The notes under the pieces were generated by a model. That model had not been told where the DNA came from. It did not search any database and was given only the letters and a program-made list of their open reading frames with translations. A stretch of 46,966 nt of DNA from Christensenellales bacterium (GTDB taxonomy: Bacteria; Bacillota; Clostridia; Christensenellales; UBA1750): positions 1-46,966 of the forward strand of contig JBNRMR010000091.1 in assembly GCA_050309705.1 (NCBI GenBank), in the 5' to 3' direction. Position 1 is the first letter of the stretch. Every line of letters starts with the position of its first letter. The translations under genes were made by a program, and so were the position numbers. Positions 1 to 46,966 of the stretch are shown one piece after another.

Positions 1-143
1 CTCTCCTTATGCTGTGAGATTTATTCGTACCTGCGCCGCGCCCGCCCACCCCCGATCAAAACCCCGGCGGATTCCCATCCACCAGCCTTTTGATCTCCCT
101 AATGGGCATCCAGCAGGCAAGCATCGCTTCATTTTGCGAAGTA

Positions 144-1340
144 TCAGCCCTTATATTCTCCGATGACCTTCGCCAGGGCCTCCATCCCCTGTTCAATTTT
201 CTCCAAAGATGCGTTGGAGAAATTGAGCCTCATTGTGTTTTTATGGCCGCCGCTGCAGTAGAAATGCGTGCCAGCCACATATGCCACATTGTGCTTAACC
301 GCCTCAAGAAGCAGCTTGCTCGCGTCAATTTCCTCCGGCAGTTCCAGCCATATGAACAGGCCGCCCTCCGGCTTCACGCATTTGACGCCCTTTGGGAAAA
401 GGCTGAGCATATCCAGCATCTTGTTCATCTGCGCTCTATAGCTTGTGATCGACTCGTCCAGATGCTCCTGCAGCTTGCCGCTTCTAATATATGCATCTGC
501 TATTGCCTGGCTCAGGTTCGATGTGTGAACGTCCACCGCCTGTTTGCAGATGGTCAGCTTACGCAGGAAGCCCGGCTTGGCGAAGACCGCGCCAACTCGA
601 ATGCCCGGGGAAATAGTCTTTGAAACGCTGTAAAGGTATATCACATAGCCGCTTTCATCGAATGAGCGGATGGCCGGGAGAGGCTCTCCTGCATATCTCA
701 GGTCACGGTAAGGGTCATCCTCAAGCACCAAAGTCTTGTATTTCGCGGCAATTTCAGCGATCTTTTTCCTTCTATCAACGGGCAGAGTCTTCCCTGTGGG
801 GTTTTGGAACGTGGGAATGATGTATACAAACTTTGGCGAAAGCGTTTTAATCTGTTCCTCCAGATCCTCGGGGATGACGCCAAAATCGTCGGTCTTAACA
901 GGCCTTATGTCCGCCTGATAGGTCTTCATGGTGTGCAGTGCGCCAAGGAATGTCGGCTCCTCCACCAGCACCACGTCCCCGGGGTCAATCATCGCCTTGC
1001 AGATAAGGTCCAGCCCCTGCAAGGAGCCGGTGACCGGCAATATCTCGCTTTCGGGGGCGTTTATTCCCGCGGCCTTAACATGCTGGGAAAGGCTCTGGCG
1101 AAGAGGTGCATAGCCCTCTGTGGGGCCGTATTGCAGTATGGTCTTGCCCTCTTTCATCAGAAGATCATAGGTGAGCTGGGCAATAAATTCGTTTCTAAGG
1201 GCATAGCCGGCAGGGTTTCCACCCGCAAATGAGATTATCTCCGGTCGCGTCAGAAGCTTGAATATATCCCTGATGGCATTACCCGAAAGACTCTCCATCC
1301 TCTTGGCATACCTAAGCTCCATGTTTTCCATATCCTTCAT
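144..1340 (-). CDS. PLP-dependent aminotransferase, class I/II (MocR/ARO8/LysN-like), probably an aromatic amino-acid transaminase
   Basis: ISFAGGNP, LQYGPTEG, PTFQNPTG, EDDPY and SVSKTISPGIRVG (PLP lysine) motifs. Start set at the ATG at 1340, downstream of AGGAGG. Substrate is inferred from the Tyr T-box. Confidence 0.85.
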   Translation of the reverse strand: MKDMENMELRYAKRMESLSGNAIRDIFKLLTRPEIISFAGGNPAGYALRNEFIAQLTYDLLMKEGKTILQYGPTEGYAPLRQSLSQHVKAAGINAPESEILPVTGSLQGLDLICKAMIDPGDVVLVEEPTFLGALHTMKTYQADIRPVKTDDFGVIPEDLEEQIKTLSPKFVYIIPTFQNPTGKTLPVDRRKKIAEIAAKYKTLVLEDDPYRDLRYAGEPLPAIRSFDESGYVIYLYSVSKTISPGIRVGAVFAKPGFLRKLTICKQAVDVHTSNLSQAIADAYIRSGKLQEHLDESITSYRAQMNKMLDMLSLFPKGVKCVKPEGGLFIWLELPEEIDASKLLLEAVKHNVAYVAGTHFYCSGGHKNTMRLNFSNASLEKIEQGMEALAKVIGEYKG

Positions 1341-1371
1341 TATGACCTCCTGAATCATAGAAATTTTGAAA

Positions 1372-1632
1372 ATAAAAAAACCGCCTATAATGTTATAGAA
1401 GGCGATTTGGCCGCGTTACCACTTCAGTTCTCCAAAGGGGGCGCCTTGGCCGCGTTTTGGAATCTCTTGCCGCTATATCGGGCGGAACCGTCAGCCTCTA
1501 CTGGAGGCAGGGCCTCTTTCAAAACTGCCGCTCCGGGATGTACTTCATGAAGAAACGCCCCCCGCTTGCACCTTCCGCGGGCTCTCTTTGCGCGTCTTTC
1601 CCCACTAATCTTCCCATCTCTGCGTTTTTATT
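1372..1632 (-). promoter_or_regulatory. T-box riboswitch, Tyr specifier (UAC)
   Basis: Minus strand carries AGAGA and GGUG stem-I motifs, specifier region GAAG-UAC-A (codon at 1540-1542), T-box AACUGAAGUGGUAACGCG (1412-1429), then a terminator hairpin and U-run (1374-1404). Confidence 0.88.
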
Positions 1633-1638
1633 GCACCT

Positions 1639-1667
1639 ATTATAACCCCGGCTTCACCAAAAGTCAA
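1639..1667 (-). promoter_or_regulatory. sigmaA-type promoter for the T-box leader
   Basis: TTGACT-17 bp-TATAAT on the minus strand. Confidence 0.75.
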
Positions 1668-1799
1668 CACCGCGTTATTGGGCGATATGGTCTGAAAAAA
1701 TTAAACAATTGTAAATTATCTGCTCAGGCTCTTCCATTTTCGTCAAAGATATGGTATAAATAATGTTGGCTGCTTTCAGCCGAATATGGAAGGAATGAT

Positions 1800-2849
1800 A
1801 TGCATATGAACAAAAGAAATATGATCATTGCGGCGGTGCTGTGCATGGCTGCATTGTTTGCTGGTTGCTCTGGCAAAATCAATCCCGGTAATCATATAAC
1901 CCTGGGCCAATACAAGGGCGTTGAAGTGACGGCTATGTCTTTGGAAGTTACAGACGAAGAGGTTGAGTCCGAGATTCTGAGCAGGCTTGAAGACTTTGCT
2001 GAATATGAGCAAGTGACCGGAAGAAGCGTGGAAAACGGCGACATCGTCAACATCGACTTCTCCGGCTACATACAGGGCGAAACTGAGCCTTTCGAGGGCG
2101 GGACCGCCGAGGGCTATGACCTTACCATAGGCTCGAATAGCTTCATTCCCGGCTTCGAGGAGCAGATCGTCGGCATGGCAATCGGCGAGGAAAAGCCCAT
2201 CGAGGTCACCTTCCCCGAGGATTATCACGAACCAAGCATGGCTGGCGCTTCGACCAGGTTTGACATAAAGGTCAACTCCATACAGGTGAAGATCTACCCC
2301 GAAGTGACCGATGCTTTCGCCAAGGAAAGTCTTTCCGCCGCCAGTGCGGCTGCATTTGAGGCTGGAATCCGCGACGAGCTGAGCGCCGCAAAAGCCGTCC
2401 AGCAGGCGGACAAAATCGTTCAGGACGCATGGAGCAAGGCCCTTGATAACCTCACGGTGAAGACCCTGCCCGACAATCTTGTGAAAGAAACAAAAGAATA
2501 TCTTGATTCAATGTACAGATATCAGGCTTCGTCCTATGGGATTGAGTTTGAGCAGTTTGTGAGCATATTCACCGGCATGACTCTTGCCGAGTTTGACAGC
2601 CTCATGGAGGAATACGCTCAGGCCAGCGTTAAGGAGGAGCTGATGGCAAGGGCCATTGCCTCTGCCGAGGGCATCCAGGTGACCTCCCAGGAGATTGACG
2701 ATCTGACCTCCTATTACATGCAGGAAAACGGCTACGCCAGCTCCACCGCCTTCTATCACGATGTTATGAGCAGGGACGATGTTGAGATGCAGCTGATATA
2801 CGAAAAAGCAGTAAACTTCGTATCTGAAAACTCAGTTGTGATCTACTGA
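1800..2849 (+). CDS. Trigger-factor-like FKBP peptidyl-prolyl isomerase, predicted lipoprotein, lacking the ribosome-binding N-domain
   Basis: Signal peptide with lipobox LFAG-C, LGQYKGVEV, FKBP domain (FEGGTAEGYDLTIGSNSFIPGFEEQIVG, VTFPEDY) and a TF C-terminal helical region. No GFRxGxxP motif. Confidence 0.8.
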   Translation: MHMNKRNMIIAAVLCMAALFAGCSGKINPGNHITLGQYKGVEVTAMSLEVTDEEVESEILSRLEDFAEYEQVTGRSVENGDIVNIDFSGYIQGETEPFEGGTAEGYDLTIGSNSFIPGFEEQIVGMAIGEEKPIEVTFPEDYHEPSMAGASTRFDIKVNSIQVKIYPEVTDAFAKESLSAASAAAFEAGIRDELSAAKAVQQADKIVQDAWSKALDNLTVKTLPDNLVKETKEYLDSMYRYQASSYGIEFEQFVSIFTGMTLAEFDSLMEEYAQASVKEELMARAIASAEGIQVTSQEIDDLTSYYMQENGYASSTAFYHDVMSRDDVEMQLIYEKAVNFVSENSVVIY

Positions 2850-2865
2850 TTGATTGCAAAAAATT

Positions 2866-2895
2866 AAAACGCCGGTTTTCCGGCGTTTTCTGTTT
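2866..2895. terminator. Bidirectional intrinsic terminator
   Basis: AAAACGCCGG-tttt-CCGGCGTTTT between convergent genes. Confidence 0.75.
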
Positions 2896-3153
2896 TCATC
2901 TTGCAAGCTTGCGCAAAAAGCCTACCACCGCAATGAGTATGATTGACCCTATCACCGCGATAAAAAGGCTGGGAAGATTGAAGCCGATGGCAATATCAAA
3001 GCCCAGCTTGCCAGCTATCCATCCGCCTATAAAGGCACCCAAAACGCCCACGACTATATTCAAAACGATCCCCATTTTGCGGTCCTTGCCCATGATCTTG
3101 CTGGCGATCCATCCCGCCAATCCTCCCAGCAACGCCCAAAGAACAAAGTTCAT
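2896..3153 (-). CDS. GlsB/YeaQ/YmgE (transglycosylase-associated) membrane protein
   Basis: 85 aa with GGLAGWIASKIM, NIVVGVLGAFIGG and AVIGSIILI; good RBS. Confidence 0.88.
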   Translation of the reverse strand: MNFVLWALLGGLAGWIASKIMGKDRKMGIVLNIVVGVLGAFIGGWIAGKLGFDIAIGFNLPSLFIAVIGSIILIAVVGFLRKLAR

Positions 3154-3392
3154 CTGTTAAATACCCCCTTTCCTTTTTATATTCATTTTAACCCAGTCGC
3201 ATATTTTCCGCAATTCCACAATAAAATTTTGCAAGTGCATTGTTGACTGTTTGTTTGTGGACTTTTATGCACATTTGATATATAATGCATAATAGTTTTT
3301 AGTATTTCTAAAATGCGTTTAGATATTCTTTTCATAAGTCTGCTGAGTGAACTTGATGTTAATGAATTTGTGTTAACCGGAAAGGTTTTTAT

Positions 3393-4592
3393 ATGAAAAG
3401 GGGTTTTATTAAGGGGCAAACTCCCTTCTGGCTGGGAATTATTTTCGTTTTAATGTTGGCTTTGCTTTTGGCCTGTACCACAAGCGTCGAGCCAGTTCAT
3501 TATGATGCCCCCATGGTAAGCAGCGCGCTGAAGGCCGCCGACCGCGTGCCTCTGTGGTCAAGTCCTCTGCTTATAACGGCCGTTATCTCCGGCTTTTTAC
3601 TTCTGCTTGCAGCAGCAGCTTATTTTATCGCCGGAAGGAAGGCTGCCAAGCTCAAAGTCACTCAGGACGCCCCAAAGCACAGCGATGAACTCATGAGGAT
3701 AGCTCTTTCTCATCTTTCCTGCATGATGTTTGAAATTGATTATCGCACCGGAAAAGCGGATTCATGCAACTCCGTTTCCGGCGCAGATTCCCCCTGCTTC
3801 ATATCGGATGCCCTCAAAGAGAGCGGCGACTTCTCCCTGGTGGTTCACCCTTCATACCCCGAGCCTGTTGATGATGCAATAAGGCGCGCCGCCGCCGGTG
3901 AAAGCACCGTCGAATATGATCTGCGGCTTCGCACAGGAAACGATCCTGACGAATATAGCTGGTTTGAGCTGCGCATAACAAATGTATTTGACAGCGATGG
4001 CAACGCCCTAGTCGGAGTGGGCACCTTTGAGAACATAGACGCAAGAAAAAAGCGGGAGATGCACCTTTCCCGCATGGCCCTTCATGATTCTTTCACCGGC
4101 CTTTTAAACCGAACGGAAGGCGCAAGGCTTGTCAATGATTATCTGGCCGCCCCCTACAGCGAAGGCGGCACCATGATTATATTTGACATGGACAATCTAA
4201 AGGAAATTAACAACGCCTATGGCCATCCTGCCGGTGACAGGGCCATCACCCTCATGTCCGATGCCATGAAAGGGGTCTTCAGAAGCAGCGATATCATGAT
4301 GCGCATAGGCGGCGATGAATTCATCGTTTTCCTCAGGAATCTTGTGGATGACGAATTTATCGAAAAGCGCTATTCTCTTATGAAGCAAAGGCTACTGGAT
4401 CTCTATAAGGGCGCTCCGCTTCCAAAGGGCATCATTTCCTTCAGCCTGGGCTACGCCAATGTCTATCAAGGCGATACTTTTGACTGCGCCTACATCAAGG
4501 CGGACATTGCCCTTTACCATGCAAAGAGCAGCGGCAAGGGCACATATGCGGTCTATGATAAAAATATGTCTATGCAGCAACAGCATAAATAA
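3393..4592 (+). CDS. Membrane-anchored diguanylate cyclase (PAS-like + GGDEF)
   Basis: HDSFTGLLNR, FDMDNLKEINNAYGHPAGD, RIGGDEF, ADIALYHAKSSGK; two N-terminal hydrophobic segments. Confidence 0.88.
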   Translation: MKRGFIKGQTPFWLGIIFVLMLALLLACTTSVEPVHYDAPMVSSALKAADRVPLWSSPLLITAVISGFLLLLAAAAYFIAGRKAAKLKVTQDAPKHSDELMRIALSHLSCMMFEIDYRTGKADSCNSVSGADSPCFISDALKESGDFSLVVHPSYPEPVDDAIRRAAAGESTVEYDLRLRTGNDPDEYSWFELRITNVFDSDGNALVGVGTFENIDARKKREMHLSRMALHDSFTGLLNRTEGARLVNDYLAAPYSEGGTMIIFDMDNLKEINNAYGHPAGDRAITLMSDAMKGVFRSSDIMMRIGGDEFIVFLRNLVDDEFIEKRYSLMKQRLLDLYKGAPLPKGIISFSLGYANVYQGDTFDCAYIKADIALYHAKSSGKGTYAVYDKNMSMQQQHK

Positions 4593-4609
4593 AATTGCGA
4601 GGAAATAGA

Positions 4610-5485
4610 ATGAAAGCAAGCGATATCCAGATGCGCGATCCCTATGTGGTATTGCACGAGGGAAAATATTATATTATCGGTACAACCGATAAGGACGGCT
4701 GGAAGGGCCCCTTTGTTGGCTTTGACGTCTACGAAAGCAACGATTTGGAAAACTGGGACGGGCCGTTCCCAGCCTTCCGCGTACCCTCCGGTTTTTTTGC
4801 CGACAGAAACTTCTGGGCGCCTGAGATCCACCAATACAGGGGCGATTTTTATCTTTTCGCCAGCTTCAAGGCCGAAGATATCCGCCGCGGAACGGCCGTG
4901 CTGAAGTCAACAAGCGGCTCCCCCGCAGGCCCCTACACCCTTCACTCCTCAGGCAATATTACCCCGCCTCAGTGGGAAAGCCTTGACGGCACCCTTTATG
5001 TGGATGAAGGCGGCGCGCCCTGGATGGTCTTTTGCCATGAATGGGTGCAGGAAGGTGGCGGCACCATCTGCGCAATGCCCCTTTCAGATGATTTAAAAAG
5101 CGCCGCGGGCGAGGCTGTAACCCTGTTCGCCGCAAAGGATGCACCCTGGCCAAAGGAGGTCACCCACAGAAGCGGCATCAGCGGCCATGTAACCGATGGC
5201 CCTGCCATGTTCCGGCCCAAGTCTGGCGGGCTTTGGATGCTTTGGAGCAGCATGACAGTCTCCGGCTACGGCATCGGCCTTTCAATAAGCGAAAGCGGAG
5301 ACATCATGGGTCCTTGGAGGCATCAGGATAGCCCGCTTTTCAGCGCCGATGGCGGCCACGGCATGGTTTTCAGCGATAAGAGCGGACAGCTATACCTGAC
5401 CATTCACACGCCCAACAAAACGCCAAATGAAAGGCCAATATTTCTAAAGTTAAACGAAACGCCGGATGGCTTTGAGATCGCCTAA
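4610..5485 (+). CDS. Glycoside hydrolase family 43 (arabinanase/xylosidase-like)
   Basis: MRDPYV, NFWAPEIH, SLDGTLY, HVTDGP and GGHGMVF motifs. Confidence 0.88.
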   Translation: MKASDIQMRDPYVVLHEGKYYIIGTTDKDGWKGPFVGFDVYESNDLENWDGPFPAFRVPSGFFADRNFWAPEIHQYRGDFYLFASFKAEDIRRGTAVLKSTSGSPAGPYTLHSSGNITPPQWESLDGTLYVDEGGAPWMVFCHEWVQEGGGTICAMPLSDDLKSAAGEAVTLFAAKDAPWPKEVTHRSGISGHVTDGPAMFRPKSGGLWMLWSSMTVSGYGIGLSISESGDIMGPWRHQDSPLFSADGGHGMVFSDKSGQLYLTIHTPNKTPNERPIFLKLNETPDGFEIA

Positions 5486-5721
5486 AATGAAAAAATTAAT
5501 TTAAAAATCAAGGGAGGTTTTGCAGGCGTTCACCCGCAGCCTCCCTTGTTCTTTCAAAACCGCCATTATGCCGGGCAAAGCGCCCATCAAAGCATGACTC
5601 CCCCAGCGTTTTCCAGCTTTTCTCAGTTTGGTATGCTTAGTTTTCTGCACCACTGCCGCCATCATCCATACCCTTTACTGAAAAGGTCTTATTACATCAT
5701 AAACTTTATCAATTCAAACCC

Positions 5722-5750
5722 TTGACATTTGCGTCAGCATCTGTTATTCT
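5722..5750 (+). promoter_or_regulatory. tRNA promoter
   Basis: TTGACA-17 bp-TATTCT just upstream of the tRNA. Confidence 0.65.
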
Positions 5751-5766
5751 ATATAAGCTAAAGCGA

Positions 5767-5843
<77 letters not shown>

Positions 5844-6238
5844 GCGGGTAGTCCCCGCAGATACTATCGCGGATCATCCTTGGGTGGTTCGCGATATTTT
5901 TATTCTTGCGTTATCGGCTATCTTTTCTCCTTTCACATTATCTTTCTCTTTTTATGGTATACATAAATCTTTGCCCGCATTCTTCTCGGGCACAAGCCGA
6001 ATTTAAGCGTTGGCGGCAATATCGCTTAGGCCATCCCTGCCAACATCCCGTGAATATCTTTGCATTGACATCAAACCGTACAAAGAAGCTGATCTGTTTT
6101 GCAGCTTTTTGCGCTTAATTGGTTGTTTTTTCCGCTATTTTGACTAATATCCACTACCGTCATTGTAACAGTGAGCATTTCATTATATAATGAAGTCATA
6201 AAGTTTTCGCATAATATATAAAGGAAAGGTGATTTGCT

Positions 6239-7300
6239 TTGAAGAAAACAGGAATCGCCATCATTGGATGCGGCATGATCGCTGAGAGTCACGCGCTTGC
6301 CATCGCCGAAGATAGCCGTGCACAGCTAATAGCAGCGGCATACGGAACGAACAGGGAGCGCGGCGAGGCTTTCGCCCGAAAATTTGATATCCCGCTGCTG
6401 GTAGGTGACTACCGAGAGCTTCTGGGACATAAAGACATACAAATGGTATGCATCTGCACACCCAGCGGCATTCACGCCCAGAGCACGGTGGATTTTCTCA
6501 ACTCGGGCGTTCATGCGCTGGTAGAAAAGCCGCTCGATATTGAAAGCAAGGCTATAACGCGCATGATAGACGCAGCAAAGCAAGGGGGGCTACATCTCGG
6601 CTGCGTGTTTCCAAATCGAACTCGACAGGGGCTTATACGCGCTAAAAAGCTGTTGGAAAGCGGCGAACTCGGCAAAATGCACATTGTTGAGTGCCAATAC
6701 CGTGGGTTTAGGGATGTGGAGTATTTCCGTTCGTCTAAATGGAAGGGAAAGAAGGAACTTGACGGCGGCGGCTGTCTTATGAATCAGGGGATACACGCGA
6801 TAGACGCAATGCTTTGGCTCGCTGGATCGGTGGACAAGGTTTGCGCCCAGACAGGCATATTCGCACGCGATATCGATGTGGAAAATGTGGCCTCGGCTCT
6901 GCTAAGCTTCAGCAACGGCGCGCAGGGCGTCCTGCTCGGCACGACGCTTTCGTACACCCCGGAGGAGGCCCCCGAGGGTGACCGAATCCGCATCGAGTGC
7001 GAACATGGCAGCATTGTCTATGCCAACGGAAAGACCACCTATTTCAAAAACAGTACGCCCGGCAGCTTCGATGTCACCGCGATACCCCTTGACGACGACA
7101 ATACTGAGTCTGTGTCCAGCGGCGCATCGCCCGAGGCCATCGATATGCAGGCGCATTTAACTATAGTGACGAACTTCATCTCCGCGGTGCGTGAAAATGT
7201 GGAGCCAATCGCGCCGGCCGACTCAGCCCGGATGAGCGTTGACACCATCCTTGCGATCTACCACTCCGCAGAAAGCGGGCAATGGGAAGCGGTCAGATAA
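6239..7300 (+). CDS. Gfo/Idh/MocA family oxidoreductase
   Basis: IIGCGMIA, ICTPSGIH, LVEKPL and GGGCLMNQGIHAID motifs; TTG start with RBS. Confidence 0.9.
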   Translation: MKKTGIAIIGCGMIAESHALAIAEDSRAQLIAAAYGTNRERGEAFARKFDIPLLVGDYRELLGHKDIQMVCICTPSGIHAQSTVDFLNSGVHALVEKPLDIESKAITRMIDAAKQGGLHLGCVFPNRTRQGLIRAKKLLESGELGKMHIVECQYRGFRDVEYFRSSKWKGKKELDGGGCLMNQGIHAIDAMLWLAGSVDKVCAQTGIFARDIDVENVASALLSFSNGAQGVLLGTTLSYTPEEAPEGDRIRIECEHGSIVYANGKTTYFKNSTPGSFDVTAIPLDDDNTESVSSGASPEAIDMQAHLTIVTNFISAVRENVEPIAPADSARMSVDTILAIYHSAESGQWEAVR

Positions 7301-7334
7301 GGCCGCCTTCGGTTAAAACAGTTTGCCAATATTG

Positions 7335-7380
7335 ACAAGGCGCTCTTAAACCGTAACGCGGTTAAAAGGCGCTTTGTTTT
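7335..7380 (+). terminator. Intrinsic terminator
   Basis: ACAAGGCGC...AACCG/CGGTT...GCGCTTTGT followed by a T-run. Confidence 0.6.
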
Positions 7381-7632
7381 AAGACGGCTGGTATAGCCTT
7401 TCTGCTACGACATAGGTCACTTGATTATTTCGTCATGTCGAAATATAATGTTAGAAAGCGATATTGCGCTTTCAGCCATGTTGGAGCTGCCGTCAAAAAA
7501 GGAAACTATGGGTAATTCCATACTGCTCCAAAAAACAGCGGATATGAAAAGAGTATTCGCACAAACATAAACCTACTTTGTCAAGCCTTGTGCTTCTTAC
7601 TTTAATGAATACTGAAAGGAGGAGACAATGCC

Positions 7633-9088
7633 GTGGAGCTTAAAACGCCTCCGAGCGCCAAAAGACCGCCTTCCCTTGATTTCAGCCGTGTAGTTAGCAC
7701 TAAAGGATTTCGTAAAAAGAATTTCCCCTATCTTTTCATATGGGTTTTTTACTATGCGTGGGTTGTTTCATTTGCGACCTGGTGGACTGCCTCCCCCATA
7801 AAAGAAAATGTTTTCAGCATGGAGCTTCGTGGCCTTTTGCACACAGTCACCTTGGTTTCATCCGCTATATTTATATTTATTATCCGCAAGGAATGGTTTG
7901 CCAAAACAGCACGAATCGGTGCGGCAGTGTTGGTTGCCAGCATCGGCCTGTTCCTGATTGCTCCTAATCCGCAAGTGGAGTTGCTTTGCACCGTCATGAT
8001 CGGCATTGCTCTTGGCGTTGTCAATACGAGCATTTTGATGCCCGCTGTTTTCGTCCTCAACAATACGGAAAAGCTCTATGCAATCGTCGGAAGCAATGTG
8101 CTGATTGGCCTGATATCGCTTTTTAATGAGGGGAACGCCGGAAACTTTTTGCAGCACGGCAGCGGCATTCTCCTATCCTTCATCATACTGACCATAGCGC
8201 TCGGCGCCATCTTTTTCTTTAAGCAAGACAGCCTACCGGCGGATGCCGGCACACCCGGCATCAACACGCCGACATTCCGTTCAAGAATATACCTGACTTT
8301 GTTTTTTTAATTGTGTTTTTGTCATTCTCTGCAAAGGCGTTGGGAAGGGTCTGCTCAACATTGCCGCGTCCGCAACGGGCCATACGCTGCTCATTTGGCA
8401 TTATCTTGGCGGTCTTGCCGGGTGCGCGATCTATTTTGCCGGCTATGCCTTCTCCAAAAGGCCGGTTATTTGGCTGGGCAATATCACCTTCGGCTGTTTT
8501 GCGATGGCGCTTTTCTGCAGCGCGTTTTCTGCGCATATGCCAATGCTTGCCCTCGCATTTTCCATTCTTTTGGGAGTTGGCAGCACAATGGGCATGATCA
8601 ATATGTATTACATTATCGGCGTGGTGGGAAAAAAGTACAACAGTATGCGCTATGTTAGATTATCCGTTTTATTCATCGGCATATTCGGAGGGGTGTCCAG
8701 CATCGGTGTAGGCAATTTTGTACACAGCAGCAACACCTTCGAGGTATCCATGATTTCTTCCATTATTTCAGCCGCCTTGACGCTGCTGCTTATCATGCTA
8801 TCATCCGTTGTTTCGCAGACGCAGTATTACAATGATTGGGCAAAGGACTCGGAACAAACAGAAGTGGACAACGAGCAGTTGTATATGTTCTACAAATATC
8901 GCTTAAGCAAACGTGAAATTGAAGTATGCAAGCTGCTTTTGCAAGGATATGCGCTGCGCCAGATATCCGGCATTTTGTCCATCGCCTACTCCACGGTTAA
9001 CACATACTGCACCTCTGCCTATCGCAAATTGGAAATCAACAGCAGGACAGAGCTGCTGCTCATGTTCAAAGACTACAGGGCAAAATAG
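7633..9088 (+). pseudogene. Multi-TM (MFS-like) sensor fused to a C-terminal LuxR HTH, split by a frameshift in a T7 run
   Basis: ORF 7633-8310 ends in TTG-TTTTTTT-AA. Removing one T gives LFFNCVFVILCKGVGKGLLNIA..., in frame with ORF 8504-9088, which ends in LSKREIEVCKLLLQG...TVNTY...YRKLEINSRTEL. Confidence 0.8.
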
Positions 9089-9109
9089 CTAAAATCGCTG
9101 GCAGAACAT

Positions 9110-9140
9110 CGCCTCATTAGTTCTAATGAGGCGTTTTTTT
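9110..9140 (+). terminator. Hairpin with T-run (terminator, possibly also an operator)
   Basis: CGCCTCATTAG-tt-CTAATGAGGCG followed by T7. Confidence 0.65.
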
Positions 9141-9247
9141 ATGCCCTCATGCGAGTTAATGAATAGACTGCGCTGTTTTTGTGGAGCAGAATGAATATGC
9201 AGTCAGCAAGCTTCAGTCGAACTCTTGGATGTATTGGAGGTTACAGG

Positions 9248-9610
9248 ATGTCTCTGCTTGACAAGTTTATAAAAATGCTGATTCCAAAAGACAGGCAAAA
9301 AACAAAGGAAAGTCCGACAGAAAAACTGGATCCCGGCATTCAGGAGACACAAGCTATCGGTTGGAAACAGGCAAGCGCGCCCCAAAGCGACAAACAGGAG
9401 CGGGTTGCCACGCTAACACCGCGCGAGCATGATCTTTACCTGCTGCTGGAAGGTTTTACTCTAAAAGAGTCCGCAGAGCACCTCGGTGTCAAATACTCAA
9501 CGGCGAATACTCATATGACAGGCGTTTACAGAAAGTTAGGCGTTAAGTCTAGGGCGGAGCTGATAATCAATTACCGAGATATCAGTGGCAGAAATACTTT
9601 TTTCCCATGA
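9248..9610 (+). CDS. Stand-alone LuxR/GerE-type HTH regulator
   Basis: LTPRE...GFTLKESAEHLGVKYSTANTHMTGVYRKLGVKSRAEL; GGAGG RBS before the ATG at 9248. Confidence 0.8.
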   Translation: MSLLDKFIKMLIPKDRQKTKESPTEKLDPGIQETQAIGWKQASAPQSDKQERVATLTPREHDLYLLLEGFTLKESAEHLGVKYSTANTHMTGVYRKLGVKSRAELIINYRDISGRNTFFP

Positions 9611-9990
9611 TGGGCACAGTCTGGATAACAAATAAATGGCGGAGGGAATTATGATGATAAATTAAAATGAGAATCTTATAAACCGTGATCTGGCCACGGC
9701 CCGGCAGGCGGAGTACAGCGCCTGTACCCACTAGGATATCAAAACAACAAACCATGGCGGGGTTTGCTTGTATGCGCTTCTTCCTTCCGTTGATTGACTG
9801 CCCAGAAACAAGATGCGCACTATATGAACTTTTCACATAAAATATTATATTTAGTATAAATGTTTCTCGTTTTTAGGACAGCACCATTATGAGATTCGCA
9901 AATTTGGGCAATGAGGATCTTTAAACCACCGAATTTCAGAGAAAGAGCAAAAGCAAAGCGGCTCAACCAACCATAAGGAGAGATAATATT

Positions 9991-10485
9991 ATGAAAAAGT
10001 TTTTGATGGGTCTAATGGCATTCATGCTGGTGTTTTCTATTGCCGGTTGCGGTGCAAAGCAAAGGCTGGAGCAGAAGGCCGGAGAAGCAATTGCAGAAAA
10101 GATATTGGGAGCGGCCGGAGTGGATGCGAACATTGATGGAGACCAGGTGGTCATCAAGGGAGAAGACGGCGATGAAATAACCTTTAGTGAGGGGAAATGG
10201 CCTTCATCTTCCCTTGCAGAAAACATTCCCGAATTCAAAGGCGGTAAGATTTCATCGGTGATGGAAGTCAAGGACTCGCTGCATATAATGATAGAGGATA
10301 TTTCGGACAATGACTTTACTGCTTATCTTGAAGATATCAAGAAAGATTTTTCGAAAGAAACATATCAGTTAAACACCGACACCGGTATGTCGTATACGGC
10401 GGGAAACGGCAAAGGCATAATCGTGTTACTTACATATGAAAAAGGCTCGGGAGCCAGCATCACGGTTGCAAAATCGGGAGAATAG
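9991..10485 (+). CDS. Uncharacterised lipoprotein
   Basis: Signal peptide with lipobox IAG-C; AAGGAG RBS. Confidence 0.8.
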   Translation: MKKFLMGLMAFMLVFSIAGCGAKQRLEQKAGEAIAEKILGAAGVDANIDGDQVVIKGEDGDEITFSEGKWPSSSLAENIPEFKGGKISSVMEVKDSLHIMIEDISDNDFTAYLEDIKKDFSKETYQLNTDTGMSYTAGNGKGIIVLLTYEKGSGASITVAKSGE

Positions 10486-10554
10486 GAACATAACAACTTC
10501 AGCAACAAAGCAGCCATAGACGAACCTGAAAATCAATTTAAGGAGGTAGCGCAC

Positions 10555-12213
10555 ATGAATTTGCTAAAAAAAACAGCCTGCCTGGCGCTTTGTGTTTGCC
10601 TGCTCCTCGGTCTGGCGGGCACAGCTCTCGCGGCTGATACTATGGATACTCGCACGCTTGCCATGGTTAACAAGCCGGGCGTGGTACTCGTGCAAACCCA
10701 GTGGACAGCAGACATAACCTGGTATGAGCTTTCATTCTACGCTGAACTGGAAGAGGACTTGGTTGACGCCATCGAAGACATGATATGGTACGGCGATATC
10801 CCCAACACCGAAGAAGCCATATACTCTGCAATGGTGCAGCTTATGATCGAAAACATGGCCTACTATGCTTACACAACCGGCAATGCCCAAACTGAAAGAG
10901 CCAGCACCGCTGCGGTGGGCACCGGGTTTATCGTGACGCCCGACGGCTACATGGTGACAAACGCCCATGTTGTGCACACAGATGAGGAAGCGCTTTATAT
11001 GCAGTTTGCAATGTCGGCCCTTGAAGAATATGCCATTTCCGGGACAAACGAGTTCTACGAGGAAATGTTGCGTAACGGATATCAAATGACACAAGAAGAA
11101 TGGGATGGTCTTGCCAGCGCATATTATAGCCTGCTGGCGCAAAGCATGGACATCAACAACCTGCAGACCAGCTATTTCTGCTTTATGGGCAACGTTATTC
11201 CCGGCAGTGACGTTTCTGCCAAGGGTATCCTTTTGGATCTGCGTAAGATAGGCGAGCCGATTCCCGGCAAGGATATTGCCATCCTCAAGCTGGATAAAAC
11301 CAACCTGCCCACAGTTACCCTTGGTGACGACACGCTTTTGCGCACCGGGGACAAAGTGTATGCGATGGGCTATCCCGCGGTTGCGACGCTGTCTGAGGCC
11401 CTGAATGTTTCTCAGGCCATCCAGGAGCCAACGCTAACCCAGGGAATGATCAGCGCCAAGAAGGAGATGGCCGGCGGCTGGAGCATTTTGCAAACCGACG
11501 CAGCCATTCATGGCGGAAATTCAGGAGGTCCGCTGTTCAACGAAGCGGGTGAAGTCATAGGGGTCAACACCTTCGGCATGCTGGATGCCGGCGGCGGTAT
11601 GGCGGCTGGCATGAACTTTGCCATTCCCATCAGCGTTGCCATGCAGTTTTTAAACGAAATCAACATCACTCCCAGAGAGAGCGATTTTACCAGGCAATTC
11701 AAAGAGGCGAAAGCGCTATTTGACAGCGAAAAGTATTCGGAGGCGCTGAACATGCTGCGCACTCTAAATGAGACCAACCCCGGATACCCCGTTGTGGCGG
11801 ATTTGCTCTCTCAGTCCAGCTCAAAGGTGAGCAGCCAACCGACCATGGCTTCGGCGACTCCGGCCATGGATATAACAGCTCCTGTGATTGCGAATACAGA
11901 GCTGAAGACCGCAAAAGAATCCTTTGCTGGTGAAAACAGCACGCTTTTCATTGTTTTGGGTGCAGCGATTATCGTTTTGCTTGCTGCGCTGATCACAGTA
12001 ATTGTTCTGATGTAAACGCGCCGGAAAAAAGCGCTTGCTGCGAACACGCACACGAGTGCGCAAATACCTATGTCAAATACGCTGAGCGCACAAGGGAGCA
12101 CGCCACAAGAGCGTACCGCTCCGCCCCCGAAGGCCGGCACATTTTGTACTGAGTGCGGCACTCCCCTTTCGCCCGGCACAAAATTGTGCCCCAATTGCGG
12201 CACAAAGCTTTAA
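10555..12213 (+). CDS. Secreted, membrane-anchored trypsin-like (S1C/HtrA-like) serine protease; C-terminal zinc-ribbon tail cut off by an in-frame TAA at 12013-12015
   Basis: Signal peptide, GTGF, TNAHVV (His), DIAILK (Asp), TDAAIHGGNSGGPL (Ser) and a C-terminal TM helix. The same frame continues past the stop to CTECG...CPNCG and ends at TAA 12211-12213. Confidence 0.85.
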
Positions 12214-12275
12214 GGGCAAGAACTTTTTTAGAAATAGGCATCACTGCGTTAAGAATAACTTTAAGGAGGGCATCA

Positions 12276-12716
12276 ATGAAAAAATTCACCCGGGCCATGC
12301 TGACGGTATTTGTCATATGTGTTTTTGTGCTTACGGGTTGCAGCATTCTCTCCAATGCGGAAACGCTTGAAGCCTATGTGTTTGGCGCAGACGTCATTCC
12401 CTCCGTCAATTCCGTGGTCGGCGAGCGCAAAGTGATAGGCGTGCAAAGCGGAACAGGCTCAGACGGAACCTACAAGCAATACGACTATCAAAGCGAAACC
12501 GTTACGGAGGATCTCATCGCCTATTTGATATACGACCGCCTGGAAAGCAATTGGTATGCGCTGACAGACTTTAACCTGAACAACCTGCCGGGAACCGCAC
12601 AGCTTGCGACCGAGTCCGAGGAAAGCGGGCAAATCATCATCATGGATGTAACTTACGACAAAGATGGATATACGATCAAGCTGACGAAGGGCCAAGGCAC
12701 TCTGACTTTGAATTGA
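12276..12716 (+). CDS. Uncharacterised lipoprotein
   Basis: MKKFTR...VLTG-C lipobox; AAGGAGG RBS before the ATG at 12276. Confidence 0.8.
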   Translation: MKKFTRAMLTVFVICVFVLTGCSILSNAETLEAYVFGADVIPSVNSVVGERKVIGVQSGTGSDGTYKQYDYQSETVTEDLIAYLIYDRLESNWYALTDFNLNNLPGTAQLATESEESGQIIIMDVTYDKDGYTIKLTKGQGTLTLN

Positions 12717-12734
12717 GCATAGGCCGGGGGACGT

Positions 12735-12855
12735 TTGCGAAAAAGCATCGCATTGTTTCTGTGCGCCTTCACAGTCTTGCTGCTGATGCTGAGGCAGCGC
12801 AACGACGATTTACCTTGACATCAACGGTGTGAACGGATTTTCCAATAGGACATAA
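12735..12855 (+). pseudogene. Remnant of a secreted-protein gene (signal peptide joined to a C-terminal fragment)
   Basis: G-rich RBS and TTG start give MRKSIALFLCAFTVLLLML...*; a shifted frame reads ATTIYLDINGVNGFSNRT*; the operon terminator follows. Confidence 0.45.
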
Positions 12856-12872
12856 ATTTATAGCTCAAAGCG

Positions 12873-12908
12873 AAAATGCCTGCAGGGAAAAGCTTGCAGG
12901 TATTTTTA
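12873..12908 (+). terminator. Intrinsic terminator
   Basis: AAAATGCCTGCAGG...CTTGCAGGTATTTTT. Confidence 0.7.
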
Positions 12909-13767
12909 TGCTGATGCATACAAAAAGCGGCTAATTTTGCATATGAAACTTCAAAGCATTATTGTGGGCTGCTTTCTGCCCAAAACAGCAGTGGGTCGCT
13001 GCGTTTCCGCTTCTTTCTCGGCAAGCATCGCCGCCCTTGTGCTTGAAATATATAGGGATTGAAAAGCTGAATCATTTTTTTCAAAACTCACATGCGAATA
13101 TGCAGTTTTTCTGTAGCATTATACCTATTTACATGGTAAGATATACTATGTTTCCGTTTTGCGCGTTGATCAAGCTGGCTGATATGGCCGAACAGGGGGC
13201 AGATGGGATTAAACCATCAAACAAATTGAATGTAATCGCTCCAAATCCGGCGCAGCAAAAGCGGGACAAATATCATGGATGAGATGAAATATATAGTCCA
13301 TGAGTGATTTGCGCCAGCAACCTTGTTATGCTGTTTGATAATGTCGGTGATGCTAATTTTGCCGTATATGGGAAAGATATTTTTAGTGACATCGCTTTTA
13401 ATCTTATGATTGATGAGCGCGGGTAGCGTGACAGAACAATGGATTGGAGCTTGGCTTTTTTAAATGTGATGTCCTCCGCGATGAGGCGCCATGCAGTAAG
13501 AGCCCCATACGCGCCGCCTGTCGTTTTCCGACGAGGAGACCTACCCCTGGATGCCCTACATGAGCGTGCGGTGGTTATAAGCCCCGTGGGCGACCAGATC
13601 GCTTCCGCAGCAAACATCCCCTACCGCACCCCTGCCGCCGTTGCCGCCTTTTAGGACTTTCTGAAAATCTTGGCCAAAGAGAATGCGGCGGCTGACCAAG
13701 CGAAAAACTCACTTATTAAAATAGTGTACCGAACCATTTAATTCAGAATAGGAGCAAGGAGAAACAC

Positions 13768-14607
13768 ATGAAAATACGCATTGTTGCCGACTCTGCCGCA
13801 GACACGCTGGAGCTTTACGGAGCCGACTTCGCTTCCGTACCGTTGAAGATCATCACATCACACAGGGAGTATGTGGATGATGAAACGCTGGATGTGGAGC
13901 AGATGGTGGAGGATCTACAACAATACAGCGGCAAGTCATCAACCGCCTGCCCAAGTATTGGCGAATGGCTGGAAGCTTTCGGCGATGCCGATCGAGTTTA
14001 TTGCGTTACGATTACCAGCGCACTTTCCGGCAGCTATAACTCAGCCCGTTTAGCCAAACAAGAATATGAGGCCCAGCATCCGGAGCGCCAGGTTTTTGTG
14101 ATCGACTCGCTTTCCACCGGCCCGGAAGAGCGCTTGATTATTGACAAGCTGCAAGAGCTTATTGCACTTGATTATACTCACCAAGAAATTTGCGCTGCAA
14201 TTACAGATTATCAGCAGCATACTTGCCTGTTATTTATGTTGAAATCTTTGCAAAATCTCGCAAACAATGGACGCGTTAATTCTCTTGTCGCCAAAGCGGT
14301 TGGCCTTCTGGACATTCGTATGATAGGCAAGGCCAGTGACCAGGGGATGCTGGAGCTGCTGGACAAGTGCCGCAGCGAAAAGCGCGCACTGGCGGCTATC
14401 ATCAGCCGAATAAACGCAATTCAACAGAAGGTTCAGAGCGTTCGCATCGGCCACTGTTGCAATGAGCCGGCAGCAGTTAAATTGCAGGAAATGATTCTTA
14501 AGGAGTTTGCCTCGGCGAAGGTCGAAATTTACAAGCTCCGTGGGTTGTGCAGCTTCTATGCAGAAAAAGGCGGGCTTCTGGTCGGACTGGAGGCATCACC
14601 TGCATAA
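13768..14607 (+). CDS. DegV family fatty-acid-binding protein
   Basis: IVADSAAD, SSTACPS, ITSALSGSYNSA, IDSLST and NLANNGR motifs. Confidence 0.92.
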   Translation: MKIRIVADSAADTLELYGADFASVPLKIITSHREYVDDETLDVEQMVEDLQQYSGKSSTACPSIGEWLEAFGDADRVYCVTITSALSGSYNSARLAKQEYEAQHPERQVFVIDSLSTGPEERLIIDKLQELIALDYTHQEICAAITDYQQHTCLLFMLKSLQNLANNGRVNSLVAKAVGLLDIRMIGKASDQGMLELLDKCRSEKRALAAIISRINAIQQKVQSVRIGHCCNEPAAVKLQEMILKEFASAKVEIYKLRGLCSFYAEKGGLLVGLEASPA

Positions 14608-14696
14608 ACGGTAACTGCCTTGCCTCACAGCTAAGGTCGCATATCATAGTCGCAAGCATTGCGGTAGTTAAGCAGTGCTTGATTTCGCATAGACAT

Positions 14697-15710
14697 TTAT
14701 GCCACGTCCTTAGGCTTTATAGGAAACAGCAAATCAAGTTGCTGTGTATCTGCACCGTTTTCCCACTCTCGAACGATGTTATAAAAATTCAAGGGTTCTT
14801 CCATTGCCCAATCCATCTCTTTATCATAAGGCTTGACACGAACCTCGCCCCAAGCGTGTTCGTATTTGTCATTAGACAATACCCACTGGCGAAGGCATCC
14901 CCACTCCTCAAACGCACCCATCGGAATCATGTGAGCGGCATATAAACCTCCGTTGAATTGCTTTTTAACAAGCGGAGCGGGAACTTCCATATCATCGGGA
15001 ATCGTAACCCACGCCTCATACCCCGCCGACGGTGCACCTTCTAAACCAGCCATAATAGGATTATTAAATCCAAAAGCCCTAAAATCCGGCTTTTTCTCAT
15101 GGAGATTGTTTTCATTTATAAACTTACTGATTTGTCCATAAACAACACCTTCGCAACCTTCACCAATATGGTGTGCAGAAGCCACTTTCGCAGGTGGCAA
15201 ATATACAATCCGCACATCCCGGTCGGTGAGTTTGTTCAGCTTTTCACTTGCCTGTTCCAGATCCGCTGCTGTTTTTTCTTCTTTTAACGAATTTTTTTGC
15301 ACCGTGAGTGCATCCACGGCTTCAAGCAGTGTTGTATCGTCCAGCAAATTTAGCTTGATGTCCTGATGAATGCTATCTTTTAGCCGCGATATAAAAGAAT
15401 TGATAATTTCACGAATGGTGGAAAGGGCTGTGATTTCGTCGTCTACCTCGGCAAGGTTTTGCCGGAACGCTTCAATAATTCCCGCCGCATTTTCGCTCTT
15501 TAAAATGAGAGCAATTTGCTTGAGTGGGATTCGCAGCTTGCGCAGCACAAGGATTTGCTGTAAACGCATGACCGCCGCCTCATCGTATGTACGGTAGGCA
15601 TAATCCTCTTTTTTGACGCTCTCAATCAGCCCGATCTGCTCATAATAGCGCAGAGTGCGGGTTGAAATGGAAAGCCTCTTTGATATTTCGCTTATGGTGG
15701 TTAGGCTCAT
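14697..15710 (-). CDS. MerR family regulator with GyrI-like effector domain
   Basis: TISEISKRLSISTRTLRYYEQIGL, YRTYD; C-terminal DVRIVYLPP...GYEAWVTIP...GGLYAAH. Confidence 0.9.
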   Translation of the reverse strand: MSLTTISEISKRLSISTRTLRYYEQIGLIESVKKEDYAYRTYDEAAVMRLQQILVLRKLRIPLKQIALILKSENAAGIIEAFRQNLAEVDDEITALSTIREIINSFISRLKDSIHQDIKLNLLDDTTLLEAVDALTVQKNSLKEEKTAADLEQASEKLNKLTDRDVRIVYLPPAKVASAHHIGEGCEGVVYGQISKFINENNLHEKKPDFRAFGFNNPIMAGLEGAPSAGYEAWVTIPDDMEVPAPLVKKQFNGGLYAAHMIPMGAFEEWGCLRQWVLSNDKYEHAWGEVRVKPYDKEMDWAMEEPLNFYNIVREWENGADTQQLDLLFPIKPKDVA

Positions 15711-15758
15711 ATTTGTTTTCTCCTCTGAACTTAGTCCCGACGAATCGGGCATGTATTC

Positions 15759-15789
15759 AGTATAAAGTGCGACGTCGCGTCAAAGTCAA
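15759..15789 (-). promoter_or_regulatory. MerR-type promoter/operator with 19-bp spacer
   Basis: TTGACT-ttgacgcgacgtcgcactt(19)-TATACT, with a dyad in the spacer. Confidence 0.8.
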
Positions 15790-15820
15790 GGGGTGGATAT
15801 ATTAAATTGCGTCAAAGCTT

Positions 15821-15940
15821 CTGCGTTTGTCAATGCTGTGACCCAACCAGCGCAGCAAGGGTCTGTGCGGGAGACTTCCAGCCCAAGGTTCGCATGGGCT
15901 TATGTTTGCTCCATTGTGCAGTTGCCTATTCATATCTTCT
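15821..15940 (-). mobile_element. Possible 3' remnant of a DDE transposase gene plus IS end (IS481/IS3-like)
   Basis: Minus strand reads EDMNRQL.../PMRTLGWKSPAQTLAAL, followed by CATTGACAAACGCA. This resembles, from recall only, the rve-integrase C-terminal P..L.W.SP motif. Short and frameshifted. Confidence 0.4.
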
Positions 15941-16097
15941 TATACTGTTCAGTTTACTGGCTTTTCGGTTTTCAGACAACCTTTCTTTTGCAAACAAGGC
16001 GCAATATTGTGCAAGTAACTAATTTTCGCTTACTAATAGGCTTCTACCGTTCACTATTTCTATAAACTCATAGCGAGCTATTCCATCAATAAAACAC

Positions 16098-16142
16098 AAA
16101 ACACCTATCCCGATACACCTGGTATTTGGATAGGCGTTTTTT
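16098..16142. terminator. tRNA-Ser terminator (bidirectional-looking)
   Basis: AAAACACCTATCC...GGATAGGCGTTTTTT. Confidence 0.7.
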
Positions 16143-16143
16143 A

Positions 16144-16234
16144 TGGCGGAGAGTTAGGGATTTGAACCCTAGTTACCCTTACCGGGTAAACACGATTTCC
16201 AATCGTGCGCCTTCAACCGCTCAGCCAACTCTCC
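16144..16234 (-). tRNA. tRNA-Ser (GGA)
   Basis: GGAGAGTTGGCTGAGCGG...CACGATT-GGA-AATCGTG, long variable arm, GGTTCAAATCC...CTCTCCGCCA. Upstream promoter TTGATT-17-TATAAT (16262-16290). Confidence 0.97.
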
Positions 16235-16439
16235 GTATGGCAAGCTCTTGACAGCCAAGTCATTATACATTAGTTAAGAAAAAAAATCAAGGCCTATGTG
16301 CAAAATTAAACAAAATCTCCCGCCTTATTTTTTTGCAGAAATGGTGGTAAAATAAGAATTAATTGCTAACATTCGTCCTGTTATGGTATAATTTATCCAA
16401 TGAATACACTAAGAACAAAAACGGAGGTCAATGATTGTT

Positions 16440-17831
16440 ATGAAGGAATTTATGGGCAAGGATTTCATGCTGGACTCCCCCACTGCCTTGAAGCTGTACG
16501 ATATGTGCAAGGATCTGCCGATTATCGACTACCATTGCCACCTGGTGCCGAAGGAAATTTGGGAAAACCCATCCTTTGAGAACATCACCCAGCTTTGGCT
16601 CAACGGCGACCATTACAAATGGCGGCTGATGCGCGCCTGTGGCGTTGAGGAAAAGTACATCACCGGCGACGGTAGCGACTATGATAAGTTCTTCCACTTC
16701 GCGAAAATTATGCCCCTTTGCATCGGCAATCCTGTCTATCACTGGGCGCATCTGGAGCTTCAGCGCTATTTCGAGGTAAATCTACCCCTGTGCGAAAAAA
16801 ATGCAAAGGCCATATGGGACGCTGTCTGCGAAAAGATGAAAAACGGCGTCAACACAGTGCGCGGCTTCATCGAGACTTCCAACGTTGAGACTGTCTGCAC
16901 CACCGACGACCCTGCCGACAGCCTGGAATACCACATTGCCCTTAAGAACGAAGGCAAGTTCAAAGTTAATGTTTACCCCGCCTTCCGTCCGGACAAAGCT
17001 TACGGCCTTGAAAAGGATGATTATACCGAATATATCAATAAGCTTTCCGCCGCTTCCGGCGTTGATATCAAGGACGCCCAGACGCTGGTGGAAGCGCTGC
17101 TGAGCCGCATCGATTTCTTCCATGAAAACGGCTGCCGGGCCTCCGACCATGCCTCAATGGGCCTTCCCTATAATCCCTGCACCGTCGATGAGGCCAACCA
17201 GATCGTTGCAGACCGCCTCGCGGGCAAGAAAGTCTGCCAGGCAAGCTGCGACAAGGTTTTCACATTCGTGATGAACCGCCTTGCAAAGAAGTACAACGAG
17301 CTGGGCTGGATAATGCAACTGCACATGTCCGCCATCCGCAATAACAACAGCATCGCCTTCAAAAAACTTGGCCCCGACACCGGCTTCGACGCCGTTTATG
17401 ATGCCCATATATCCGCCAACATGAGCGCGTTCTTGGACAGCCTTAACGGCGAAGTGCCGAAGACAGTGTTGTATTCACTGAACCCCAATGATTTCTACGT
17501 TTTGACCACACTGATGGGCTGCTTCCAGAAGGCCGGCGAAAGAGGCCACATGCAACTTGGTGCGCCCTGGTGGTTCATTGACCATTACAACGGAATGATG
17601 CAGCAGATGAACACTCTGGCCGACCTGGGGGTTTTGGGCAACTTCATCGGGATGCTGACCGACTCCCGCAGCTTTCTTTCCTACCCGCGCCACGAATATT
17701 TCCGCCGCATAATGTGCAACCTTATCGCCGGCTGGGTGGAAAAAGGGCTTTACCCCAACGACGATGACATGCTGAAGGAGATCGTCCAGGGCATTAGCTA
17801 CTATAATGTGAAAAACTACACCGGCCTTTAA
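16440..17831 (+). CDS. uxaC: Glucuronate (uronate) isomerase
   Basis: PIIDYHCH, GDHYKWRLMR, GNPVYHWAHLEL, CTTDDP and GMLTDSRSFLSYPRHEYFRR motifs. Confidence 0.96.
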   Translation: MKEFMGKDFMLDSPTALKLYDMCKDLPIIDYHCHLVPKEIWENPSFENITQLWLNGDHYKWRLMRACGVEEKYITGDGSDYDKFFHFAKIMPLCIGNPVYHWAHLELQRYFEVNLPLCEKNAKAIWDAVCEKMKNGVNTVRGFIETSNVETVCTTDDPADSLEYHIALKNEGKFKVNVYPAFRPDKAYGLEKDDYTEYINKLSAASGVDIKDAQTLVEALLSRIDFFHENGCRASDHASMGLPYNPCTVDEANQIVADRLAGKKVCQASCDKVFTFVMNRLAKKYNELGWIMQLHMSAIRNNNSIAFKKLGPDTGFDAVYDAHISANMSAFLDSLNGEVPKTVLYSLNPNDFYVLTTLMGCFQKAGERGHMQLGAPWWFIDHYNGMMQQMNTLADLGVLGNFIGMLTDSRSFLSYPRHEYFRRIMCNLIAGWVEKGLYPNDDDMLKEIVQGISYYNVKNYTGL

Positions 17832-17838
17832 GCCGCCG

Positions 17839-17872
17839 AAAAAAAAGGATGCGAAAAACGCATCCTTTTTTG
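17839..17872 (+). terminator. Intrinsic terminator
   Basis: AAAAAAAGGATGCG-aaaaa-CGCATCCTTTTTT. Confidence 0.8.
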
Positions 17873-17894
17873 TTGCTTTTTTATCAACTGAGTT

Positions 17895-18255
17895 ACGATT
17901 CGGGGCCCCGCCCCGATCCCCGCAAGGGATTCTCCCTTGACCCTCTGCTATTTAGAGTTTTGCTCAAGCTTTTTCAAAAGCTTGCGGGAGCTTGGGGGCA
18001 GCGCCCTCGAAAGGGGACGATTCGGGGCCCCGCCCCGATTCCCGCAAGGGATTCTCCCTTGACCCTCTGCTATTTGGAGTTTTGCTCAAGCTTTTTCAAA
18101 AGCTTGCGGGAGCTTGAGGGCAGAGCCCTCGAAAGGGGACGATTCGGGGCCCCGCCCCGATCCCCACAAGGGATTCTCCCTTGACCCTCTGCTATTTGAG
18201 TTTTGCTCAAGCTTTTTCAAAAGCTTGCGGGAGCTTGAGGGTAGCGCCCTCGAAA
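17895..18255. repeat. Three tandem ~122-bp multi-hairpin repeats
   Basis: Units start at 17895, 18017 and 18139 and are nearly identical; each carries four short palindromes. Confidence 0.95.
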
Positions 18256-18271
18256 TAAGAGCAGGTTGAAC

Positions 18272-20968
18272 TCAGCCCTCCTGACCGCAGCAGTTCTTGA
18301 ATTTCTTGCCGCTGCCGCAGGGGCATGGATCGTTTCGTCCGACTTTCTTCTCGGCGCGGGCGGGCATTCTTACCGCTGGCTGGTCCCTGTTGGCGTGGAC
18401 AGCCCTCACCGGGCGGGCTGCCTGCCTGCGCTCCACCGGCCTTTCAAAGGACATGTTCATCAAAATCGCCACGGTGCTCTCGCGAATGCCGGCAACCATG
18501 GCCTCGAACATGTCAAAGCCTTCAAACTTGTACTCCTGCACGGGGTTTTTATTGCCCACCGCCCGAAGGCCGATGCCATGGCGGAGCTGGTCCATGTTGT
18601 CGATATGTGTCATCCATTTGTCGTCAACCACCCGCAAGAGCACCACCCGCTCTATCTCGTGGAAGTCCAGGCCCGCCTCTTCCGCAGCGCTTACCCGCTC
18701 CATATACCGGCCCCTGGCAAGCTCTTTTATTTCCTCGGCAAGTTTATCCGGCTTGAGCTTCAAAAGCTCGGCCTGGCTTTGGTCAGCAAAGTAATCCTCA
18801 GCCGCAAAGAATTTCGAAAGCTCCTTTTTGAGGCCCTGGATATCCCAATCTCTATGCTGAGCATCCCTGGAGCAGAAAGCGGCGACATTTTCTTCCACCA
18901 GTTTCTCCAGCATATCCAAAATGCTTCCGCGAACGTCCTTGCCTTCAAGCACTTCGCGGCGCTGGCCGTATATCAGCTCTCTTTGCTGGTTCATCACATC
19001 GTCATACTCCAGCACGCTCTTGCGGATGTCGAAATTGCGGCCTTCCACATGTTTCTGCGCGTTTTCAATCTGCTTTGAGAGTATCGCCGCGTCGATGGCG
19101 TCGTCGTCGCCGATTCCCAGGCGATCCACCATGGGCATTATCTTGTCGGAGCCAAACAACCGCAAAAGGTCGTCCTCAAGGGAAAGATAGAAGCAAGATG
19201 AGCCCGGGTCGCCCTGACGACCGGCGCGCCCGCGAAGCTGGTTGTCTATGCGCCGCGATTCATGGCGCTCTGTGCCGATGATGTGCAGGCCACCAAGCTT
19301 CACCACGTCACCATGCTCGCGCTTTGTTTCCACGGAAAATTCGCTAATATATGCCCTAAGCTTTTCCCTGGCGGCCTTTTCCTCGTCGCTGATGTCATCC
19401 GCAAAGGAGCGCGCCGCATCGATCATTTCCTGCTCATAGCCTTCCTGGCGCATTTTTTTCATTGCCAAAAACTCTGGATTGCCACCCAAAAGTATGTCGG
19501 TTCCGCGGCCGGCCATGTTTGTGGCGATGGTAACCGCCCCCACCTTGCCCGCCTGGGCAACGATCTCCGCCTCGCGCTCATGGAACTTCGCATTCAAAAC
19601 CACATGAGGCACGCCGGACTTTTTAAGCATGGTGGATAGCTGTTCACTCTTTTCCACGGAAACGGTGCCCACCAGAACCGGCTGACCTGTTCTGTGCCGC
19701 TCGATGATCTCCTTCACGGCGTTTCGGTATTTGCCCTCCTCCCGGCGGTAGATCCTGTCGGGCATGTCCGCTCTGATCATGGGCTTGTTGGTGGGAATGG
19801 TCACAACATCCAGATTATATATGCTGTTGAACTCGCTTTCCTCGGTCTTTGCTGTGCCTGTCATGCCGGAAAGCTTGCCATACATTCTGAAATAGTTCTG
19901 GAATGTGATGGTCGCCAAAGTCTGCGATTCATGCTTGATATCGATGCCTTCCTTAGCCTCTATTGCCTGGTGCAGGCCGTCGTTATAGCGCCTGCCCACC
20001 ATGAGCCTTCCTGTAAATTCATCGACTATAAGCACTTCGCCATCCTTGACGACATAATCAATGTCCCGTTTCATTATCACATGGGCTTTAAGCGCCTGGT
20101 TTATGTGGTGATTTATCTCCGTGTTGTCGATATCGGATAGGTTTTCAATGCCGAAGTAGCGCTCCGCCTTTTCAACGCCGCTTTCCAGCAGAGTGACGCT
20201 CTTCTTTTTCTCCTCAAAGTCATAGTCATCCGGGCGCAGGGTTTTTGCGAAACTATCCGCGCTGACATATAGATCGGTGGATTTCGCCCCCTGACCGGAG
20301 ATTATCAGCGGAGTTCTGGCTTCGTCTATCAGTATGGAGTCAACTTCGTCCACGATGGCAAAGTCCAGCCCCCGTTGCACCATATCAACCTTGTGGACGA
20401 CCATATTATCCCGCAGATAATCGAAGCCGAACTCATTGTTGGTGCCATATATGATATCACAGGCATAGGCAGCCTTACGCTTTGCCGGGGCAATCTCGTT
20501 GATGATAATGCCCACGCTTAGCCCCAAAAAGCGGTATATCTTTCCCATTTCCTCGCCCTGAAACTTGGCAAGATAGTCGTTTACAGTGACTATGTGGACG
20601 CTCTGGCCGGAAAGTGCGTTGAGATATGCAGCCAGCGCCGCGGTGTGGGTCTTGCCTTCGCCAGTTCTCATCTCAGCAATTCTGCCCTGGTGCAAGACTA
20701 TACCGCCGATAAGTTGGACATCAAAATGCCTCATGCCCAGAGTGCGCCACATTGCCTCCCGGCAAACAGCAAAGGCCTCGGGCAGAATGTCGTCCAGAGT
20801 CTCACCGCTTGAAAGGCGTTGCTTGAAGCTCTGGGTCGAGCGACGCAGTTCATCATCGGACAGGGCTTTTATCCGCGGCTCAAGAGCGTTTATTTCAACC
20901 ACCGTTTTTTTGATCTTTTTTATTTCAGCTTCATTCGTATTTCCAAAAAGCTTGCGAAGAAATGTCAT
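18272..20968 (-). CDS. secA: Preprotein translocase ATPase SecA
   Basis: [57 protein letters not shown] and C-terminal [26 protein letters not shown] before the ATG at 20968. Confidence 0.98.
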
Positions 20969-21115
20969 TATTAACCTCCGTGGGCCAAATGCCCTTCTTT
21001 TCCATTGATATTTTATCATGCACAGGTCCTTTTCACAAGCTTTCACCTAATATATAAAAAGGCAGCCGGTTGTCTGGCCGCCTTTTATATGCTCTTTTAC
21101 GGGGATAAGGGCAGA

Positions 21116-21871
21116 TTACCACATGGAAAGGATTTTGCGCATATGAGCGCCCACGTCCATGCCATATACCCGGTTTATTTCTTCCCCGGAAAGCACCTGG
21201 GCCACACTTCCCTCCCTCAAAATCTTTCCGCCATCCATCAGCAAAACCCTATCTGCAGAGGCCATCGTCAGGTTGATATCATGAAAAACGGCCAGCGCAG
21301 CCCGCTCCCCTTGCTTAACCCAACTCCTGATATGCTCCACCGTCTCCACCTGGTTCTTGATGTCCAGATGATTCGTAGGCTCATCCAGGAGTATTATCGA
21401 GGGCTCCTGGGCAAAAACTCGCGCCAGCATCACCCGCTGAAACTGTCCGCCGGAAAGCTCGGTTATGTTTTTATCAAGGCAATCAGAAAGCCCAACCTGC
21501 TCTATGCACTCAAGAACGACGAGCCTGTCCTCCGACGTGTGGGAAGGAAAAAAGCCCTTTTTCATGTGAAGGTAGCGGCCCATCAGCACGGTTTCATAGA
21601 CAGTGTAAGGAAAATGGACGCTGCTCTGCTGGCTTAACAAAGCCGCTTTAGAGGCAATCTGCGCCCGCTTCATTGTGGCGATGTCCACCCCGAGAATTTT
21701 CACAGTGCCGGTATATGGCAAAAGCGCTGACACCGCACGAAGCAGCGTGGTCTTTCCGCAGCCATTAGGCCCACTCAGGCAGAGAACCTCTCCTTTTTCC
21801 AGCGTAAAGCCGACGCCCTTCACCACGTCGCCTTGACCGTATCCGCAAAAAAGGTCCTTCACCTCAAGCAT
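21116..21871 (-). CDS. Cobalamin/siderophore ABC transporter ATPase (BtuD-like)
   Basis: GPNGCGKTT, LSGGQFQR, LLDEPTNHLD. Confidence 0.9.
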   Translation of the reverse strand: MLEVKDLFCGYGQGDVVKGVGFTLEKGEVLCLSGPNGCGKTTLLRAVSALLPYTGTVKILGVDIATMKRAQIASKAALLSQQSSVHFPYTVYETVLMGRYLHMKKGFFPSHTSEDRLVVLECIEQVGLSDCLDKNITELSGGQFQRVMLARVFAQEPSIILLDEPTNHLDIKNQVETVEHIRSWVKQGERAALAVFHDINLTMASADRVLLMDGGKILREGSVAQVLSGEEINRVYGMDVGAHMRKILSMW

Positions 21872-22889
21872 TTTCCCTGCCCCCCTTCGCCAAATATATG
21901 TAAGCAAAAAAGGGCGCGCCGATAAGGGCCGTGATGGCGCCGATGGGCAACTCCGACGGCGATACGACAGTCCTCGCGGCAAGATCGCACAGCATCATGA
22001 AGGCGCCGGAAAAAGCAGCGCTGGCCGGCAGCACCAAAGCATGTCGGGAGCCGAAAAAGCGCCGCGCCACATGGGGGGCGATCAGATCCACAAAGCCGAT
22101 TATGCCCACCAACGATATTGCGCTGCCCGTCATGGCGGCGGCTGTTATCAGCAAAACCCACTTGACCCTTTTTAGCTCCACTCCCATGGCCATGGCCTGC
22201 TCGCCGCCGAAGGTCATTATGTCCATCTCCCGGGAATAGCGCAGCGATATCAGCGTGCAGACAGCCACAACTGGCAGCAGCAGCCCCGCATACGACCAGT
22301 CCTTGAGTGAAAAAGTGCCCAGTTGCCAAAAGACAAGGCGCTCAACGGTTTCCTTGAAGAAAGCCGATAAGAATGACAACACAGCGGTGACAAAAAGCGA
22401 AAACACCATCCCCGCCAGCACTATCGTGTGGTTTTGGACGCCGCCGTCGATCTTTCCAGCCAGGGCAACGGTGGCTATAACTGTGAAGAAGCCGAATATG
22501 AAGCCGAAAAGGGGCAAGGTGTAGCCGCCTATCAACGGTAGCGAAAAGCCGGTGATCATCACCAGATATGCGCCCAAGGATGCCCCGGACGATACCCCCA
22601 GAGTGTACGACGATGCCAGGGGGTTCTGCAAAACCGACTGCATCACCGAGCCGCTCAGGCCCAGGGCTATGCCCACGATGAATGCCAGCACCACCCGAGG
22701 CAGCCGCATTGTCCATATTATCGTGACATGAAGTGGCGGGACGCCGTCGATGCTCAGGCCGAAAAGCTTGTGAAAAATCACCCTTGCCACATCACCCGGG
22801 CCCACGGATACGCTGCCCAGACCTACTGAAAGCAGAAATATGACGATGCAGGCAGCAATAAGAATCACTGCCTTGACGCTGGTTTTCAT
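21864..22889 (-). CDS. ABC transporter permease, FecCD/BtuC family
   Basis: RLPRVV, QNPLASSYTLGVSSGA, GIIGFVDLIAPH, ELPIGAITALIGAPFF. Confidence 0.92.
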   Translation of the reverse strand: MKTSVKAVILIAACIVIFLLSVGLGSVSVGPGDVARVIFHKLFGLSIDGVPPLHVTIIWTMRLPRVVLAFIVGIALGLSGSVMQSVLQNPLASSYTLGVSSGASLGAYLVMITGFSLPLIGGYTLPLFGFIFGFFTVIATVALAGKIDGGVQNHTIVLAGMVFSLFVTAVLSFLSAFFKETVERLVFWQLGTFSLKDWSYAGLLLPVVAVCTLISLRYSREMDIMTFGGEQAMAMGVELKRVKWVLLITAAAMTGSAISLVGIIGFVDLIAPHVARRFFGSRHALVLPASAAFSGAFMMLCDLAARTVVSPSELPIGAITALIGAPFFAYIYLAKGGRENA

Positions 22890-22891
22890 AA

Positions 22892-23818
22892 TCAGTTGCC
22901 GTAGCTGCCCGGATATATGGCCTTAGCCATCGCCTCCAGCGCTTTTATTATGTTGTGGGAGGGCTGTGAGCTGTGGCTGCTGTCGATATAATAAACATCA
23001 CCATTTTTAACGGCAGTGACATCCGCGAAGGCCGGGCGGCTCATTATCTCCCCCACCGGATCGTCGATGTAGTTGACATTTGTCAAAATTACATCAGGAT
23101 TGGCGGCGACGGCGGTCTCGTCGGCCACGGCAAGCCAGCCGGTTTCGACTTCAAGCACATTCTTCGCGCCGATGATCTCTATCATCTCATTTAGAAAGGT
23201 GTCGCTACCAAAGCTGTAAATGAAGGGAGAGGCTGCGACCTCGAACAGCACCGTCTTTTTCTCCGAAATGGCGCTGCCGATGGCGGCTATGCTGTCTATC
23301 TGTGCCTTCATGCCATCCACAAGCGCCCTGGCTTCGGCGTCCTTGCCCAAAAGGCTGCCATAAAAGTCGATATCGCCGTATATGCCCTCGATGCTGTCGC
23401 TGGAGGGGATGTATGCAACGCTTACTCCCGCTTCCTTCAGCGCCTTGTAGGGATCGTCATCGCCCACCTGGCTGAGGCCTGAAACCAGCACAAGATCTGG
23501 CTCATAGGCTAGAATCGCCTCGGCATTGGGGGGATATATCTCCAAAACGCAGATGGAAGGGTCTATCCCCTCGACGCTTGTGGAGTATGTGTCCGCAGCC
23601 ACCACATTGCCGCCTTCGCCCAAGGCGAAAACGATGTCGGTTATGGCCGGCGCAAGGGACACTATCTTTTCTATCTTCGCGGGAACAGCAAACTCCTGCC
23701 CGGAGGGATCGGTCATCAGTGTTGGTTCGGCCTTTGCGGGCTGCTGCGCGCAAGAGGAGAGGGCCAAAGCAATCACCAGCGCAAGCAGCGCCGTAATGGC
23801 AGTCTTGAAGCGTTTCAT
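22892..23818 (-). CDS. ABC substrate-binding lipoprotein (BtuF-like)
   Basis: Lipobox LSS-C; KIVSLAPAITDIVFALG; PDLVL; AVKNGDVY; lies downstream of a cobalamin riboswitch. Confidence 0.9.
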   Translation of the reverse strand: MKRFKTAITALLALVIALALSSCAQQPAKAEPTLMTDPSGQEFAVPAKIEKIVSLAPAITDIVFALGEGGNVVAADTYSTSVEGIDPSICVLEIYPPNAEAILAYEPDLVLVSGLSQVGDDDPYKALKEAGVSVAYIPSSDSIEGIYGDIDFYGSLLGKDAEARALVDGMKAQIDSIAAIGSAISEKKTVLFEVAASPFIYSFGSDTFLNEMIEIIGAKNVLEVETGWLAVADETAVAANPDVILTNVNYIDDPVGEIMSRPAFADVTAVKNGDVYYIDSSHSSQPSHNIIKALEAMAKAIYPGSYGN

Positions 23819-23965
23819 TTCTATACCCCTGTTTCTTCAGAATAACAAAACACCCGCGGCTTTGGCCGGGGCGCAGACAACCACCCAACGCAGATTCAAC
23901 CTGCTTGGGCTGAGAAGTCATGCACTCCATGCACTGTGGAGCCATAACGGACCGCGCGAGGGCGG

Positions 23966-24164
23966 CCGGCAAAAGGCAGGTCTTCCGGCTTGGGCATCGT
24001 CGCTATCCCCGTCTTCCCGGCATAGTCGCCAGTGACATGCTGGGGATCGCTCTTCCCATACGGCGGCAGGACCGCTCAGGCATTGCGCTTTTGCTTTACG
24101 CGCTTACCTGATTCCCTATTATCGCACCCGGCCCCGGTGATGGGGCTGTGCGCACCTTTGCCGA
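23966..24164 (-). ncRNA. Cobalamin riboswitch
   Basis: Minus strand: AAAGGUGC...AAUAGGGAAUCAGGU...GCGGUCCUGCCGCCGUA...GUCACUGG...CCGGGAAG...AAGCCGGAAGACCUGCC (B12 box). Confidence 0.93.
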
Positions 24165-24204
24165 TATTCTGTTTGAATAATTATACCAGTGCGCTAAAGG
24201 GCTG

Positions 24205-24522
24205 TCAATGTCGCAATTCCTCGATTGCCTTTGAATAGGCCGAACAGTCATTGCGCAGCACCCGCTTCACGGGCAGCTTCGCCGCCTTGACAATGCCCAC
24301 CATGTCTATTCCAGAGCCGGAGAAAGAGGCGGCGTTCACTATCGCGCCGGCGTAAAAGCCCGCTGATATATCAAGCTTTTCCCGCAGCTCGCTCTCGCTC
24401 TCGGCCATAAAAAAGTCCACCGTGATGGCGGCCTTAAAAGCGGCCTTCGTCACGAGGACCATGAAATCCGCATACTCCTTCGCGCCCACTGCCGGGCCGC
24501 TGATTATCAAAAGCCTTTGCAA
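24205..24522 (-). CDS. Degenerate type II 3-dehydroquinase (AroQ)-like protein
   Basis: TTG start after AGAGG. LLIISGP, VDFFMAESESEL, GAIVNAASF and LPVKRV align by eye with AroQ ILVLNGP, FFQSNHEGEL, GIIINPAAF and PVVEVH. Confidence 0.55.
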   Translation of the reverse strand: MQRLLIISGPAVGAKEYADFMVLVTKAAFKAAITVDFFMAESESELREKLDISAGFYAGAIVNAASFSGSGIDMVGIVKAAKLPVKRVLRNDCSAYSKAIEELRH

Positions 24523-24541
24523 ACTCGTTCCTCTTTTATGT

Positions 24542-24964
24542 TTATTTAAGATATAGCACCACCAGTTCAAGCTCCTCGTTGAAGGAAAGCGTGAACTGGG
24601 ACGTGCCGTTTTCATGGCTGCTTACTATTACAGCCACGGCATATTCCTCGCCCGATGCCGTGTCCTTTTGCCCGACTACCACCACCGATTTATATTCGCT
24701 GTGAGCCCCGAGTTTTTCAAGCACCGGCGACCAGCCTTCCCGCAGGCTTTCCACAGTCAGGGCGTCCGCCACAGAAGGGCTCAGTCGGTCGATTATGGCT
24801 GCGTAATCGCCAGCTTCAGCCAGCATGACGACCTCCTTTGCAGCGCTTTCCACCTCAGTTTTATCATAGGCGGAGGAAAGCTGCATCGAAAGCCCACAGC
24901 CTGCCAGCAGTCCCAGCAAAAAAAGCAGAGAAACAGACAACATAAAAACTCTAAAGCGTTTCAT
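24542..24964 (-). CDS. Lipoprotein (DUF3887-like)
   Basis: Lipobox LAG-C; LREGWSPVLEKLG...ENGTSQFTLSFNEELELVVLY pattern. Confidence 0.65.
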   Translation of the reverse strand: MKRFRVFMLSVSLLFLLGLLAGCGLSMQLSSAYDKTEVESAAKEVVMLAEAGDYAAIIDRLSPSVADALTVESLREGWSPVLEKLGAHSEYKSVVVVGQKDTASGEEYAVAVIVSSHENGTSQFTLSFNEELELVVLYLK

Positions 24965-24974
24965 TTTACACTCC

Positions 24975-25868
24975 TTAGTCGCCTATGTAGCCAAGATTTT
25001 TAAGTTCGCTTGAGCGGTTTCGCCAGTCCGGCACCACCTTAACCCAAAGCTGCAGGTTGATCTGCCCGTCCAAAAGCCGCTCGATCTCATACCTGGCTGC
25101 GGAGCCAATCTTGCCGATCATACCACCGCGCTTGCCTATGATGATGCTCTTATGGCTGTTTTTTTCGCAGTAAATAGTCGCCTGGATGTGGGTCACGCCG
25201 GAGGGCGCTTTTTTTATCTCCATAATTTCAATGCCGATTCCGTGGGGAATCTCCTCGTCCAGATGCATCAGCGCTTTTTCGCGGATGATCTCCGCCACAA
25301 GGAATCTTTCAGGCATGTCGGTGATGTAATTTTCCGGGAAGTACTGAGGGCCCTGGGGCAGATGATTTTTAATAAGACCCTTGACCCTTTCAACACCGTC
25401 GCCGCTAAGGGCGCTTATGGGCACCAGCTCCTGCACCTCATACTTTGAAAAGCGCTCAATCGCCAGGGCCAGCTCCTCCTTTGAAACCTTGTCGATCTTG
25501 TTTAAAATGAGCAGCTTCTTCACGCGGCGCGCCGAGTATTTGTCCAGTATCTCCACATCCGCCGCCCTGATATCGCTGACATCGACGACAAAAATCAGAA
25601 TTTCCGTGTCCACCAGCGCATTTTCAACGGCCTTCATCATGTTTGTGCCAAGGGCAGTTCGAGGCTTATGTATGCCAGGCGTATCCATAAAAACGGCCTG
25701 AAAGCCCTCTTCTGTCATCACGCCCATTATCCTGTTACGGGTGGTCTGAGCCTTTTGCGAAACGATGGCCACCTTCTCGCCGATCAAGGCGTTCATAAGA
25801 GTGCTTTTGCCCACATTAGGCCTGCCCAAAATGGCTACAAAGCCAGATTTATATCCTTTGTCCTGCAT
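24975..25868 (-). CDS. era: GTPase Era
   Basis: SGFVAILGRPNVGKSTL, QTTR, DTPG, NKID and a KH domain (IIIGKRG). Confidence 0.97.
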   Translation of the reverse strand: MQDKGYKSGFVAILGRPNVGKSTLMNALIGEKVAIVSQKAQTTRNRIMGVMTEEGFQAVFMDTPGIHKPRTALGTNMMKAVENALVDTEILIFVVDVSDIRAADVEILDKYSARRVKKLLILNKIDKVSKEELALAIERFSKYEVQELVPISALSGDGVERVKGLIKNHLPQGPQYFPENYITDMPERFLVAEIIREKALMHLDEEIPHGIGIEIMEIKKAPSGVTHIQATIYCEKNSHKSIIIGKRGGMIGKIGSAARYEIERLLDGQINLQLWVKVVPDWRNRSSELKNLGYIGD

Positions 25869-26406
25869 TTATTTCTTTCCTGCTCTCTTTTTCTCGTTCA
25901 AGCCCGGCCAGCGCCATGGCTCTTTCCTCCAAAGCCCGCATCAGGGCCTTTTCATATTCACTCATATGGTCATAGCCCAAAAGATGGGCCGTGGAATGGG
26001 CGCAAAGATAGCCCACCTCCCGCAAAAAGCCGTGGCCATATTCCACAGCCTGCTCCGCTGCTCTTTTAACGCAGATGACGATATCGCCCAAAAAAACCGC
26101 GCCTGTTTCCACGTCGATCTGGCTTTTTTTCGGCTTAAAGGTTCCTTTATCACCAGGCTTTAGCTTTACCGCCGGAAATGAAAGCACATCGGTTATGGCG
26201 TCCACGCCTCGGGTGCGTCTGTTGATTTCGCGCATCTGTTCCTCATCGGTAAATCGCACGCAGATCAACGCATCACAGGACAACCCGTCACAGGAAAGCA
26301 GAGCCTTCGCGCACTTTGCGCAGATCATTTCCGTCTGTTTCTCATCTGCGCCTTCGCTCAGCCAGTTTCGGCCACCGTCCCAGATAAACTCAACGGCAAG
26401 GCTCAT
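25849..26406 (-). CDS. ybeY: rRNA maturation endoribonuclease YbeY
   Basis: TDVLSFP, LGDIVIC and AHSTAHLLGYDH motifs. Confidence 0.93.
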   Translation of the reverse strand: MSLAVEFIWDGGRNWLSEGADEKQTEMICAKCAKALLSCDGLSCDALICVRFTDEEQMREINRRTRGVDAITDVLSFPAVKLKPGDKGTFKPKKSQIDVETGAVFLGDIVICVKRAAEQAVEYGHGFLREVGYLCAHSTAHLLGYDHMSEYEKALMRALEERAMALAGLEREKESRKEINAGQRI

Positions 26407-28619
26407 CATTTTCCGCCCTCATCCAGCTCTTGTTTCGCCTCGATTTCATGCACTGCCAACGGCGGAGCGGGGATTGCGCCATCCCTTTTTTCCAGCTCCG
26501 GGTAGGCTATTCTGTCATGATAAAACCCGCCCAACACAAACAGGAAGGACTGGGTCACCGTTTCAAGCTCTTTTAAGGTGATGGGCGCCTCGTCCAACTG
26601 GCCGTCCTGCAAGCGAGTTTTCACCAGCTTGCGCACCATGGCTTCGATATCCTCCGGGTTGCGCTTCTTCATCGAGCGGGTTGCAGCCTCCACCGAGTCC
26701 GCCAGGAAAACTATGGCCGCTTCCTTTGAGCTTGGCTTCGGCCCGTCATAGGAAAAGTCGGACTTGTCCACAGCGTCGGCAGCGAAGCCGGCTTCCTCGG
26801 CCTTTTTAACTGCCGTCACATAGAAGTATGCTGCGGCTGACCGCCCATGGTGCTGGCGGATAATATTTTCAATGCTCTTGGGAAGCTTATATTTCTGGGC
26901 AAGGGCAACGCCGTCGCGTGTGTGATCGGTGATAACAGCCGCCGAAACGTAGGGGTCCATCGTGTCATGGGGATTTTCACCGCTTATCTGATTTTCCTTA
27001 AACATCTGCGGTCTTTTCAGTTTGCCGATGTCGTGAAAATATGCGCCCACCCTGGCCAGCAGATCATCAGCGCCGATGCTCCTTGCCGCCGCCTCTGCAA
27101 GATTGGCCACAATGAGGCTATGGTGGTATGTGCCGGGGGCCTCAGTTTGAAGGCGTCTTAAAAGAGCATTGTTCGGGTTGGAGATTTCCATCAACTTTTG
27201 GGGAGTTACCACCGCGAATATGTTCTCCAAAAGGGGCGCAAGGCCCATGGCGAACAGCGCCGATATGATGGCCGAGCCCGCAAAATAGGCCGCTGATATC
27301 AGCGTTTCTTCCATGCGCGAAGTGGTCATGATGCCGATTCCCGTCATTATCGCGAAGTTCATCAGCGCCACCACCAGGCCGGAATAGACCATCGAAAGGC
27401 GCTGGGTTGTCCTTCTGACCAGCATGGCTGAAAGTGTGCCGCTTATGACGCTGACCAACAGTATGTTGAACATTCCGGTGGCAAAAATGCCTTCATCGCC
27501 GGTGGCCAAAAGCCCCACCAACACCGCCAGCGATGTGTTGCACACTATGGCAAAGCGCTGGTTTAACAGCAACGCAAAGAGGAACACTCCCAGTTGAAGG
27601 GGTATCAGGTATACGTTTATCCTTCTGAAAATGACGCCCACGCCCAATATGACCAGCAGCACGCAGACTATCATCAAAATAAGCTTCGGCTGTTTTATTA
27701 TGTCCTTTTCCAAAAGCAGCATATATATCAGAAGCTGCACAAACACCAATGTGACCACAATGGCAAGGCCAAGATACAGCGACAGGTCCACGCTGTCGTC
27801 CTCCAAGAGGCCCAGCTTGGCGATAACTTCATATTGCGCCTGGGTCACGATTTCGTTGGCCACCACCACGTTCTGGCCCTTTTTGTACATCACCGGCTCC
27901 ACGGCGGCCTCGGCCTTGTCGCGGGCGGCGCTGGTTCCTTCTTCGTCGAAGAACATGTTTGGCCTAAGGTTTTCCACCACCACAGCGTTCGCAAGAGGGA
28001 TAAGACTCGTTTCAACGGTGAAATAGGGGCTTTGCAGGTCGCGAACGATCCGCGAGGCCACCTCGCTCACTTCGCTTTCGTTGACTCCGGACTCCAGCGC
28101 GCTGCTTATCAGCTGGGCAAAAACCTTCGCAAAGGAGCTATAGCTGCCCTCGCTGACCAGCAAAACGTTCTGCGCCTGGGTTCTTGTCAGGCTCATGGGC
28201 AAAAGCGCGTTGGTAAACTCATCCACCATTGATATGGGGGGCATGTATATCGTCATGTCGGCGGTCTTGTTTTCACTTGCCGCCTTTTGATATTTGGCGC
28301 GGTATTCCGCCACTATCTGCAACGCGGCTTCAACATCATCCGCCACTTCTTGCGCCACGGCGTCGTCCCGCTTGAACATGCTGTCAACAGAAGCCCGCGC
28401 ACGCTCGATGTTTGCACGAGTCGTGACCTCGTCCTCCACAGCCTTGGTGGCGGTAATTGTGGACTGGGCGATCTCCCCAACCACCAGATTGTAACGTTTT
28501 GGCGTAACCACGTTTGACAAAACCAGATATATCAGCATGAAGCCAAGAACGCCAATAATAAGGCTGATCGCGGCTGGTTTTAGCTTAAAATAGCTTTTTG
28601 CGGCTATTTTATTCCTCAT
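26406..28619 (-). CDS. 7TM-HD (HDIG) phosphohydrolase, PgpH/YqfF-like c-di-AMP phosphodiesterase
   Basis: Extracellular domain, ~7 TM segments, EAPGTYHHS, YFHDIGK, QHHG and LADSVEAA; located between phoH and ybeY. Confidence 0.9.
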   Translation of the reverse strand: MRNKIAAKSYFKLKPAAISLIIGVLGFMLIYLVLSNVVTPKRYNLVVGEIAQSTITATKAVEDEVTTRANIERARASVDSMFKRDDAVAQEVADDVEAALQIVAEYRAKYQKAASENKTADMTIYMPPISMVDEFTNALLPMSLTRTQAQNVLLVSEGSYSSFAKVFAQLISSALESGVNESEVSEVASRIVRDLQSPYFTVETSLIPLANAVVVENLRPNMFFDEEGTSAARDKAEAAVEPVMYKKGQNVVVANEIVTQAQYEVIAKLGLLEDDSVDLSLYLGLAIVVTLVFVQLLIYMLLLEKDIIKQPKLILMIVCVLLVILGVGVIFRRINVYLIPLQLGVFLFALLLNQRFAIVCNTSLAVLVGLLATGDEGIFATGMFNILLVSVISGTLSAMLVRRTTQRLSMVYSGLVVALMNFAIMTGIGIMTTSRMEETLISAAYFAGSAIISALFAMGLAPLLENIFAVVTPQKLMEISNPNNALLRRLQTEAPGTYHHSLIVANLAEAAARSIGADDLLARVGAYFHDIGKLKRPQMFKENQISGENPHDTMDPYVSAAVITDHTRDGVALAQKYKLPKSIENIIRQHHGRSAAAYFYVTAVKKAEEAGFAADAVDKSDFSYDGPKPSSKEAAIVFLADSVEAATRSMKKRNPEDIEAMVRKLVKTRLQDGQLDEAPITLKELETVTQSFLFVLGGFYHDRIAYPELEKRDGAIPAPPLAVHEIEAKQELDEGGK

Positions 28620-28679
28620 GGCCCCTCCTTCGCACTGTGTGTTTAATAAGTTAGTGTTTTTGCTGTACCTTAAAAACCC

Positions 28680-29660
28680 CTATTGCTTTCCTGGACGCCT
28701 TTTCTCATATTTATCATATGCCTTGACAATGGCCTGTACAAGTTCATGGCGCACCACGTCCCTATGTGTCAGGGTTATCTGCGCGATGTTGTCCACATCC
28801 CGCAGCACGTCCATCGCCTCCACAAGGCCGCTTTTCTTGCCGACAGGCAGGTCAACCTGGGTGATGTCGCCCGTGACGACCACCTTTGAGCCGTAGCCAA
28901 AGCGGGTTAAGAACATCTTCATCTGCTCCGAGGTGGTGTTTTGCGCCTCGTCCAGTATTATGAATGAATCCTGCAGGGTGCGCCCACGCATATAGGCCAG
29001 AGGCGCCACCTCCACGGTTCCCTTTTCAACCATGCGGGAATATCCCTCCGGGCCCATCAGATCGTACATGGCGTCATAAAGGGGGCGCAGGTAGGGATCA
29101 ACTTTGGACTGGAGATCGCCCGGAAGAAAGCCCAGCTTTTCGCCTGCCTCCACTGCGGGGCGAGTCAAAATGATGCGCTCCACTTCTTTATTTTTATAAG
29201 CCACCACCGCCATAGCCATGGCCAGATATGTTTTGCCGGTTCCGGCCGGACCAATTGAAAATGTGACCGTATTCTTTTTTATGGCCTCCACATAGTGCTT
29301 CTGGCCCAGCGTCTTAGATTTTATCTGCTTGCCCCTGTGGGTTATGGCGATTACATCCTGCATGATGCTGTCGATCATATCGGCATTGCCTTCCTTGGCA
29401 AGCTCTATCGCGTAGCGTATGCGGGTATTCTCGATCTTTTCCCGCCGCTCTATCATGTAGAGAAGCTTCTTTATCACCGTGGTCGCAAGCTCCGCCCCGG
29501 CTTCATCGCCCGAGACGACTATCACCGTGTCCCTTTGGTTGATCTGTGCGCCAGTTTCCTTGCGTATGATCTCGATGTTCTGGTCGTAGGGCCCAAATAG
29601 AGTTGAAATATGATCCATGGACTCGACCTGAATTTTATGCTGCACTATGCCTTCTGACAC
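28680..29660 (-). CDS. phoH: PhoH family ATPase
   Basis: GPAGTGKTYLA, RPAVEAGEKLGFLPGD, LAYMRGRT, DEAQN; GTG start. Confidence 0.95.
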   Translation of the reverse strand: MSEGIVQHKIQVESMDHISTLFGPYDQNIEIIRKETGAQINQRDTVIVVSGDEAGAELATTVIKKLLYMIERREKIENTRIRYAIELAKEGNADMIDSIMQDVIAITHRGKQIKSKTLGQKHYVEAIKKNTVTFSIGPAGTGKTYLAMAMAVVAYKNKEVERIILTRPAVEAGEKLGFLPGDLQSKVDPYLRPLYDAMYDLMGPEGYSRMVEKGTVEVAPLAYMRGRTLQDSFIILDEAQNTTSEQMKMFLTRFGYGSKVVVTGDITQVDLPVGKKSGLVEAMDVLRDVDNIAQITLTHRDVVRHELVQAIVKAYDKYEKRRPGKQ

Positions 29661-29729
29661 CTTTTCTCTCCTTCGCAAAAGCAAGTTTATTATTTTTAGA
29701 TTTCGCAATGGCTGCAAGACCTGCGCACA

Positions 29730-30869
29730 CTAATCATAGAAAAGCGTGACGGCAATGTCCCTGACAGTCCTCACACGAACCCTGGCTGAAACAGCCGCTT
29801 CCTCGGCGATGACGCCATAGCTTATATCAGTTTCCTTCGGCACAAGCCCCAGGGGAAGCTTTTTCAGCAATTCCTCGTATGCATTTTCCAGGGCCTGCTC
29901 CCTTGCAAGCTCATGGGAAATGGGTGCAAATTCGCTAACCGTTTCGCTGTGGGTTTCCTTCACCAGGCTTATGCCCAGGAACAGGCCGTCCAAAAGCCCT
30001 GTCGTTTTCGTTTCGATCCGACTTTGCCCGTACTGCTCTCCTTCGGATATTATAACATACATCCAGGGGGTTTTGAAATGCCTAAAGACCGTTTCGCGCC
30101 CTGTTTCCACCTGAAATTCGTTAAAAAGTGGCGCTTTTCCGCTGCCATAATACCAGATGCTGCCGGTGACCTCGCCAAGGGCGCACACCTGAAGGCCGTT
30201 TTCATAGCCCGAAATTAGCACCTGGCCCTTCCTGACCGTGTCCCCCGCCTTCACTAAAGGCGTTCCCGCAAACACGCTTATGCTCTCCACCAGCGCGTCG
30301 TGCCCGGCGACGATGTCTCCCCTGCGAAGGGGATCGTAGACTATGGGCGCCTCCTTGGCCTCTGCCACGGTCACGGTCATTTTGACGCCCTTTGTCTTAA
30401 GCGAAATAAACGAAAGCTCCGACCGATCCATCAAAATTTGCTCTTCGATGGCCCTAAGCTCCGTGGTTTTTTTTGCCATTCCGCTTTCCACGCCATATTC
30501 CTTAAGCATTTCAAGTATCTGATAATCAAGGAGACGGGCATTCCCCTCCACGCTTATTATCCATGTGTATTGGGAGAAGGCCCATATGAAAAACAACGCC
30601 GCAAAAAAGCCCGCTGCCAGCATCAGCCGCTTTCTCGCCGCTGCCATGGCGAACTTTGGTCCCTTTCTGTCGTAAATTCTCACCTTGCAGCCGCTGAGCC
30701 GAGCCGCGCTTCTCATCAGCTTTAAGTGCTTCACATAGACAGTGGCGGTCACCGCGTTCTTGCTGCGGCGCACGTCAAAAAACATGGCGCCGTTTTGGCC
30801 GGCGATGTTCAAAAACCGTTCGCTCATAAGCCCGGTTATGTCTATTTTCACCGTATTTTCAGCCTTCAT
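29730..30869 (-). CDS. yqfD: Sporulation protein YqfD
   Basis: ERFLN, IISVEGN and GTPLVKAGDTVRKGQVLISG motifs; synteny yqfC-yqfD-phoH. Confidence 0.85.
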   Translation of the reverse strand: MKAENTVKIDITGLMSERFLNIAGQNGAMFFDVRRSKNAVTATVYVKHLKLMRSAARLSGCKVRIYDRKGPKFAMAAARKRLMLAAGFFAALFFIWAFSQYTWIISVEGNARLLDYQILEMLKEYGVESGMAKKTTELRAIEEQILMDRSELSFISLKTKGVKMTVTVAEAKEAPIVYDPLRRGDIVAGHDALVESISVFAGTPLVKAGDTVRKGQVLISGYENGLQVCALGEVTGSIWYYGSGKAPLFNEFQVETGRETVFRHFKTPWMYVIISEGEQYGQSRIETKTTGLLDGLFLGISLVKETHSETVSEFAPISHELAREQALENAYEELLKKLPLGLVPKETDISYGVIAEEAAVSARVRVRTVRDIAVTLFYD

Positions 30870-30902
30870 ACCTCACCTTTGCGTAAATTTTCCATTTTCT
30901 GT

Positions 30903-31196
30903 TCATCCATTCCCTTTGATTTCGCTGCGCTTAAACTCCATTGTCTCAATCTCGCCGCTTATCACCAGCTTGCCCATGCCGATACCGTCCAAAAGGAAGT
31001 TCTTTCCCGTCATCGTTACCACGCCGCTTTTTGTGCGAAATTTCAGCAGACTCTGGGTGAAAATCGAAAGCCCTCTGTGGTTTTCCACGACAAGCCTGTC
31101 AAACCCTTCCATGCGCATGCAAGGAAGGTCTAAAAGCAGGTCTTCCGGAAGGCCGGTCTTCTGCGATATATCTGAAAGAAATCCCTTTTTCGCCAT
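30903..31196 (-). CDS. yqfC: YabP/YqfC family sporulation protein
   Basis: LPEDLLLDLP...VENHRGL; AGGAGG RBS; upstream CATATGAT resembles a sigmaE -10 element. Confidence 0.8.
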   Translation of the reverse strand: MAKKGFLSDISQKTGLPEDLLLDLPCMRMEGFDRLVVENHRGLSIFTQSLLKFRTKSGVVTMTGKNFLLDGIGMGKLVISGEIETMEFKRSEIKGNG

Positions 31197-31342
31197 TTGA
31201 TTCCTCCTGAGGTGCATAAAAACAGGGCTACGGCAGCCGGTGCATTTAATCATATGCCTAAATTCACCATAAATAACGGCGCACACTTTATTTTGCCCGC
31301 TCGATTTGGTATAATATCTCCATCAACGCACGGAGGGGTTCT

Positions 31343-32209
31343 ATGTCTTTTCAAAAAATAGAAAAAATAGCAAGCGGTAAGGTTCGGGAGATATATGCAT
31401 TGGACGAGGACAGGCTCATAATCGTCACCACAGACCGCATTTCCGCCTTTGATGTCGTTCTGCCCACTCTCATCCCTGACAAGGGCCGGGTCTTAAACAG
31501 ACTTTCCCTTTTCTGGTTTGATCTGACAAAGAAGATAGTCAAAAACCACATCATAAGCGACCAGCTCTGCGAATTTCCCAGACAGTTTCAAAGCGAGGAA
31601 TACGACGGGCGCGTTTTACTGGTAAAAAGGCTGAAAATCATTCCCTTTGAGTGCATAGTTCGCGGCTATATCGCCGGCTCCGGCTGGGAAAGCTACCAGA
31701 AGGACGGCACTGTCTGCGGCATACATCTGCCAGGGGGTCTTCAGGAATCCCAGAAGCTTCCGACGCCCATATTTACCCCTTCCACCAAGGCCGCTGAGGG
31801 GCATGATATAAATGTTTCGTTTGAATACATGGAAAATGAAATTGGCAAAGAGCTGGCCGGAAATATCCGCGATGTCAGCCTGGCTGTTTACGAAAGCTGC
31901 GCTGAATACGCGCGGGAAAGGGGCATCATCATCGCCGATACGAAGTTCGAGTTTGGCCTTGATGAAAAGGGTAGGCTTGTTTTGGCCGACGAAGTCCTGA
32001 CGCCCGATTCCAGCCGATTCTGGCCGTCGGAAGGCTACGCCCCCGGCAAGAGCCAGCCCAGCTACGACAAGCAGTTCGTCCGCGATTGGCTGAAAAGCAA
32101 CGGCGCGGCAGGGCTCTCCCCCGCCCCAAAGCTCCCCCAGGATGTGGTCCGCGCCACTCGCGAAAAGTACATCTCCGCCTACGAGGTAATCACCGGCAAT
32201 AGCTGGTAG
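31343..32209 (+). CDS. purC: SAICAR synthetase
   Basis: SGKVREIY, TDRISAFD, ECIVRGY, ADTKFEFG, DEVLTPDSSRFW, YDKQFVRDW. Confidence 0.96.
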   Translation: MSFQKIEKIASGKVREIYALDEDRLIIVTTDRISAFDVVLPTLIPDKGRVLNRLSLFWFDLTKKIVKNHIISDQLCEFPRQFQSEEYDGRVLLVKRLKIIPFECIVRGYIAGSGWESYQKDGTVCGIHLPGGLQESQKLPTPIFTPSTKAAEGHDINVSFEYMENEIGKELAGNIRDVSLAVYESCAEYARERGIIIADTKFEFGLDEKGRLVLADEVLTPDSSRFWPSEGYAPGKSQPSYDKQFVRDWLKSNGAAGLSPAPKLPQDVVRATREKYISAYEVITGNSW

Positions 32210-32215
32210 ATTTTT

Positions 32216-32351
32216 GATTCGGGGGAACGACGCAGGACGCTGCCCTTCACCCGCAAGGGGATTTTTTCTTACGCTCTTGATCCGCAATATAATATAATGG
32301 GATTCTAAAGGGTCTACCCTTTAGCGGGTGCTCGAGGGCAGAGCCCTCGAA
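32216..32351. repeat. Solo diverged copy of the 122-bp multi-hairpin element
   Basis: Shares GATTCGGGG, CCCGCAAGGG, CTTGA-CC, GCGGG and GAGGGCAGAGCCCTCGAA in the same order as the 17.9 kb units. Confidence 0.75.
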
Positions 32352-32420
32352 CGTTCTATCCCTCCGTGATCTAAGCTCATATATCGCCAGTAGGCGCATA
32401 TAATTCACGGGGGTGATATA

Positions 32421-33593
32421 ATGAGCAGCATTAAAAAACGTTCCGCCCGGATTATTATATTTCTGGTGTGCGCAACCGTTGCCATGCTTCCGTCTTTGGC
32501 GCTGGCAAGCGTCTCCGCATCCGATCTGCCAGTCGATGTTAAAAACAACATCGTTCTTATCATGGAGCCGGAAAGCGGCAGTATTATCTTTGCTCAAAAC
32601 GAAAACAAGCAGGTGCCTGTCGCCAGCATCACGAAGATAATGACGCTTTTGCTCATATTTGAATCCATTGAAAGCGGCGCCATCTCTGCCCAGGATAATG
32701 TCACCATCAGCAAGACCGCCGCCGCTACGGAAGGCTCCCAGGCTTTTTTGGATGCCGGCGCTCAATATTCTGTTTCAGAGCTTATCAAAACCATAATCAT
32801 CTCCAGCGCAAATGACTCCTCCGTTGCTATGGCGGAGCATATCGCCGGGAGCGAAAGCGCCTTTGTGGAGATAATGAACCGTCGCGCTATAGAGCTTTTA
32901 ATGGCGGACACGGTCTTCAAAAACTCCACCGGGCTGCCTGCCCAAGGCCAATACTCCACCGCCTCAGACGTTTCCATAATGGCCCGGGCTTTGATGGAAA
33001 GGGGCGAGTACGGCGAATGGTTCACCACATGGATGGATACGCTGACACATCCCTCCGGCCGCGTCACAGACCTTACAAATACCAACAGGCTCGTGCGCTT
33101 TTACAGCGGCGCCTACGGCCTTAAGACCGGCTATTCAAGCGAGGCGAGGCACTGCATCGCAGCCGCTGCAGAACGAGGCAACATGAGCCTGCTGACCATA
33201 CTTCTGGGCATTGAAAGCTCCAACGCTCGCTTCAACATGGCGCAAAAACTGCTGGATTTCGGCTTTGCCAGCTATGAGAAAACCGTCGTTGTGAGGGCGG
33301 GTGACGTGGTGGGCGAGGGCGTGCCGGTTAGAGGCTCCACCGTGCGCAGCATCGATCTTATCGCCCAAAGCGACATCAGCGTCTTGACCAAAAAGGGGGT
33401 TGAGAGCCATTTCACCGTCCACGAGGACATTCCCTCAGTCATAATTGCCCCTGCATCTTCAGATGAGCCCGTGGGGGGCATCACCGTCAGGCTGCCGGAC
33501 GGCACAAGCCTCTATTCCCCCGTTGTGATCTCCCGGGATGAGCTTCCCAGCAGCTTTTTCTCCCTGATAACGCGCATACTCAGCCTCTGGTAG
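32421..33593 (+). CDS. dacF: D-alanyl-D-alanine carboxypeptidase (peptidase S11, DacF-like)
   Basis: ASITKIMT (SxxK), SAND (SxN), LKTG, NTNRLVRFY. Confidence 0.8.
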   Translation: MSSIKKRSARIIIFLVCATVAMLPSLALASVSASDLPVDVKNNIVLIMEPESGSIIFAQNENKQVPVASITKIMTLLLIFESIESGAISAQDNVTISKTAAATEGSQAFLDAGAQYSVSELIKTIIISSANDSSVAMAEHIAGSESAFVEIMNRRAIELLMADTVFKNSTGLPAQGQYSTASDVSIMARALMERGEYGEWFTTWMDTLTHPSGRVTDLTNTNRLVRFYSGAYGLKTGYSSEARHCIAAAAERGNMSLLTILLGIESSNARFNMAQKLLDFGFASYEKTVVVRAGDVVGEGVPVRGSTVRSIDLIAQSDISVLTKKGVESHFTVHEDIPSVIIAPASSDEPVGGITVRLPDGTSLYSPVVISRDELPSSFFSLITRILSLW

Positions 33594-33662
33594 ACTTTTT
33601 GCAAAAATTCAACAGCAAAGACGGGAAGCCCCAAAGCTCCCCGCCTTTTTTTATTGACGCCT

Positions 33663-34436
33663 CTATTTTTCCAGCGAAGCGTGGATGGCCCTGAGCGCGG
33701 CTGAAAGCTCCTCCACGGGGATCTGCCCCGGAGCGGAAATGCCTGAAAGGTCTCCCGCCGAGCCGAATGTCATGGCGGAGCCAAAAATCTCCCCGCTCAT
33801 GCGGCTGACAGTTCCCAGGCCCGACATGGCCATGGTCACCAGCGGCCGCCTAGCATGGAGCCTGCGCATCCTTTCAGTGGCGCAGAGCAAGGTCAGAACA
33901 TCCTGCGGGCTTTTGGGCATCACAGCGATTTTCAGTATATCCCCGCCCATATCCTGCATCTTTTTGAGCCTTGAAACAATCTCATCCTCATCGGGCGTTT
34001 CCTCAAAATCGTGGTTGGATATGAGCGCCGCAACCCCCGCTGCGTGCAGGGCGCCGACCACCTGCAGGGCATTTTCCCGCATCATTTCCACGTCGATTAT
34101 GTCGGCAAAGCCGCTTTTCGCCGCCGCCTCGTTCAGCTTATGGTAATTCGCCGGGCAAAAATCCGCCTGTCCTCCCTCGGCCTTTGTCCTGACAGTGAAC
34201 AGGAGCAGCTTTCCGCCGATGATTTCGCGAACCGATCCAAGAACAGACATCGTTTCCTCAACATTTTCAAGCGCTTCGAAAAAATCCGCCCGCCATTCCA
34301 CTGCGTCTACCGGAAGGCTATTCATCTTAAGCGCTCTTTGGACAATTTCACCTCGCGAAGCCGCAACTATGGGTGCGACTATCTTCGGAATGCCGCTGCC
34401 AATCTTAACGCCTCTGATTGTGACCACATTTCCCAT
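33663..34436 (-). CDS. aroD: Type I 3-dehydroquinate dehydratase
   Basis: VEWRADF, FTVRTKAEGG, SNHDF, LKIAVMP, SAPGQI. Confidence 0.95.
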   Translation of the reverse strand: MGNVVTIRGVKIGSGIPKIVAPIVAASRGEIVQRALKMNSLPVDAVEWRADFFEALENVEETMSVLGSVREIIGGKLLLFTVRTKAEGGQADFCPANYHKLNEAAAKSGFADIIDVEMMRENALQVVGALHAAGVAALISNHDFEETPDEDEIVSRLKKMQDMGGDILKIAVMPKSPQDVLTLLCATERMRRLHARRPLVTMAMSGLGTVSRMSGEIFGSAMTFGSAGDLSGISAPGQIPVEELSAALRAIHASLEK

Positions 34437-34439
34437 GGC

Positions 34440-35561
34440 CTAAATGCATCGATAGCAGCCCAGCACCTCGAAATAGGTGCAGGTGTCAGCGGCCTGCTCT
34501 AATGCGCTTTTCACGCTATCGTCCATTATGTTTCCCTCTATTTCGGCAAAGAAGCGGTATTTCCCCTGGCCTGCGGGCCTAGACTCTATGCGCGTCAGGT
34601 TGATGCTCTGGGCGTGGAAGGACATCAGCGTTTCGCAAAGGGCGCCGCTTCTGTGCTCAGTGGCGAATGTGGCAAGAATGCGGGTGGAGTTTTCGTCATA
34701 CTCCGGCTGCGTGGCTATTATCACAAAGCTGGTTTTGTTGCCCTTGGAATCGGCGATATCATCTGCGAGTATTTCCAGACCGTTAAGCTCCGCTGCTTTT
34801 GGCGATGCTATTGCCGCGGAAAAGCCGTCATTCGCCATGGCGATCTCCTGCGCGGCGACAGCGGTATTGCGGCATGCCACTTGCTCCCAGCCGCCCTGAC
34901 GCAGAAACCTGCCGCACTGCTTCAGAGCCTCGGGGTGGGAAAGCACCCGCTTGATTTCAGCAAGCTTCACGCCCCTTGGAGCCAGCAGGCACTGGCGGAT
35001 ATCCTGCTCCACTTTGCCCACCACAGAGCAACCGTTCCTGCGCAGAAGGTCATAGGTTTCGCCGATGGCGCCCGTGCGTGAGTTTTCAATCGGCACTATG
35101 CCGTAATCAGCGGCGCCCTCCTTCACGCAGCGGAAAACGTCGTAGAAATACTCCGCCGCGAAGCGCTTTGCGCCGGGAAAAGCCCTCTCAAGGGCCTGCT
35201 CGCTCCAGGAACCGGGGACTCCCTGATAGGCGCAGGTGATATCTCCGGTCTTGGGCTCGCTCGGGCTTGAAATGAGCCGGCTATGGGGCATGAGCAGCTT
35301 GTGCTGGTGGGCCCGCGACAGCGCCATAAGGGTGCGCATGGCCATCGTCAGGGACATGCGGTACTCCTCCTTAACCCTTTGCGCCGCCCGGTCAATCACC
35401 TGCTGTTCGCGGCTGGTGTCCATTATCGAAAGATTGTTTTCCCGCTTGATCTGCGCAGCAAGGCCCGCGATCTCCATGCGTCTTTCCAGCAGTGGTATGA
35501 GCTTTTCGTCCACCTCGTCTATCTGGCGGCGGATGTCCGCCAAGGCTTCCTTATGATTCAT
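34440..35561 (-). CDS. pheA: Chorismate mutase/prephenate dehydratase (with ACT domain)
   Basis: N-terminal IRRQIDEVD (CM), AYQGVPGSWSE, VPIENS, SHPEALKQC, NLTRIESRP. Confidence 0.92.
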   Translation of the reverse strand: MNHKEALADIRRQIDEVDEKLIPLLERRMEIAGLAAQIKRENNLSIMDTSREQQVIDRAAQRVKEEYRMSLTMAMRTLMALSRAHQHKLLMPHSRLISSPSEPKTGDITCAYQGVPGSWSEQALERAFPGAKRFAAEYFYDVFRCVKEGAADYGIVPIENSRTGAIGETYDLLRRNGCSVVGKVEQDIRQCLLAPRGVKLAEIKRVLSHPEALKQCGRFLRQGGWEQVACRNTAVAAQEIAMANDGFSAAIASPKAAELNGLEILADDIADSKGNKTSFVIIATQPEYDENSTRILATFATEHRSGALCETLMSFHAQSINLTRIESRPAGQGKYRFFAEIEGNIMDDSVKSALEQAADTCTYFEVLGCYRCI

Positions 35562-35595
35562 GACTTTGCCTCCTCATTTCGTTATCACTTTATCT

Positions 35596-36615
35596 TTAAT
35601 CGTTCAAATTCACCTGAACAGCGTCTCTAACTCGGCCCAGATGCCTCATCAGCTTATGGAAAAGCTCCGGAGTGATGGACTGAGCGCCGTCGCACAGGGC
35701 CTTTTCCGGCTGGTTGTGCACTTCAATAATAAGGCCGTCCGCCCCCGCAGCGGCAGCCGCCAAGGCCATGGGGTAGACAAAATTCCAGTGGCCGGTGCCA
35801 TGGGAGGGGTCCACCACCACGGGCAAATGGCTCTTTTCCTTCAGCACTGGAACGGCTGAAAGATCCAGCGTGTTTCTGGTGGCGGTTTCAAATGTGCGTA
35901 TACCCCTTTCGCAGAGTATCACATCCTTGCTGCCCGACGCCATCAGATATTCGGCCGCCATCAAAAGCTCCTCTATGGTGCTGGAAAGGCCGCGCTTCAG
36001 CAAAACGGGCTTGCCTATCTGCCCCACTTCCCGAAGGAGCTGGAAGTTTTGCATGTTTCTGGCCCCCAGTTGGATGATATCAACCTCCCGGGCGAAAACC
36101 CCCAGATGGGCGGGGGACATGATCTCCGTCACTATGGGCAGGCCTGTCTTTTCCCGGGCGATCTTCAAAAGCTCCAGCCCATCCAAACCCAGGCCCTGGA
36201 ACGCATAGGGTGAGCTTCTGGGCTTGAATGCGCCGCCGCGAAGGAATGATGCCCCGGAAAGACAGACATCCCGGGCGATGGAGAGTATCTGCTCCTCGCT
36301 TTCAACTGAGCAAGGCCCGGCCATGACGGCAAAGCTGCCCCCACCGATCTTCCTGCCGGAAACCTCCACCACCGTGTCCTGGGGGTGAAAGCGCCTGCCG
36401 GCGAGCTTGTAGGGCTCTTGGACCTTCATTATGCGATCAACGCCCTTCCAGCGGCTGACTTCCTCTGTGGAAACGCCGGAGGTATCCCCCACCACGCCGA
36501 TAACCCTGGCTGTCTGGCCGTCAAGATTGTGCAGGGAAAGCCCTCTTGCAAGAAGATTTTCCTGGGTTGCGCGTATGTTTTCGTCCGTTGCGTCTGGTTT
36601 GAATACAATAATCAT
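35596..36615 (-). CDS. aroF: DAHP synthase type I-beta with N-terminal regulatory domain
   Basis: AGPCSVE, GGAFKPRSSPY, GARNMQNF, LLKRG, CERGIRTFE, VDPSH. Confidence 0.95.
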   Translation of the reverse strand: MIIVFKPDATDENIRATQENLLARGLSLHNLDGQTARVIGVVGDTSGVSTEEVSRWKGVDRIMKVQEPYKLAGRRFHPQDTVVEVSGRKIGGGSFAVMAGPCSVESEEQILSIARDVCLSGASFLRGGAFKPRSSPYAFQGLGLDGLELLKIAREKTGLPIVTEIMSPAHLGVFAREVDIIQLGARNMQNFQLLREVGQIGKPVLLKRGLSSTIEELLMAAEYLMASGSKDVILCERGIRTFETATRNTLDLSAVPVLKEKSHLPVVVDPSHGTGHWNFVYPMALAAAAAGADGLIIEVHNQPEKALCDGAQSITPELFHKLMRHLGRVRDAVQVNLND

Positions 36616-37976
36616 AGATTTGTCCTTTCATCGCCGCCCGGCGGGTCTATGGATGATATGACTTTTTTATAGAACTCTTTTCTGTCCAGTTTAAGGCTAA
36701 AATATATCTCGTCCGCCAAAATCGCTTGATATATCAGCATCGAAAGGCCGTTCATGGTTTCAAGGCCCTGTGCCTGCGCCTGCTCCATCAGGCCTGTTAC
36801 CGATGGGCTATAGACCATGTCGCAGACCAACGCACCCTTCGGCAAAGCTTTAAAAACCTCTGCCATGTTACCAAGGCTGCCTCCCACGCCAGACATCTCA
36901 AGGGGCAGAGTGTTGATGAAGATATCGCAGTTCTCGGCGGATTTTTTCATCGAAATGACGCTTAAGTCTCCACCCTTGCCAGCGCTTCCTCCTGAAAGGG
37001 ATAAGGCCTGCCTGACTGCTTCCTCACGCCTGCCGTGAACGTTGATGACATTAGCGCCCTCCTTCGCCGCCTGCAAAACAGCTCCAACCGCTGCGCCTCC
37101 GGTGCCCAGGATCATCACACTGCTGCCCTTGTACTCTTTTCCCCTGTCCTTAAGCGCTAGAGAAAAGCCCAACATGTCCGTGTTAAAGCCCAAGAGCCTG
37201 CCCTCATTTTTGACGACTGTGTTCACCGCTCCGCAAAGCCTTGAATCGTCATCGACTTCATCCAGCAAGGGCATTATCGCCTGCTTGTGGGGGTGGGTCA
37301 CATTGAAGCCCTTCAACGGAAAACCCCGCGCCCTTTGAACGAAGGCTTCAAGCTCCTCCGGCCGCACCCAGCACGAAATATAGTCATCGCGGATATTCAG
37401 CGCGCCAAACACCGCTTTGTGTATCGGCGGCGAAAGACTATGGGTTATCGGATGGCCGATCACAGCGTAGTCCTTTTTTATTAAGCGGGCGTTAATCAGC
37501 GTAACCAGCTCCAAAACCGCTTCGTCCTCAGTGCCTTCATTTTTGTAGACGACATCCGCCGAGGAAAGGTACAGAGGCCTTCGCTGCTTTTCCATGGCGT
37601 AGAGCTTGTCTGGGCCAGCCTTCAGCAAGGGACGCTCGCCACAGCTGATGTCTTTTATTATCATGCCAACTGGTCTGTCGATGAATATCACAAGACCCTT
37701 GCGCACCATGATATCGATATTTTCTTCCCGAAGGACAATACCTCCGCCCGTTGCGATCACGGCATTTCCCGCGGATACGGCCTTTTTGAGCTGCCGGCTT
37801 TCAATCTCCCGGAAAAAGGTTTCGCCCTTTTGCGTAAATATTTCCGCTATCGGCATCCCCTGGCTTTCGGTGATCATCTCGTCCACATCAACCCGCCGCA
37901 TATCAAGGGCCTTCGCCAACCTTGTCGCCAAGCTGCTCTTTCCGCTGCCGGAAAGCCCTGTCAGCAATATGTTCAT
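36612..37976 (-). CDS. Fused shikimate kinase (N-terminal) / shikimate dehydrogenase (C-terminal)
   Basis: GLSGSGKS, GETFFREIE, ATGGG and RP (AroK), then GHPITHSLSPPIH, NVTHPHK, GAVNT, NTD, DMVY and GLSMLIYQA (AroE). Confidence 0.92.
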   Translation of the reverse strand: MNILLTGLSGSGKSSLATRLAKALDMRRVDVDEMITESQGMPIAEIFTQKGETFFREIESRQLKKAVSAGNAVIATGGGIVLREENIDIMVRKGLVIFIDRPVGMIIKDISCGERPLLKAGPDKLYAMEKQRRPLYLSSADVVYKNEGTEDEAVLELVTLINARLIKKDYAVIGHPITHSLSPPIHKAVFGALNIRDDYISCWVRPEELEAFVQRARGFPLKGFNVTHPHKQAIMPLLDEVDDDSRLCGAVNTVVKNEGRLLGFNTDMLGFSLALKDRGKEYKGSSVMILGTGGAAVGAVLQAAKEGANVINVHGRREEAVRQALSLSGGSAGKGGDLSVISMKKSAENCDIFINTLPLEMSGVGGSLGNMAEVFKALPKGALVCDMVYSPSVTGLMEQAQAQGLETMNGLSMLIYQAILADEIYFSLKLDRKEFYKKVISSIDPPGGDERTNL

Positions 37977-39046
37977 ATTCCCCGCCCCCTGTGTTCCATC
38001 AGAAGATCCAGCAGGCAAAGGGCCACCACGGACTCCGTTACGGGCAGCGCCCTGGTTACAATGCAGGGGTCATGCCGCCCCCCCGATGCTATCTTCACCG
38101 GCTCAAGCGTCTTGCCATCCAGTGTGTCCTGAGGTATGGCTATGGTGGACGTGGGCTTTATGGCCGCCCGGACGATTATCGGCATCCCGTTTGTAATGCC
38201 CCCTTGAATGCCCCCGGCGTTGTTGGTCCGGGTTTGTATTTTGCCGTCATTCAGCACTATCGCGTCGTTGGACTGGCTGCCGCGAAGCCGGCTTAGCGGG
38301 AAGCCCCCGCCGAATTCAACGCCTTTGACCGCAGGAACTGAGAACAGCAGCCTTGCAATCTCGCTTTCAACTGAGCGGAAAAAGGGTTCGCCAAGCCCTG
38401 CCGGAGCGCCAAACGCGCAGATCTCCACCACGCCGCCCACGGAGTCGCCATCCTCTTTAGCAGCGATTATGGCCCTTTGCATTTTTTCGCCCGCGCAGTC
38501 ATCAACGACATTGAAGCTCTTCTGTGCTGCCTGCAAAAAGTCCTTGCGGCTTCCGCATTTGCCATCCTCAATCCCCGCAATCTCTTTTATGCGGCCGAAA
38601 ATCTCCACGCCTCTTCGGGCAAGAACCTGCCTTGCAATGGCCCCGGCGAACACCAGCGGCGCTGTGATTCTGCCGGAAAAATGTCCGCCTCCGCGCATGT
38701 CCGCGTGGCCGCTGTATTTTAGCAAAGCGGTCAGATCCGCATGGCCCGGGCGCAGCTTGCTGTCATAATCCCGGGAGCGGGCGTCTTTGTTGAATATTAC
38801 CGCGCCAATGGGCGAACCGGTGGCCTTTCCCATATGAACACCGCTCAAAATCTCCACGCTGTCGGCCTCCTTGCGCGAAGTGGTGATGGCGCTCTGGCCG
38901 GGCGCACGTCTTTTCATCTGCTCCTCCACCGCCAAAAGATCAATCTCCTCCCCAGCGGGAAGGCCATCGATCACCACGCCAATGCCCCTGCCGTGGGATT
39001 CGCCAAATATCGAGAGTCTGAGCATATTTCCCCATGTTCCTGCCAT
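37973..39046 (-). CDS. aroC: Chorismate synthase
   Basis: FGESHG, RPGHAD, GGGHFSGR, GGITNGMP, KPTSTI, GRHDPC. Confidence 0.96.
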   Translation of the reverse strand: MAGTWGNMLRLSIFGESHGRGIGVVIDGLPAGEEIDLLAVEEQMKRRAPGQSAITTSRKEADSVEILSGVHMGKATGSPIGAVIFNKDARSRDYDSKLRPGHADLTALLKYSGHADMRGGGHFSGRITAPLVFAGAIARQVLARRGVEIFGRIKEIAGIEDGKCGSRKDFLQAAQKSFNVVDDCAGEKMQRAIIAAKEDGDSVGGVVEICAFGAPAGLGEPFFRSVESEIARLLFSVPAVKGVEFGGGFPLSRLRGSQSNDAIVLNDGKIQTRTNNAGGIQGGITNGMPIIVRAAIKPTSTIAIPQDTLDGKTLEPVKIASGGRHDPCIVTRALPVTESVVALCLLDLLMEHRGRGI

Positions 39047-39047
39047 G

Positions 39048-40295
39048 CTACATATCCTCCTTTTCAAAATCAGCCCAGAAATTCGGATAGGATTTCTTCA
39101 CGCTTTGCCAACCGGTGAGGTTCACCTTTTCATTGCAGCGAAGGGATGCCAGGGCCACCGCCATGGCGATCCGGTGATCGTTGCAGGCATCGGCGCTGCC
39201 GCCCCTGATCATATCCTTGCCCCTGATGACAAGACCGTCCGGAAGCTCCTGTATATCTGCGCCCAGAGCGCCAAGCTGACGGGCAAGGGCGCTTAGACGG
39301 TCGCTTTCCTTAATGCGAAGCCTTGCCGCATCCACGATTTTGCTTTCGCCCCGGCAAAAACAGCAAAGAGCGGCAATGGGCGGCACCAGGTCGGGGATCT
39401 GCGCGGCGCTGACGGTCACAGCCTTCAGCTCCTGTGCGGAAACTGAAATGATACCGCCCTTGCGCGTGATTTTCGCCCCCATTTCCTCCAGCACCTTCAA
39501 AATCGCTCTGTCTCCCTGGAGGGAGTTTTCATCAAGGCCCGCGCATGAAACATCCCATCCCAAGGCCGCCGCTCCCAGAAAAAACGCTGCCTGAGAGTAA
39601 TCGCCCTCCACTTCGCAGCTATTTACGGGCGTATATCGCTGATTTCCCCTGATTGAGTATCCCCTTTCATTCTGCTGGACGAAAACACCGAATCGGGCCA
39701 TCATGTCTATTGTCATGTCAACATAGGCCCTGGATTCCAAGGGCGTGGTCAACAGTATTTCGCTGTCGCCCATGGCCATGGGTAAAGCCAGCAGCAGCCC
39801 CGAAACGAACTGGGAGCTGACATCGCCGGCGAGGGAATAGCCTCCGCTTCTAAGCCGCCCGGAAACGCTCACGCCGCCTTTCTCCCAGGTGAAGTTCACG
39901 CCGGATTTTTCAAAAATTTCAGCATATGCGTCAAGGGGTCTTTCCATCAACCGCCCACGCCCTGTGAAAGTGACGGCCTTACCCAGAGCGGCGGCTATGG
40001 GCAGAAGGAAGCGCAGAGTTGAGCCGGACTCGCCGCAGTCCACTGTTTGCTTCACTTCGCCGCCCTGATCAACAGCGGAAATGTCATCGCCCGCTCGCTG
40101 AAAACGGAAGCCCAGGGCCTCCATAGCGCCAATGGTGGCGTCGATATCCTGTGATTTCCCCGGGGATTTTATCAACGTCCGTCCATTTCCCGATGCCAGC
40201 GCCGCGCAAATGATGGCCCTGTGGCCCATGCTCTTTGATGGGGGAACCTGCACCACACCCTTCGGTCCACCATTTATAATCTTAACATCAAGCAT
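39048..40295 (-). CDS. aroA: EPSP synthase
   Basis: PPSKSMGHR, CGESGSTLRF, SSQFVSGLL, EGDYS, RIKESDR, DHRIAM, KSYP. Confidence 0.96.
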   Translation of the reverse strand: MLDVKIINGGPKGVVQVPPSKSMGHRAIICAALASGNGRTLIKSPGKSQDIDATIGAMEALGFRFQRAGDDISAVDQGGEVKQTVDCGESGSTLRFLLPIAAALGKAVTFTGRGRLMERPLDAYAEIFEKSGVNFTWEKGGVSVSGRLRSGGYSLAGDVSSQFVSGLLLALPMAMGDSEILLTTPLESRAYVDMTIDMMARFGVFVQQNERGYSIRGNQRYTPVNSCEVEGDYSQAAFFLGAAALGWDVSCAGLDENSLQGDRAILKVLEEMGAKITRKGGIISVSAQELKAVTVSAAQIPDLVPPIAALCCFCRGESKIVDAARLRIKESDRLSALARQLGALGADIQELPDGLVIRGKDMIRGGSADACNDHRIAMAVALASLRCNEKVNLTGWQSVKKSYPNFWADFEKEDM

Positions 40296-41355
40296 TTTTC
40301 CACATCCTTTCCATATGCGGTGAAAGCTCCTGCCGGGAAATTTTTTTAACCCCCGCCTCCCCTATGCTTTTAAGCAATATCAACCGCAGAGCGCCGTCTT
40401 CGTTCTTCTTATCATGCATCATCCCTTCGATCACGTCCTCAACTGAGTAAGGCGCTGTGACGGGCAGTCGGAAGGCCTCCAGCTTATTTACAATCTTCCT
40501 GGAAACCCCTGGCTCTGTGAAGCCCAGGGATTCGCCAACCTTTGCCGCCATGGCCATTCCAATGGCCACCCCCTCGCCATGAATGTATTCCCTGAAGTTC
40601 CCCAGGGCCTCGATTGCGTGGCCGAATGTGTGGCCGAAGTTCAACAGCATCCGAAGCCCCCTGTCCAGTTCGTCGGCTTCCACCACCCGGCGCTTGATGT
40701 CGCAGCACTCGCATATGATGCCCGCGATATCCTCAGCTGATTTTTCCGGGTTTTCAAGGCGGTCAAAAAGACTGCCGGAAAGAATTGCACCATATTTTAT
40801 GATCTCCGCCCAACCGCCTCCCCACTCCCTTTTGGGCAAAGTTTCAAGCATGCCGGTGTCAATCAGCACCCTTGCCGGCTGGTGGAATGCCCCCACCAGA
40901 TTCTTGCCCTCGGGGATATTTATGGCCGTCTTGCCGCCGACGCTGGAGTCCACCTGGGCAAGTAGCGTGGTGGGAATTTGCACATACGAAACGCCCCGCA
41001 TGTAGGTGGCAGCCGCGAAGCCGCATATGTCGCCCACGACGCCTCCCCCGAAGGCGATCAGCAGATCATTCCTGGCAAACTGCGCCCTTGCCAGCGCGCC
41101 GTGTATCGCCTGTAGATTATCAAAGGACTTGGCCTCCTCTCCGGGCTTCAAGGGGATAATCTGCCGGGGAAGGCCTGCTTTTTCAAGAAGCTGCTCCATC
41201 CTCTCTCCGTGAAGGCGCCAAACATTCTCGTCCGTCACAACAGCCAGCCTGCCGCAGGGGAAGTCCTCCGCCGCGGCTATGACTTCATTCAGCGCACCCC
41301 TGCCGATCAATATATCATAGCTGTTTTCGCCCAATCCAACCTTCAGCGTCTTCAT
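40288..41355 (-). CDS. aroB: 3-dehydroquinate synthase
   Basis: GGGVVGD, YMRG, PTTLLAQVDSSVGGKTA, KNLVGAF, LNFGHTFGHAIE, HGE. Confidence 0.97.
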   Translation of the reverse strand: MKTLKVGLGENSYDILIGRGALNEVIAAAEDFPCGRLAVVTDENVWRLHGERMEQLLEKAGLPRQIIPLKPGEEAKSFDNLQAIHGALARAQFARNDLLIAFGGGVVGDICGFAAATYMRGVSYVQIPTTLLAQVDSSVGGKTAINIPEGKNLVGAFHQPARVLIDTGMLETLPKREWGGGWAEIIKYGAILSGSLFDRLENPEKSAEDIAGIICECCDIKRRVVEADELDRGLRMLLNFGHTFGHAIEALGNFREYIHGEGVAIGMAMAAKVGESLGFTEPGVSRKIVNKLEAFRLPVTAPYSVEDVIEGMMHDKKNEDGALRLILLKSIGEAGVKKISRQELSPHMERMWKNA

Positions 41356-41395
41356 TGCAGCACCTCATCATCAGTAAAATTCCACTCGTCTTTAT

Positions 41396-41437
41396 AAAAG
41401 AAAAAGCGAGAGGATTCAGATTCATGAACCCTCTCGC
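41396..41437 (-). terminator. Attenuator terminator hairpin upstream of aroB
   Basis: Minus strand GCGAGAGGGUUCA-ugaauc-UGAAUCCUCUCGC followed by a U-rich tail, about 40 nt before the aroB start. Confidence 0.9.
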
Positions 41438-41466
41438 CACTAGTTTTAAGGCTGGTTTGATATTAT

Positions 41467-41586
41467 TCAAACATTCGCAAGTCCATGACAGGCTCTATTA
41501 TTTTTGCAGTAAAAATAGCCGAAACCAAAATAGTTCCTGCTAAAGCTAAAATAATAGGACTTGCTAATGGACATTGCAGCGTACAT
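41467..41586 (-). CDS. Tyr/Phe-rich leader peptide of the aro operon (39 aa)
   Basis: RBS GAAGGGG, then MYAAMSISKSYYFSFSRNYFGFGYFYCKNNRACHGLANV*. It has 6 Tyr and 5 Phe, 10 of them within codons 11-26, and sits directly upstream of a terminator. Confidence 0.85.
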   Translation of the reverse strand: MYAAMSISKSYYFSFSRNYFGFGYFYCKNNRACHGLANV

Positions 41587-41647
41587 TTGAAACCCCTTCG
41601 CCGCTTTTTGCATCCGTTTATGTCGGCGGCCATCATAATTGATTACT

Positions 41648-41675
41648 AGTATAACCCAATGCGGGAAAAAATCAA
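41648..41675 (-). promoter_or_regulatory. sigmaA-type promoter of the leader/aro operon
   Basis: TTGATT-16 bp-TATACT, with an A-rich tract upstream. Confidence 0.6.
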
Positions 41676-41705
41676 GCCTTTTCTTTATTTCTTTTTTCTT
41701 GTTAA

Positions 41706-42554
41706 CTAGCGCTTTGCCTTCTCTGCTTCGTTAAGCTGTTCTTTAATTATGCGGCCCTGCCTGAGCATTTCGCAAAGGGCCGTTTCATCTCTTTCGTCGA
41801 TGGCCTCTTTAAACTCTGTAAGCTTTGATATGAGCTGAGAAAGCTGCAATGAAAGAAAGTCCGTGTTGCAGAGGAAAAGTTCCGTCCACATCTTCTCGTG
41901 GAGCTTGGCCACCCGCGTCATGTCCCTGAAGCTGCCGGCGCTAAAGCCTCCGTGGCGCAGGGATGCCGGGTTTTGCACATAGGCGCTTGAAACGATATGG
42001 GCCATCTGCGACGTAAGGGCGATCATCTCATCATGCTTTTCCGGAGTGGCATATGTTATGCTGCCAAAGCCCAGCCGCAGGAAGAAAAGCTCAGCCAGAA
42101 GGCAATGGCTCTTTGATATATGTTCCGACGGCGTGAGTATCATGCTTGCGCCTTCAAACAGATTTTCGTCCGATGCGTCAAAGCCGAAGAACTCCCGGCC
42201 CGCCATGGGATGCCCACCGATATAGACTGCGTCCTTGCCGGAAAGCAGCGCCTCAATCTCGCTGCAGACTCTGCGCTTCACACCGCATATATCCACCAGC
42301 ATGCAGCCCGCAGGGATATCGCCTGCATTTTGCCGCACGAACTCCACCGCCGCCTTGGGATACAGCGCAATCAATATCATGTCCACGTTCTGGGGGATTT
42401 TTCGCACGCCCTCGTCGATGGCGCCGCAGCCCAGCGCCTTTTTCATCACTTCGTCGGACATGTCCCAGCCGGCCACGGTGTCGCCCGTTTTCGCCTTTAT
42501 TGCCTTGGCGAATGAGCCACCCATTAGCCCCAGCCCCACGATCAATACCTTCAT
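41706..42554 (-). CDS. tyrA: Prephenate dehydrogenase
   Basis: GLGLMGGS, DICGVK, GGHPMAGRE, HDEMIALTSQMAH, GSFRDMTRVA. Confidence 0.93.
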   Translation of the reverse strand: MKVLIVGLGLMGGSFAKAIKAKTGDTVAGWDMSDEVMKKALGCGAIDEGVRKIPQNVDMILIALYPKAAVEFVRQNAGDIPAGCMLVDICGVKRRVCSEIEALLSGKDAVYIGGHPMAGREFFGFDASDENLFEGASMILTPSEHISKSHCLLAELFFLRLGFGSITYATPEKHDEMIALTSQMAHIVSSAYVQNPASLRHGGFSAGSFRDMTRVAKLHEKMWTELFLCNTDFLSLQLSQLISKLTEFKEAIDERDETALCEMLRQGRIIKEQLNEAEKAKR

Positions 42555-42647
42555 TTAAACCTCCGGAAAAATCGAAGCAAGCAAGAGCCTGCTCAATTTC
42601 TGAATAAAATATTGCGTAACTTATGTGGTACGCCAGCGCTTTTGGGG

Positions 42648-42986
42648 CTACATGCTAACTATCCGATATCCCTTTTCGATATACGCCTTCATTCCCGCGT
42701 GGCCGGACATATCATCCAGCATGGCAAGGCCCAGAGCGGCGTTTTGCTCGTATACGCCCATAACCTTGGAGCAGGCCAGGCAAGCCCCTGCGATAATTCC
42801 CGCTTCCTTCGCCTTCTTATAAAGCGGGTTTCCCTCGGCCGCAAAAACTGGCGGCAGCTTCACCGATGCTCCCTCGAATATAATCCTCACTTCATTGCCG
42901 CCCGCAGCTAGATCCAGCGCGTTAAGCAAAACATGCTGAAAGCACATTTTCTCTCCCGTCATGCCGTAAAACAAAACTTTTTCCAT
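42648..42986 (-). CDS. DsrE-like small protein
   Basis: HVLLNALDL, IIFEGASVK, ACLACS, MSGHAG; AGGAG RBS. Confidence 0.7.
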   Translation of the reverse strand: MEKVLFYGMTGEKMCFQHVLLNALDLAAGGNEVRIIFEGASVKLPPVFAAEGNPLYKKAKEAGIIAGACLACSKVMGVYEQNAALGLAMLDDMSGHAGMKAYIEKGYRIVSM

Positions 42987-43091
42987 GCTCCTGCTCCTTC
43001 CGCTTAAGTTTTCATCCATTTGCAGTATTATAGCATGACATCGCTCAACCGACAACCGTTGCTCTTGCCGATTCAAAAGCAAATAGTAGTT

Positions 43092-43904
43092 TTAGAAGCT
43101 TGTGGGAGACTTGCCGTGCCTTTCCTTAAACACCTTTAAGAAGTTGGACATTGAGTTGAACCCGCTTGCAAAGCAAATCTCCGTGACGGAAAGCCCGCTT
43201 GACCGCAAAAGCTTTTTTGCATAGTTAAGCTTCAGCGTCGTCAAGTAGCTGATATATGTTTGACCAGTCGCCTTTCGGAACATCTCGCTGAAATAATTGG
43301 GGTTTAAGTTTATCTCCCTTGCAGTTTCCGTCAATGTTGGGCTGTCTTTAAAGTTCAAATGCATATATAAAATTGCTTTTTGAACAGGTGTTTTAAGAGG
43401 CTCTTCTTTTTGGGGGTGAGGAATATCCATTCTTCTTAACATCCATATGAAAAGGCATTCCAGCAAATTGTGCATGTATTGCTTTTTATAAGCGTTGCCG
43501 CTGCCAAACTCATTGTACATCAGTTTTGCTATGGCAGTTACTTCTTCAAATTGCATTTGGTCAACATTAACGAACATGTTATTGTCTTCATTCAAAATGA
43601 CTTGAAGAAGCTCATCGGACAAAAGGCCCGCGCTGAACACCACATTATATAATTCCATCTTGCTGTCCACCCTAATTTCGTGAAAATCAGTAGGCCTTAA
43701 CAAGTATGCGCTCCCTCTTAGCATGGGATATTCTTTTCCATTCAAAACCTGTCTGCCGCTTCCGCTTAAAATTATTTCTATTTCGAAATATTCATGCCAG
43801 TGGTTTTTGAAGTCTTTGCTCAGTTCCCTTCTCGACACGGATATCTGCCAATTCTTGTCAACCCATTCTTGAGCTAAAAGATGCGGCCCTTCAATGTGAC
43901 CCAT
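43092..43904 (-). CDS. AraC family regulator (cupin + HTH)
   Basis: HWHEYFEIE; C-terminal LNPNYFS and SVTEICFASGFNSMSNFLKVFK...SP. Confidence 0.92.
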   Translation of the reverse strand: MGHIEGPHLLAQEWVDKNWQISVSRRELSKDFKNHWHEYFEIEIILSGSGRQVLNGKEYPMLRGSAYLLRPTDFHEIRVDSKMELYNVVFSAGLLSDELLQVILNEDNNMFVNVDQMQFEEVTAIAKLMYNEFGSGNAYKKQYMHNLLECLFIWMLRRMDIPHPQKEEPLKTPVQKAILYMHLNFKDSPTLTETAREINLNPNYFSEMFRKATGQTYISYLTTLKLNYAKKLLRSSGLSVTEICFASGFNSMSNFLKVFKERHGKSPTSF

Positions 43905-44105
43905 GAAAAACACCTCAGCAATATTATATTGCATTTTTTCGTTATTTCAACCACAAATCTGAAATTAAGATATAATATGCTTAGTTTTTGGGAAGCAACT
44001 TTGCCTGGTTTTTGATAAAATGTGCTTTGTAGGATTCAGCTATATCACCTGCCTGCATTCAGCCGTCTGCGCGCAAAATTATGAAAAGAAAATGGAGGTT
44101 CAGTC

Positions 44106-46370
44106 ATGCAAAAGCACTCTTTAAACGGAAAATGGAAGCTTTATTTTTTCAGGGAACAGACAAAAAACATCGCAAGCCCAATTAAGCTGTACGATCAGGA
44201 CATTCCGGTAATTGAGGCGTCCGTTCCGGGGAATGTGGAGCTGGATCTATCAAGAGCAGGGTACCTCCCCTCTGATTTGTACAAGGGCGAGAACATTCTT
44301 GAGGTGCAAAAATATGAGGAATATGAATGGTGGTATGAAACTAAGTTTTCATCCCCCGAGAAATGTGGAGATAAAAAGATTTTGCTGCACTTTGAAGGTG
44401 TGGACTGCCTTGCTGAATATTGGCTGAACAACGAGAAGCTGGGCGAGTCAAAAAACATGTTTATTCCCGTGGAGTTTGACATAAGCAAAAGGCTAAAAAT
44501 AGATGGTGAAAATGTTCTGACCGTTCGCATTCGCTCCGCAGTGCTTGAAGCTTACCGGAATGAAACCCCCATGCACTCTCTTGCAAGCGGCTGGGACATG
44601 AACTTTGATTCGGTCAATTTCCGAAAGGCGCCTCACAGCTATGGCTGGGATATTATGCCGCGCGCTGTGACATCGGGCATTTGGCGCGATGTTTATCTGT
44701 CCGTAATGGATGATTATGAAGTTGCGCAGCTCTTTTACTATTGCACAAACGTAAGCTGCGGAAATGCCGATATTCGCTTTTGCTATGATTTAGATATGCT
44801 GCCAAGTGATAACATGCATTTGGAAATACAGGGCCGTTGCAAAGAGTCGTCATTTTCAGCAAAAGAACCCATGCGATTTAAAGCTGGCTATGTAAATGTA
44901 AAAATCGACAATCCCAAGCTTTGGTGGCCCTATGGCTACGGAGAGGCCAACCTGTATGAGACAGTCGTTAAGTTTTTCAAAGACGGCAAGTTGGTCGCAC
45001 AAAAGAGCATTAATGTTGGGATTAGAGCTGTGAAGCTTGTGCGCACAGACACTACCGACGGAAAAAACGGGAGTTTTTGTTTCCATATCAACGGCGTTCC
45101 TATTATGAGCAAGGGCTCTAACTGGGTTCCCATGGATGTATTCCACAGCCGAGACGCCGAGCGATACGAGAAGGCGCTGGAGCTAGTTAAGGATATTGGT
45201 TGCAACATTCTCCGCTGCTGGGGCGGCAACGTTTATGAGGACGCCGAGTTCTTTGACTTTTGCGACAAAAACGGCATTATGGTTTGGCAGGACTTTGCTA
45301 TGGCGTGCCACGCATACCCGCAAACGGAAGAATTTTTGCAGGCGATTCGCGAGGAAGCAACGGTCATAGTGAAGAAATACCGCAATCATCCGTCGATTGT
45401 TTTGTGGTCCGGCGACAATGAATGCGACGAGATGATTTTTCAATCGGGGGCAGACCCAAATAACAACAGGGTAACGAGGGAAGTATTGCCGCAGGTGATT
45501 AATTCAAATGATGTTGGGCGTCCTTACTTGGCTAGCTCGCCCTACATCGCGCCTGAAATATATGAGCAAAACCGCTTTGACATTATCCCCGAGGACCATC
45601 TGTGGGGACCCAGAGATTATTTTAAAAGCACATATTACACGATGTCAAAGGCGCATTTCATAAGTGAAATTGGCTATCATGGCTGCCCTTCACGAAAATC
45701 TTTGGAGAAATTTATTGACAAGGAGTTTTTGTGGCCTATAACGAATAATAAACAGTGGACTCTGCATTCGAGCGACCACAGAAACAGAGACCACCGCGTG
45801 CGCCTTATGGCAAAACAGATTAAGCAGCTATTTGGCAGCGTTCCCGAAAGCTTGGATGATTTCACATTCGCGTCTCAGGTTTCACAGGCGGAGGCGAAAA
45901 AGTTTTTTATCGAAAGCATAAGGGTGAACAGGCCGCGGAAAAGCGGTATTATATGGTGGAATTTGCTCGATGGCTGGCCGCAGATGTCCGACGCAGTTGT
46001 GGACTACTACTATGAAAAGAAGATTGCCTATGACTTTATCAAGCGTTCACAGCAGCCTTTTGCCATTGTGAGCAGTGAAATTGAAAGCTGGAAAGTTAAC
46101 ATCATTGCGTCAAATGACACGCTTAAAAAAATGTGCGGAACATATTCGGTAAAAAACATTGATACCGGTGAAATTCTGCTAAGCGGGGATTTCTGCGCCG
46201 AGGAAAACAGCAACACGCTTCTTGGGCGGATTCCCATCATGTATTCAGACAAGGGAATGCTGTTGATGGAATGGAATATTGGCGGCGAGCGCCACTTTAA
46301 TCACTACTTATACGGCGCCCCTGCATTCGATTTGGCGCAGTACAAATATTGGTACGGCCAAGTTAAGTAA
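44106..46370 (+). CDS. Glycoside hydrolase family 2, beta-mannosidase-like
   Basis: FEGVD, RKAPHSYGWD, LWWPYGYGEANLY, KGSNWVP, RCWGGNVYE, WSGDNE (acid/base) and SEIG (nucleophile region). Confidence 0.9.
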   Translation: MQKHSLNGKWKLYFFREQTKNIASPIKLYDQDIPVIEASVPGNVELDLSRAGYLPSDLYKGENILEVQKYEEYEWWYETKFSSPEKCGDKKILLHFEGVDCLAEYWLNNEKLGESKNMFIPVEFDISKRLKIDGENVLTVRIRSAVLEAYRNETPMHSLASGWDMNFDSVNFRKAPHSYGWDIMPRAVTSGIWRDVYLSVMDDYEVAQLFYYCTNVSCGNADIRFCYDLDMLPSDNMHLEIQGRCKESSFSAKEPMRFKAGYVNVKIDNPKLWWPYGYGEANLYETVVKFFKDGKLVAQKSINVGIRAVKLVRTDTTDGKNGSFCFHINGVPIMSKGSNWVPMDVFHSRDAERYEKALELVKDIGCNILRCWGGNVYEDAEFFDFCDKNGIMVWQDFAMACHAYPQTEEFLQAIREEATVIVKKYRNHPSIVLWSGDNECDEMIFQSGADPNNNRVTREVLPQVINSNDVGRPYLASSPYIAPEIYEQNRFDIIPEDHLWGPRDYFKSTYYTMSKAHFISEIGYHGCPSRKSLEKFIDKEFLWPITNNKQWTLHSSDHRNRDHRVRLMAKQIKQLFGSVPESLDDFTFASQVSQAEAKKFFIESIRVNRPRKSGIIWWNLLDGWPQMSDAVVDYYYEKKIAYDFIKRSQQPFAIVSSEIESWKVNIIASNDTLKKMCGTYSVKNIDTGEILLSGDFCAEENSNTLLGRIPIMYSDKGMLLMEWNIGGERHFNHYLYGAPAFDLAQYKYWYGQVK

Positions 46371-46488
46371 AGCCAAAGATACTCCATATTCCCGCGTTTA
46401 CTTTTTGTTATAATATACCCTATGGAATATTGACGGCTTGTTTGTGTGTTATGAACTATAACAAAATAAAGAGCATATGGAGAAAAAC

Positions 46489-46966
46489 ATGAAAGCATTA
46501 GTTTTTGGCGAAGCATTGTGGGATGTGTTCCCTGACGGCAAGAAGCTTGGCGGCGCACCTGTGAACTTTGCAGCGCATCTATCGCAGCTTGGTTCGCGTT
46601 CTTCCATTCTAACGGCTGTCGGGGATGATTCCCTTGGGCGTGAGCTTGTGCAAGAAGTTCTTGAATTAGGAATTGATACCGAATTTGTTTCTGTTTTGAG
46701 CGACAAACAGACAGGCGTCTGCAATGTGGTTTTGGACGGCGGCGAGCCTACCTACGAACTGATCGCCGGCGTTGCCTACGATTATATATCAGCGACAAAG
46801 GCTGTTTGTGAGAAAAGCTTTGACGCCTTATATTTTGGAACCCTTGCGCAGCGGTCTGATGTTTCGGCAAATACATTGCACGATCTGCTGAAAAACTGTC
46901 ATTTCAGGGAAGTTTTTTGTGATCTTAATCTTCGTCAAGAGTTTTATTCAAAGTCGACAATTCAAT
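46489..46966 (+). CDS. PfkB family carbohydrate kinase (fructokinase-like), runs off the window end
   Basis: MKALVFGEALWDVFPDGKKLGGAPVNFA...AVGDDSLG...YFGTLAQR...FCDLNLR; GGAG RBS. Not in the ORF track because the stop codon lies outside the window. Confidence 0.9.
   Translation, partial: MKALVFGEALWDVFPDGKKLGGAPVNFAAHLSQLGSRSSILTAVGDDSLGRELVQEVLELGIDTEFVSVLSDKQTGVCNVVLDGGEPTYELIAGVAYDYISATKAVCEKSFDALYFGTLAQRSDVSANTLHDLLKNCHFREVFCDLNLRQEFYSKSTIQ

Follow-up and report, generated by a model that had tools for sequence, protein, structure and literature searches.

The window analysed here, a stretch of 46,966 nucleotides from a Christensenellales bacterium (contig JBNRMR010000091.1 of assembly GCA_050309705.1), carries on its minus strand a seven-gene operon (33663..41355) whose open reading frames were each matched by Pfam, in the order aroB, aroA, aroC, aroK-aroE, DAHP synthase, chorismate mutase/prephenate dehydratase and aroD, and which corresponds to the common aro pathway together with pheA. 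This confirms the seven aro-pathway genes placed downstream of a leader by an earlier annotation of the locus made from the letters alone (hereafter the sequence-only reading). Upstream of aroB, a consensus scan revealed a sigma-70-type promoter-like site on the minus strand (TTGATT-16 nt-TATACT, 41648..41675, 9 of 12 matches), followed on the same strand by a hairpin of the form GCCGC...GCGGC (41600..41630) just 5' of a Shine-Dalgarno sequence (SD) AAGGGG (41593..41598), with an ATG 6 nt further on. Both promoter-like hexamers are the same in the congener G001, where the spacer is 1 nt longer, and the stem of the 5' hairpin is also conserved there, with a shorter and different loop. The tyrA gene, which has no terminator of its own, ends 30 nt 5' of the promoter-like -35 hexamer; as it lies upstream of the candidate attenuator described below, it is outside the control of this element.

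The leader ORF extends from the ATG at 41586 to the TGA at 41467 (41467..41586, minus strand) and comprises 39 codons, followed by TGA, that translate as MYAAMSISKSYYFSFSRNYFGFGYFYCKNNRACHGLANV. Codons 11-26 make up the putative regulatory run YYFSFSRNYFGFGYFY (41509..41556, minus strand), in which 10 of 16 codons specify Phe or Tyr, and the SD-led ORF that had been proposed between promoter and aroB can thus be read directly on the minus strand. Such a density of aromatic residues is rare, with at least 10 Phe/Tyr being reached in only three of the 2,892,218 stop-free 16-codon windows in the six frames of the 2.37-Mb genome, the leader run being one of the three. The 261-nt leader also folds more stably than any of 200 dinucleotide shuffles of it (z = -4.47).

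Regarding RNA structure, the minimum-energy fold is dominated by a long 1:2 hairpin of -40.3 kcal/mol covering the entire ORF from start codon through stop codon; its 5' arm, segment 1 (41557..41590, minus strand), contains the start codon and codons 1-10, and its 3' arm, segment 2 (41465..41506, minus strand), contains the last codons and the stop codon. In the same fold an apex hairpin (41516..41542, minus strand) is formed from aromatic, Ser (AGC) and Gly (GGY) codons. The 1:2 pairing put forward in the sequence-only reading (41569-41557 with 41484-41472) can indeed form, with 12 of 13 positions paired and -15.2 kcal/mol, but the minimum-energy fold favours another register, in which GUCCAU (41575-41570) pairs with AUGGAC (41486-41481) and CUAUUAUUUU pairs with AAAAAUAAUAG, and the register first noted is degraded in G001. 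The alternative 2:3 pairing, the putative antiterminator, was also found as predicted: its 5' strand UCAUGGACUU (41479..41488, minus strand), located within segment 2 and in ORF codons 33-36, and its 3' strand GGGUUCAUGA (41422..41431, minus strand), consisting of the distal terminator 5' arm and the start of the loop, form 10 of 10 gapless pairs, a result matched by one in 1000 shuffles (p = 0.001). In an energy-based shuffle test the antiterminator of the window is unexceptional (z = -0.8), and across leaders this test gives z values from +0.2 to -4.1 and is weak except in one subgroup. The predicted 3:4 hairpin with its U-tail is present as an intrinsic terminator (41396..41438, minus strand) with a stem at 41438-41405 of 14 bp, seven of them G-C, and a loop of 6, followed by TTTTTCTTTT; its energy is -22.9 kcal/mol, against -11.5 kcal/mol for the antiterminator.

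A search of positions 41100-42000 against 4227 families of Rfam 15 (cmscan, E<=10), which we take to include those named Phe_leader and the Trp, His, Thr and Leu leaders, returned four unrelated weak matches and neither a leader family nor a T-box, and the Rfam search suggested in the sequence-only reading thus gave no match to the leader. No relevant match was obtained for 13 related loci at E<=1, and the only Rfam matches in the whole window, a cobalamin riboswitch, one T-box and two tRNAs, all lie outside the leader. The T-box family (RF00230) has 15 matches elsewhere in the genome, three of them above the curated cut-off. The possibility that the element is a T-box, a riboswitch or another RNA family described in Rfam 15 was rejected, there being no relevant match for the leader, the window or the 13 loci. 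At the protein level, none of 17 leader peptides had a credible match in Pfam or NCBIfam at E<=10, each library giving three single-member matches with best E values of 0.029 and 0.087, respectively.

Regarding distribution, a DNA-level search of 61 relatives matched only the congener G001 (86% identity over 300 nt), the other hits being short and due to chance, and in 15 other genomes of the taxonomic family, G001 excepted, aroB is preceded by another aro gene and lacks the leader at this place. The spread of the leader is patchy, with two of 20 genomes in the family of the window carrying it, and the closest aroB relative outside the genus (locus L049, 51% identity) likewise has a leader; together these observations suggest that the operon and the switch travel together. 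A set of 28 leaders was assembled from the window, six of 80 aroB-anchored loci, 10 of the 21 non-self places that a peptide-profile search returned in 400 Clostridia genomes, four of 12 such places in 401 genomes of the phylum, and seven of 80 metagenome loci. The remaining profile matches (11 of 21 and eight of 12) were not leaders; in the metagenome pattern scan 72 of the 80 loci were unrelated to the leader family, and one, L230, contains the family ORF in a cut-off form and was left out of the 28. Carriers include cultured Clostridium species, among them C. polyendosporum, C. grantii, C. algifaecis, C. thailandense and C. algoriphilum, in which the copies bear no annotation other than 'hypothetical protein'; this is also the sole source name given for the peptide, which is contained in 85 protein clusters.

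The layout seen in the window is shared across this set. All 28 leaders have a terminator (25 identified by script and three set by hand), and in each of the 27 with downstream DNA an aro gene lies 25-174 nt 3' of it, the first gene being aroF in 20, tyrA in three, aroB in three, as in the window, and aroA in one. An SD with a start codon in phase with the aromatic run was detected in 24 of 28 leaders, compared with four and six of 28 for the other two frames. The strict SD and start rule fails in L159, L202 and L231, which have a purine-rich motif slightly further upstream, and in L063, which has none, while L181 passes only by way of an upstream TTG, its chosen ATG being without an SD. Leader ORFs range from 24 to 60 codons, and in its richest 16-codon stretch each of the 28 has 7-12 aromatic residues. 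The earlier claim that the leader senses Phe and Tyr and not Trp holds for the codons of the window leader, which include none for Trp, but does not extend to the family, since 13 of 28 members have one or two Trp codons in the leader peptide. In peptide alignments a G-Y-F is near-invariant, with C-K-K-like residues after it, and codon usage in the 28 ORFs is skewed, AGC accounting for 79 of 145 Ser codons and Gly codons being mainly GGY.

Three helices covary in the family, namely the long 1:2 hairpin, the apex hairpin and the 2:3 antiterminator, and so does the terminator. When the 1:2 arms were compared for fit, the own partner had a median rank of 2 among 28, against 14.5 by chance. For the apex consensus helix 94.6% of cells are paired over 28 sequences, with three of six pairs changed on both sides, and for the family terminator helix the corresponding values are 92.5% and eight of nine pairs. 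The antiterminator was scored by per-sequence complement tests, because the MAFFT alignment A4 misaligns its strand between subgroups; at least 9 of 10 gapless pairs are present in 19 of 28 leaders, the individual p value is at or below 0.05 in 15 of 28, and cognate strands reach a mid-rank of 4.25 where 14.5 would be expected. Positions 2, 3 and 7 of this helix show several Watson-Crick pair types, as illustrated by CAUGGAC/GUUCAUG in the window, GAUGGAC/GUUCGUC in L049, AAUGAG/CUCAUU in L134, GAUGAG/CUCAUC in L141 and AGUGAG/CUCACU in L159. In 17 of the 19 leaders with at least 9 of 10 pairs the antiterminator 5' strand lies within the ORF. Conserved Y/F-rich small ORFs and covarying helices, for which a comparison of aroB upstream regions had been recommended, are thus present in these 28 leaders. 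Nucleotide conservation nevertheless exceeds what the codons need: a core of about 73 nt is identical in G000 and G001, whose aroB proteins are 77% identical, and this core together with the AGC bias indicates strong RNA-level constraints, which could serve another ligand.

The effect of a translating ribosome was modelled by folding the leader with a 33-nt mask, the A site being placed at chosen codons. For the window, no antiterminator pairs form without a ribosome, 9-10 of 10 form with the A site at codon 11 (Tyr11) or codon 16 (Ser16), and none form with the ribosome at the stop codon, as expected from the proposal that a ribosome on the Y/F codons, and not one at the stop codon, frees the 2:3 pairing. 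Placing the A site at codon 20, 25 or 26 yields no antiterminator in this single-ribosome model, because the 1:2 hairpin, open at codons 11 and 16, re-forms behind the ribosome at codons 20-26. Applied to 19 family leaders, the same model gives an antiterminator in 12 when the A site is among the first six codons of the run, and in one at the stop codon; seven of the 19 lack it over those six codons, and seven of the 19 have it without any ribosome. The measure 'terminator arm paired' did not tell the states apart under the ribosome masks. In every folded state of the window that includes the 3' arm the terminator takes 14 of 14 pairs, and since it wins whenever this arm is present and the antiterminator is far weaker, read-through must be kinetic.

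Regarding function, the anatomy of the leader, its conservation and covariation in 28 members and its fixed place before aro genes point to a classical ribosome-mediated (leader-peptide) transcription attenuator of an aromatic operon, sensing the charging of Phe- and Tyr-tRNA, a reading to which we assign a probability of roughly 0.8. The attenuator proposed in the sequence-only reading is in this respect supported, its computationally testable elements (SD-led ORF, aromatic codon run, 1:2, 2:3 and 3:4 pairings, and terminator) all being present and conserved upstream of aro operons. We infer that the ORF is translated, that the outcome responds to tRNA charging and that the helices compete kinetically, possibly with a role for queued ribosomes. 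Transcription would start near 41640, and a ribosome would load at the SD and translate the 39-codon leader. With Phe-tRNA and Tyr-tRNA well charged, it would reach the stop codon and cover or pass UCAUGGACUU in the last codons, so that the 14-bp terminator would form and the transcript would end near 41400; with no ribosome, the long 1:2 hairpin would sequester UCAUGGACUU and termination would likewise be predicted. If charged Phe- or Tyr-tRNA were scarce, the ribosome would stall in the YYFSFS...GYFY run and mask segment 1 directly upstream, opening the 1:2 hairpin; the freed UCAUGGACUU could then pair with the loop and 5' arm of the terminator while the 3' arm has yet to be synthesized, and with the antiterminator formed RNA polymerase would read through into aroB...aroD.

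The RNA-level constraints described above raise the question of whether translation is needed at all. In a translation-independent riboregulator the long and apex hairpins would bind a protein, tRNA or small molecule that chooses between antiterminator and terminator, and the ORF would arise incidentally from paired sequence rich in U and A; the strong nucleotide conservation, including the core of about 73 nt identical in G000 and G001, the preference for AGC (79 of 145 Ser codons) and GGY, the fold z-score of -4.47 and a UAGCU x GGCUA hairpin that explains the peptide motif 'FSFS...GYGYF' are all consistent with this. It is nonetheless unlikely, because an in-frame SD and start occur in 24 of 28 leaders, compared with 4-6 for the other frames, and 17 of 19 leaders keep the frame open across the antiterminator strand. 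Moreover, synonymous changes (TAT/TAC, TTT/TTC) occur among the N-terminal YYF-type codons, which in several leaders fall outside the conserved helices, and no Rfam family, T-box included, was matched.

The same conserved residues could alternatively reflect the peptide itself, either as a sensor through nascent-chain arrest of the TnaC type or as a small hydrophobic protein expressed along with the aro genes. Residues outside paired RNA are unconserved, however, and the conserved ones, near-invariant as the G-Y-F and the following C-K-K-like residues are, coincide with the apex hairpin, the 1:2 arms and the antiterminator strand; Pfam and NCBIfam hold no matching family in spite of the 85 called protein clusters, and induction by free Phe or Tyr would presumably have the wrong sign for a biosynthetic operon, which makes a functional peptide very unlikely. 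That the ORF arose by chance beside an ordinary leaky terminator, or beside the terminator of tyrA, and has no regulatory role is hardly credible: tyrA does end 30 nt 5' of the -35 hexamer without a terminator of its own, but 28 leaders from distant Clostridia share the whole layout and invariably precede aro genes, the aromatic run is among the top three of 2.89 million windows, and the helices covary.

The attenuator reading resembles several known systems. The E. coli pheA attenuator (pheL) and those of trp and his are described as having a short SD-led ORF enriched in codons for the amino acid under control, 1:2, 2:3 and 3:4 helices and a terminator (PMC11802643), and as far as that description goes the Clostridia leader is alike in its SD-led ORF, alternative helices and intrinsic terminator before biosynthetic genes. 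It differs from pheL and its counterparts in having no resemblance to them in sequence or structure (Rfam leader families gave no match at E<=10), in its greater length (39 codons in the window, 24-60 in the family), in mixing Phe and Tyr, sometimes with Trp, over about 16 codons, in having these codons form a conserved hairpin that tips a start-to-stop 1:2 hairpin, and in its Clostridia lineage host. In Corynebacterium glutamicum the leader peptide aroR, with the residues Phe-Tyr-Phe, is reported to control the aroF (DAHP-synthase) operon via ribosome stalling, Tyr availability being without effect (Neshat et al., 2014, as summarized in PMC11802643), and in that sense there is already a precedent for aro genes having one leader with both Phe and Tyr codons. 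By this description aroR is actinobacterial and has only three aromatic residues, whereas the Clostridia leader has 10 Phe/Tyr in 16 codons.

The uORFC-13-1 motif (Brewer et al., 2021; PMC8632094) is presented as a uORF candidate upstream of aroF and adjoining an intrinsic terminator, with a promoter, an RBS, a start codon, a Phe-coding U-run and one extra base-paired element, for which attenuation was proposed; its 24 representatives are listed only from Acholeplasma and environmental sequences. Compared by description only, it shares with the present family an RBS-led uORF with a start codon and a Phe-coding U-run immediately before a terminator, and a place upstream of aroF (the first gene in 20 of 27 family loci, aroB being first in the window), and this description is compatible with the two being the same family, sister families or unrelated. 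Leader-peptide attenuators in Firmicutes are also exemplified by the Leu/phe leader of Lactococcus lactis (RF01743; PMC2864571) and the His leader peptides of bacilli (PMC2965389), which, as described there, concern other amino acids and genes, and no covariance model matched the window leader. Thus, regarding novelty, no description of the Clostridial leader family was found in a literature search that was thin on subscription journals, and this conserved family appears to be undescribed, while the kind of attenuator itself, Phe/Tyr leader control of aro genes, is already known from aroR and uORFC-13-1. Studies by Panina and colleagues (2003, FEMS Microbiol Lett) and Lopatovskaya and colleagues (2010, Mol Biol) may be relevant. 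T-boxes, in which uncharged tRNA favours the antiterminator, are the rule in Firmicutes. T-box leaders (RF00230) follow the same regulatory logic and in many Firmicutes precede the same target genes, but sensing here is proposed to be by the translating ribosome and not by direct tRNA binding.

A more specific reading would make the family a distinct attenuator sub-type, unrelated to uORFC-13-1, in which UUU-AGC repeats pair with GGC-UAY repeats as a codon palindrome whose hairpin tips the start-to-stop 1:2 helix, the run of about 16 codons would accommodate two stalled ribosomes, stalling would be tuned actively by the hairpin together with the conserved G-Y-F-C-K-K peptide, and one switch would sum the supply of Phe, Tyr and sometimes Trp; taken jointly, these features make a doubtful proposition. 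As a leader-peptide attenuator, the family would correct the working rule that aromatic genes in Clostridia and other Firmicutes are controlled by T-boxes or proteins, since it precedes aroF, tyrA, aroB or aroA operons in many Clostridia. It also provides a case of codon choice overlaid on RNA pairing, the peptide motif FSFS...GYGYF doubling as a hairpin, and would offer a compact Phe/Tyr-responsive switch. Recognition of the family would improve annotation, the small ORFs being treated as such rather than as orphan genes, and regulon reconstruction for gut and environmental anaerobes would gain from it.

The leader of the window lies on the minus strand between tyrA (42554-41706; Pfam PDH_N/PDH_C) and aroB (41355-40288), and comprises a promoter-like site TTGATT-16-TATACT (41675-41648), a small GCCGC...GCGGC hairpin (41630-41600) directly 5' of the SD sequence AAGGGG (41598-41593), a 39-codon ORF encoding MYAAMSISKSYYFSFSRNYFGFGYFYCKNNRACHGLANV (41586-41467) in which Phe and Tyr account for 10 of the 16 codons 11-26, a spacer of 28 nt, and a terminator hairpin of 14 bp with TTTTTCTTTT (41438-41405). 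The start of aroB lies 49 nt past the terminator, and Pfam assigns the genes that follow as aroA, aroC, an aroK-aroE fusion, DAHP synthase, chorismate mutase/prephenate dehydratase and aroD. The coordinates and pairings proposed in the sequence-only reading were all correct on re-reading of the minus strand and on folding. The small hairpin, which might be a 5' stabiliser, has the same stem and a shorter, different loop in the congener G001. Upstream of tyrA are a 144-aa ORF (42648-43082, minus) and an AraC-family regulator (HTH_18/AraC_binding; 43092-43934, minus).

Homology to the leader at the DNA level was detected in G001 only (86% over 300 nt), which has an unbroken leader ORF with six residues exchanged; the two genomes agree fully over the terminator and over about 73 nt of the core, while their aroB proteins are 77% identical. 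The regions upstream of aroB in related genomes, which the sequence-only reading had proposed to examine for Phe/Tyr-rich small ORFs, carried a similar ORF at 6 of 80 aroB-anchored loci (one genome per species). Six-frame searches with a peptide profile gave 21 non-self places in 400 sampled Clostridia genomes, 10 of them leaders followed by aroF (at one, L138, the contig ends before the gene, so that aroF is not visible there) and 11 judged not to be leaders, and 12 non-self places in 401 sampled genomes of the phylum, four of them leaders. Leaders were also present at 8 of 80 metagenome loci returned by a degenerate DNA motif, one of which (L230) is cut off and was left out of the 28 leaders compiled. 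A profile of the 28 peptides matched 85 clusters among 5.8 billion proteins (E ≤ 0.001), for which 'hypothetical protein' is the sole name that any source gives; among them are several cultured Clostridium species and a Cellulosilyticum.

All 28 leaders have a terminator (25 located by script; L062, L129 and L135 placed by hand), and in all 27 with enough downstream DNA an aro gene follows 25-174 nt after it, the first being aroF in 20, tyrA in three, aroB in three and aroA in one. The ORFs have 24-60 codons, with 7-12 Phe, Tyr or Trp codons in the best 16-codon window; one or two Trp codons occur in 13 of the 28 leaders and none in the window. In 24 of 28 leaders the aromatic run shares its frame with a start preceded by an SD-like motif (4-14 nt 5' of ATG, GTG or TTG), against 4 and 6 leaders with such a start in the other two frames; L181 qualifies through an upstream TTG only, its chosen ATG being without SD, and among the four leaders outside this rule a purine-rich motif lies a little further 5' in L159, L202 and L231 but is absent from L063. 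Regarding gene order, tyrA lies 5' of the attenuator in the window and G001, is the first gene 3' of it in L049, L063 and L055, and directly follows aroF in L129, L130, L133, L134, L136, L198 and L220; in the window, promoter and leader look to have been inserted between tyrA and aroB.

Single-sequence folds of the leaders all have the same plan, in which SD, start and N-terminal codons pair with C-terminal codons in a long hairpin (1:2), tipped by a small hairpin made of the aromatic codons themselves and followed by short linker hairpins and the terminator (3:4). To a large extent the peptide motif YYFxFS...F(S/G)xGYF is this apex hairpin, formed by UUU-AGC repeats (UAGCU) on one strand and GGC-UAY repeats (GGCUA) on the other, and the predominance of AGC among Ser codons (79 of 145 in the 28 ORFs) and of GGY among Gly codons is therefore accounted for by the pairing. 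RNAalifold on the MAFFT alignment of the 28 leaders recovered the apex hairpin (94.6% paired; changes on both sides in 3 of 6 pairs) and the terminator helix (92.5%; 8 of 9 pairs), and the overall covariation score was 0.641; shuffles scored 0.320, none of 500 reaching 0.641, and sliding the partners gave 0.13-0.25. The structure came from the same alignment as the counts, which favours it. The 1:2 helix is not alignable by column, and the fit of each 5' region to its own 3' region was ranked against those of the other 27 leaders, giving a median rank of 2 of 28 and a mean of 5.9 (14.5 expected).

Sequence is conserved in the distal 5' arm of the terminator and the first loop bases (alignment columns 317-326, e.g. 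GGUUCAxx or GCUCAUUA), which hints at a second partner. A gapless complement to this 10-nt segment, sought in the stretch separating the aromatic core from the terminator, gave at least 9 of 10 pairs in 19 of 28 leaders and 6-8 in the other nine under this strict test; 15 of 28 were individually significant (p ≤ 0.05, 1000 shuffles; about 1.4 expected), and the mid-rank of the cognate pairing was 4.25 (14.5 expected). An energy-based shuffle test was significant for one subgroup only. The pairs covary between subgroups, with CAUGGAC/GUUCAUG in the window, GAUGGAC/GUUCGUC in L049, UUUGAGCC/GGUUCAAA in the group of L129, L131, L132 and L136, AAUGAG/CUCAUU in L134 and L152, GAUGAG/CUCAUC in L141 and AGUGAG/CUCACU in L159. 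The antiterminator (2:3) proposed for the window holds in this test, UCAUGGACUU (41488-41479, minus; codons 33-36) pairing at 10 of 10 gapless positions with GGGUUCAUGA (41431-41422, minus; p = 0.001), and the 5' strand lies wholly within the ORF in 17 of the 19 leaders.

When the window transcript, ended before the terminator 3' arm, was folded with a 33-nt ribosome footprint masked, none of the 10 antiterminator pairs formed without a ribosome, where 1:2 forms instead, nine formed for an A site at Tyr11, 10 for one at Ser16 and none for one at the stop codon; these modelled states follow classical attenuation logic. Since segment 1 (codons 5-10) directly precedes the run, it would be covered by a ribosome that stalls on the earliest aromatic codons. 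Two model results fit this logic less well. The first is that 1:2 re-forms behind a ribosome whose A site is placed at codon 20, 25 or 26; the run of about 48 nt equals roughly one and a half footprints, and for stalls deeper in the run queued ribosomes may cover segment 1. Applied to the 19 leaders whose antiterminator is clear, the same model forms it in 12 when the A site occupies one of the first six run codons, in seven without a ribosome and in one at the stop codon. The second is that every window fold including the 3' arm favours the terminator (-22.9 kcal/mol) over the antiterminator (-11.5 kcal/mol), so that read-through would have to be kinetic, as it is in the E. coli trp attenuator.

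Anatomy, conservation and covariation in the family thus support the attenuator interpretation of the sequence-only reading, the observation behind which is confirmed, and we consider it probable (about 0.8) that the leader works as a ribosome-mediated attenuator, a mechanism inferred from sequence and folding. The main alternative is an RNA switch controlling the operon independently of translation, with which nucleotide conservation beyond coding needs would agree; however, the SD/start signal lies mostly in the aromatic frame, the frame stays open across the antiterminator strand, and the YYF-type codons vary synonymously. That the leader peptide itself is a sensor or a functional peptide is unlikely, as the conserved residues are those encoded in paired RNA. 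A chance origin of ORF and terminator is excluded because the arrangement is conserved across leaders; in the 2.37 Mb genome (52% G+C), the leader is one of three with at least 10 Phe/Tyr among the 2,892,218 16-codon windows free of stop codons across all six frames, and the 261-nt leader folds at -77.7 kcal/mol compared to a shuffle mean of -57.8 (z = -4.47; 0 of 200 shuffles as good).

Regarding distribution, two of the 20 genomes from the taxonomic family of the window have the leader, the window's own (G000) and G001. The aroB of these two shares 40-46% identity with the aroB of other members and 51% with that of the Peptococcaceae MAG L049, where a leader is also present and its antiterminator strand is of the same xGL type; this suggests that operon and switch may have been transferred horizontally together. 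In genus g4 of the family (L040, L042-L046), a conserved terminator-like hairpin GGGGAGCGGTG...ATCGTTCCCC with a T-run lies between pheA and aroB, about 60-110 nt 5' of aroB, with no aromatic ORF beside it, and these genomes are therefore arranged differently. Source records label the termite-gut MAG of L055 as Actinomycetes and the MAG of the profile-search protein P0093 as Spirochaetaceae, which could reflect binning errors or transfers.

No existing family fits the leader: Rfam 15 (4227 models, E ≤ 10) gave four unrelated weak matches and no T-box or leader family in 41100-42000, and nothing relevant at 13 related loci, and no Pfam or NCBIfam model matched the leader peptides. Across the whole window, Rfam matches were a T-box leader (1395-1629, minus; 94.3 bits, just above the cut-off of 93), a cobalamin riboswitch (23958-24173, minus; 98.8 bits) and two tRNAs, all outside the leader. 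The genome has 15 T-box matches, three above the curated cut-off, and therefore T-boxes and a leader peptide coexist in it.

The proposed mechanism matches the pheA, trp and his attenuators. For C. glutamicum, a review describes aroR as a leader peptide with mixed Phe/Tyr codons controlling aro genes (PMC11802643), and uORFC-13-1, reported from Acholeplasma and environmental DNA, is a uORF and terminator motif 5' of aroF (PMC8632094) with which the present family may be identical. Earlier reports on Firmicutes give His leader peptides in bacilli (PMC2965389) and, for Lactococcus, the Leu/phe leader RF01743 (PMC2864571). Leader peptides in Firmicutes and mixed Phe/Tyr aro leaders are already known, and it is the Clostridial family that appears to be new; full-text literature searches, whose scope excluded most subscription journals, found no description of it. 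The element belongs to a family of probable ribosome-mediated attenuators of aromatic amino-acid operons in Clostridia that is conventional in kind and apparently undescribed, a useful result at the level of the family, conceptually expected, in which codons and RNA structure are overlaid.
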